DNA of 64,000 nucleotides, from NCBI RefSeq assembly GCF_000143415.4, contig NW_003314278.1, positions 78,371-142,370 on the forward strand. Direction: 5' to 3'. The notes below the pieces were generated by a model. The model was not told where the DNA came from. It worked only from the letters and a program-made list of their open reading frames with translations, and did not search any database. Both the position numbers and the translations under genes were made by a program. Positions 1-64,000 of the stretch are shown piece by piece (the first letter of the stretch is position 1; each line of letters starts with the position of its first letter). This DNA is from Selaginella moellendorffii (taxonomy: Eukaryota > Plantae > Lycopodiophyta).

Positions 1-3000
1 TGAGGTACGTGATCTAGTCCCTAGCTTAAAGTTACTCATTATACAAGCAACTTTGGTAGAGAGTCGTTCGCGACATCTACTAGCCCTTTGAGGGAAGCTC
101 GAAGGTAGCTTTGTTAATATCCTTATTGACATGGATGCTTCGGATAATTTTGTGGTTGCAGACATAGTTCGGCAAACTAAATTAACGGTGTAGCGGTTGG
201 GTGAACCAAGGACTATAGAGTTTGTTCAACGTAGCCAAAGCACCGATAAGGTACTTCAACAAGCAAGAGTCGAAGTAGGGACATGAAAAGTAGATATGGA
301 TTTCACTGTGTTGGACATGGCGGGATTTGATGTAATTTTTGGGATGGATTGGTTTAATCGGTTTGTGATAGCCCTACATGGACAAAGTAGGAACTTTGTG
401 GTATTGGTGAATGCCCGAGGAAAACAATCTAGGGTGGAGGCCTAAGATCTAAAGGTAGGGCAATGTAAGGCTAAAGACTTTGAACTTGGTGTCCATGAGA
501 GGACAACTCACTAAAGGAACCAAGGCAACATTTTTGTGGTTACTCTCGGTGAGGAGTGACAAAAAGACAAAAACAAAATAAGTACCTTTAGTGATCCACC
601 AGGTGTTGGACCAATTCCAAAATACCATACAAAAGGAGCTACCGGCGGGGTTACCCCTTGCACGATTGATAGAACATAAAATTGAGCTGGTCAAGGGTGC
701 TAAAGCAGTGGTTCGTGCCCCTTGTCAGTTAAACGAAAAAGAACTCAAGGAGGTCAAACACCAACTTGAGGAGTTGGTGGAAAAAGGGTATGTTAAATTG
801 AGCAAGTCACCATATGGTGCACTAATGTTATTTGTGAAAAAGAAAGATGGATCTATACACATGTGCATAGACTACCAGTTGCTCAACAAATATATAAAGA
901 AGAACAAATACCCTTTACTAAAGATTGAGGACTTATTCAATAAGTTGGGAAAAACAAAAATATTTCTCGAGGATAGACCTAAAGTTAGGATACTACTACA
1001 TCAAAGTAGTGGAGAAAGATGTTGAGAAAACAACCTATTGGACAAGGTATAGAAGCTTTGAGTTCTTAGTGATGCCTTTTGGGATGTGCAATGCACCAGC
1101 AAGGTTCTCGGCACTAATGAACCACATTTTTATACCCTATCTAGATCATTTCATAGTCATCTATATTGATGACATCTTGATTTATAGTGAGATGCTAGAG
1201 GAGCATGCCAAACACTTGATGAAAGTGTTTGAAAAACTAAGGAAGCACTAGTTGTATGCTAAAGAGAGTAAATATGACTTTGCTTAACAAGAGGTAAAGT
1301 TTCTTGGGCATGTGGTGGGCAAGGACGGGCTTAAAATGGACCCTAAGAAGGTCTAAGCAATCCAGGAATGGGAATGACCATGGAATGAAAACAAGTTAAG
1401 GGCATTTTTGGGGCTATGTAATTACTACCGAAAGTTTATCAAACATTATTCGAGAGTAGCCCTGCTTTTAACAAACCAAACAGGAAAAGGGAAGATGGTA
1501 TAAACAGCGGAATGCGAGGCGGCATTTGTCCACCTCAAAAGGAAGTTGAGGAAGACTCCTATATTGGCATTACCAGACTGTGGTAAGGTCTTTGAGATAG
1601 AATGGATGCTTCAGACTTTGTATTGGGCACAATTTTAAAGCAAGACAACCATTCAGTAGCAAAGAAGTTGGATAAGGCTTAGCGAAAGTGGCTTGCCCAC
1701 GAGAAGGAATTGTTTGCGGTGATCAAGGCGCTCAAGGAGTGGCGACACTACCTTGGGAGACACTTCAAAGTTTACATGGATAATGTGGCAACGAAACACT
1801 TCTTGTCACAACCCGACTTGAGAGGGAAACAAGGTCAGTGGGCCAATACTTTGGCCAAGTTTGATTGTGAGATTCTGTATAAACCTAGGAAGAGCAACAT
1901 CATGGCAGATGCTTTAAGTCGAAAAATGAGCGTGAAATTGGTGATATCTAGCGCGACAGCAACCTTTTGGGATGATGTGCAAGCAGCATATGAGAATGAT
2001 GGTCTAGCACAAGAAGTGTTGCTAAGGAACCAAAAAGTGCGAAAAGCTCATTAGAAAGGTGAGCTGTCAACGGAAGAGAAAACAGGTTATGCAAAATGCA
2101 ATAGACTCATTTATTATAAACAAACGAGGGTGTATGTTTCAAAAAGGGAACTAAGGAAGATAGTTTTAGAAGAGTGTCATGATGGACCTCTTGCTGGACA
2201 TGGTGGAGTGCCCAAGACGATGGGTTTACTCAAGAAGAAGTATCACTGGCCAGATATAGCTAAGGACATCCAAGACTATGTAAAAACATGTCCAACATAT
2301 CAGTAGATCAAAGCCGTGACTAAGGCTAGTGGGGGGTCTGTTACAAAGCATTCCAATTCCAGATCTTCCATGGAAATGTCTTACAATGGACTTCATGAGA
2401 CTCCCTTGAAGTGAGGGGTTTGATGCGATATTCGTGGTGGTGGACTGGTTTTCAAAGATGGTACATTTCATACCCACCATAACGGAAGTGGATGCAAAAG
2501 GTGTGGCAAAACTGTTCTTCGAACAAGTGGTTTGAGTGCAGGGAAGGCTAGAAGAGATTATCTTAGATCCAGATAAGATCTTCACCAGTAGATTCTGGAG
2601 AACTCTCCTATAATAGGATCGCACCAAATTGAAATTCAACATAGCCTATCACCTTTGACAAGTATTGGGTATTAAGTCAAGTTTGATGGCACTAATACTT
2701 CTTAACAAATAGACAAACATAAAAGGTGAATAGGCAGCTGGAAGATTATTTGCGATGTTATGTCTTTGGAGACCAGACTGATTGGGTAAATCATTTGGGA
2801 CTTATGGAAATATGCTATAACAACTCACCACATTTGAGTATCGAGGTGAGTCCATGGGAAGTCATCAACAAGAGAGCTATTGAAAGTCCGGTGGAACTCG
2901 GTGTGGCCGAGTATCATGGAGAGTTACCCACAATGGAGGCATTCACGACAGAAAAACTCAACATTTGGAATTTAGTGAGAGATTCCTTAGAATGGGCTTA

Positions 3001-3530
3001 ACAAAGGCAAACCAAGTATGTGAACTAGAAGCACTGGGACGTAGAGTTCTAATTTGGGGAGAAGGTGTGGTTGAACACCAAGAATCTAATGCTACCAAGA
3101 GGGATTAGCCGGAAGCTGACCCAAAAGTAAAAATGCATATATTCCTGGAAATGAATTGATCTTGAGTTCTTTAAGCAAATTTGCGGGGCCTTACGAGATT
3201 GAGGCACGAATTGATAAGGTGGCTTACTGCCTCTAACTTCCTCGAGAGATGGGGAAGATGCACCCTGTGTTCCATGTGAACTTACTCAAGCTGTACTTTG
3301 AGGATCTGCTTCGCAAAGACCAAGTAAGACCTTTACCTGAGGTTATTCAAAGGGAAGAGGAATACGAAGTCGAGGCCATCCTCAATGCGGGCAAGAGTAA
3401 ACGACAAAGACGTGAGGTGAGGGAGTTCCATGTGAAGTGGAAAGGATTTCCATACTGCGAAGTAGCATAGGAACTTAAGGAGGACCTAACAAATGTGCGG
3501 GATCTAGTGGAGGAATTTTTGCAAGGTAGA
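1..3530 (+). mobile_element. Degenerate Ty3/Gypsy chromovirus pol (protease-RT-RNaseH-integrase-chromodomain)
   Basis: ORF pieces in Gypsy order: ILIDMDASDNF protease-like, SPYGALMLFVKKKDG/VMPFG/IYIDDILIYS RT, ALKEWRHYL...MADALSR RNaseH, integrase (NRQLEDYLRCYV), MHPVFHVNLLK and EYEVEAIL...VKWKGF chromodomain. Many stops and frameshifts. Confidence 0.92.
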
Positions 3531-4751
3531 ACTCTATATACTTATGCAAAATTCAATTAAAGAATCTATTTTGAGAAATTGAGCAATATTATATATTGGG
3601 ATCCAAAAGCATGCCAAAGGTAAGTTAATTAGCATGGGTTAGCACTCAAGAATCTTAGAAAGAACTTTTGAATGAAGGAATAGTATATAAATATATGACA
3701 ACTGTAAAAGTAGTCAAAATATGTAGTCAAATCAAAGTATAAAAGTTGTAAAAGTGGTCATAGTAAAATAATATAGCTTTAGAAAAGACAAGTTCTTGTG
3801 AACTTTATCTTTTTTAAACAATTCAATCTAGTAGAAATTTTTGACTAGGTACTTATATGTTTTAATATTTTAAAGTTCATCAAAACCTTCATTTCTTCAA
3901 TTTAAATTTCTTATATAAAACTTTTAGTTGATTGCATTAACTTATGTTAAATTGAGCTCAACTTAATTTTGAACCATCCCCCCCCCCCCCACCCCCCCCT
4001 CCATGAAAGGATACATGTGAGGCCCACAATCTCTCAAACACTAACTTATATACTACCAACACTATCATCTTCCATAACTATGATCTACTTAGGTCTTAGT
4101 TATAGATGCCTGATTGAAGATACCTTTGAGCATCATTGAAGATCCTCTATGCCATTTGGCCACCTTATCACATACCTTTAAACCATATGGCACAAGTTTA
4201 ATTACTTCCCAACTTTTGGCAACACAAGCTAGACTAGTTGAATGGCTTTATTTGCCTCCATCTACAATGCTATATCCTTGTTGAGATGGAAGCTAACTTA
4301 GAGGAGGGATGAATATGCTTTAAGAATGCTAGTTGGTGGAGGTTTATAGACACTTCCAATTAACAAAATCTAGGAAGGATACAAATCAAATCTAGGGTTA
4401 GTAGGAATCTAGTGTTCTTTTCGTTCTAACAAGGTGTAAAGCACAAGGAGTATTCATTAAGATCTCCTTATTGAACTATCTACTTTTAATATTTATCAAT
4501 CAAAAAACATTATTAATCATTGAATAAACTCTAAACCTAAACTCTAAACTGGTATTATTATATAGATACAAACAAGAATAACACTATTATTATAAATATA
4601 AGCCCAAAACAATATCATTTATCTTGTGTTATAGAGTTTATTGAAATTCTTGAAATTCTTCTCTTAATTTTTAATATATTTTACTTATTTCTTATAATAT
4701 TTAACCTTTTTTTTAATTTCTTATATATTATTTCTTGTTTCTTCTTCTGAA

Positions 4752-5150
4752 ATGTCTTATAAGAAAATTTATCTTCAATTTTTTCTTGTATTAAGTTACT
4801 TCAGTTATTGTTATAATCAGAAATTTGATTGTAACTCTGATGACCCAGAACCACTTATGAAATGTATTTTAAATTGGTATAGTGCTAAACATGGAGGAGA
4901 TGTTAATATTTTTATTTATAGATCATCACAAAGTTTTAAATTTTCAAGTGATCCAAACCCTCAATTAGAAAATATAGACTTTACAATTAATGATTATGAT
5001 TATAAAGTGATAGTATTTGAAGGTTCAGCAAAATATGAATCTGAAGGATGGTATGGCTGGCATTTATGGTCATTTCAAGGTTGTTATAAACATGAAAAAC
5101 ACACTCTTGTTGAATTTTTTGAGATTAAGCCTCAATGCATTATACCTTAA
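4752..5150 (+). CDS. Intronless small secreted Cys-containing protein, 132 aa, unknown function
   Basis: Intact ATG-TAA ORF in very AT-rich DNA. Basic-then-hydrophobic N-terminus (MSYKKIYLQFFLVLSYFSYC), 5 Cys, globular-looking C-terminus, TATA-like tataaata at ~4591. Confidence 0.6.
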   Translation: MSYKKIYLQFFLVLSYFSYCYNQKFDCNSDDPEPLMKCILNWYSAKHGGDVNIFIYRSSQSFKFSSDPNPQLENIDFTINDYDYKVIVFEGSAKYESEGWYGWHLWSFQGCYKHEKHTLVEFFEIKPQCIIP

Positions 5151-7301
5151 AATATTAAGAAAAATTCTATTATATATTTTTATTTCTAAATTAATTCAGG
5201 TTTTAAATAATATTTTTTATATAATGATTTGATACTAATATTTATATTTTTTAATTTATTAAAAATTTCTAAATAGTTTTGTATTGTAATTTTATTAGTA
5301 TTATAAGTTCTAAAGCAATATTAGTTAAAAACTGTTACAATTCCATAAACTTAACTAGAATATATTATTTTTATTTCATGTTTCTTTGTAAATAGAAATT
5401 AGTTCTTTATCTCCTAGAACAAATATGGAAAACTTACCTCGATGAAACCAGCAAGACAACTTCACATTCGAGGAACGTACTTTTTTCTATTGAGTGCAAA
5501 GTGGCACTTTAGTAACAAGATTGGGGTTTAAGTTAGTTGTGTCGCCACTCTAAAAATTTAGTGTGTTTTAAAGTTGTACATATGTTATATAACACTATTG
5601 TTTAAACTCTTGGCATCTATAGTAGCATATACAAAGATTTTAACTTGTTTACCCTGTTTTCTTTCTATTAATTTTTAATAATTATTTTTTATACAATATT
5701 TAACTTTCTTTTCAATATTAAACCTCAAGATATAAGGAATGCATCTAGTGACATATAGATACTAAAACATTGGTGGGTAATTGGTTGATTTTCCATACCA
5801 ATATTTTAGACTAAATTGATCCTAAAGGGCTTATTATAAAGATTAGCTAGAGTAAGATGATATATATTACCATTGTCTTAAGAGACTAGAGAAATTCTTT
5901 TATCTCACTTTCCCACTCAACCTATTCATGAATAAAATAAATCTAAATGTATTTTGTCATGCAATCAAATCTTTGATTTTTTGTGTTATGAAGAATTGCT
6001 GAATCTTCCTACTTGTAGCTCAAACCATTAAACAAGGTAACTATTTACACTTCCTAATCTAAATACATAGTTCTCCCTATAGTTTGAGTTTAGGCTAACT
6101 AGGCACCCCACAATGAAAGTTGCTTAAATGATAAATGATAAAATGATAAGTGGACTATAATCAGAGCAAATAAACTCTTTTCTAGATACCACAAACATCA
6201 TTGTTTTTAGGAGATAAAGCCCCTAGCAATTCCCCACTTATAAATCTGACTCCCCTTGTTTCTCATCACACAAGCTCAACTCCCAGAATATGAATGTTTA
6301 GTTTATATAAAATGCTTAGAAATTGTGGAATAGGAATGAAGCTATGGTCTCAACACAGATCTATTGTAGTTAGGAAGATTTAAGAAAAAATAAATGCCTT
6401 GGTCACTTTAGCATGAGTTTTCTATTCACTATCAACTATGTAGGAATAACATCTTCTTGGACATCATCCTCAACCTTGTGCATATTTGCTTTCTTGAAAA
6501 AAATTGTAAGTCTCTAAAGAAAAAAGAGAGAAAATTAAACCAAGAAATTGCATGAAAAGATTTATGTTTTCTTAATCAACAGCTTCTCCTAAAATCAAAA
6601 GATCTGGCATTCAAGAAAAAACAATGTAAAGAGCATTATGTGCCTTTTATGTGTAGGCCACACACCTATGGATCTCATGAGCATCCTTCTTAGGTTTCTC
6701 CTTGAAGTGATACAAATGTTAGGAGATGTGCTTGTCCTAATTGCATTTGATCATGTAGATCCACTCCATGGCCATCCCTGTGAGTAGAAAATGTTGCCAG
6801 CGAGGAGCTTCTACCACCATCCATATAGTCTTATGATGGATGTGTGGAACTCTACCACATATGCAATGGCAGGCTTGTTTGGAAGGCCTGGGGAAAAAAA
6901 TATAAATGAGAACTATGGTGCTCCACACAATAAACTGGCAATATAGTTGCCCTTCCTTGCCTTTGGGATCACAATTGTGGTGAGTTGGATGTAATACCAG
7001 GTCTCTAACATGAATTGCTGGAAGTTGGTGATGGAGAGGCTAGCATCCATGCCACAATAGCATATCATACTCTTAACTTGTGAGACAAAAGAAAGAAATT
7101 CATCACAAATAACTTAAAAACTACTAGAAAATTCACTATAATAAACTCAAAGAAACTTTAGCTTGAGGAACACCAAAAGTGAAAGAAAAAAAAAAAAAAA
7201 GCTTTGGCCACTCTACCTTCATAGAATGGATGTTGTAATACATAGTGGAGGTTGGGATGATCAAAATCTTGGCAAAGACACGAAAAAGGGGCTTACTAGG
7301 G

Positions 7302-8331
7302 TATAGTTAGGAACACGGCTGGGATCCCGGCCATGTTCACCATGTTTCATGAACATGGCCATGGGTCGTGTTCCCACAGCCATGTTCATGAACAGTATAT
7401 ACTATTACAACCATGGGCCGTGATCCCGGTCGTGGTTGCTAGGATCACAACCTGTGTTCATAACACCAACTTAGGGTGGCACACACAACAATCTAGGGTG
7501 CACCATATTTCAACTCCATCTCCTCCAAGCTCTCAATCTTGCTCGCCACTACTGCCATTGCAGATTCTAGTGGTGCTGTAGCTGTCGCCGCTGCTCCATT
7601 CACTGTAGATTGGAGGAGAGGCACTTTCTCTGCCCTACTGCTGCCAAGTATGGTGCAGCAATCCAGCATACTGCAGGGGCAAAAGCATCCTTCTTCACAG
7701 TGGTGGGATGAGGTAAAAGTGCTTGAGAGTAGGGGGCATAGCCACAATTTGTGATCATGCAAATATTGCAGAATGGTGAACAAGCTCAATAGCATTGATC
7801 GTGTGCAAGCTCATTTATTGAGAGAAGGCCTAGGCAGCAGGGACATTGTGAATTGCCCCCTTATGCCAGGTAACAAGAAGGTAGAGCTAGTTAACATGCA
7901 AAAAGTTATTGACTCTAAGAAAGGCACAAGGGGGAAGAAATAACCGAATGTAAAACTTTTAATGCTAATGGTATCATCCCAGGTAAGTGGAAGTGGCTGC
8001 CTTTCTTCGTTGTTTAGCAAGTAAAGTCAAGTGCATATTGTAGATTCAATGGATCCAAAGCAGAAGAGTTAAGTTGATGTGGCAATTAAAAGGTTTTTCT
8101 GGAATGAACATATTCCATTAAGGAAGATGGAGACAATATCGAAGATTGTGAGGTTGAAGATAATGATGATTTGTAGGATGTTTGAGCAGTTTATATATAA
8201 TAAAAAGTAGTATATTCCTAGAATTAAAAAATCAAATATTCCTACAATATTCATGAGCCATCGTAAGCTGTGATTGGGTTTCTGAAATTTAAAGCTCGTG
8301 TTTGTATTCCATGTTCATGTTCATAACTATG
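7302..8331 (+). mobile_element. Internally deleted hAT-like DNA transposon with BED zinc-finger remnant
   Basis: Imperfect TIRs: tatagttaggaacacg (7302) vs reverse complement catagttatgaacatg (to 8331), 13/16 match. Decayed 8-bp TSD tactaggg/cattgggg. catgttcatgaac subterminal repeats. 7700-7860 reads WWDEV...NL*SCKYC...IDRVQAHLL...NCP (BED finger). Confidence 0.7.
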
Positions 8332-10378
8332 CATTGGGGATTTGTATTCACCTCATTTATAGCTAACCTCCTTATATTTCAACATTAGTTGATGTGACAA
8401 TACAACAATTCATGCCATCTAAGAATCTCTTTTGAGTCTCACTCACCAACACTCAAGATCCTAGCTATTTCTAGGGATTATTATTGAATCTTTATCCTAG
8501 CAAATGCAATCATAAGCTTGCTATATGAAATATAGCATCTTCTTGCTTGATTTGTTATCCAAAACTAGGAATTATGCACAAAAGCTTGCACAGAAAAAAG
8601 GTGATGAATGCCTCCATCAACTATTGAAGTGCACTCTTAAAGACTTAGGAACTACTAGAGAAAAGTGGAAGACATCTAGAAGAGATGTGAATAGGAGCTT
8701 ACATGCCACCTTGGGTGTTGGATTAATGATCACTAAAGAAGTTAGATTGCTATTGATTTCCTCATGAGTAACTGCTTTCTTCTTTTGTGCCTTTATGTCT
8801 GCTATCTTTATGAACTCTTCCTCAGCAATCTTAATGGTATTAACCTATCCAATTAAAGCCTTCCCTTTACTAAAAGATGATGAAGGTGCATCTTCGATCA
8901 TATGTTGCTCAAATTGTTACTAGTAGTGATTTTTCCTTTATGTTGTAATGTTATTATCAACAAATGGTTGCTTTTAGATATGTTGAGAACATGGTGGCCA
9001 CAACTTTAGATGAAGCTTCCAACACCTCTCTATGTTGTGAGTTGTGACATCACAATAGAAGCAATACTAAGAGCATGGAACATATTGTGGCTTCTCAATT
9101 TATTATAAATGGCAAACATAAAGCTCTTCAAGCATCTTCTCCTACATCTACTATTGATCTCTTTGTACCCTACAAGCTTTATTAAAGTCTTTTTAATCAC
9201 CATAGAAACTTTGTCATCAATGACTATTAGCAGAGCATCCATTAAGGAGGGGAGGAAAGCCTCCTCAACCCTGGAGATACCAAGCTTCTGGAGAAGATCA
9301 CACTTTAAATTCTCTGTAGTTGCAAAAGCTTTATAACACATTTTAAATTGTCTCTTAAACATCTTGTGTTGGATATTCTCCTTGAGCTAAAAGATGAATG
9401 TTGTGATGTTGTGGGGCTCATTAGTGATCACCTCACACACTCTTTTCAATAGGCACAAAAATATTCACATAGTCTAGTACCGATTCAAGAACTCCTTGCT
9501 AAAATGCAAATAAGTCCATAAGTAAATGATTCAATATCTATTATTGATCAAAGTGTGACTTGAAGGAGGCCTTGAATGTGGCATACTTTATCATATCAAC
9601 CTCCAAAAGAGTCTTTTCTTATGCAATTGCTCAACTAATAAGCAATTGAGAGAAGTCTCAAAGGTTGTAATTGTCACTGCCAATGCCATTCGATACATAA
9701 TATTGCTCAAAGTGAAGAATGTGTATTTTGGCCAAGATGTCTCCATTGCCTAAGAAGTAAGGCAAGTCTATCCCATGCTATACAATATAGACTTTAAAAA
9801 GAACTGCCATAGGTAGTGGATGCTTGAACTTACTATTTGTAAAAAACTCTCAATCCACTTTAGCTAAGAGAGTTATCTGATAATTTAGCTTGTGGTGGAT
9901 ACATGAATGATGGCCCCCAACCATAGGATAGTGTTGATAGTAAGTAGACGTCGAATGTGCATTGATTTGGTGTGAATGGGCATAAAATTCTATAATCATT
10001 ATAAATGCTAGATTACAATAAATACTCCTAAAGAGTGAAACTTCTTGGCTTTTGGAACTCCTCTTAAGCCAATTGAAAAAGGGGTAATTGCTTGATGAAA
10101 GAGCCCTTAATAGCTATTTTATCCCCATTTATCCCTTAAGGTTCCAAAGATCCACAATGATAGTATATTCAAATCTCATCCCATGATCACATGCACTAAA
10201 GGAATCCTCTAAATCTATCTTACAACAAAAATATATAGTTGTAAAACTTCAGAAGAAACCTAAAAATTATCACTCATTAGTATTCACAAGCTCATAGATG
10301 CAAAAAACATAAGTATCTTGAGCTTTAGAGCACCAAAAATTATAATTAAAAGTAAGTTGAAAAGTCTTTGATGCCAAT

Positions 10379-10961
10379 TGTAAGGGCTTGAATTTAGACT
10401 TCCCAAAAGGTCACCCATTCTAGTATTATTTAAACCCAAGGATGTTTAACCCCAAATATCCCAAGATCTTAATTATTTAGAAAATAAAGTGCACTTTTAT
10501 TTATGAGCCCTTTCCCTTTATGTTTGAACCCTTATAGATCGTCTCTTTAGTCATTTCTTTTAGTTGTTTATACCTTTGTGAACGAAAGCTGAGAGCCGTA
10601 GCTCTCCTTACCCTTTAGATCGAGCCCAACCAAAGTAAATTAGACCTACTAAATGTTAATCTTAACATATGGTCTGATTCCCCTAACCAATCAACAGAGT
10701 CGGAGTGAGACCTCTCTGATACCAAATATAAGCTCTTCATGGGAAATTTGGACCAAGACCTCTCTAATATCAAACATAAACTCTTGAATTTAGACTTTCC
10801 AAGAAGTCACCCATCCCAAACCTAATGACGCTTAACCCCAAATATCCCAAGAACATTAACCATTTGAAAAAGAGGGTGCACTCTTATTCATGAGCTTTTT
10901 CCTTTTACATTTGAACTCCTATGGATTATCTTTCAAGTCATTCTCTTTAGTTGGTTATACA
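10379..10961 (-). mobile_element. Cassandra-like TRIM copy 1 (5S-related LTRs), degenerate
   Basis: Two related LTRs (10379-10572 and ~10775-10961) with the reverse complement of the 5S core (gacttcccaaaaggtcacccattctagta). Minus-strand PBS ctctgatacca at ~10714. Confidence 0.8.
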
Positions 10962-11693
10962 AACTATATGGCTAAACTACTCAAAATTGCATAAAAATAG
11001 CTAAAACCACTTCTTATACTCAAAATAAATAAACATAAGTGGAAAATCCCTCTGAACTCTTTAAATTGGCATTAAATTTCATATGCAAACATATGGCAAA
11101 AAGCTCTAGAAGATATCTATCCAACACACTCAAGAAAAAAGAAAATGATGATAAAACAATAAAGAACAAGCTTCTTAAATTTGTTATGAAAGCTAAAGAA
11201 CAAAAGAAAAGACCCACAAAAGAAATATTCAGAGAACACTCAAAAAATCTCACTCTTAGAGTTCTAAAATATAGTCGTGAAAAAAGAAAAAAAAAGGAGA
11301 GCAAGATAAAGTAAAAGATTTTATGACTTTTCAAATTGATGCCAAACTCTCAAACTTAAACTTCTAAAACTAAATTGTAAAAATAAGGGAAAATATAAGA
11401 GGAAAATGCTTATATGTGGCTTGATTTTTCACTTAATTATAGGTTCTTTAAATTGTTGGAAATAGGAGTTAAAATTGTTTCACTGAAATAAAGCAAAACC
11501 AAAATGAATACTTTTGTCATCTAAAATTTTTTTGAAACTAAACAAAACAAAGGAAAGTTGAAAAATAGTGGTAAGAACTTCAAATCTATGAGTTTGCACT
11601 CTAAATAATAATTCTCTCATTTTCTAAAAAAAGCTAAATTAATCCATCACACTGAGTTCATCATTTCTTGGGAGATGAGAATTATCTTCCATG

Positions 11694-12270
11694 TGTAAAC
11701 TCTAAGTTTGGACTTTCGGGGAAATCATCTAGTCCAGTATTATTTAAATCCAACAACACTTAATCCTAAGTATCCCAAAACTTTTAATTGATTAGAAAAA
11801 AGGCTACACTCTTGTTCATAAGCCATTTCCCTTTATATTTGAACCCCTATGGATTGTCTTTCATTTTTTTTTTTTTTTTTACAATCCACCATACTTTCAT
11901 GCAAGTTCACAAGAATATTGTTCTTTTTGGTCGCTTACAATCCACCACACTATCCTTGTTCTCTTTGGTCGCTTACAATCCACCATGCTAGACCTGCTAG
12001 ATGTTAATCTCAATATGTAGTGTGATTCCTCTAAGCCAACTAATAGAGTCAGACTTTAGACACTTCTAATACCAAATGTAAGCTCTTGAGTTTGGACTTC
12101 CCACGATGTCACCCAGAACAGTACTATTCAAACCCAAAAACGCTTAACCCCAAGTATTTTAAGACTCTTAATTTATTGGAAAAGGGGTGCACTCTTATTC
12201 ATGGGCCATTTTCTTTTATATTTGAACTCTTATAGATCATCTTTCAAATTGTTCCCTTTGGTTTTTTACA
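11694..12270 (-). mobile_element. Cassandra-like TRIM copy 2
   Basis: LTRs 11694-11883 and 12077-12270 (TGTAA...TACA), 5S-like core, PBS remnant ctaatacca, PPT remnant atccacc. Confidence 0.85.
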
Positions 12271-12479
12271 CAAACTTCTATGTCTCAAGCTCTCAATACC
12301 TCTATCACAAATTCAAACTCTTTCATAAGCCCTAAATGCCCTCTAGCCCTTGCTCACTCTCACATTGCTTTTATATAGAGAGGAATATATTGAGAATTAG
12401 AATATTTTGAGTGCTCTAAGCTACTAATAATGGTATGGCATGAGTGTTCTTCCTTCAATTATGGACTCTAGTGCATCAA

Positions 12480-12870
12480 TGTAAATATCAAAGAGCTAGT
12501 TATAAAGGATAACCTTGCTAGACTCCAACCTTAGAAGGAATCGATGCCCTATCAAAGAGTTACAACTGCATAGTTCTATAGAGTTCACAATAGCAACAAG
12601 TGGAAGGCACTTGAATTTCAAGTAATCTTTGAATGAGCAAATGTTGTGGCATCTGATCAAAAGCTTCATAAATTTGATAGTGAGAAGTTTATTAATATTC
12701 TCCAAGGCAATTCCAACTTATTTGGGATATAAAGGTAAGTTAGGATTGCATCCATACTATATAGATATTTTAACAAAGCACTTGGAGAAGACTTCTAGCA
12801 ATGTTTGGAATGTACAGTTACAATGAGTAGATTGGAGAATGATTGAGAAGAGGGGCAACTAGAATTGAAG
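12480..12870 (+). mobile_element. Probable Copia RNaseH 3' remnant
   Basis: YIDILTKHLEK resembles the Copia (L)ADILTKPL terminus and is followed by purine-rich gagaagagggg. Confidence 0.4.
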
Positions 12871-14947
12871 TAAAAGGATTATAGCTCAGATGGCTTGGTC
12901 TAACTCTATATTACCTTGCCTCTATAATTATATGCACTTTCACCCATACTCACTCTATGCACCTAACATGGTTGTAAGTAGTGAGAACTCAACCACATCC
13001 AGGATGCATGCCCAGAACAATTCTAGAGCTGCTATAAGATCCTTGTTCTGAGCAAATGCATAGAATCACAGTCCAGGAGTGTTTTCTTGAGTATTTAATA
13101 GAATTTCTTAGTGTGGATTGTTTGTTGAGGATGGCATAGGTCTGGCACAAGGAGCACGAATATAAACATATCAACAATGATTTAAAGTTTATTTTCAGCT
13201 GCAACGCCTTCTCTAGATTGTTTGGAGGCCTTTTCCAGGGTCCTTAGCAATCACTTGTAGCAGCCAGATGAAACATATGCATACATAAAACTCCCAATGT
13301 TGCTACTTGTCAAAGGTGGCAAGTTCATTTCTACAATAGTTCATTCTTCTCTAGCCTCTCCAGTACTTAGAGGTGACATCAGCTCACTGGAACCATAGGA
13401 TCCCAGCCAAAGCATCACCTAACATGATTGTGGCCTTTTTTCACAGACAACACTATTCAACTTGTCCACCAAATTCACAATGACTTAGACTACATTCCAG
13501 ACTTTAGAGGCACTTTGTCCTAGGATCTCTCAACCTCATGATATCAAGCATAATTCTATATTTTTGCTTAAAGTTGTAGTGGGATCAAAGTTGTAGTGGG
13601 ACCTTGATGAGTTGATGTGACATGCAGCTTTAGAAACTTCATTGGTGTCTCTAGCCTCCTTCCAAACACTCTTTGTTCACTTGGAGCATGCTACAACACA
13701 ACAATATTAAGCAACTTCTGAAATCACTATCAACTTCTCTTATAGTGACTTTTTATTTCTCTTCTTTATTTTCTTTGTTGTTTTCTGTTCTTTTTTTTCA
13801 CTCTTTTCTACTTGCCTTTCTATCATTATGGTAGCAAGCTTGGGCTTAGATTTCAGTTTTGAGGTGGCATCAACTTCAATCATCTAAGAGTTCATACATT
13901 TCCTGGCTTTTCTCCCATGGTTTTCAAATTCTTCTCTATATTAGATCAATCCAGACCTCATCACCATCACTTTTATCTACTCACAACCACTATCTAGTCT
14001 ATTATCCATTTGTTGCACTTGTCCTTCCAGATGGACCAACAACTCAACTCCTCTAATACCAAAGCAAGTTGTACAATCAAACTTGTCATAGCTAGCTTAT
14101 GTGTCACCAGTCTAACAACTCGACCTAGAAGATGTAAAAGCATTAGCTAGGGCTCCACTAAACCTCTTGCCCCAAAGGTACAAGCATGACTCTCAAGCAA
14201 GAGACCTAGTTGGAAAAAAGACTATGTCAAGTTCTCTCTTGAATGCTCACAAAACTCTTAGGGCCACTAGATTTCCCCAACCAGCCAAAAAAACCACAAG
14301 AAATCATGCAATGAGGGTGTCAAGGCACTAGAGCATGTTGTATATAAGGGGACTCCCTGCATGCTAAGAAAACAATACCAACTCTCTCAGAACATAGTGG
14401 CTGAACTCAAGACACTTGTGGGGTTTCTGTGTTTAAGAGTGTTTAACAATGATTTTTAGAGTGTTTTGTCTCCCCATGTTGTTATCCACCATAACTCCAT
14501 TATCCACTAAAATCCCATCTGTAAATCCTTTTGGGCATCATTGAAAATCCTTTGGGGCATCATTTAAGATACTTCCAACCTTATACCATGTTTTGGACTT
14601 TGGGCATCATTGAAGATCCTTTATGCCCATATCATATACTTCCAAAACCTTATACTGTGTTTTGGACTTTGGGCAGCACAAACTTGCACCACCCAGTAAT
14701 GCTATAAGTCCAAGCAAAACACGCCCTAAAAAATCCTCCTTGAAGAAGTCCCTCTTTAGTTCAACTTTGCTATATTTCAGGTCTAGATAAATTAATAATG
14801 TGAAAAATTAAATGGATAAATCCTTTATGCTAATTTTAAACCGCTACTATAATAATATGGAAATACCAGAATAACATGTAAATGACGCGAAAACCTAATG
14901 TGCGCATGTAAATGGAGATTGTTCTAGCAGGCTAGGGTGAAGGCGAG

Positions 14948-17900
14948 ATGAGGAGCAAGCGCCCAGAGCTGAGGAGGGTCGCGGACAACGAGGAGGGGGA
15001 GGATGGATCCTCGGATACAAGGACGGAAGAAGAGGAAGACGAAAGAGAGGAAGAAGAGCCAAATCGGCAAACCAGGTACTCTAGACCACATTTCCTTTTC
15101 TGCAAAAGCGGCCCTGATTTGTGTGATCAGGAAGAGGAAATCGATGGAATTTCCACGGCCGTGTAGCCGATCAGATGGGAAAGGCTGGCGCTGTCCGCAA
15201 CTGGCCATGGTGAATGACAACTACTGCGAGTACCATCGCAATAAAATGCGAGAAAAGACCCAGAGGTACAAGGATCAGGTGGCAACGAAGAGAAGCAGCA
15301 AGGAGCAGCAGCCTCCTCGGGAGGAGAAGAGAAAAAAGCTGCGCCGCTGTGATCGAAAGGAAACCGACATGGCCGAAGAGCTGGGTCAGGTATTCTTTGC
15401 TGTTCTTTTCGTTTTGCGAAGAATCTCACGACCATTTCTGGTCTCAGGAAAAACTCGTCGCCATTCGCGAGAAGTTAGAGCAGTACAAGAGCTGCCACCA
15501 GTGCCAGAGAAATGACAAAGGAGATGTGGTTTTCTGCGATGGCTGCAACAAGAAGCGCTACTGCGTTAGCTGTATCAAGCGATGGCAAGAAGCTTGCGGA
15601 TTCTTTTTTCTTAGCGTGTGAAGTTTTTGTTTTCTTTTTCCAGGTACCCGGAGCTGACAGTGAAAGACGTCCAGAAGCAGTGTCCTTTCTGCCGGAGGAA
15701 CTGTAATTGCAAAGCTTGCCTACGCACTCACGGGCCGAAAGTTGTAAGTAACATTCTCGCTTGATGATCAAGTGTCCGATGCTTTCCCTTGTCTGATGTA
15801 GGTGACTGCGGAGCTGCCTCCATCCAAACAGGTGGAGCATTTTAAGTATCTCCTTTGGAAGATCTCGCGCTATCTTAAACAACTCAGCAATGAACAACGA
15901 GAGGAAGAGGAGCTCGAGAAAAACATCCAAGGCGAGTAGTTCTGCAGTTCTGTCTTCATCAGACTAACAGTACGAGATGACAGGAGAGGCATACTTGGGA
16001 GTGGAAAAGGCTCCGGTGGATTTTGACGAGCGCCTCTATTGGTTGGATCTGTTTTGCAATTTTCTGTGACTGACGGACCTCCTCTTGGCAGTGATAACTG
16101 CCGGACATCCATTGTGGACATGCATCGAAATTGTCCCGGATGCGGCTTCGACTTATGCCTCACTTGCTGTCGAGAGCTAAGGGGAAAGGCTGAGGATCCT
16201 GCTCTCGAACAGGAAGGTGGCAGCACCTGGAAAGCACACAGTGACGGAAGCATTCCCTGTCGAAACTGTGATTCGCATCCTCTGTGTTTGAAGACGCTCT
16301 TCACACACCACCATACCTCAGACCTTCAAAAGTCGATTGAGGAGTGTCTAGAAGACTACCGTCCAGATCCTGAAGTCATGGCTAACACTTGCGACTGCTC
16401 GGAAAACGCAGGCAACGTCCGCCTGGCTGCAAAGCGTGAAGGATCCAGCGACAACCACATTTACTGCCCCAGCGCAAGCGACTTGAAAGACGAGGGAGTG
16501 AAACACTTTCAGAAGCACTGGGTACGTGGTGAACCAGTTGTCGTTCGGGATGTTCTAGAGGGTACCACAGGCCTGAGTTGGGAGCCGATGGTAATGTGGA
16601 GGGCTGTACGAGAGACAAACAAGAGTAAGACTGCCGTCGAGAACAAGAGCCTCAAAGCCATCGATTGCCTGGATTGGAACCAAGTAAGACTCTTGTCGAG
16701 TTTGGTTGCAGCTCTAACGTTCCATCTTCAGGTGGAGATAAACATACATCAGTTTTTTACAGGATACCAAGAAGGCCGTGTTCATCCAGACGGTTGGCCA
16801 GAAATGTTGAAGCTGAAGGATTGGCCACCAGCGACCTTGTTCAGCGAGCGCCTCCCTCGCCATGGAACTGAGTTTCTGAACTCTCTGCCTTTCAAGGCGT
16901 ATACGCATCCCACGACTGGTATTTTCAACCTGGCGGCAAAGCTGCCTGAGAACTCGTTGAAGCCTGACCTGGGGCCCAAAACTTACATCGCGTACGGGTT
17001 TCGTGAGGAGCTTGGCAATGGAGATTCTGTCACCAAATTGCACTGTGACATTTCGGACGCGGTAAACTGCCAGCTCCATATTGTAGTTCTTCATTTTGCT
17101 GATAAAAGTTTTTAACGTGCAGGTAAATGTGTTAACGCACACCTCTGAAATAAAGTGGCAACAGAAACGCAAGGAACGGATAGAAGTTATGCGCAAAGAT
17201 CTGCGCAATATGCAAACGTCACCGAGTGAGAACACGTCTTCCGAGTGCTGTTCTTCTGGAGTCGACACTAGTCACAAGGATGAAATTTTGGTCTGTGAGG
17301 CCAAGAGCAGTACTTATGGAGGTGCCTTATGGGATATTTATAGACGAGAAGACGTTCCCAAACTCGAAGCATATCTGATGAAACATTCGACAGAGTTCAG
17401 ACACATAGGAAACTTGCCAGTTAAAGAGGTAAACGTTGAGATTCTGTATAACCATTCTTACGCTTGTTTACTCCTTTTTTTTTTACATCAGGTGCACCAT
17501 CCCATACATGATCAGATTTTTTTCTTGGACGAGAAGCATAAACTGCAGTTGAAAGAGGAGTATCGTAAGTTTTATGCTACGTTGTTTTTTAGCTAAGCTT
17601 ATGTATAGCCCTTGTTCAGAAGTAGAGCCGTGGACTTTCGAACAGCACATTGGAGAAGCAGTATTTATTCCTGCGGGCTGCCCCCACCAAGTGAGGAATT
17701 TGAAGGTAAAATGTCACCACTGAAACGAGATGTGTGATGCCGAGTTCTTCCTTTGTGGCAGTCATGCATCAAGGTCGCACTAGATTTTGTGTCTCCGGAA
17801 AATGTGCATGAGTGCATTCGTCTAACAGAGGAGTTTCGGCGACTTCCAAAGGACCATCGGGCTAAAGAAGATAAGCTGGAGGTACTGATTCTGTTTTTAG

Positions 17901-17995
17901 ACTCAGCTCTTTCTAAGTCGCAAAATTTTCAGGTAAAGAAGCTCGTCTTACATGCGGCAGGACAAACTGTCGATCTCCTTCAGAAGTTGATGTGA
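14948..17995 (+). CDS. KDM3/JHDM2-type JmjC histone H3K9 demethylase (WRC + Cys-rich RING-like + JmjC), multi-exon
   Basis: [14 protein letters not shown]...YCEYH; CHQCQRND...CDGC.KKRYC..CI.RWYP...[14 protein letters not shown]; HFQKHW.RGEPVVV; [11 protein letters not shown]; LKLKDWPP; [11 protein letters not shown]; [11 protein letters not shown]; [14 protein letters not shown]; [14 protein letters not shown]. The Fe-binding H-x-D...H triad is intact. Confidence 0.95.
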
Positions 17996-18226
17996 GTGAG
18001 TGGAGAATTTTTGCAGCGAGCGGAGCCTTTTGCTCTATCTAGACATAATTCATTTTTTGTGGTTGCAGTTTGTAAAAACAAGCTACTGTAGAGAGGTAGA
18101 GCTATCGTTGATTCGCTAAGCTCGGGTTTTAAGCTCGCGAAATTTTGGAAACGTAATCATAAAGTGGATTGAGGCCCTTTCTTGTGTTTCTTCCTTCGTC
18201 CAGAGTTATCTGGTGTGCTCGGGGCA

Positions 18227-21200
18227 ATGGCTTGTGCCAGTAAGATGATGTTCGCTTCAATTATGCAGCAGCAGCACAAGGCCGCTGTTGCAGCGGCTTT
18301 TTATGGCAACGAGCAGCGTCCCTTGCTTCAGACAAGGGTAGCGAAGACGAGCTACAAAGTTTCAGCTGGAAGAGCTCAAGTTTTCGCAGTTCAGGTACAA
18401 AATTAAGTTTTTGTGGACGTGATCACTGTTTTTGTTTTGCGATCAGGGGCAGCAGCAGCTCACACAGCTTGAGTTACAGCAGCATCAGCCCCAGCGTGTT
18501 TATACATTCGGAAAGGGGCTCAGTCAAGGGGACAAGAGCATGAAGTCTCTGGTAAAAAATAATAGTTTCTCCTTATCTTGAAATGTATGATCGCTGTTCT
18601 TATCCTCTCAGCTTGGTGGCAAAGGTGCAAACCTCGCAGAAATGTCGAGCATAGGCCTGTCTGTACCTCCGGGACTTACCATCACCACAGAAACCTGTCA
18701 CGACTACTTTGACAACGGAAAGAAATTCCCTTCTGGCCTGTGGGAGGAAGTTCTAGCTGCACTCAGCGTTGTGGAGCGAGAAATGAATGCCTCGCTGGGA
18801 AATCCCACTGCGCCACTGCTGGTTTCTGTACGGTCAGGTGCTGCGGTTAGTGTTTCTAGCTTTTATTCTTTCTCGGTTCTGCAGGGTGGTGTTAGTGTTG
18901 ACTGTATGAAATGCAGTTGTCAATGCCGGGAATGATGGACACGGTGTTAAATCTGGGGCTCAACGACGAGGTTGCTGCCGGCCTAGGCCAGATAAGCGGC
19001 GAGAGATTTGCGTATGATTCTTATCGTCGCTTCCTCGACATGTTTGGTGATGTGGTAAGTCATATGTATGCCGTCTCTGGAAAGGTCCTTACTTTAAGTT
19101 GCAGGTGATGAATATTCCGCATTCACTGTTTGAGCATGAGCTGGAAACGATGAAGGCTGCGAGAGGGACAACGCTTGACACGGACCTCACCACGGAGGAT
19201 CTTAAAGAGCTTGTTGAGAAATACAAGGCGGTTTACTCTAAAGCAACTGGCAAAGAGTTTCCTTCTGGTATGTATTTGTCTTCTTATGCTTTTATTGACA
19301 GGCCTTCTTGTCTAAGCAGATCCAAAAGAGCAACTTAAGCTTGCCATTGTGGCTGTCTTCGAGTCGTGGAACAGTCCTCGTGCCATCAAGTATCGCAGTA
19401 TCAACCAAATCAGTGGTTTGCGAGGCACGGCTGTTAATGTCCAAGCTATGGTTTTTGGAAATATGGGACTTGACTCGGGTACCGGGGTGCTGTTTACTCG
19501 CAATCCTAGCACTGGGGAAAGGAAGCTCTATGGCGAGTACCTGATTAACGCACAGGTTTTTAATCTATAGTTGTATCTATGATGACTTTGAAAGTATGAT
19601 GGGTGCAGGGAGAGGACGTGGTGGCTGGGATCAGGACGCCGGAGGATATTGATGTCATGAAAGAACGCTTGCCTGGTGCTTATGCGGAGCTAGTGAAGAA
19701 CTGTGAAATACTGGAAAACCACTACAAGGATATGATGGTTAGGACGCAGTATATATATATGCCATGTTCTAATAATTCTCCTGGTGATGTTCAGGACATC
19801 GAATTCACTGTTCAATCAAACAGGTTGTGGATGCTGCAGTGCCGCTCCGGGAAACGAACTGGTGCTGGAGCGGTAAAGATTGCTGTCGACATGGTTGGCG
19901 AAAAGCTTGTGGACACCAAAACCGCTGTGAACATGGTCGAGCCTAGACACCTGGACCAGCTCCTTCATCCTCAGGTAGAAAGATTTGTTTCTCTCCTTCA
20001 CAATTCCTTCGTTTTCCTTCTACAGTTCGAGAATCCTGCTGCATACAAAGATTATGTCATAGGTTCTGGTCTTCCTGCTTCACCTGGTGCCGCAGTCGGG
20101 CAGCTCGTTTTCAGTGCCGAAGATGCAGAAGCCTGGCATGCTCAAGGGAAAAGCTGTATTCTGGTATTCTTCACGCAGCGTCATTTATCTGTCTTAGTGA
20201 TCTTTAATCCTTTTCAGGTAAGAAACGAGACGAGTCCAGAAGACGTTGGAGGCATGAATGCTGCCGCCGGCATTCTTACTGCACGCGGAGGGATGACGTC
20301 TCATGCTGCTGTTGTTGCCCGAGGCTGGGGAAAGTGCTGTGTTGCTGGATGCTCGGAGCTTCGAGTGAACGACGCACAGAAGGTAAAGAGTGCCAAGCGT
20401 TCTGGTTTTGAAACTTACTTTACAGACAATGTCGCTGGGAAACACGGTACTGAAAGAAGGTGACTGGATTTCGTTGAATGGGACAACGGGCGAGGTTATT
20501 GTGGGAAGGCAGGATTTGTCGCCTCCGGTACTTAGTGGTGACCTTGAGACTCTCATGCGCTGGGTTGATGATTATCGGAAGCTCAAGGTATGAGAAGTAA
20601 AGATGCACAATTAAACATGGACATGCGTTCAGGTTATGGCCAATGCCGATACTCCTGCGGATGCGCTCACTGCTAGAAACAACGGTGCTCAAGGTATCGG
20701 ATTGTGCAGAACAGAACACATGGTACGTGAGCTCTCTTATGCTCTTTTCTCGAGCTAGCCATGCGCGTTCAGTTCTTTGCTTCAGATGAGAGGATCAAGG
20801 CTGTGAGGCAGATGATCATGGCATCCACGCTCGAACACAGGCAAGCAGCTCTGGACAAGCTTCTACCATACCAACGATCAGACTTTGAAGGAATTTTTCG
20901 CGTCATGGATGGTAAGTGCGCAGCTTGGTAGTTTTAGTCACTAACCTGTGTTTCTTGCCAACAAGAATGTAGGTCTTCCGGTCACCATACGTTTGCTTGA
21001 TCCTCCATTACACGAGTTCCTTCCCGAAGGTGACATTGACGAGATTGTGGAAGAGCTTGCTGCGGAAACTGGTGTCCGCGAGGAAGATGTTCTACTTCGA
21101 GTTGAAAAGTTGTCCGAGGTGAACCCGATGCTGGGTTTCCGAGGCTGCAGGTATATTTCAAACATGAGAGTTTTAGTGGAGATTCTACGTTAGATGTTCT

Positions 21201-22090
21201 CAGGCTGGGAGTTTCGTATCCGGAGCTTACAGAAATGCAAGCTCGTGCCATCTTCGAAGCGGCTATAGCAATGTCCAATCAAGGCGTTAAAGTCCACCCT
21301 GAAATAATGGTTCCTCTTGTGGGGACTCCTCAGGTTCGTCGAGTTTTTGTGCAAGCTAATGTTTTGTCACGATTATCCTGTATACAGGAACTCGGAAACC
21401 AAGTTTCTGCAATCCACGGTGTAGCGGAAAGAGTCTTCTCGGAAGTTGGCAAAAGCCTGCCATACAAGATTGGAACTATGATCGAAATCCCTCGGGCAGC
21501 ACTCGTTGCAGACGAGGTAACAGAATCTCCCGTGGTTTTGTTTGCTTGATTCGGTGACACGCTAGATTGCATCACACGCGGAGTTTTTCTCTTTCGGCAC
21601 CAACGACCTGACGCAAATGACGTTTGGCTATAGCCGAGACGACGTGAGCAAGTTCTTACCCGTCTACCTCTCGCAAGGCATTCTACAGCATGATCCATTC
21701 GAGGTGCACGCATGACGTTTCACGAGGCTTTTCTTATACTTTTTTGTTCTTCCGGATCTCAGGTTCTTGACCAGAGAGGCGTCGGCCAACTTATCAGCAT
21801 TGCGACCGAGCGAGGCAGAAAAGCCAGGGATGGCTTGAAGGTGAAACGAGCTAAGTTGTGTGATTCATGGCTGACCGCCTGTGTAACATCAGGTAGGAGT
21901 TTGTGGAGAGCACGGTGGGGAGCCCATGTCCGTAGAGTTCTTCCATGAAGCGGGTCTAGACTACGTTTCGTGCTCGCCTTTCAGGTAAGAAAGAGAGAAA
22001 GAAAAGAAGATAATTCTAATGCAAATTTTTGTTTGATGTAGAGTGCCAATTGCGAGACTTGCTGCTGCGCAGGCAGCTACCAAGAAGTAG
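18227..22090 (+). CDS. PPDK: Pyruvate, orthophosphate dikinase with N-terminal transit peptide, multi-exon
   Basis: [65 protein letters not shown] (regulatory Thr and catalytic His), [58 protein letters not shown]. Stop at 22088-22090. Confidence 0.97.
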
Positions 22091-22197
22091 AATCGCAAGG
22101 AATTCATTCATGAAACTCTACTGACACTAAAAACTATACATACTGTAAATAATCTGCACGAACCGTGATTGTAAATGACTGGTGTTTATTTGTTTTT

Positions 22198-23483
22198 CTA
22201 GTCGTCTCCACTCAATCCTTCTCGCAAGCTTTCGAGTAGCTCTTGCGGCGAACTTAGAGCCTCTCTTTTCAGGTAGACGGCGTCCGCCCCCGACACCTTC
22301 ATCTGCCGTGCCTCCTCCATCGAAGCAACGCCCTAGACGAGAAGAAAAAACTGAGTTGGAGTGCGAGGAGAGGAGCTTAGACTCACCACAATGGATGCGG
22401 CTCCGAAGGGGAGCTTTTGAACCAGAGACTTGGCGATGTCCTGCCGAAAGCCTGGTATTGGAACCTGCAGGAGAAGGGAAAGAGCTTGATACTGATGGCA
22501 GGAGAGCAAAAATTATGTCAATCAACGCACCGCAACTCCAACTGAGATGTTGAAACCGAAGAGCGGGATGCCGAGTGTGGAGAGTTCCTCAAGTTCCTTG
22601 AGATTGACGACCTGAAAGTTTCTGATTTAATCTTGGTTTCAGAAAAAGGAGCTCACCTCCACAACTGCGTCAAGTCCAGCTGTAGCTATGTAGCGCAGAA
22701 TGGATGGCGTTCCTGCAAATCGAAGAGTTTGATTTTTTTTTTAGAGCTTGCGGAAACACACGTACCTTTGGAAAGAACTGAGTAGACGGCCGTGAGAGCA
22801 GCAGCACCGGATTCCCGAGTATCGATTATCTATGCAAAACAAAGCTTTGTGCTCGATACACAATTATGGATTGGCTACCTGTATCGGATGAATGATCCAA
22901 TCTTTGCGAAGAACTGGGACCTCCACCGCTGCACATCCGAGGAATTACTTCGCACAAACTTAGGAAACCAACGTCAAGGAGAACACAACATAGAAAGAAA
23001 GAAAGAAGAATCGCTACCTTTCGAAACAGCTTCCAGATCCAAAACTCCATCTGGCGATACTTCTTCGTCAGTGCAAACCGAGATGGCGTCAGCTCCTGGA
23101 CAAGGAAGCAAACACTCGAATCACGCCGCAAAGAAAAAGAGAGAACGAAAAGAATCCATACCCCATGTAACATAGTCCTGGCTCCTTTGCGCAACGCCCT
23201 CTGGCTTCTCCGCCGGAGAGGCCCGCGCGACCTCGGCCACGATCGCCGTGCGGCCCTGCATTGTGCTGGCGACGATCTTCTGCAGCAACCGGTGCTGGGG
23301 CGGCGGCAATCTCTGGAGTCCCTGCAGCCGCGACTGGAGCTGCCGCTCCTGCTCGTCCATGGCGGCCAGGCGCGCCTCCAGGATCCGCTGCTTGTTGCGC
23401 AGCAGCGAGGTGAGGCGCCGCTGGTGCTGCTGCTCCTCCGGGGACGCCGACGCCAGGCAAATCCGCCACGCCGGGATCGCCAT
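22198..23483 (-). CDS. Divergent indole-3-glycerol-phosphate synthase (TrpC)-fold protein, 287 aa, 8 exons
   Basis: Manual splice model, all GT-AG: 23483-23162, 23095-23018, 22928-22879, 22829-22766, 22712-22657, 22611-22531, 22464-22387, 22332-22198. Gives IVAEVARASP...GADAISVCTD...VPVLRKDWIIHPIQ...GLDAVVEVVN...LFGFNIS...SGADAVYL, collinear with IGPS motifs. Confidence 0.88.
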
Positions 23484-23623
23484 TCGCAAGAGCCCTAAAT
23501 TCACCCAAAAAGCCCTAAGTGTTTATAAATTTGGCGCCAAATAAAACACCAGTGTTTACCAGTCAAATAGTGAATAGTCAACAGTAGCATGCGCGACCCG
23601 GATCTTTAGTCTTTGCTTTGGCG
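23484..23623. promoter_or_regulatory. Putative 140-bp bidirectional promoter (IGPS-like / UGT-A)
   Basis: Divergent ATGs at 23483 (-) and 23624 (+), with palindromic tttataaa at ~23522. Confidence 0.5.
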
Positions 23624-25028
23624 ATGGCAGACGAGCAGCGTCTTCACATAGCAGCGCTTCCCTGCGATGGATCCGGCCATATCAATCCCATGCTCGAGCT
23701 TTGCCGCCGCCTCGTCCCGCTGGGATTTCACGTAAGTTTTGTTCTTCCCAGGAATCTGTGCTCCAAGGTGGAGTCGAGCCTGCGAGAAGATGACCTCCAC
23801 ATCGATCTGGTGCCGAGCCCAGCCACGGACGTGTCACTGATCATAGCTGCGGAGCTCCAAGAGGAAGTGAAAGCGGTTCTAGAGGCCATCCGACCACCGG
23901 TGAAGTGCCTAATCTCTGATTGCTTCTTGGGCTGGTCGCAGGACGTCGCCGCGAGCCTGGGAATCCCACAGATCGCCTTAAACACCAGTCACGCGATCAA
24001 TGAGGTGCTCTTCTACCATATCCCAGAGCTCGAGTCCCGGGGTTATATTCCTGCCAGTGGTAAGAACTAAAGTTTCGGTTTTGAGAAGAAAGGAGGATGT
24101 TTTACTCATACCTCTGCGCGTCCTTTCCTCTCTTTCAGGCAACCCTGACCACCAAACTTTGATCGACTTCATTCCCGGCCTCGAGCCTTTCCCGAGGAGA
24201 TTGCTTCCTCTTAGCTTCCAGCGCGGCGGTCCTGTTGTGCTTCTTCTGGGAGCTGCTGCCAAGCGAACAAAGGGAGCTGCGTGTGTTCTCGTCAACTCCA
24301 TCGAGGAGCTGGATCACGAACTTGTGACTTCGCGCAGGAAAGAGTTTCCCAACTATCTGCCAGTCGGACCACTCGTACCTCATGCGCTTCTGCAAGAGCA
24401 CGAAACTATCAGTTCTCCAGAAGAAGACACTAGTATCAGCTGGTTGGACAAACAACCTCACCGCTCGGTTCTCTACATCGCCTTCGGAAGCGTCATCTCC
24501 CTCCCGGCTGATCAAGTGGAGAAGATCGCTAAAGCTGTGCAAGCCACTCACCAGCCAGTCTTGTGGGCGATCAGACGAAACTTTGCAAGCGACGCACCTG
24601 AAAACTTCTTCGAAAGCCTGCAAGAAAAAGTTGGAGAGCACAGTTTAGTTGTGGAATGGGCTCCACAAGTGCCTGTCTTGCGCCAGTCCGCAGTTGGAGC
24701 CTTCTTAACGCACTGTGGATGGAACTCGGTGCTAGAGGCCCTGCTCTGTGGAGTACCAACACTTTGCTGGCCGTGCGCCTACGAGCAGAACTCGAATGCT
24801 CATGTAATGACGGAGAAGTGGAAGACTGGGGTGAAGTTGGCTGATGGTCCCGACGATGATGTCAAATGCGAAGACTTGGAGAAGATCATAGATACTGTAA
24901 TGAATGGCGAAGAAGGAAAAGCAATGAGACGCAGAGCCGAAGCTCTCAAGGAGATTGTGAGGACAAGTACTTGCCACGAGAAAAACATTCGGCAACTCAA
25001 GAACGTGATTGTAGCCGCTTCTCAGTAG
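23624..25028 (+). CDS. Family-1 UDP-glycosyltransferase UGT-A (~441 aa, intron 24060-24138)
   Basis: Catalytic GHINP and ISD; PSPG box WAPQVPVLRQSAVGAFLTHCGWNSVLEALLCGVPTLCWPCAYEQ. Confidence 0.95.
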
Positions 25029-25326
25029 ACAATCTCCAGGCATCGCTGCTCTGGAGAAGCTCCACTCACTTTAACGAAAGTCAGCAAAAAGAGGAGAGAA
25101 AAGAAAAAAGAAAATACATACCTTTGAGAGGAGCTTCCACATCGATCACTGATCTCGAAGCAGAAACATCGCTGGTCTGGAGAAGAAGCTCCACCCATGA
25201 AAAATAAAAAATCTAGCACTTTCTACAGAGCTCTCTTACCTTGAAGATTAAGATCGATGAAGAAATCTCCAAACGGGCAAAGAAAACTTCGAAAAGGTGG
25301 AACCAAAGTTAGCGAGATCACACAGC

Positions 25327-25327
<1 letters not shown>

Positions 25328-25358
<31 letters not shown>
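25328..25358. repeat. (AG)n microsatellite, ~15 units
   Basis: Directly visible dinucleotide run. Confidence 0.95.
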
Positions 25359-25361
<3 letters not shown>

Positions 25362-25567
25362 GCATACCTTGAAAGCAGCTTCCACATCCATTTGGCAATG
25401 CCCTGGCAAACGCAACGAATAATCAATGAATCGAAAGAACCACTACATTTACCCCGGATTTTCGCCAAAGATCTTCGGTCGCCGCCCGGCGCTGCTTTTT
25501 CTCGCGTCCACCCCTTGGATCCATGGCCGCTCCCCTCCTTCCTTCCCCCCAAAAACCAAACTTTAAA

Positions 25568-27499
25568 TCAAACCCTACCCCTGTTTTTAGGGCTCCTGAG
25601 ATGGGAGAGAAGGACATAGTGTGCCGAGTTCTCGGGCTCTAGCTCCATCGATCGCTCCACGGCATTGGATCCTTGCTGCCCCATCGCATTGTAGGCGCCC
25701 AGCAGTATCGTCCACGCCAGCACCGGCGGCTCAAATGGCATATGGGCGATCAAATCCGCGGCCTCGTCAATCCTCCCAGCTCTAGCCAGCAGATCCAGCA
25801 AGCTCACGTAGTGATCCATCGCTGGAGCGATCCCATAGTCCCCAGCGATGCACGGGAAGAGCTCCCAGGCCAGATCCAGCAGTCCCGAGTGGCTACACGC
25901 CGAGAGCGCGCTCATGAATGTGATGGAATCGGGGCTCACGCCGTCCGCCGCCATGGATCGCAGCGCCTCCACCGCCGCCTCGCCGGATCCATTCGCGGCG
26001 TAGATCGCGATCATGCTGTTGAGCGACACGGCGTCCTTGGAGCGAATTCGATCGAAGGCGGTCTTGGCGCCCTCCACGCTCCCGGATTTGCCCAGGAGCG
26101 TGACGAGCGCGTTGGCCACAAGGGTGTCGCCGCCATAGCCGTAGAACACGGCCCTCGAGTGGATCGATCGCCCCTCGCCCACCGCCGGAGGAGTGATGAT
26201 CGCGCACGCGTCCAGCGCCGTCACGTAGGTGAATCCATCCAGCTTCACACCCTCGAGATCCATCGCCTGGATCATCAGCAGTGCCTCTGATGCTTGCCCG
26301 CTCTGGCTAAACGCTGTGATCATCGCAGTCCACGAGACAGCGTCCCTCTCGATCATCCTCTCGAAGAGATCTTTCGCGCGATCGATCGTGCCGCATTTCG
26401 CGTAGAGATTGAGCAGCGCATTCGCGACGCGGATGTCGGCATCGAATCCCCGGGCCGATGCTCGCGAGTGGATCGCGATGCCCTCTTCCAGCGCTGCCTG
26501 GCTCGCGCAGGCATCCGCCGCGATTACGAACGTGACCTCGTTTTGCAGCGAGGGATCCATCGCCAAGAACAGCTCCAGAGCTCGATCGCCATGCCCGTTC
26601 TGGGAATACGCCACGAGCATCGAATTCCACGACACCACGTCGCGCTGGGGCATCCGATCGAACAGGCGCTTGGCTTGATCGAGATCTCCACTCCAGGCAT
26701 AGGCCGAGACGATGGAATTCCACGAGACTGTGGATTTGTGTGGCATCGATTCGAAGATCTCGCTGGCTTTCTGGATGTTCCCGCAGCTCCCATACATGTG
26801 GATGAGCGTGTTCGCGATCTTCGTCTCGGATTCCAGCCCTGCCTCCCGGATGAGCTCGTGGATCGTGATCCCCAGCGTGATTGCCTCTAGATCAGCGCAC
26901 ACCTCGAGCACACACATGAATGTCACGCGATTCGGCCGCACTCCATCAAGATCCATGAGCTTGAAGAGAAGAATCGCCATCTCCAAATCCCCTCTCCCGG
27001 CATTTGCTTTGATCATCGCGCTCCACGAAACGACGTCTCTCACTGGCATCGCCTTGAACAGATCTTTAGCTTCTTCCATCGCGCCAGCGCCCACGTACGC
27101 ATTGATCATTGCGTTCCATGTCACGGTGTTCTTCACGGTCGATCGATCGAACAAGTTCTTCGCGCTAGCAAGATCCCCATTCTCGGCAAATGCCGCGATC
27201 ATGATGTTGCTAGAGAAGACGTTGCGCAGCCGGATTCTATCAAAGACCCTGCGCGCGTCGTCGATGCTTCCACACCGCCCATACATGTGAACCAAGAAAT
27301 TCCCCAGGAATGTGTCTCTGTCGGATGATCCGTGCTTGGCGATGTGAGAGTGGACGAGCTTGCCCAGCGCCAGCTCCCTGGCATTGCCGCATTCTTTGAG
27401 AAGAGCACCATAGGACGCCGGAACCAGCGCGGCGTTGGACTGCGCAAGGCGATCGAGGGCTTCGTGGAGATTCCTGGTGCCCAGGACTTGCGTTTCCAT
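25568..27499 (-). CDS. PLS-class pentatricopeptide repeat protein with E extension, no DYW (~643 aa)
   Basis: Intronless ORF of repeated P/L/S motifs (NFLVHMYGRCGSIDDA, VVSWNSM, NALLNLYAKCG), C-terminal ACSHSGLLD...HYVSLLDLLARAG...MPFEP..LAW..LLGA...LEPENSAHYVLLS, then stop. Confidence 0.93.
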   Translation of the reverse strand: METQVLGTRNLHEALDRLAQSNAALVPASYGALLKECGNARELALGKLVHSHIAKHGSSDRDTFLGNFLVHMYGRCGSIDDARRVFDRIRLRNVFSSNIMIAAFAENGDLASAKNLFDRSTVKNTVTWNAMINAYVGAGAMEEAKDLFKAMPVRDVVSWSAMIKANAGRGDLEMAILLFKLMDLDGVRPNRVTFMCVLEVCADLEAITLGITIHELIREAGLESETKIANTLIHMYGSCGNIQKASEIFESMPHKSTVSWNSIVSAYAWSGDLDQAKRLFDRMPQRDVVSWNSMLVAYSQNGHGDRALELFLAMDPSLQNEVTFVIAADACASQAALEEGIAIHSRASARGFDADIRVANALLNLYAKCGTIDRAKDLFERMIERDAVSWTAMITAFSQSGQASEALLMIQAMDLEGVKLDGFTYVTALDACAIITPPAVGEGRSIHSRAVFYGYGGDTLVANALVTLLGKSGSVEGAKTAFDRIRSKDAVSLNSMIAIYAANGSGEAAVEALRSMAADGVSPDSITFMSALSACSHSGLLDLAWELFPCIAGDYGIAPAMDHYVSLLDLLARAGRIDEAADLIAHMPFEPPVLAWTILLGAYNAMGQQGSNAVERSMELEPENSAHYVLLSHLRSPKNRGRV

Positions 27500-27669
27500 G
27501 CCACATACTAGAATATACGTAAGTATGCTACATTCAAACAACGTCTCGCCCCTCTTAGGTTGGCAAAGAGAGAGCGGCGATTATGGAGCGCGCGATAGAG
27601 ACGAGAGAGTGAGCGATGCGAGAGAGAGAGCAGCAACTATAGAGCACAATAGAGACGAGAGAGTGTGAG

Positions 27670-28670
27670 CGATGGTGGAATGTGATGATGATGATGGCGA
27701 CGAAGGGTTTCTTCTTTGATGATTTCCTGTCCATTCTCGTGAAATTTTTTTTCTTTCTTCAGATTCTCGAGGATTCTTGGACATTTTTTGCGAAATTTCG
27801 ATCATAATCTCCGGAACACGAACGAAGCTGTAAATTCTACTTTTTAATCTCGGTTCTTTCCAGAGCCTTGATTCCCAGGGTGGAAGCGGCATTTGTTTGA
27901 CAACAAGCGGAGAAAGGAACGCCGCCACCAAAGGTACAAATTCAAATCTAAGAGGTTCATTTATACTACCTAGGGCTTTTAGATTGCCAAAGCTGGAGGC
28001 TCGATCGAAGCAGCCATCGAGGGAGATGCCAAGGGAAGAGCTTGAGCCGCTGCATGTTCTTGGCGCTCTACTGGCTTTGATGGTCATCTCTGGAGTAGTC
28101 TTTGGTGGGATGGGTATGATGGCCATTGCTTTGGTGATGACGTGCTGGATGTGGAGGGAGTTCAAGGTTGGGCCATTCCATGTCAAAGCCCTCGGCTTTG
28201 CAGGTACTCTCTCCAGTTTTACTTCACATTTCTAGAGAAACTTCTACAGAGCAAAATCGAAGAAACAAGCCCCCAAAGCAACGCAGGAACCGTCGTCCAG
28301 ATCCCGAGCAGTGCTCATGTTGCTACTTTGACACTGCGAACTGTAGGTACCATTCTAGGTTCGTCAACTAGAAATTCTCGTGAAGCTCAGAGATCTGCTG
28401 CAAATCAACCGTTCATCAACCGTTCAATTCTAGCTCCATTCTGTGAAAACGGTTGTTCTTTGGCAAGCTGTTTTGCAGGATATATAATTCCAATAGTTTG
28501 ACGACTGAGAAAGGAACTCCAAGCAGGTACCTTTGTGTCACAGTTTGTCTGAGCTTTTGCTTCTCATCGAGTCTTCTCTTCCAGGACCAAAGGAGGCCTT
28601 AGCTCCTCGGTGCTACTCCAAATCAAAAAGGCTCAACGCCGATATGAAAGCGAAGAACACAAAGGTATGA
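27670..28670 (+). CDS. Putative orphan multi-exon membrane protein gene
   Basis: Hydrophobic exon MPREELEPLHVLGALLALMVISGVVFGGMGMMAIALVMTCW. Short GT-AG introns continue into EQNRRNKPP...CSCCYFDTANC. A decayed paralog lies at ~34700-35280. Gene ends are uncertain. Confidence 0.35.
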
Positions 28671-28789
28671 AGCAATGAAAACGTTTCCAAGATCTTTCCT
28701 TCTCCTTACCACTGATGCAATATATCAGAAGAGATCGAGCGACTGGTGTTTAACACGACTTGTGCGATTCCATAGAAGGCGCGTTGCGC

Positions 28790-29030
28790 CAAGAGGATGG
28801 CGGCCCTGCGTGCCTTGGGTGATGGCGCTCGATCCGGCCACGGAAGGTCCTCCCTGGCAAGGCTCGGCGCCGTCGCCTTGTTTTCGCGTTCTCGGGTACG
28901 TATCGAGTTCCTGCGCGCTGTTCGCAATTTCTGCGATGAACCAGGATTCGTTCCTTGCCGAGCAGTAGCACTCAGAAGCGCTTATGCAGTAGTGGCTGGA
29001 TTGCGTGGAGAGCAGGCACAGGTTTCCATA
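28790..29030 (+). pseudogene. Ataxin-10 homolog exon-1 fragment, with deletions
   Basis: Similar to 35770-36150 (gctcggcgccgtc, atgaaccaggattc, gcgtggagagcaggcacagg). Confidence 0.85.
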
Positions 29031-29204
29031 CAATACTAGTACCTTGTGTCAGTCTTTTCATCGTTCTTCTTTTCTGGAAAAGCTCATCACCTTATAAACC
29101 GCTGACCAAGTCAAAGTTCTTCGCGCAAATTGACATCCCTATAAAAAGAGTTCTTAGGAGTCTGTATTCCACACGTAATCTTTCTTGAGGATTCTTTGAT
29201 AGAT

Positions 29205-29405
29205 CGCGGAGTTCTTCTCTTTCGGGACCAACTACTTGACGCAAATGACGTTTACATATCGCCGGGACAACGTGTCTGTCTATGCAAGGCATTTTACATA
29301 TCCATTCTAGTTTCATGAGACTGATCTCAGGTTCTCGACCAGAGAGGAGTCGGCCAGCTTGTCAGCATTGCGACCGAGCGAGGCAAAAAAGCAAGGAATG
29401 GAGAG
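29205..29405 (+). pseudogene. PPDK 3' fragment
   Basis: Similar to 21575-21830 (ctctttcgg.accaac, gacgcaaatgacgttt, tctcaggttct.gaccagagagg.gtcggcca). Confidence 0.85.
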
Positions 29406-29454
29406 AGACAGACAGACAGAGTTTGTTACTGAGGAAAAGAGTGAAATTTACGAC

Positions 29455-30035
29455 AATCAACGTACTGCAACTCCACCTAAAATGTTGAAACCGAAGACTG
29501 TTGAGAGTGGAGAGTTCTTCGAGCTCCTTGGGATTGACGAACCTGGATTTGATTTGGTTTCAGAGAAAGAATCCCAAAGCTCACCTCCACAACTGCGTTA
29601 AGTCCGGCTGTCACTATATGTTGCGTAGAAAGGATGGCATTCCTGCAAATCGAAGAGTTTGATTGATTGCTTTCACAGAGCTTGCGGAAACACATGTTCC
29701 TTTGGAAAGAACTGAGTAGACGGCCCTAAGAGCAGCAGTACCGGATCCCGAGTGTCGATTATCTACGCAACACAAAGCTTTGTGTTCAATACACAATTGT
29801 GGATTGGCTACCTGTATCGGATGAATGATCCAATCTTTGTGAAGAATTGGCGGCTCCACCGCTGCACATCCGAGGAATTACTTCAAGGAAATTTTGCCAA
29901 TGTCAGAACATGATAAGAAAGAAAGAAGAATCGTTACCTTTAGAAACAGTCTCTTTGCGATGTAGTGTTTGAGCTGACGCTATCTCGGTTTGCACTGACG
30001 AAGAAGTGTCGCCAGATGGAGTTTGGATCTAGAAG
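29455..30035 (-). pseudogene. IGPS-like gene fragment (exons 3-6 on the minus strand, exon 2 locally inverted at ~29970-30035)
   Basis: Similar to 22520-23095, including introns. Confidence 0.85.
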
Positions 30036-30189
30036 AGGCCTCATTGCTCTTCCCGGGGACAATACCTCCTTACAAGCTGGGATCTTTGGCTATGCACACC
30101 ATCTAGTGTTGTTAATGGTGTCGTTTACAAGCTTGTCCTTCTCTTTCACTGATCCTGAGCCAACCCTCGAGGTCTTCTACATCCCAGCA

Positions 30190-30486
30190 TCGATCATGTG
30201 GTCTGTTAACACTTCCCGGATGAAAGACGAGTTCTTTCCGGAACCTCAAAAGTTTGATCCTCTCAGGTTTCAAGGCAATGGCCCAGCTCCTTACGTCTTC
30301 ACACCGTTTGGAGGAGGGCCTCGGACGTGCCCTGGAAATGAATTTGCAAAGATGGAGATGCTCGTTTTCTTGCATTACCTGCTGCTAAGCCACGACTGGA
30401 AGCCTGTGATCACAAATGAAGGTATTATAGTGGAAACAGCGCCTCTGCCGGCCCATGGTTTGCCTGTGAAGCTCAGCAAGAGATGA
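30190..30486 (+). pseudogene. Cytochrome P450 last-exon fragment (CYP85 clan, CYP716/725-like)
   Basis: FFPEPQKFDPLRF, heme motif PFGGGPRTCPG, C-terminal PAHGLPVKL. No upstream P450 exons were found in the window. Confidence 0.85.
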
Positions 30487-31030
30487 TCGTCAGAATCTAT
30501 CCATGGAACTTTGAAAAGACAGTGTCCAAAATAGCTGTTTTGTGATCTGATCTTGTGAACGATGGAACTAATTGCGACTGGTCCACGTGTCACCAGCCCG
30601 ACATCTCGACCTGGAACCTGCGAAAGACTGCTAAGGCACGGCTGTCAAACTCACTCTTAGATACTCACAGGGCCACTGGATTTCCCCAGCTGGCCGCAAG
30701 AACCACAAGAAACCACATGGCCACCATCAATTGATACCATTTGTAAACTTTTCACATCTTGGCTGCTTGTAGCAAAAAACGCTTTAAGGGTAAACAAAAA
30801 CTTTGTCACGTATTCAGAACAAATGTCACAAAAAACTAAAGAAGACAAGAGGAAGTAGTCTCCTCGGGAAAGGCTCAAGGCCGGGAATGAAGTCGATCAA
30901 AGTTTGATGGTCAGGGTTGCATGAAAGAGAGGAAAGAACGCACAGAGGTATGCCTCCTTTCTTTTCAAACTTTTGTTCTTACCACTGCGGGAGCTCTGGG
31001 ATATCATTTGGCGGGCTTTGTTTTGGAGAG

Positions 31031-31330
31031 AATGGCGATCCCGGCGTGGGCGTCGGTGTCCCCGGAGGAGCAGCAGCACCATCGGCGCCTCACCTTGCTG
31101 CTGCGCAGCAAGCAGAGGGTCCTGAAGGCGCCCCTGGCCGCCATGGATGAGCAGGAGCGGCAGCTTCAGTCGCGGCTGGAGGGACTCCAGAGAATGCCGC
31201 CACCCCAGCACCGGCTGCTGCAGAAGATCGTCCACACGGCAATCGTGGCCGAGGTCGCGCGGGCCTCTCCGGCGGAGAAGCCAGAGGGCGTTCGGCAAAG
31301 GAGCCACGACTATGTTAAAATGGGTATGGT
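31031..31330 (+). pseudogene. IGPS-like exon-1 duplicate
   Basis: MAIPAW...PEEQQH.RRLT...AIVAEVARASPAEKPEGV, similar to 23483-23162 with short deletions. Downstream exons are not attached. Confidence 0.9.
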
Positions 31331-31515
31331 TTTTTGCTTCGCTCTTAACCACGAAGTTATGGTCTCGCGGGCTAGAGGCAAGTTCCTAAGAGCAAACGCG
31401 ACGTGCGACGTGCGACGTGCGGCGTGCGGCGTCCTTGCTTTGAAAATGTCGCCCTTGCAAAAAAACCCTCGTCTAATGTTAAGATCGGTCGCTCCTGATC
31501 AAGAGCAACACCACC

Positions 31516-32431
31516 ATGGCCTACACTTACACCCCACAAGGCCATCCAACGCAACAGCATCAAGGGCAGCAGCAAGGATTCACCAGCGAAGGCCATCCCG
31601 TTGCCCCTCCTGCTGCTTATCCCCAGCCTCCGCCTGGTAGTTACTATGGACCCGGAGTGGCAACCTTGGCACCCCCGAATTCTGGCCTCTGGACAACGGG
31701 CCTCTGTGGATGCACCGAGGACTGCCCCTCTTGTAAGGTTTTTTCTTTCGAGAAAAAGAGCTCTTTTTGTGCAGCTTGGATGCAGCTTGGATGATTGACT
31801 GAGTGATCTCTTTAAAATTGCTTTCTGTTCTTTGATCCTAGATCTGGTTTGTAGCAAACTTCCAGATAGATAAGATATCCGTCCGACGTTTCTTAAGATT
31901 TATTTGATCAATCCTCTCCATCTGGTGTAACCACAGGCTGGTGTGCGTGGTGCTGCCCCTGCGTTCTTGTTGGGCGCATGGCCAACATTCTGGATCAAGG
32001 CATGACCTGTGAGTATTCAACTTTGAGTTTTTTTGATGTTCCGCTCACGATTTTTTCCTTTTCTGCTTGGATTTGTGATCCAATGTTGTAGCTGTCTTCA
32101 CCGGAGCCGCCATCTTTTGCATCGTGCAGTGGTTCACCGGCTGTGGCTGCCTCTACAGCTGCCTGTACCGTGCAAAGCTGCGCCACAAGTACGGACTCCC
32201 CGAGGAGCCCTGCAACGACATCTGCACCGAGTGCTGGTGCAACTGCTGCTCCATTGCCCAGGCTTACAGGGAGCTCAGGAACCGCAACATCAACCCGGCT
32301 CTGGGTATGATTTCTGGGGCCTTGGTGATCTTTGTTTCCTGATTTCTGAAAATGGTGATTTTTCAGGGTACGAGTTTGCGAGGGCGGTGTACGAGCAGCC
32401 ACCTCAAGTGCAGGAGATGCGCAAAATGTGA
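31516..32431 (+). CDS. PLAC8-family Cys-rich protein (PCR/CNR-like), 4 exons, copy 1
   Basis: WTTGLCGCTEDCPSC|WCAWCCPCVLVG...YSCLYRAKLRHKYGLPEEPCNDIC..CWCNCCSIAQAYREL; contains the CCPC motif. Confidence 0.92.
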
Positions 32432-32651
32432 GCTACGGAAATTAGTTTTTAAAATCTTCAACTTGAAAATGCTTCTTCGGGGCTTTCCAACAATGCCATG
32501 TTGCATTCGTGATCGGAAGGATTTCTTCCTCGTGACATTGGAAAATAATAGAAGCCCAAGTTTGTATAAATTTCTAAACATCTCATCTAGAATTATTTAA
32601 TGTCCTAAAAAGAACATATACTGGAATATATTCTGGAAGAGCTATCCTCTT

Positions 32652-34059
32652 ATGGCGGACGAGCAGCGCCTTCACGTAGCGGTGCTCCCAACCACCGGCT
32701 CCGGCCACATCAATCCCATGCTCGAGCTCTGCCGCCGCCTCGTCCCACTAGGATTCCAGGTAAGCTTCGTCTATCCCAGCAATCTATGCCCCAAGCTGGA
32801 GTCGAGCCTTCAGCACGATGATCTTCACTTCCAAGTGGTGCCAAGCCCAGCCTCGGACAAGCATTTGCTCATGGATCCCGCGTTGCAAGAGGACGTGAGA
32901 CCGGTTCTAGAGGCCCTCCGTCCACCAGTAAAGTGCCTTATCGCTGATATGTTCTTAGGCTGGTCACAGGATGTGGCCGAGAGCCTGGGGATTCCACGAG
33001 TTGCCTTCATTCCCAGTGACTCAGTCATCGAAGCGATGTGCTACCATATTCCAGAGCTTGTCTCCAGGGGTTTCATTCCTGGCCATGTTCCTGCCAATGG
33101 TGAGAAGAAGAAGAAACTTTACATTGCTTCATACCGATCGACAAATATGTGTTGTTGTCTCAGCCGATCCAAATCCGGACGCTTTGATCGACTTCATCCC
33201 CGGTCTTGAGCCTTTTACAAGAGAGTTGCTCCCTCTTGCCTTCCAGCACGGGGGACCCATTGTGACCACTGTGGGAGTTGCAGCCAGACGAACAAAGGAT
33301 GCGGTTTGTATTGTCGTCAACACGATTGAGGAGTTGGATCAGGATGTCGTGAATGGACGGAGGTTGCTGTTCTCCAGTTATTTACCAGTCGGACCTCTGG
33401 TACCTGCGGAGCTCCTGCAAGAACAGCACCCGATCACTCTCAGTTCTCCAAATGACACTAGCATGATCTGGCTGGACAAACAAGCTTACGGCTCGGTTCT
33501 CTATATCGCTTTTGGCAGTGTTGTTACTCTGCCAGCCGACCAAGTGGAGAAGATTGCAAGAGCTGTAAAAGCCACTCGTCAGCCAGTCTTGTGGGCGATC
33601 AGGAGGAACTTTGCAAAAGACGTACCTGAGAACTTTTATGAAAGCTTGCAAGAGATAGTTGGGGCGCAAGCCTGCCTGGTGGTGGAATGGGCTCCGCAAG
33701 TAAACGTCTTGCGCCACTCCGCGGTTGGAGCCTTCTTAATGCACGGTGGATGGAACTCAGCTCTAGAAGCCCTGTGCTGTGGAGTACCAATGCTTTGCTG
33801 GCCCTGCGGTAACGATCAGAACTTGAATGCTCTCACGATAGTGAAGAAGTGGAGAATTGGGATAATGGTGGCTCATGGACCCAAAGACGATGTGAGAAGC
33901 GAAGACTTGGGAAACGTTATAGATGCTGTGATGAACGGCGAGGAAGGGAGGAGGATGAGGAGCAGAGCTCAAGAACTTAAAAAGATTGTGAGGGCAGGTA
34001 CTTGCCTGGAGAGAAATCTTCGACAGCTCAAGGATGTGATCATAGCCGCGTCTCAATAG
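32652..34059 (+). CDS. Family-1 UDP-glycosyltransferase UGT-B1 (one intron, ~33100-33163)
   Basis: GHINP, IAD, PSPG WAPQVNVLRHSAVGAFLMHGGWNSALEALCCGVPMLCWPCGNDQ. Confidence 0.95.
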
Positions 34060-34194
34060 GGGCCTGCAATACCATCTGGATTCATACTTGATCAAAGAGA
34101 CAAAGTTCACGAGAAGAACTAAAATGATGGAGAACTTGAAAACAATTGTGCGAGAGAAGGTATTTGCCTCGATAATCTTTACCTCGAGACCCTG

Positions 34195-34457
34195 GGCTAT
34201 TGTCCCCGGAGTTCGAATCGTTCACGAGCTTTGGCCGCTTCGTTAACTCGTCGACTTCCACCTTGAGATCATCTAGAACGTCGACAGCCTTTTTGATCTC
34301 GAGGTTTGCGAGCTCCTGTACGTTTCGTTCGTTCCCTTCTGTAAGATTCCTGATGGCCCACTCCCTGAGATAAGGATTGTCTTCATCAACCACGCACTGC
34401 TGGAGAACTAAGAGCAAGCCTCCGTTCTCTTGAACTCGGTCTTGGACACGGGGCCGA
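34195..34457 (-). pseudogene. Inverted copy of the ataxin-10 3' end
   Basis: RPRVQDRV...DEDNPYLREWAIRNL, with a 3-codon deletion relative to EWGLWAIRNL in 36958-37234. Confidence 0.9.
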
Positions 34458-34469
34458 GAGGGACACAAG

Positions 34470-35705
34470 AGGGATACATTCCAGGGGAATTTACATCGAA
34501 GACGCGCGCAGGGTTTTGGATAGAGTCCGGCTGCGCAACGTCTTCTCTAGCAACATCATGATCGCGGCATTTGCCGAGGATGGCGCCAAAAGCCTGTTCG
34601 ATCGATCGACTGCCAAGAATACCGGCGATGATCCATGAAAGAAAGTTAAAATTCAAAATCTAAAGCCATTCATTTAGCTGGAAACTGGACGCTGGAGCAA
34701 GAGCATCCACGAAAGCCGCTGGCACTACCATCACCAACGAGGATGCCAATGGAAGAGCTTGAGGCATTACCTACACTTGGAGCTCTACTAGCATTGATGA
34801 TCATCTCCGGACTGGTCATTGGTGATGTCGAGGGAATCCAAGGTTGGGCCATTCCATAGCAAAAGCAAACCAAAACCAACACAAATCCAGAGAAATGCTC
34901 GTCTTCCTTTGACGCTGCAAATACCATTCTAGAAACTCTCATGGAATTCTCTTCTTTTGTGAGCCGTTTTGCAGGACATACACCACCTCGTAGTTTCCCA
35001 AAGAGATCACAAGAGTTTGCTATGGGAGAAAAGGCTAGAAGGGATTCCAAGTAGGTACTTTTATCATAGTTTATAAGAACGCCTGTTCCTCCTTTCTTCT
35101 CTAGCATCAATGACCTTTTTGTCAACGTTGAGTTCTCTTCCGGGACCAAAACTTAGCATCCTTTGGTTCACTGTGCGTGACTCGAAATCCTTGACGTCCT
35201 CGAAGCCGAGTGCTGGAACTGCGGAAGAACACAAAGGTATGATAGCGATGAAAACGTTTCCCAGAACTTTTCTCCTTCACCACTGGCGGGAATGTATGCA
35301 GTATGGTAGATAAAGCGTCGTGCCATTCCCAGGCCCACCAACATAGCAGAATAGTTTCTAGAATAGTTTTAGAAGGCTGACCAGATTGAGATGAAGGAAT
35401 CTTTGACACATAGATAACTCCATGTTTTCGTCAATCCGTCCTCCCAGAAACGATCCCATCACTTTCAACAACAAAAATGTCGCAATTTCCTTTCTCGGCA
35501 TTTGCATCACAAGTTGTGCTCCAAAACACCAAGTCTCTTTTGTGCTTTATCTTTCACAATGTTTCAGCTATACTTATGGACCATGCTGCTCGCGTATGCA
35601 GTGATTATTGCGTTTCATGTCACTGTGGTTTTATCTGCTGATCATCAAAGGAAATTTAAACTTAGCAAGATCCCCATTCCTGACAAATGCCACCAAGAAA
35701 TTCCC
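34470..35705. pseudogene. Decayed PPR 5' fragments (~34470-34630 on +, ~35585-35705 on -) and a decayed copy of the orphan gene (~34700-35280)
   Basis: ccggctgcgcaacgtcttctctagcaacatcatgatcgcggcatttgccgag is the reverse complement of the PPR at ~27183-27232. 35585-35705 resembles 27090-27305. 34720-34860 resembles 28010-28180. Confidence 0.75.
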
Positions 35706-35735
35706 TTCCTCTCTCTTTGTTTTTTTAGGGTTCTA

Positions 35736-37234
35736 ATGGAGGAGGCGGTAGCAGCGTTGCGCGAGAAGGATGGCGAGGTATCGGCGGCTCTGCGTGCCGT
35801 GGTCGATGGCGCGCGATCCGACCACGGCAGATCCTGCCTGGCGAAGCTCGGCGCCGTCCCCGCCTTGGTTTCGCGTTCTCGGGTACGTATCGACGACAAT
35901 CTCCTCCTGCCGCTCCTGCGCGCTCTTCGCAATCTCTGTGCCGGCGAAGTCATGAACCAGGATTCATTTCTCGCCGAGCAAGGGATGGATCTGGCAGTAG
36001 CACTGGCATCCAGATTCCAGAAGCGCTTATGTTCTCTTCGCGAGGAGGATCTGGAGGAAGAGGATGGGAAGTTCTGGCTGGATTGCGCAAAGGCGCTGTT
36101 CCAGATGCTCGGGAATGTGGCCGGGCGTGGAGAGCAGGCACAGGATTCCATCTGGAAGGCATTCTTTCCAGAGATTTTGCTCGACTTGGCGTGCGTCTCC
36201 ACGAAAGAGGTGCTCGAGCCGCTGAGCATGGTGGTCTACACATGCTCTAGAGCGAGCCCCGAGCGCCGCCTCCAGCTTGCTCGAGGGAAAGGGAGTCGTC
36301 TCTTGGCCATCCTTCTCAGGGATTCTCCAAGCTCTGGTACGTGGAATTCTTCTCTACTCGATCGATCACTTGTATCGTGCATTGTTCTTGTGTAGAGTGG
36401 CTAAGCTTGCTCGTGGAAGCGGTGTGCCTCAAAGACGAACACCTCCCACTGGTGTTTGCAAGCCTCGGACCTTCTTCTACGTCGGCTTTCTCGTCCGAGC
36501 AGGCCATCCTTCTCGGTGTGTTATACTCCGTCTTGGATGAGAACCAGGGGGCTGTCGCTGCCATGCCATGGAAGTCGATGGAGTTTCTGGCGGACACCAT
36601 TGAGCAGTCGGCAATGCTCGTGGCTGCCACGTTTATGGACAAAGCGTTGCCTTGGCCTACAGGGTTTCCAATCGCCGACGTCCTCGGATTCAGTCTGTTG
36701 CTCACGAGACTCGCCACTACACATGACGACGTCCAGCTCGACGAAGCCAGAGTTGGTCCTTTGGTTGGATTGCTGCTGGAGATGTTACGGGCGCTTGGAC
36801 CTCCAGAGATGGTGAGGAAAGCTGCCGGCAGTGCATCAACGTCTCCACCGTGCGAAGAAGAGCAGGCTGCTACAATGCCAACACGGCTTCCAGTGCACAA
36901 CGTCTACAAAGGCTACCGACGTGACATAGTGTCCGTGATCGCAAACATGTCGTTTCATCGGCCCCGTGTCCAAGACCGAGTTCGAGAGGACGGAGGCTTG
37001 CTCTTAGTTCTCCAGCAGTGCGTGGTTGATGAAGACAATCCTTATCTCAGGGAATGGGGTCTATGGGCCATCAGGAATCTTACAGAAGGGAACGAACGAA
37101 ACGTACAGGAGCTCGCAAACCTCGAGATCAAGAAGGCTGTCAACGTTCTGGATGGTCTCAAGGTGGAAGTCGACGAGTTAACGAAGCGGCCAAAGCTCGT
37201 GAACGATTCGACCTCCGGGGACAATAGACCATAG
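35736..37234 (+). CDS. Ataxin-10 homolog (ARM-like, ~479 aa, intron 36337-36395)
   Basis: LRALRNLCAGE..NQ; C-terminal YKGYRRDIVSVIANM...LQQCVVDEDNPYLREWGLWAIRNLTEGN, typical of the ataxin-10 domain. Confidence 0.92.
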
Positions 37235-37364
37235 CTACGAGGTAAAGATTATCGAGGCAAGTACCTTCTCTCGCACAATTGTTTTCAAGTTGTCCATCAT
37301 TCTAGTTCTTCTCGTGAACTTTGTCTCTTTGATCAAGTATGAATCCAGATGGTATTGCAGGCCC

Positions 37365-38770
37365 CTATTGAGACGCGGCTATGATCACATCCTTGAACTG
37401 TCGAAGATTTCTCTCCAGGCAAGTACCTGCTCTCACAATCTTTTTAAGTTCTTGAGCTCTGCTCCTCATCCTCCTCCCTTCCTCGCCGTTCATCACAGCA
37501 TCTATAACGTTTCCCAAGTCTTCGCTTCTCACATCGTCTTTGGGTCCATGAGCCACCATTATCCCAGTTCTCCACTTCTTCACTATCGTGAGAGCATTCA
37601 AGTTCTGATCGTTATCGCAGGGCCAGCAAAGCATTGGTACTCCACAGCACAGGGCTTCTAGAGCTGAGTTCCATCCACCGTGCATTAAGAAGGCTCCAAC
37701 CGCGGAGTGGCGCAAGACGTTTACTTGCGGAGCCCATTCCACCACCAGGCAGGCTTGCTCCCCAACTATCTCTTGCAAGCTTTCATAAAAGTTCTCAGGT
37801 ACGTCTTTTGCAAAGTTCCTCCTGATCGCCCACAAGACTGGCTGACGGGTGGCTTTTACAGCTCTTGCAATCTTCTCCACTTGGTCGGCTGGCAGAGTAA
37901 CAACACTGCCAAAAGCGATATAGAGAACCGAGCCGTAAGCTTGTTTGTCCAGCCAGATCATGCTAGTGTCATTTGGAGAACTGAGAGTGATCGGGTGCTG
38001 TTCTTGCAGAAGCTCCGCAGGTACCAGAGGTCCGACTGGTAAATAACTGGAGAACAGCAACCTCCGTCCATTCACGACTTCCTGATCCAACTCCTCAATC
38101 GTGTTGACGACAATGCAAACCGCATCCTTTGTTCGTCTGGCTGCAACTCCCAGAGTGGTCACAATGGGTCCCCAGTGCTGGAAGGCAAGAGGGAGCAACT
38201 CTCGTGTAAAAGGCTCGAGACCGGGGATGAAGTCGATCAAAGCTTCCGGATTTGGATCGGCTGAGACAACACATATTCGTCGATCGGTATGAAGCAATTG
38301 TAAAGTTTCTTCTTCTTCTCACCATTGGCAGGAACATGGCCAGGAATGAAACCCATGGAGACAAGCTCTGGAATATGGTAGCACATCGCTTCGCTGACTG
38401 AGTCACTGGGAATGAAGGCAACTCGTGGAATCCCCAGGCTCTCGGCCACGTCCTGTGACCAGCCTAAGAACATATCAGCGATAAGGCACTTTACTGGTGG
38501 ACGGAGGGCCTCTAGAACCGGTGTCACGTCCTCTTGCAACGCGGGATCCATGAGCAAAAGCTTGTCCGAGGCTGGGCTTGGCACCACTTGGAAGTGAAGA
38601 TCATCGTGCCGAAGGCTCGACTCCAGCTTGGGGCATAGATTGCTGGGATAGACGAAGGTTACCTGGAATCCTAGCGGGACGAGGCGGCGGCAGAGCTCGA
38701 GCATGGGATTGATGTGGCCGGAGCCGGCGGTTGGGAGCACCGCTACGTGAAGGCGCTGCTCGTCCGCCAT
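37365..38770 (-). CDS. Family-1 UDP-glycosyltransferase UGT-B2 (inverted twin of UGT-B1)
   Basis: Intact two-exon gene; PSPG ends CWPCDNDQ. Confidence 0.95.
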
Positions 38771-38990
38771 AAGAGGATAGCTCTTCCAGAATATATTCCA
38801 GTATATGTTCTTTTTAGGACATTAAATAATTCTAGATGAGATGTTTAGAAATTTATACAAACTTGGGCTTCTATTATTTTCCAATGTCACAAGGAAGAAA
38901 TCCTTCCGATCACGAATGCAACATGGCATTCTTGGAAAGCCCCGAAGAAGCATTTTCAAGTTGAAGATTTTAAAAACTAATTTCCGTAGC

Positions 38991-39901
38991 TCACATTTTG
39001 CGCATCTCCTGCACTTGAGGTGGTTGCTCGTACACCGCCCTCGCAAACTCGTACCCTGAAAAATCAGAAATCAGGAAACAAAGATCACCAAGGCCCCAGA
39101 AATCATACCCAGAGCCGGGTTGATGTTGCGGTTCCTGAGCTCCCTGTAAGCCTGGGCAATGGAGCAGCAGTTGCACCAGCACTCGGTGCAGATGTCGTTG
39201 CAGGGCTCCTCGGGGAGTCCGTACTTGTGGCGCAGCTTTGCACGGTACAGGCAGCTGTAGAGGCAGCCACAGCCGGTGAACCACTGCACGATGCAAAAGA
39301 TGGCGGCTCCGGTGAAGACAGCTATCACATACAACATTGGATCACAAATCCAAGCAGAAAAGGAAAGAATCGTGAGCGGAACATCAAAAAAACTCAAAGT
39401 TGAATACTCACAGGTCATGCCTTGATCCAGAATGTTGGCCATGCGCCCAACAAGAACGCAGGGGCAGCACCACGCACACCAGCCTGTGGTTACACCAGAT
39501 GGAGAGGATTGATCAAATAAATTTTAAGAAATGTCGACCGGATATCTCATCTATCTGGAAGTCTGCTACAAACCAGATCTAGGATCAAAGAACAGAAAGC
39601 AAATTTAAAGAGATCACTCAATCAATCATCCAAGCTGCACGAAAAGAACTCTTTTTCTCGAAAAAAAAATAAAAACAGCCTTACAAGAGGGGCAGTCCTC
39701 GGTGCATCCACAGAGGCCCGTTGTCCAGAGGCCAGAATTCGGGGGTGCCAAGGTTGCCACTCCGGGTCCATAGTAACTACCAGGCGGAGGCTGGGGATAA
39801 GCAGCAGGAGGGGCAATAGGATGGCCTTCGCTGGTGAATCCTTGCTGCTGTCCTTGATACTGCTGCGTTGGATGGCCTTGCGGGGTGTAAGTGTAGGCCA
39901 T
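38991..39901 (-). CDS. PLAC8-family protein, copy 2
   Basis: Near-identical reverse complement of 31516-32431. Confidence 0.92.
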
Positions 39902-41852
39902 GGTGGTGTTGCTCTTTATCAGAAGTGAACGATCTTTTGAGAAGAGGAAGAGGAGACTTTGTAAGGGTTGTATTGGCCAATAGCGTCATGGTCAACGCAA
40001 GGAAACAGTCAGCCGCTGTCCGCGTCGCAAGCCGCGTTTGATTTGTTCCGAACGTTTTGGACACGGCTGGTAACTTTTCGGGCATTTGCAGAGGCTAAAA
40101 CACTATTCATAACGTGGTAATTTTCACAAATGTTTCTGAATCAATTGGACACGGCGGCCTGTGTCTTTTCCTCGTGTTTTCTTTCACGTTTGTCCATTAG
40201 CAGGCCAAGTTTGAATCACTACGAGTCAAACAAGAAAGGTATGGTCACTCGAATGTTTTCCCGGAAGGCAGTCTTGGGATCGATGCTGGGATGTAGTAGA
40301 CCTCGAGGAGCTGCTTGAGGTTGTCTGAGGAACCGTGAGATCAGTGAAAGAGAAGGACAAGCTTGTAAAACGACACCATTGACAACGCTAGCACTGGTGT
40401 TAGTGAGAAGTGCGATGCCAGATCCAGTAGAATACTCTCCACCATAGCCAAAGATCCCAGGTTGCAAGCAGGTGTTGTCCCCACAAGAGCAATGAGGCTT
40501 GAGAAGTATGCAACCACGAAGTTATGGTCTTGTGGGCATCCAGAGGAGTTGAGGCAGTTCTTAAGGTACTAAGTTCCTAAGAGCTGTTTGTGAAAAAAAG
40601 TAGCTGGTGCGTTTGGAAAAATAAATAAAATTATTCTCCAACAAGGATCAAGAAATCTTGTATGCTTTGACCTTGTGCAACCCAGGCAGGGGCGAACTAT
40701 CGAACTCATTGAGACTGATCCAACCGCTCGACTTGGAAATTGCAGAAGTGTCATCCAGTCAGGCCTTGAGCATTGATCTTGCCCGCATGCAGGGGCGCAG
40801 GCACAACCTGCAGAAGCCTTGGGCAAGAGAGCCAAGCGGGAAAGGACATCTTGTTGCTGTTAAACTCACTCTCAGATACTCACAAAACCTTTGGGGCCAT
40901 TGAATTTCCCAGCTGGCCACAAGAACCACAAGAAACCCCATAGCAAGGGTGTCGGGGAACATGTTGTAGCCTTATATGCCTCACAAGGGGATTCCCCACA
41001 TGCCAAGGACAGTAATAAACTCGAGAAATAAAGATCACTATTAAACGCTTTTAAACACAAAAGCCTCTTCATCACAGGCTTCTGGAATAATCTCGAAAAC
41101 TTTTTCTCCATGAGCCCCTGCAAAATCGGCCTTTCAAGGAAATCTATTGGGAAGAAGAAAACATGATGGACAAGGATCTATGACAGTCGAAGACATACAG
41201 TGAGGTACTGCCGCCTGGGCTCATGTCATAGAGAGCGTATATCTCAACACAACGTACACACTTGAGCCCAATGGGTTTCGAAAACAGCGATCTTGCCTGG
41301 ACCACCTTCTCACTTTGTGCATCCTTATGGAACGCACAAGGTTGGGATGAAACAAGACATTGCTACTTGGATTTGTGGAACATTTGATATGATCCCTTGC
41401 CAATTGTTGATCAAGTAACTCTTAGAGCTAGGAGCGCCTCACCCCTGGTGGCAGTGATTGTTAAGCTATACCGCTCGGTCAAACTATAAATCTTTGGAGC
41501 CTCAAAGATTGGAGCCCAACAATGCTATATTGGGGCGCTGGACAAGGGGAGGACCTATCTTTATACAAGCTCTTGGGAATGTATCTCTTTCTTCTTCTAT
41601 TTGCTATTGCCAGCTCAAATACCACCACCGTGCGATCACAGTTTGACACTCTTGGCACAGTTTTGTGCATTGGCAACATGGTTTTTGGAAACCCAACCCC
41701 AAGAATCTGTTCCAAAAACATGTACAAGTACTTAAGCTATAGGCACATGGAAAAAAGGGAGTGAAAGACCGCATAGAGGCAGCACAATTGGCTTATTAAA
41801 ACTTCCAATCTCACTGACCCATTGATTGATTCTAATCGTCGCCTCCAAGAGA

Positions 41853-43352
41853 TCACAGATCTCTCAGAGCTTGGGCGAAGGCCTTGAGGTTCCTGTCCGA
41901 GGATCCTCCCTCGGCTATGGCAGCCGCAGTAACCTTGCGGAATTCCCGAGCCCGGGCTCGCATCTCGTGACCCTCGTCGCCTCTCATCAGCCTCGCCACT
42001 AGATCCGCTAGCCTCTCGCTGGAGACCGAGATCACGGAGCTTTTATCCCGATCATCCTGGACCGGGATCGCCAGCTTCCAGTGCTCCACAAGCTCCTTGC
42101 AGTTGATGTTTTGCTCCGCCATGCAAGGCCAGGCGAGCATCGGCACGCCCGCGCAGATCCCCTCCACCGTCGAGTTCCATCCGCAGTGCGTCAGGAATCC
42201 TCCCACCGCCGGGTGGAGCAAGACGTGCATTTGCGGCGCCCACGAGATCACGATCCCGCGCTCGCCGATCCGCTGCTTCAATCCCTCGAAGAAATCGTGC
42301 ACCGAGGGATCCGCGACCAGGGTCTTGCGCAGCACCAGCACGAAGGGCTGGTTGCTGCGCTCCAGGCCCCTGGCGAGCTCCTGGAATTGCTCCACGGACA
42401 TGGTGGCCACGCTGCCGAAGGAGACGTAGATCACGGAGGATTCCTTCTGTGTGTCAAGCCACTCCAGGCACGCCAGATCCTCGGGAGACAGGTGCTCGCT
42501 GGATCGCTCCACCGCGGTGGATTCCCCCGCGAAGAATGCGGGGGACAGGCACGGGCCGATGGGGAAGTAGCTGGATTTGACCTCGCTGCGCAGCGTCGCC
42601 ACTGCGTGGGGCTCCAGCTCCTCGTAGCTGTTGCACAGCGCGAATCTCGCCTCCGCGAACCGCGACGCGCCGTCGCAGATCACGCCCAGGATTGGGTGGT
42701 CGTAGTAGAAGGCGAGCGGCAGATCCGTGGCGGGCATCGGCGGGCATCCGGGGAGGAATGCGATGAGCTCGTCCGTTTTCCTGGCTGGAAGAAGAAGAGT
42801 TTCCTTAGAACCCTAAAAACAGGGGAGGGAGAACTTACTCGTGACTGGCACGAATCCTTTGGACATGAGCTCCGGCAGGAAGAGGTGATAGATGTCGCTG
42901 ATCGCATTGGAGGTCCAGAACACCGCCCTGGGGATGCCAAATTCGTCCGCCAGATCCTGGGTGAATCCGTTGAAGGTGTCTGTGATCATGCAACAAACGG
43001 GATTCCCTTCCTCCTGGAACTTCCGGATAAGCTCTCGCACAGAGGCTGCCATGGCCCGCACTGCCAGGCGGATCTTCTCCACGAGCGCGCTGGGATCCCC
43101 CTTGGCGAGATCGTTGCTGCTGTTACCTGGATCGTCCGAGACCTCGACGATGCGGACGTTGCTCTTGGCGTGGGGGTCTGCAATCAGATCGCGCGTCTGG
43201 TGCATGAGCTTCATGTTGCTCGGATTGGAGGCGTAGGTGATGGTGACATCGCAGGCCGCGAGGCGACGGCAGAAGTGCATGAGCGAATTCGTGTGGCCCG
43301 GGATTGGGAATGGGAACGCTAGAACATGAGGCTTCTTGCTAGCACCCGCCAT
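41853..43352 (-). CDS. Family-1 UDP-glycosyltransferase UGT-C (~481 aa, intron 42785-42838), distinct subfamily
   Basis: PHVLAFPFPIPGHTNSL, ITDTF, PSPG WAPQMHVLLHPAVGGFLTHCGWNSTVEGICAGVPMLAWPCMAEQ, C-terminal EGGSSDRNL. Confidence 0.96.
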
Positions 43353-45989
43353 TCGCAGCGCTTTGACCTTGGATTGGAAGCCAGGTAAGATATAGGCCGC
43401 TGGGGAGTACCGAAGTAGTGATTTGGGAATTATGCTTGAAGAAGTACCCAATTAGAACACCACAGAAAGGAATGCTCCTCGTGAGAGGCACGAAAGTACA
43501 AGAAAGTAGCCCGGAATTGACCAGGCAATCTGACTTTGCTCTACAGCACGAAATAAAAGTTGGTGCTCGCCATTCCGGAGCTGCTGGATTCGTTGATGGG
43601 CGCTTTACTGCAGCAGGTGACAAGCGAAAAGAGGAAGGAAAGGCTACTTGAAGTGTTCTTGCAGAAAGATCAGTGCTCTTAACAGTGACTTCTTAGCTTG
43701 CTCGCCCTGTAAAGCTGCTCGAGCGGAATGGAGGCGGAAATAACTTGTAGAGATCTTCACAAACTGCAAGACATGGCCGCTGCGCATGCGGGTTTTGCTC
43801 CTCAAGTGCCGATCATAAGATGCTGAAAGACAGATGGTTTTGGAATTCCGAGAGCGTGATTTACCAGGTTTTGCGAGGTGGTCATGGCTTCAAACGACTT
43901 TGAAATCGACGACATGGATCAGAAGCCTTGCTACTGGTCGATGAACCCAAGCTTATAAATTCTTTCATCAAAGGCGATGTGGCGACCAAAGCGCTCCTTC
44001 GTGTGGATGGAAACAAATAGACGCTACGGAGGGTTAGATGGAATCCCGCGTCAAGATTCGCACATAATAGAGAAGACTCTCTACACGTTGCTCTTCATGC
44101 TATGAAGGATTTCCCGCAGCCCGGGAATCTTGGCATCCTTCAGCCAGATAACGTCCAGGCCAATCCGGGTTGGAATTGAGGAGCTCTCAACATACTAAAC
44201 AAAAGGTTATATTATAATTAAAAATGTAATTTAACCAGTCAAATGTGCAGCTAAACTTTCGTCTTCTTTCCATTCAAAACTTACCAAAGCATTCTTAACC
44301 TTTGGTCGACATGGCTCCTTCAGCCTGCCTAGTTCCCAAGTGCCCAAGTTTCCTCCTTAGCTCCTCCCTCGCCATCCCTCACCACGATCTGTCCACCAGC
44401 TCCATCCCCTGCTCACGATTGGCCACCCCAGCACCTGCCTGCTCATGCTCTCCCGGATCGAATCCACCTGAAATGGCTCAGGAATCTGCTCAGGAATGCA
44501 CCCATAAGTGTTGGAGAAGTTCCCGCAACAAGCCATTGCTCAAAAAAGAATTGCAAAGGCAAGAAAGACCAACTCACACGCACCCGACCACTTGGCCCTG
44601 TGCAGGATTGCGACTGGTATCACGAAGCACCATGCCGTATTGCTGCTCTCCTGCTAAATCAATGTGGAAATTGTACGTCTCCGGCAAGAGGATAGTGTCT
44701 CGCTGCTCTTGCCAAGGCAAAGGGTGTATATTGCCTGCGAGAGAAGAGGATTGAATGACAAGAAGCTTGTTAGCCCTCCCTTCCTTGGTGATTGCTAAGC
44801 ACATTAAATTAAAACATATTGGCTCAAAGTTTTAGTTTAACATCAGGAAAAAACTTAGATTGGAGTGGAATATATTTGAATATTCTAGGATATTCTACCA
44901 TTTAACGGTTGTTAATTATTTATATTAACTTTGTATTTATTATTTATAAACATGTTTATAATTTATAAATTTTCCTAAACACTTCTTAGTATATTTTAGT
45001 TTATTCTAATGGTTGATAAACATGTTTATAATTAAAAATTTCAATTGATTAATTATATTAATAAAATAGGAATATCACTACTATTAAGCAAAATCAAGCC
45101 TAAAAAATTATTTATTGATTATAATATAAATTTTTGTTTAATATGGCTACACTGCCATATCTTAATATTAGTGTAATGGGATTTTAGTAACCGTCGAATT
45201 GATTTTAATCTAAACCACTTGCTTCTGTATATAAGCTATGGTTTTTGGGTTAATTGATATGCACATTTTTTGTATTGCATTTCCATATTTTATACACTCA
45301 TATTAGTGAAGATGAGGGGTAATTTTGATTGTCCTTGAAGAGTGTTTGGATTTAGGATTTTGTTATAAATCTAGCTTTTGCATTGTCTAGATCTCCCTTT
45401 CCTTATAGCTTTTTTAGTTTTTTTTTTTTGCTTTTTTGCTTTTTATTCATTTTATCCACTCTTATCAAGGGGTTCACTTGGCACCAGTTCATCTAGTGTT
45501 TACTTTCTAATTTTGTTTTTATAACAAGAGGTCTTTTATTATTCTCTCCGTGTTGGTTGATATAGGTTTGAGTTTATCTTCTATTGCTTGGCCTGTTGCC
45601 ACATGTTTCTGTCTACATTTGCATCATGTAGCAGAGCTAGTTTTCATTCTTTATAGCAACAGCCACATATATACATATGTACGGGATACGGCAAATTTGG
45701 TTGTGCATATAGATGGTCTTTAGCTTGAGTTGCAGTTATTGTGGGTAGTGCTGAATCAAGCTTTTAACCTCATCTTTGGTATGGATTGTTTGCAGTAGAA
45801 TCATGCCAAGTGTGACTTTAAGGCTTCTCCCCCTTGTCTCATATTTCTTTATATTTCTTTTATTCCTTTCACTTTTATTCTTTTTCATCCCTCTACTTTT
45901 ATCACTTTTATCTATTTATTATTTCTTTCTATGTTTCTATTTTGTTCTTCTCTTCCCTTTTTCAATCCTTCCGACAGTCTTTGTGTTGC

Positions 45990-46900
45990 AGTGGTTGACT
46001 GGCTTATGAAGGAATATGCCAATCTCTTTGAATTTGATTTGTTGTTTGGGGCCAAGATTACAATATGTCATCCTATTCCAATTAGGGATGCTTACCTAAT
46101 CAAGGTTCTTGTTTGTTATCAATTACCCAAAGAAATCAAGATTTTATATGCAAATGTTAAGAAGATATTGGAAAAGTGTGTTATTCGAAAGTTGTAAAGT
46201 CCTTGGGCATGTGAACGTCATCTTGTGATGAAATCTGACGGGAGTATTGATTTCTGCATCGACTATCATTTGTTAAACAAAGTGACGATCCTAAATGTGT
46301 ATCCTTTTCCTCACTCTACTAATCTCTTGGATTGTCTAGGGAGAAGTTGTTAGTTTACTAAGTTAGATTTTACTTTTAGTTACTGGCAAATACTAATGGC
46401 CAAAGGCGATATTCCTAAGATTGCTTTTTGTACACTGTTTGGTTTGTACGAGTTTTTGGTGATGCTGTTTGGTTTGAATAATGTTTTTGCAACTTTCTAA
46501 CGGATGATGGATGAGGTTCTTTGCAATACGTTGGAGGTTATAGCTGACTTCGTTAATAATATCTTAATCTATTCGGAAGAGACATGGGAAGAACACATTC
46601 GTGATGTTCGTAAGATGTTGGATGAACTTCAGGAAGTTGGTTTAAAGCTAAAGTGGTCAAAGTGCGTGTTTGGGTCCAAAGACACCATTTATCTTGGGTA
46701 TTGTATTTCTGGTGAGGGTTTCCAAGTTGATCCTGACAAACTTGTGGCTGTTCTAAAATTCCATACTCCAAAGTGTGTGAATGATGTGCAATGCTTCTTA
46801 AGCAAGGTACAGTATCTCAATCGTTTTGTTGATCATTTTTTTGATCACACTGCATTATTGCAAGCGTGTAAGCGACTTCCAATCTACTTTAGTCAATTAA
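45990..46900 (+). mobile_element. Degenerate Gypsy reverse transcriptase fragment
   Basis: FCIDYHLLNKVT...FTKLD...YWQI...[12 protein letters not shown], YxDD decayed to FVNN, LKLKWSKC. Confidence 0.85.
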
Positions 46901-47859
46901 CCACACCTTCAACCACTTGAAGGAGTCTCACTCACAACCTTCATAAGTCCTATTCTGGACTTGGGGACTTATTAGCCCCATGAATGGCATTTATGCCACT
47001 CAGCCTTTGCACTTGGTCCAAATGCTCCACGTATCCAATCCCATGATCAACACCCTAAAGGTATTACCAATATATTAGCCTATTACGCTAAGGCCATATC
47101 CATTTACCTTTGTCTCATTGGTAGTCCTAAACCACTCTTACCATAGTCCCATCTCTTAAAGACTAACTAGGCCATCTCTCCATGAATGGTTATCCAGAAC
47201 CACTCCTTAGCACTTTTATAATGCCTGAAGACATGGGGAACAACTTTCCCCAACATCCCTTTTTCAGTCCCCACTAAATCCTTCTCCGTCCCTAGCCGTG
47301 TTTGCCAATACTGCCACTAGATCAAGGCTTGAAGGCCCAGCCACTACATCCCATTGACCTCTAAGACTTCCTTGCCACATGACTATATCCTTGGTCACTA
47401 CACAAGAGGATTGCTCCTCTTCCTTTCCATAGTTTGGGACTTTGGGATAACATTTCGAAACACCGTGGTCCTATGCAAGCTTCGTGGGTACTCTTCCCAC
47501 CTTCCACCTTTGGGTGCCCTAACTATGTGGCTAGAGCAGCCACGCCAAATATCCAAGTAGGTAGTGCTACTCACAGTTGAATTGGGAGCATCGACCATTC
47601 GATCTCCTGAAGGAGCTTAAGTTAGTTCTTGAACACTTCACCAAGTTACTCCACTTATCCATCCGCATTCACTCTAACTTTAACTTAACTAACTTTGCAC
47701 TCTTTAGTGGTTATATTATCACCCATCACATGGGTATAGCCTTCCTTGGTCACATTAGCCTTTCCTGGCAAAATTGGCTCCACTAGAGTCCCCTACTATA
47801 TTTTTGCAGCTCACCAAACCTCCCAAAGTCTGGGAGACGATCGCTTTGGGTTTTTACCC

Positions 47860-49060
47860 TTAGACTCAAACTTGGACTCAAACTCGAACTTGGACTCGAA
47901 CTCAAACTCAGTCTTGGACTCGGTCTTGGGCTCGGTCTTGGTCTCGAACTCAGTCTTGGTCTCGGTCTCAATCTCGATCTTGGTCTCGGTCTTAGTCTCT
48001 TTCTCGGCCTCGACTATAGACTCCATCTCAGGTCCATCTTGGACTCGACATCAGACTCCATCTTGGGTCTATCTCAGACTCCATCTTGAGTCCATCTCGG
48101 ACTCCAATGTTTTTTGGCTGCTCATATATTAAAAATCCATACATTGCAAACATTACACAACAACAAAAATGTAAGTTCTTGAATTTGGACTTCCCGGGAG
48201 GTCATCCAACCCAGTACTATTCAAACCCAAAGACACTTAACCCCAATTATCCCAAGACCCTTAACTGATTGGAAAAGGGGGTGCACTCTTATTCATGAGC
48301 CCTTTCCCTCTATATTTAAACCCCATGGACTGTTTCTGGAGTTGTTCCCTTTAGTTGCTTACAATCCACCATGCTTCCTTGCAAGTTCATGCCCGAACGG
48401 AAGCTAAGAGCTGCAGGTCTCCCGAGAGCCTTGCTCTCTTGACACCCTACCCCTCGGGTCAAGCCTAGCTGGGAGCAAACTAGACCTGCCAGGTGTTAAT
48501 CAACATGTGGTGTGATTCCCTTAGCCAACCAACAGAGTCGAACCCGAGACTTCTCTGATATCAAATGTAAACTCCTAAGTTTGGACTTCTCGGGAGGTCA
48601 CCCATCCCAATACTATTCAAACCGAAGGACGTTTAATTCCAAGTATCCTAAGACCCTTAACCAATTGGAAAAGAGGGTGCACTTTTATTCATGGGCCCTT
48701 TCCCTCTATATTTAAACCCCATGGACCGTCTCTCGAGTCGTTCCCTTTGGTTACTTACAAAAACTTTTCCCAAAAACACTCCATCATAGACTCCATCTTG
48801 GCTCTATCTCGGACTCCATCTCGAGTCCATCTCGGGCACCATTTCTAGTCCATCTCAGATTCCATCTGGGGTCCATCTTGGGTCTATGTTGGATCCATAT
48901 CGGACTCCATCTTAGGTCAATATTGGACTCCATCTCAGACTCCATCTTAGACTCCATCTCAGGTCCATCTCGAGTCCATATCAAACTCCAACTCGGACTC
49001 CATCTCAGATTATTTCTCAGACTCTATCTCGGACTCCTTCTCAAACTCCTTTTTGGACTT
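47860..49060. repeat. Degenerate 6/12-bp tandem array (gactccatctcg-like), split by a TRIM insertion
   Basis: Arrays at ~47860-48107 and ~48780-49060. Confidence 0.8.
48170..48759 (-). mobile_element. Cassandra-like TRIM copy 3, best preserved (590 bp)
   Basis: 194-bp LTRs 48170-48363 and 48566-48759 (TG...CA), 202-bp non-coding interior, PBS remnant ctctgatatca, PPT remnant atccacc, TSD aaaaa/aaaac, 5S-like cores at 48187-48241 and 48583-48637. Confidence 0.92.
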
Positions 49061-50545
49061 GTTTTTGACACTTCCATATGTCACGACACTTGCTATCTGT
49101 TAATTCTTATTGTGTCCCTTTTTAGAGACTCATTCACTGATTGCTTTGCGCTCATTCCTTGAGCATTTTGTTCAGAGTTCCATTCCCATTCTCGACTTTC
49201 CAAATCGGAACCTTTAGTCCAAACATGTTACGTTTGTTAAACTTCCGCTTCGACCACTACCATGTGGAACCTTTTTTGCTCTACTTTGGGGCTTAGGGAT
49301 TTGTGTCTCACAATTCCACCACCTATAGACAAAGTTTGATGTCCTCATCGAACAATAAACCATTTTATAAAGTAATTTTATCATGGATTACTATTTTTCA
49401 TCCTTGGCACTAAGCTAATATTCATTAATGGTTCGACACCAAAGATTCACTTGCTTTGCCCATCCTCTAAGGATCATAATCTCTCCAACTTAGAGATTCA
49501 TTAGACCACTTATGGTGGTCTTTCCTTTTTTGTTTGTTTAATTCGTGCTAAATTTGTTAGAGGCATTTCTCTATTTCAATTTTACTACTTATTCAAGAGT
49601 AGTTTCGGCCTTTACTAATATAACCATCGCACTCTAAAACTTTAATATTGATATCTCGAATCAATTTCCTAAGTGTGTCCAACACTTTGCATTGCACTAA
49701 TTATATAAACTCTACTTCCCCATCTTAGAAAGTTTTTTATTGGAAGGCATCATCATCCTTTCTTTTATTTCATGCCACCTTTGACACTAAATTCCACTTA
49801 TTCATAATTTGTGCTAGGGTTATCCATGACTTTATCACTTAGCTACTTTATCACTCTATCTCTTTTGGAACTTTTTACCTTCACCAAATTGAAGTATGTG
49901 GGAATCCATTTTTGGAAATATATTTTCTTTCCCACAATCCATTAACATCCATCATATAGGTGCTCCTTGCCTAACTTATTATATAGATTCCTTTTAATGA
50001 TTTTTATGGCCCATTTTTGGCCATTAGTCTTTTGTTCCTATCTTTTATTACATTACACAACATAAAATCACTACCTCCATCCTTGAGGTATCCTTTTGGT
50101 TTTATAGCAAATACTCTACTTTGCTAAGTCCAAAAGGTGTTCATCCCTAGTAAGTCTACCCAATATTTTCTGTTGTGGGCTCTATCCACAACCCAACCTT
50201 ACAACCCACTTATAAGTCCTTCCTTAGAGACTATTTTCTTGAACTCACAATATTATTACATTGTCGTAGTTCATTTCCTTAGGTGTCCTTCCCACTTAGT
50301 CACCTTGACCAAGCCATACTATTACCAATAGTTTAAATCAACATTTTGAACTAAAAACTTTATTTGTTAACCTCATAAGGACCTTGTCTTTGTTTAGCCG
50401 TAAGATCATCTAGTGATCTAACATTGACACTTTAACAGGTTTGCCAATAGTTACTAGGTTTACTAGACCTTTAAGTTGTTAACTATAACCCCAGGGGCAT
50501 CCCCTACACTTGGTGGTGCACTCAAGCCAACCCTTCTGGCAAAGG

Positions 50546-51539
50546 GTCCATAGCAATTGAGATTAGGTGTCCCCATTTCATTCACCATGTCCTTAGTACC
50601 ACTTGCACTAAAGTGTTTAATTTAGATATGCCAAGTTTTCATACTAAGCAATCTAATTGTGCATCATGACTCCAAGGCATTCTCTGCTTGGTGGTGTGCC
50701 CAAGCTAGTCTCCTTACTGAGAGTCTATGACCACCAAAAAATGAGTGTTTTTATATTCCAAACTATCACCATGCTTTAGTGAGTTAGGACTCAAACTTGT
50801 CCCCCCAATTTACCAATATCGCTTAGCAAGTCACTCGACCAGTGTAACATGGTTTTATGTATAAGCGTGAAAGTCTTTAACCATCGACTTTCATTCAAAG
50901 CCATCTCTTTGAACATTTGGGAATTAATTCCCTAACCTTGATAACCTCGCCACCTATAGGCAGGGGCATATCACACTTTTGTAAACTGGGTGACACCCAA
51001 AGTAGCAAAGGTGGCTAACTCCATTGGTCATTTCTTTATCATAGTCCATAGCAATTGAGATTAGGTGTCCCCATTTCATTCACCATGTCCTTAGTACCAC
51101 TTGCACTAAAGTGTTTAATTTAGATATGCCAAGTTTTCATACTAAGCAATCTAATTGTGCATCATGACTCCAAGGCATTCTCTGCTTGGTGGTGTGCCCA
51201 AGCTAGTCTCCTTACTGAGAGTCTATGACCACCAAAAAATGAGTGTTTTTATATTCCAAACTATCACCATGCTTTAGTGAGTTAGGACTCAAACTTGTCC
51301 CCCCAATTTACCAATATCGCTTAGCAAGTCACTCGACCAGTGTAACATGGTTTTATGTATAAGCGTGAAAGTCTTTAACCATCGACTTTCATTCAAAGCC
51401 ATCTCTTTGAACATTTGGGAATTAATTCCCTAACCTTGATAACCTCGCCACCTATAGGCAGGGGCATATCACACTTTTGTAAACTGGGTGACACCCAAAG
51501 TAGCAAAGGTGGCTAACTCCATTGGTCATTTCTTTATCA
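50546..51539. repeat. 496-bp direct tandem duplication
   Basis: 50546-51041 is repeated at 51044-51539 with a 2-bp filler. No differences seen by eye. Confidence 0.95.
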
Positions 51540-53859
51540 GCAACGGCTAGAAAATGTTTGAGTGTAGCACATTTACGTTAGACAAAGAAGTTACCTTAAC
51601 TCATTTAAGTCTATATTTCTCACATAGTGTGATCACTATGAACTTTTTCTTGAGTTGTTTCTTTGGCGGTGATCTAGACTTGAGTATGCATCACCGAGGA
51701 TGTCGTACTTCCCTAAAGGTTGGAGAGTGTCACAAATGTGACTATAGATATCCAAAGTTATTTGTCGGCTAATCCTTTCGAATATTCTTTCCTTACTACT
51801 ACAACAGCAAAAGGTTGGTATTGCTAGATCCTTATCAATCTCCACCTAAGCTAGTTGCGAAACTAGTTAATGCTTATATACTTAAATCAGATAAACATAA
51901 GGTAGGAACTCCTATAGCCTAGTTTGAGATATAGAGTTGGGAACCCCCACAATATTAAGCTTGGTCCCTCAATATTTGCCAAATGATAACTTACTATATT
52001 TTTCAAATACCTTCGCTATCATGCACTTTGTATTAATCCCGTTCGGTCCCAATTACTAATTATAGGAAGTGTCTAGATTTGCTAATTTGGCATATCTACA
52101 GAATGTAAAAATTGTCCTAAACACAATGGTGTTGGTCCCATGTTGAAATTCACAATCTAACACCATTCTATATTTAGTAAATTTCAAGTGAATCCCAAAG
52201 ATTAACTCTCGATACTAAGGGTGAATAAGGGTGAAAGCCCAAAGCGTGTGTTCCTCAAGAGAGGAGGTGCATATTGGGGGGGAGGGGGGAGGGGGGAGGG
52301 GGGAGGGTAGGCATGGCTGACCAACCTAAGGCATAGTTTAGCTCTTGTTTGTGTGTCTGTCCTTGTTCTACATTCGGCTTGGGTTTAAGCCTAAACTCTC
52401 TTTAGCTCCATTTTGCGTGTTGGTCCTGGCATTGGGATGTTATGTGCTCTAGGACTATTCCAAGTTGCTCTATACTTCTGTCCTTTCGCTTTTTGGGCTG
52501 TACACTTGGGAGTAGCTCCGTACTCCAATTCTTATGCTCTTTAGCTCCATGCTTAGAAGTTTAGCTCCATCCCTTCATTCAGTAGCCCAAGGCTCTGAAA
52601 CTCGGGTTCCACTCTGTTGTCCTTAAATATATAACATGTACCACATAGCATATGACATGTGGCACATAGAGGGTTTAGATTCTGTTTCGTGGTTATCCTA
52701 TGGTAAATCACCATAAAATAAAGGGTAAAAACTATATATGCTACAATGGATTTTGGAGCCTCAACGCACCTCATACCATTGAAGAGCACTTTCTACAAGT
52801 ATCAACCACTGGAGAAGGAGATCTTTGTAGGAGACAAATACCCCTTGACAATGGAAGGACAAGGCACGGTCATTATAAAGTTGGAGAGTGGAGCTGAGAA
52901 GCTTGTGAACCAAGTCTACTACTTACTAGAAGCAAGACAAACAATCTTCTCAGCATAGTAATATGGCATATTTAATCACTCATTTGTTTTTCATCCCACT
53001 ACGAAAAATGTATTTGGCTAGACAATACGTGCAGTCAATTGAATTTGCTGCTCCTCTTCCCAAATTCTCAGTAGGTGTAGCAGCAGATCAAGGCTTCTCA
53101 ACACTCTTCAACACAGACGGATGCACCACTTTGACGAGACTGCCATCCAATAGCTTTTGGTAGACAAGCTGAGACTCTCTACAAGCTCAATACTTAGTTG
53201 ATCCTCTCAAGTCACAAGGCACTCAACACAGCAGTGTATCTTAAGGACTGGCTGCCAACACATTCCACGGGACATGTGCCATTTCAAGTATGGACAGGGA
53301 AACACCTCAAATTAGGACATCTACAGGTGTTTAGCTGTGTTGCCTATGCCTACATTCCAAATGCTCAGCACCAGAATCTAGCTGATGTAGAGCCAAGAGG
53401 AGTTGCTGAAGGAGCTGAACATGGTACTTCTCTTCCTTCGACACCTCTTCTGATGACTCCATAGGCCACATCAGCTGCATCCTCAAGCACCAATGACCTA
53501 GAACATTTCCATGCTCGTGGCTGACCTATTTGTTGGTCACGAGTTCTATCAAGATGCCACCACTTTTCCCAGCATTCCCAAGCTACCACTGCCAACAACT
53601 GGCACAGCAATGGTGACACGCTCAGGTCGTGTCATGAAACCATCTCTCAAGGCCAAGAAGGCGATGGCTACAACCTACTTCTGGGTTATGATGGCTCCAC
53701 CTGCCTCTCTTAGTCCCCAATGGAGATTTGTGGCATGCAGATTTTCTCAAGTTCATGGGCTGGACTACACGGAGACTTACAGCCCTATGGTGAAGCTTAC
53801 AACCATTCGTATGCTACTAATCTTAGCTGCATAATTGGATCTCGAGCTCCATCAACTTG

Positions 53860-56800
53860 TGTTAGAGGTAGAGATGATATGGCATGTAGTTATGCCTACG
53901 TGGCAGTAGTTCCATGTATATATATACCATCCATATACAGTTGAATACATAGAGAAAGTTCTTCCTCCTCATGTGTGTCTCTCTGATATTAACATGGTAT
54001 CAGAGCAATTGGCTCCTTGATCCTAAGCATGGCACTTGCTGGCTAGGAGGCCAATGATGAGGAGGAGGATGAGCCTCTTGATTGCAATCCCTTTTTGCAA
54101 TGTTTGAAGCTTTTGTTAGATGTGCTAGATGCTTGAGGTGTTGCATCAAGGCACCAAACTGTGTAAAGGTGTTGAGCAGCAAGTAGTGGCAAGTAGAGCA
54201 TAAAGCCAATAGGAGATTAAGAGATTTTAGCAACCCACATCAAAAATTAGATCAAGCAAAATTCAAAAACATTGCATAACATTTCTTGCAAGAATTTCTA
54301 GCAATTGGGAAGGATGCTTATGGAGATTTGAGTGTCTGGTAGCAGTAGAAGTGGGAGCTTAGTAGTTCACAACCAAGACCATGAAAAAAGTATATGAAAA
54401 ACTCATCAATAAACTACCCAAAACTTGGTTCTTGGTCTTGGACTTCATTGCACAGTCTTTGCTCTTTGCTATGGCTTCAATTAGCTCTCCATACTCATCA
54501 TCTCAGACGAGATAAGCACAATTCAAGTTTAGATTCATGCTTGGATTAACTGTCTAATTATTATGATTTGGCGCAAAAAGACAAAGATCTAGTCTCCCTA
54601 GACTACGTTATGCCACCTCTTGAGGTTCCTCACCACCCAACCACCCTCAAAAGCTCTATTGTGCTACCGCTCCACTATGAGCCTTAGTATAGGTTTTTGT
54701 CATACCTTAATATACCCTTAAACTTCCCTTTGACTGATGTTGACCACGTGGTCAAAGCTAGTGCCTAACAATTCTTGTCCCAAAGACAAGTTGTACTGGT
54801 AATCACCCTTTCTAAGGAACTAAGCTCCTAGTCCATTTTCCACAGCCATATACATCAAAGAGGTATTAGGCCCATCACTCTGAGATGGTACACTTTTCAA
54901 TTGCTTGACATAAAATATTAGATGAATTTTCACCTCAGTTGGCAACCACACCTGATAAGCCACTTTACCAATGCGCTCTAGCACTTCATATGAAACAGCA
55001 TACCAATGAGAAAGTTTATCACTCTTCCCAGTCTACAAAGGCACCAAAGTGTTCCATCACTCACTTGATGGAAAGATCACTCGCATGAAAACAAGATCAC
55101 CCACCTTATATTCCTGGAATTGGCAATGCTTATTAGCAAACTTCTCCACTCTATCATAAGTTACTTGTAAGTTCCATTTGCACACCACCAGAATCTTATT
55201 AAGTTCTATGGCTAGATCAATTGCCCCGAAATCAAACTTATCTTGAACATCCTCACTCAAATGCAATCCTAACTCCATTATTATTCAGGGATGCCTTCTA
55301 AACATGGCAAAGTAAGGATTTAGCTTCATTCCACTATGTTAGCTATTTTTGTAAGCAAATTACACTAACAGAAGATATAAACCCTATTGTCCCTACCTTT
55401 GACCAATGCTATAGTGTAACATATCCTCCACCACTTGATTCACATGCTCAGTTTGCCTATCCGTATAAGGATGATCTCCACTCAAGAGTTTTGCATAACC
55501 TTAACAAAGCTCTTCCAAAATCCACTAGTGAACTTTGAATCTCAATCACTAATAATATCCATTGGCAAACCAAAATTAGGAAAAACCTTCTCTAAGTACA
55601 CTATAGCCATGTTTGAGGCAGTAACAGTCTTTCGAAAAGCCAACAATTGCACATACTTCATCAACCAATCCAATATGACCTATACTTGCTCCTTTTGCCT
55701 CTATATTCGTGGCAAACAAGTGATGAAGTCCATAAAGATACTATACCAATAGCTTTGAGGAATAGGTAAAGGTTGCAAAAGTCCTCTCAGCTTCACTTGT
55801 GGCACCTTTACTCACTGATAGAGGTCACATGATTTATAATACTTGAGAATATCAACCTTCATATTCCTCCAATAAAAATTGCATTTAATCAATTGTCTTT
55901 TTCCCCCCAAAATGACTAGCCTCTATGATCACAATAGTGGAATAGAATTTGAGTAATTAACACATCCACCCATAGCAAATATACACGGCCATTGTAGTAA
56001 AGAATCCAATGAGAAAAGTGCTTCTATCTAGGCTCGCAAAGAGACCACCTCAGCATCTTAAGCTTGAGCACATTTAACCAGTTGCCCAAACTCACTGACC
56101 ACCTTACTCAAATGATACCAAAATCATGTTTGTAACACTGTTACATAATGAAAATGAGATAAAGTATTCACCACCACATTTGATTTTCCCAAATGATGCT
56201 CAATAGGAAACTCTCTAAACTCCATGAGTTTGACCATCTAACAAGCTTGCCTAGTGTTTAACTCCTTTTGCGTGAAAAGATACACAAAAGGTTTGTGATC
56301 TGTCAACACCACGAACTTTGCACCATAAAGATAGTGTCGCCACATCCGCAAGGCATGAATAATATAAAATAACTCTTGTTCATATATGGAATAATGTTTC
56401 TTTACAGAATTCAAAATTCAACTCTCATATGCAATAGGTTGTCCCTCTTGCATAAGAACTCCTCCCAGTGCATAACCACTCACATCACATGTCACCTCAT
56501 AACGTTTTGATGGATCAACAATGCAAAACACTAGAGCCTCGCTTCACAACCATTTCAATGCCACAAAACTCTCCTCATGTGGCTTCCCCCACTCGAATGG
56601 CTCATTTTTGTGCAACAATTGTGTCAAAGGAATAGTCACTTCTACAAACTTACATTGGAAACATCAGTAGTAACTAGCCATACCAAAGAAACTACATAAT
56701 TTGGCCATTGAAGTTGGTGTAGGCCAGTTCCCCACCACAGCCACCTTCCTTAGATCCGTCTTGACACTTTTAGATATCACAATATAACCTAGATATTCTA

Positions 56801-59353
56801 TCTCCAAATTTGCAAACTCATATTTGCTTTTGTTCGCATAAAATTTGTTGTCACATAGTAATAAAAGAACCTTGCGCAAATGCACCTTATACTTTTATAT
56901 ATTCTTGTTAAAAACAACAATATCATCCAAGAAAATCTCCACAAACTCATGAAGATAATGCCCAAATACCTCTATCATCAACCAAGTAAATATGGCTAGT
57001 GCATTCGTCAAACCAAATGGCATAACTATAAATTCAAAATGCCTGAAGCTCATATTGAATGTCATCTTAGAAATAAATGCATCATCCATTATAATTTGAT
57101 GATACAAATTAATCTTGGTAAACATTCGTGTTTCAGTAAGCTTGTTTAATATATCATCCATACACAGCATCGGCATCTTATCCTTCACTATCTTTTTGTT
57201 TAAGGCATAGTAGTCACATCCGCATTAAACCATCCTTCTTCACAAGCAAGACCGGAGCACCAAACAGAGACTTACTTGGCTGAATAAATCTAAACTCAAG
57301 TAATTTCTTGACTTGTTGAACTTCTTGCTCCTCTACATAACTCAATTGAAATGGATGCCGGTAAATTGGCCACATCCTTGGCTCCAACGTAATCCTATAC
57401 TTCACATTTTATAATGGAGGCAACTTATGAAGAAGTTCAGATGGAAAAATATCAGAAAACTTGTCAAGTACATCCCGTACTATTGCTTCTCCCCCATACA
57501 TGCCTTGGTCCCCCAAGTCATGAACAAACAACAAGTAACTCAAAAGTGCTTTTCCATTATGACAAGCCCATTTCAAAGATGTAGCAGAGAGCATAATAAC
57601 TGGAGGTTGAACTCTCTCTCTAAACCACACATCTTTAAAGCCACTGTACTCCAACAAGACATGCTTAATACTCCACTTTATCTTCAAATCCATCTTCACC
57701 AACTATGGCATTCCAAGACTGAGATTCACATAATGAATATGCAGAAGATAAAATGTCTCTACAAATGTAGTTTTGCCAACCAACACTTCTAACCCCCTTA
57801 CACAAGCATTGAAATGTTGAGCAAAGGTAACTACATCTTCCACTGTGTATGGAAGAATTCTTCATGTCACCAAGCCATGTTCCTCAACAAACTTTGCCAA
57901 AACAAAGTTGTCATCGCTCCCACTATCTAGTAAAATTTACACTAAACCGCTACGGAACACACCCTCTAACATTAAAGTTGATTCACAAGTGCCCTTGAGC
58001 TCCATTTTGTTCCATACATAATTGAGTTAATGAGCAACAATTGAAAGCCTCTTCCTCCGATTGGAATGGTCATCCATGTCATCCTCACGTTGCAAAGTTT
58101 ACAACTTTTTAGCATTTGACCTGTCAGTAGAAGAGTGGCCATTCTTTTTGCTCTACTGCTTGTTCTTCAACTATGAACAATCAACCTTTTAATGTCCAAG
58201 CTCACTATAGTGATGACAACCCTATCTATAATTCTTCACAAAGAACTTCTACTTCTTTGACCTTTTTGCATCCGAAGTAGTCACCATAAACTTTAGTTTG
58301 TGATATTTGTTTCCATCTTTGATTATCACAATAATTCTCGACAGAAGAACTCCTCGAATGCTTATGAAACTTGTGCTTGTTATTATCAAGTCAACAAGCC
58401 ACATCAAAGAGCTCCTCCAAACTTTTTGTAGGTTGAGAATGACACAAGTGTTGCCACATGCTCTCACTATGAAGGCCATCAATGAAGTAAGACTTATTCT
58501 AATCTAGATCCTTCATTAGAACATAGTTAATCAAGTGAGTAAGCTTCTCAATATAGTCCCCAAGCATTATTTCCCTTGCTGGAAATGTCAAAGTTCTATG
58601 TGAGCATTCTCCATGTTATAGTGAGGAGCAAAACATAAATGGAAAACAACCTCAAACTCATCTATAGTAGACATTAATGGTTTTTTATTTGTAACACGAG
58701 ACTTTTCAAGCCAATTCCACCACTGAAGATCTACATCACGCAAAACCATTGGAATAGCCACTAAAGTTTTTGCATTTGGAGTTCCCCTAGCAGCCAAAAA
58801 CTTCTTCACATTGGCTAGTTAAGTTAAACATTCATCCACACTACCCTCATTGGAAAAGGTTAAAATTTTGAGTTGATCTACTAAGGAAGGCTTACTTGGA
58901 GCACCATCACATTCAACCTTGATTGCCTCAACATATTCACGTATGGTATCTATCATGCCATGCATCTTATTTTACATCTCTTGTTAATTTTGATTAAAGG
59001 CTTGTAACTCATAAACAACATTTTGAATGGTCCAAACCTCTTATACCAATATTATGATCCGGCATAAAAAGACAAAAAATTAATTTCGTTAGACTATGCT
59101 ATGCCACCTCTTGAGGTTCCTCACCGCCCAACCACCCCCGAGCTACCTCAAAAGCTCCATGAACTTCCCTTTGACCAATGTTGACCATGTGGTCAAAGCT
59201 ACATTGATCATGAGTGGAAGTGTTAGAGGTAGAAATGATGTGGCATATAGTTATGCCTATGTGGTAGTAGTTCCATGTATATATACTATCCATATACAGC
59301 TGAATACACAGAGAAAGTTCTTCCTCCTCGTGCACATCTCTCCATTGCTAACA
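53860..59353 (+). mobile_element. Non-autonomous TRIM-like LTR element nested in the Copia RT
   Basis: LTRs 53860-53994 and 59221-59353 (TGTTAG...TAACA), PBS tggtatcagagc, PPT gagtggaag, perfect TSD ACTTG. Confidence 0.9.
54561..59203 (-). mobile_element. Degenerate Gypsy element nested inside the TRIM
   Basis: Related LTRs at ~54561-54769 and ~59052-59203. Minus-strand gag, RT (FGAPVLLVKK, VMPFGLTNA, FLDDIVV), RNaseH and integrase remnants. Confidence 0.88.
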
Positions 59354-61784
59354 ACTTGATGTTTGTACTGCATTCCTCAATGGCAACATCAATGAAGAAA
59401 TGTATTTAGCTCAGCCTCTTGATTTTATCAAGCCTGGAGAAGAACACCTCGTTTGTAAACTTCACAAAGCTCTCTACAGACTCAAGTAGTTGCCACGCCA
59501 ATGGTACATGAAAATAGATTCTCTTCTAATTTCCTTTGGTTTCGTGTGCAGCACTGCTGATTGTAACCTCTACATATATTTTGACGCTGAGGGCTATTCG
59601 TTCCTCTATTCTTGTACGTTTGATCCACAAATAAAATGTACCTTGGAGCTAAATTTGCCATGAAAGACCTCAGTGAGTTGCATTTCTGCCTCAGTATCCA
59701 GGTGATGCGAAACAGGGAGCGAGGCACTCTGGAGCTAAGCCAGGCAAAATATATTTCCGACGTGCTCCAGAGATATGGACTTGCTCATGTTAATCCTGTT
59801 GCTACTCCCATGGACACAGGCACGAAATTATCTGCTGAGAGTAGAGAGTACCTTGATCAATCTCCCGAGGAGGAGAAAGCATCTAGAGCAGTCTATCGCT
59901 CTATGGTCGGCAACCTGATCTACCTGGTAATCTCCACTCGGCCTGACCTTGCATATGCTGTGGGAATAGTGGTGAAGTACCTGGACCGACCTAGACCGTC
60001 CCTCCACAGCACACTGGCAGGCTTTGAAACGTATTATGAGGTACGTGGCAGGGACTAACCAGCTAACTTTGAAGTACTCCAAAGGCAAGAGCGGCAACAA
60101 GCTGGCTGGTTACTCTGATGCTGATTGGGCAGGAGATCCAGACAACAGGAAGTCAACCACAGGCTACGTTTTCCTGCTAAATGGAAATGTCACAAGCTGG
60201 TGCAGCAAGCGACAGGCTATTACAGCAATGTCAAGTACCGAGGCTAAGTACATAGCTGCAGCAGCTGAAACCAAGGAAGCAGCGTGGCTGAAGGGACTTC
60301 TACAGGATCTACAGGCATGGTCAAGCTATTGTGTGACAACCAGTCTGCAATAGCCCTGACCAAGAACTCCAGATCCAGAGAGGAATGATCGAGCTGGAGT
60401 AACTCCATACTAGCAGACGTGCTGGCGAAACCACTTCCTCGTGTTAAACATGAAGTTTTCACGAAGGCTCTTGGACTGACTTTAGACGTTGGCCTTGTGT
60501 GGGAGTGAACAAGACCACGTCAGCACACAGCCACGTGATCGTCACGATAAACTCATACCTTTAACCGTCATAACAATAATAACAACACCGTTTCATAATA
60601 CCACATAGACTGCAAACCTATGGCAATGGAGATTTCTTTGTTTTTTTGTCTATTGTAGATGCTTGTTGATCAGCTCCCCTAGCAATTACAGTCAGTGAGG
60701 GCTTCCTTGCTTAATTTCCTGGACAAGTTGCAATCCTGCCCTACTTGCATATTGGCATTGCAACTGTTTATGCCTCCATAATCAAATGCGTTCAAAATCA
60801 TTAAAATAAATATACCAGAATTAATATATCTCACCCCTCATTCCAAGCCTTTAAAAGAAGTGTTAAAAATTTGAAAAATAGTATCTCTTGAACAAGGCCC
60901 AGCTCAAGAGTAAACGGCTCTCCCCCTGGTTCCAGCACTGCCATAGTACTTGTCAGTATCATCTCAAATGTCACCCATACTCCAAGCACTCCCACCGCAG
61001 TTCTTGCTCCCATTCTCCTACCACCACGCACTTCCTCTTGCATCTGCCACACCTTCGATTCCCCAGTCCACACACTGGATCCAGTGATGGGAGATGCTCC
61101 CAGCCTTATTCTTCAAGGCACCACTCCAACACTACATCTTGATACACAGAGCCACGCCGCTGCAGGTTAAGGTCACCACCAGCACAGTCCCAATCATCAA
61201 GGCACCAACACTCTAGCTTGCACCATCATCACCTATGCTCTCACTTGCTGCAGCCGATGGAACCTAGAGTGGAAGAGGCCCAAAAGGAGACCACCAATGC
61301 CAACACAGCGAAAGGAGGCCCATGACGCTCACCAAATAGCTTGCCCATGCAGGGGCCACAATGAGTGGAGCCAAATGGACCAAAGCTTTTGGTAGCCTGG
61401 TGCCCCAGATCCACACGTCAATCTGCTCCCAAGCCTGCCAAGTTATACTCATTCCTTCCGCTGGAGGAAACAGGAGCACTCCTGCTAAGGTTACAGATGC
61501 AGACCTAGAGGGTATCAAGCCTCCAACCTGGTTTCAGTCTCCCTCCACCTAGTTGGCAATGATGTAGCACACTTACATGCCATTTCTCTCTTCCACTCCT
61601 ATCTGACTCTCTCTCTCTCACCCTCTCTTCTCTCTCTTCTCCGTCCCATGAGTAGTGATTGGAAGTAATGTTATATGGCAACACCAAAGAGAGGGTTCCT
61701 TTTTTCCTCTTTTCCTTTGTATCCAATGCCAACCAGTTCTCTCTCTCTAATGGGGCAATTGAGAGATTTCAATAACCTAAATTA

Positions 61785-62197
61785 AAAATTAGGTCAAGAT
61801 TCAAGAACATTACATAACAATTCTTTATAGAAATTTCCAGCAATTGAGAAGGATGCTTATAGAAATTCAAGTAGCAGAAGTAAAAGTCTAATAGTTCAAG
61901 GACAAAACCACATGCTAGTGGCAAAATTGAAGTCATAGCAATGAGTAAGCAAGTCCAAGACCAAGAACTAAGTTTTGGGTGGTTGATTGATGAGTTTTTT
62001 ATATGCTTTTTTCATCAACTCTCCATGTTCATCATCTCCTACTAGCTAGACACAATTCATGCTTGGATCAACTGCTTGATTGTGAATCAGAGGTAAAGAT
62101 GATGTGGCATGTAATTATGTCCACATCCATATACAATTGAATATAGAGAGTTCTTTTTTCTCATGTGCACCTTTCTCCACTGCTAACATGGTATCAG
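61785..62197 (+). mobile_element. Partial second copy of the same TRIM family
   Basis: Interior resembles 54245-54555. The LTR ends ctaaca and is followed by tggtatcag. Confidence 0.75.
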
Positions 62198-62430
62198 GTC
62201 TGGCATGTGGTATGAACCTTGGATTTTTCCAAGTTTGTAAAATCTCTCATCCTTTTTCTTCCTTGCTATCTTTTAAAAACAATCTTCGTTACGACTTTGC
62301 AAGAGGTGCTTGCGGGTATTGCAACCTTTACAGCCAAGGATACGTCACCAACATGGCAATTTTGAGTACCGGACGTTCATTCGGGCTTGAGCTGCGACAG
62401 CCACGAACTTCTGTCCCCCAAACTACGCTC

Positions 62431-64000
62431 TGTCAAGACCCCTGACAAGATCAAGACTGGAAAATGCAAAAAGACAAAGAGAAAAGCTAGTGGAAACAAA
62501 GAAGAGGCCTTAGACTGGCGTTGATTCAGATTGTGGAGAAATGGAACAAGGCTAACCTATATATACTATAGGTTGATGAAGCTCCACCACTCTTGGATCG
62601 AGGACGGCCTAAATATAGTTGAGGTCGAGGAGGCGCCACATCATCATCAGGAATGTGGCTCGAGACTCAGGAATCGGGAAGTGTCTCGAGAGTCAGGAAT
62701 AGGGAAGTGTCTCGAGAGTCAGGAATGTGGTCTGCAGGTCAGGAAGCCGGCGAGAGTCAGGAATGTGGCAAGAATTGGGGGATTCCTGACAGCACCCCCT
62801 CCTCAAGAACGAGTGGAACAAGGATGTGAACGAGAACGAAGAGGAGGATGAGATGAGCGGCGAGGGATGGGAGATGGAGAAAAAGAATGAAGACTAGGAC
62901 GAGAAGGATAGCGGCGGTGGAAGTCCTGAACAAGGTCAGGAGAATGAATCAGGTTGTCCGCAGGTTCCCAAGTGCGTTCCTCAGGTCCGTAACCCTTCCA
63001 GTCCACCAGATAGTAGAGTTTAGACCGTGAAATCTTGGAATCAAAGATGTCCTGAACCTCGTACTCAGACCCATCCTCGAGCTGCACTGGTGGAGGCGGA
63101 GGAATGACCTGATTTGGAATAGGACTGGGAATATAAGGCTCAAGGAGAGAGGAGTGAAAAACGAGGTGAATTTGATATGAGGAGGGAAGTGCAAGGCGAT
63201 AAGTGACAGGATTAATGATGGCAGTGATAGGGAAAGGACCAAGGCATTTGAAATCAAGTTTTGGACAGGGCCTGGTGGTGGAGATATTTCGCCTGAGGAG
63301 CCAGACTTTATCCCCGATATTGTAAGGAGGACAATCCTGATGATGGACATTGGCAAATGTTTTCTGAGATTCCTGAGCACGATGGAGGTGGAAGGAGATG
63401 GAGTTGTGGATTTCCTGGAGGTTGGAGATAAATGCCTCATAGTAGGGATTTGAACGAGAGGATTCAGATGGAGAAGGAAGTGAGAGATTGAATCGGGGAT
63501 TTCGGCCAGAGTTCGCAAAGAAGGGGGAAACTTGAAGAGAGGAGTGAACAGAGTTGTTATAGGAGAACTCAGCAAGGGGAAAGATATCGAACCAGTTATC
63601 CTGATGATAGTTGATGAAGCACCTCAAGAATTGTTCCAACGTCTGAATCGTTCGCTCGGACTGCCCATCAGTTTGAGGATGATATGCCGAAGAGAGGTTG
63701 GCCTTCACTCCAAGCAGCTGCAAAAAACGTTGCTAGAAATGAGAGATGAACTGAGGCCCCCGATCCGAAACCACATCTGTAGGAATCCCATGAAGTCGGA
63801 AAATTTCCCTGAATACCAGTTTTGCCATGTCCTCGCCCGAAAACTCCTTGGTACATGGCAAGAAGTGCGCCATCTTTGTGAAGCGATCCACCACAACTAA
63901 AATGTTGTTGAAGCCTCCAAAACTTGGAAGATCACTCAAGAAATCCATGGAGATGGATTCCCAAGGACCTGAAGGGACTGGAAGGGAACGAAGCAAACCT
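62431..64000 (-). mobile_element. Relatively young Gypsy chromovirus 3' end: integrase, chromodomain, PPT and 3' LTR (62431-62791)
   Basis: PWESISMDF, VVVDRFTKMAHF, VSDRGPQF, AYHPQTDGQSER, EYEVQDI...YLVDWKGYGPEERTWEP. PPT gaggagggggtgc. LTR TGTCA...TGACA. One in-frame stop at 63733-63735. Confidence 0.95.

Follow-up and report, generated by a model that had tools for sequence, protein, structure and literature searches.

[quoted passage not shown] Among TIM-barrel enzymes IGPS is a textbook example, and those who design enzymes favour it as a scaffold. A preliminary description, made by reading the sequence, had taken the product for a maintained barrel outside the Trp pathway that acts on a non-phosphorylated substrate or serves as a regulatory or scaffold subunit. 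Our analysis identifies the gene, LOC112346816, as an intact, transcribed and selectively maintained IGPS paralogue that belongs to a family of the green lineage.

The gene has 8 exons on the minus strand, whose lengths total 864 nt (287 codons and the stop), and 7 introns of 45-89 nt each, all with GT-AG ends. Exon 1 (23162..23483) opens with the start codon at 23483-23481 and carries codons 1-107 plus 1 nt, which cover the N-terminal helices, strand β1 and the motif E84-V-A86-R87. Exon 2 (23018..23095) holds β2 and the loop T116-D117-E-E-V-S-P-D-G124, exon 3 (22879..22928) β3 with R141-K142-D143-W144 and H147-P148-x-Q150, exon 4 (22766..22829) α3 and β4, and exon 5 (22657..22712) α4 and β5, with E190 as its last residue. 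V-V-N193, α5 and β6 with N211-I-S213 follow in exon 6 (22531..22611), P221-G222-F, α6 and the first part of β7 in exon 7 (22387..22464), and G244, α7, β8 with K265-R266-E267, α8, the C-terminal G-D-D and the stop codon (22200-22198) in exon 8 (22198..22332). Transcript contigs from four public runs, belonging to four studies, were aligned to the region 22000-23700, and all 7 introns were recovered as exact joints with CT..AC ends on the plus strand (that is GT..AG for the gene). In the order of the gene these joints are 23094/23161, 22928/23018, 22829/22879, 22711/22765, 22609/22655, 22462/22529 and 22331/22386. Since seven such precise intron removals are impossible from genomic DNA, the runs, whose RNA nature was otherwise a guess, represent spliced transcripts. 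It may be added that a minor splice form uses an acceptor 30 nt upstream (joint 22958/23018) and, by reading of its sequence, runs into a stop codon, and that the contigs carry a one-letter variant at the exon 6 boundary. The intact 8-exon, 287-aa gene of the preliminary description, for which RNA confirmation of the splicing had been proposed, is thus borne out, its spliced product being letter for letter RefSeq XP_024532330.1, an "uncharacterized protein" of S. moellendorffii.

The start of the protein also stands as first described, because in-frame stops immediately precede the ATG and no intron joint lies upstream of 23483 in the contigs over 22000-23700, in which no upstream coding exon was found. 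A joint at 23511/23558 was considered as an upstream intron and ruled out (one run, GC..TT ends and 7 replaced letters), and a missing upstream exon for a transit peptide was rejected on account of the in-frame stops and the lack of an upstream joint. The stops lie in a short upstream region (23484..23626) common to this gene and a head-to-head, divergent UDP-glycosyltransferase (UGT) gene, whose UDPGT Pfam match is at 24000-25025. On the other side, the 3′ untranslated region (22040..22197, minus strand) runs into a convergent, tail-to-tail pyruvate,phosphate-dikinase-like (PPDK-like) gene on the plus strand, with whose last exon (from 22040) and 3′ end it overlaps; a Pfam PEP-utilizers_C match of that gene is at 21235-21546. 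Here the contigs are continuous over 22040-22331, and where their ends come loose they match the PPDK exon that precedes. A rearranged partial duplicate of this arrangement (PPDK fragment, IGPS-like gene and UGT) is present 6-8 kb away at 29205-31346, with two inverted pieces and without exons 7-8; its exon-1-like piece is RefSeq LOC112346817 (138 aa). A second S. moellendorffii entry, XP_002965741.2 on another scaffold, differs from our protein in 3 of 287 residues (I34A, A183V and S257A). The changes at codons 34 and 257 are found among the variant letters of the transcript contigs, the remaining transcript changes being synonymous, and therefore both haplotype alleles are expressed.

The relation of the product to IGPS extends over the whole protein. 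The Pfam IGPS profile (PF00218) matches residues 32-262 at its positions 2-235 with 91.1 bits against a cut-off of 27, and phmmer against PDB sequences returned only IGPS and IGPS-derived designs, the best being Thermus thermophilus 1vc4 (E = 7e-16). When the exons were scanned one by one, a weak IGPS match (E = 1e-3) was seen in exon 1 only, the others being too short, and a PDB search with exon 1 alone gave only noise. An AF2 model of the Selaginella protein, built from a 27-member family alignment (mean pLDDT 88.4, pTM 0.80), begins with a long N-terminal helix (15-56), continues with another at 65-75 and then has eight β-strands with helices in between. A structural comparison with IGPS had been proposed as a check; the best 50 Foldseek matches in PDB are all IGPS or IGPS-derived designs and scaffolds (E ~1e-15, TM 0.65-0.77). 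ESM Atlas searches by feature and by shape gave only generic IGPS clusters (diatoms, bacteria), the shape search being consistent with Foldseek. The preliminary description had also reported a helical Q/R/L-rich N-terminal extension, which has to be corrected. The Pfam match begins at residue 32 with profile position 2, and in a MAFFT alignment L24 and K31 fall on residues 5-15 of bacterial TrpC, in the first helix; hence this segment is mostly the N-terminal helical part of IGPS itself, and only about 20 residues are extra.

On this scaffold the active site was mapped residue by residue through a HMMER alignment to Mycobacterium tuberculosis (Mt) IGPS, a MAFFT alignment that included TrpC of E. 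coli and other bacteria, and residue counts among the family members described below. In common with canonical IGPS (M. tuberculosis 3qja, T. thermophilus 1vc4, Sulfolobus solfataricus (Ss) 1igs), which has the same (βα)8 barrel and N-terminal helices, the family keeps the equivalents of Glu51, Arg54, Asp111, the Gln of the β3-α3 loop, Glu159, Asn180 and Gly212. In the Selaginella protein Ss Glu51/Mt Glu57 corresponds to Glu84, Ss Asp111 to Asp143, Ss Glu159/Mt Glu168 to Glu190 and Ss Asn180/Mt Asn189 to Asn211, all four being invariant in the family. The differences from IGPS are as systematic. The lysine of the β1 E-x-K motif (Ss Lys53/Mt Lys59) is Ala86 here and a small residue throughout (A/S/T/G/C/V in 31 members, never K or R), and that of R-K-D-F, the catalytic acid of IGPS (Ss Lys110/Mt Lys119), is Lys142 in Selaginella and is a Lys in bryophytes too, at a position that is unconstrained in the family (K8, R15, W3, T3, A1 and S1 among 31). 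Ss Arg182/Mt Arg191 aligns with Ser213 or lies within an insertion; this insertion, of five residues, comes after the Asn180 site. From the β7 ESG motif two residues (Ss Glu210-Ser211/Mt Glu219-Ser220) are deleted, in 27 of 27 aligned members, with Gly244 alone kept, and the β8 phosphate loop G-(E/S)-(S/A) has become Lys265-Arg266-Glu267, with K/R and then R/H/K across the family. The loop between β1 and α1 has four residues fewer than that of IGPS, and new invariants appear at Trp144, His147 and Asn193, together with a C-terminal GDD. Every motif substitution named in the preliminary description (at β1, YFQGS to VSPDG, NNR to N211-I-S, loss of ESG, and GES to K265-R266-E267) is present in these alignments, and the Glu159 and Asn180 equivalents which it listed as kept are E190 and N211. 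Its third retained residue, the Lys110 equivalent, does stand as K142 in the RKDW of Selaginella; as a family trait it fails, since only 8 of 31 members have it.

Whether these features are peculiar to Selaginella was answered by the family itself. An exhaustive HMMER search with exon 1 gave 18 relatives, and three word-indexed searches added others. By source names, the members comprise chlorophytes (Trebouxia, Chlorella, Monoraphidium, Chlamydomonas eustigma and Ostreobium), streptophyte algae (Chlorokybus, Klebsormidium and Mesotaenium), mosses (Sphagnum species), liverworts (Riccia and Calypogeia), the lycophyte Selaginella and ferns (Ceratopteris, Adiantum and Pteridium). Right at the exon 1 boundary (…W-G) several genomic ORF fragments come to their end, a sign that this intron position may be common to family members. 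In a maximum-likelihood tree that combines 31 full-length members with 14 bacterial TrpC, the canonical IGPS in it being all bacterial, the 31 members form one clade (100/100) with a long stem, separate from bacterial TrpC. Within the clade chlorophytes are followed by streptophyte algae, bryophytes and then Selaginella with ferns; as this order follows the species tree, vertical descent is indicated. The orthologues that were to be sought in algae, bryophytes and ferns have thus been found, and of the shared RKDW/NIS/KRE motifs by which they were to be recognized, W144, D143 and N211 are invariant and the β8 position is basic, and the Lys of RKDW does not hold. No member from a non-green eukaryote was seen in the exon-1 HMMER or the word-indexed searches, and no named seed-plant protein came up in the exhaustive search, made with exon 1 only, or in the word-indexed ones, so that the family is likely to be absent from seed plants. 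When 185,579 genomes of prokaryotic species were scanned with the signature DWx[LI]HP[LI]Q[IV][AV], no relative was found, and a prokaryotic origin was rejected on this ground. The 80 loci kept from a bacterial TrpC profile scan (mostly Acidobacteriota, Pseudomonadota and Actinomycetota) include no cyanobacterial TrpC. In databases the members are named IGPS (UniRef and JGI), "IGPS-like" (Klebsormidium) or uncharacterised. In the literature searched, no plant or algal family of IGPS-like proteins is described, and the wheat 'IGPS-like' TaTGW-7A was rejected as a relative because it belongs to a different, unrelated TIM-barrel family. The IGPS-like family of the green lineage, from chlorophytes to ferns, therefore appears not to have been described before.

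The members differ at their N-termini. Most full-length algal members and 4 of 4 bryophyte members have a presequence of 45-120 aa before the conserved helix, rich in Ser/Thr/Arg/Lys and almost free of Asp/Glu, which resembles organelle transit peptides; a few algal entries begin at or near the helix. Selaginella and 9 of 9 fern sequences have 15-30 residues before the helix and no presequence. Judged by composition, the ancestral protein would have been targeted to the plastid, with the presequence lost in vascular plants.

Among known systems, the nearest enzyme is IGPS and the nearest concept is the class of "IGPS-like protein" of Tang et al. 2019. These authors found PfAMR1 (Pf3D7_1363700) and two Vitrella brassicaformis paralogues to be IGPS-type barrels in which key residues are not conserved; the 'IGPS-like' proteins of Plasmodium and Vitrella did not complement trpC, and PfAMR1 is essential for apicoplast biogenesis (PMC6380595). 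As in the Selaginella protein, an IGPS-homologous barrel with non-conserved catalytic and binding residues occurs in eukaryotes that have plastids, whether next to Trp synthesis or independently of it, and the green algal and bryophyte members also have organelle-type presequences. PfAMR1 differs in being very large with long extensions, whereas the Selaginella protein is a bare 287-aa barrel, and there is no presequence in Selaginella or the ferns. A second case comes from the colourless ochrophyte Leucomyxa plasmidifera, whose TrpC-TrpF fusion, called a 'pseudoenzyme', has Ala in place of an essential Lys (PMC11528492). Here too a TrpC-derived domain with this replacement is kept in a plastid context without a role in the Trp pathway, but the fusion is a relic, confined to its lineage, of a canonical enzyme in fused form, whereas the green family is stand-alone, vertically inherited and has invariants of its own.

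These invariants bear on whether the old pocket is in use. Of the 31 members, all share 19 positions, every one of which (19/19) is present in Selaginella, and 11 of these 19 are polar. Seven of the 11 (E84, R87, D117, D143, E190, N193 and N211) lie from -1 to +4 of the C-ends of the strands, a zone of 48 out of 193 barrel positions (hypergeometric p = 0.006), and H147 and Q150 are just past it in the β3-α3 loop. At the opposite end of the barrel the conserved residues are Gly/Ala/Pro/Leu/Val, D186 being the single Asp among them. Taken together, the conserved positions show no enrichment on the catalytic face (p = 0.40), so that only the polar residues carry the signal. The family's own invariants include Arg87, Asp117, Trp144, His147, Gln150 and Asn193; as compared with IGPS, His147 (Asp in TrpC), Trp144 (Phe in TrpC) and Asn193 are specific to the family, and the C-terminal Gly-Asp-Asp occurs in 22 of 31. 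Such a pattern fits a rebuilt putative pocket that is in use better than a relic. Selection was estimated from two fern orthologues (82% identical), for which dN = 0.12 and dS = 0.62 give dN/dS = 0.195; between Selaginella and other lineages the synonymous sites are saturated and dN/dS is unusable. That the gene is maintained, as had been supposed, agrees with this value, with the spread of the family from chlorophytes to ferns and with the expression of both Selaginella alleles.

The alternative that survives best is a catalytically dead pseudoenzyme, whose barrel would act as a scaffold, a regulatory subunit or a metabolite sensor, for example by binding a protein or a Trp-pathway intermediate without turnover. 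It would account for both IGPS lysines being lost or unconstrained and for the deletion of Glu210, it has precedents in plastid-bearing lineages (PfAMR1, PMC6380595; the Leucomyxa fusion, PMC11528492), and it sits well with a conservation that, taken overall, does not favour the catalytic face. The long conserved N-terminal helix and the C-terminal GDD tail are possible interaction elements. Yet nine invariant polar residues have stayed at the catalytic end and the β3-α3 loop since the chlorophyte-streptophyte split, and His147 and Asn193 were gained relative to IGPS, as one would expect of a rebuilt site more than of a relic. We therefore hold a dead enzyme to be possible and somewhat doubtful.

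Much less can be said for a working IGPS, that is a divergent isozyme of the Trp pathway, as the automatic UniRef names of the orthologues would have it. The Pfam gathering threshold is passed, the orthologues carry the name IGPS in UniRef and JGI, and Selaginella does keep the equivalents of Glu51, Lys110, Glu159 and Asn180. But Lys53 is replaced by Ala and Arg182 by Ser, Glu210-Ser211 is deleted, the β8 phosphate loop is replaced, and the Lys110 position varies freely across the family. In MtIGPS no activity could be detected for the corresponding Ala mutants K59A and E219A, and K119R lowers kcat ~2,700-fold (PMC10591298). All 14 matches to NCBIfam TrpC models (13 equivalogs and 1 subfamily) score 43-91 bits against cut-offs of 258-1386, the best having 90.5 bits against 284, and the Vitrella and Plasmodium 'IGPS-like' proteins failed to complement trpC. 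The preliminary description was right in this respect, and we are nearly certain that the Selaginella protein is not a working IGPS; an isozyme appears very improbable. Because residues that inactivate MtIGPS when mutated to Ala are absent, turnover of CdRP by the family would be impossible. Finally, the reading as a locus without function, whether a pseudogene, a copy in lineage-specific decay or an artefact of annotation, to which the truncated and rearranged duplicate 6-8 kb away lends some colour by showing that the region does yield dead copies, was rejected with hardly any reservation, as it is contradicted by the intact frame, the correct splicing and expression of both alleles in four studies, the full set of invariant residues, the fern dN/dS of 0.20 and the orthologues across the green lineage.

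The reading that we favour, with some confidence, is a repurposed barrel of putative ligand-binding or catalytic function. The family has kept the (βα)8 barrel of IGPS and, of its acidic core, Glu84, Asp143, Glu190 and Asn211, while Lys53, Glu210/Ser211, Arg182 and the β8 phosphate loop were lost family-wide and Lys110 was freed from constraint. The family would have given up CdRP, and the old active-site pocket would still serve for binding, and probably for converting, some other small molecule. This molecule would be anchored without the standard β7/β8 phosphate grip. The basic pair of β8 could possibly still hold an anion, even phosphate, and the non-phosphorylated substrate of the preliminary description may be regarded as a guess. 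In its evolution, a plastid-targeted ancestral protein would have lost its presequence in vascular plants. It may be noted, and we count it against the repurposed barrel, that the pocket invariants could instead serve fold stability or protein-protein contacts. A bolder version of the same reading, offered only tentatively, is that of an unrecognised green-lineage enzyme with new chemistry on the IGPS scaffold, having a carboxylate/His/Asn site and a basic β8 anchor, which would be ancestrally of the plastid, cytosolic in vascular plants and lost in seed plants, and which may have a functional or evolutionary tie to the AMR1-type IGPS-like proteins of apicomplexan plastid biogenesis.

To our knowledge, natural repurposing of IGPS is almost undocumented, PfAMR1 being the only studied case and one without a known activity. 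The present family is compact (a barrel of ~290 aa), strongly conserved, and occurs in groups with tractable models (green algae, mosses and liverworts), and it thereby offers a way to test what IGPS-like barrels do. Its systematic mis-annotation inflates the counts of Trp-pathway genes in algae, bryophytes and ferns. For the green lineage, it adds one more gene to the short list of those kept from algae to ferns and apparently dropped by seed plants.

The gene for a relative of indole-3-glycerol-phosphate synthase (the IGPS-like gene) lies between two neighbours, with which it is arranged tail to tail on one side and head to head on the other. Its convergent neighbour is a pyruvate,phosphate-dikinase-like (PPDK-like) gene at 21235-22091 on the forward strand, which carries the Pfam domain PEP-utilizers_C and whose last exon begins at 22040. 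Since unbroken transcript contigs run over 22040-22331, from this last exon into exon 8 of the IGPS-like gene, the two convergent genes have overlapping 3′ ends. On the other side is a UDP-glycosyltransferase (UGT) gene (23618-25028, forward strand), the start codons of the two genes being about 140 bp apart. Together with two paralogous copies, at 32652-33521 on the forward and 37903-38770 on the reverse strand (about 72% DNA identity), it forms a local UGT cluster in the window.

The block of PPDK fragment, IGPS-like gene and UGT was also found to be duplicated in part, with rearrangement, at 29205-31346. Here the copy of IGPS-like exons 3-6 (29415-29949, 80% identity) keeps the same strand, the copies of exon 2 (29971-30035, 94% identity) and exon 1 (31030-31346, 83% identity) are inverted, and exons 7-8 are absent. 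The exon-1-like piece, named LOC112346817 in RefSeq (138 aa, XP_024532331.1), looks like a pseudogene fragment.

In the transcripts of the IGPS-like gene itself, intron 2 (22929-23017) is retained in some contigs, and contigs of two runs use a minor alternative acceptor at 22958 that adds 30 nt, in which, by our reading of the sequence, a stop codon would be encountered. A variant letter at 22531, the last base of exon 6, marks the second haplotype and is, as we read it, synonymous.

A further member of the IGPS-like family, P0012 (locus L002, a contig of SRR8128907), is a protein of 392 aa with a Ser-rich presequence of 120 residues, and its closest relative shares at most 49% identity with it. 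The tree places it between Mesotaenium and the land plants. It may come from a streptophyte alga of a group that has been little sampled.
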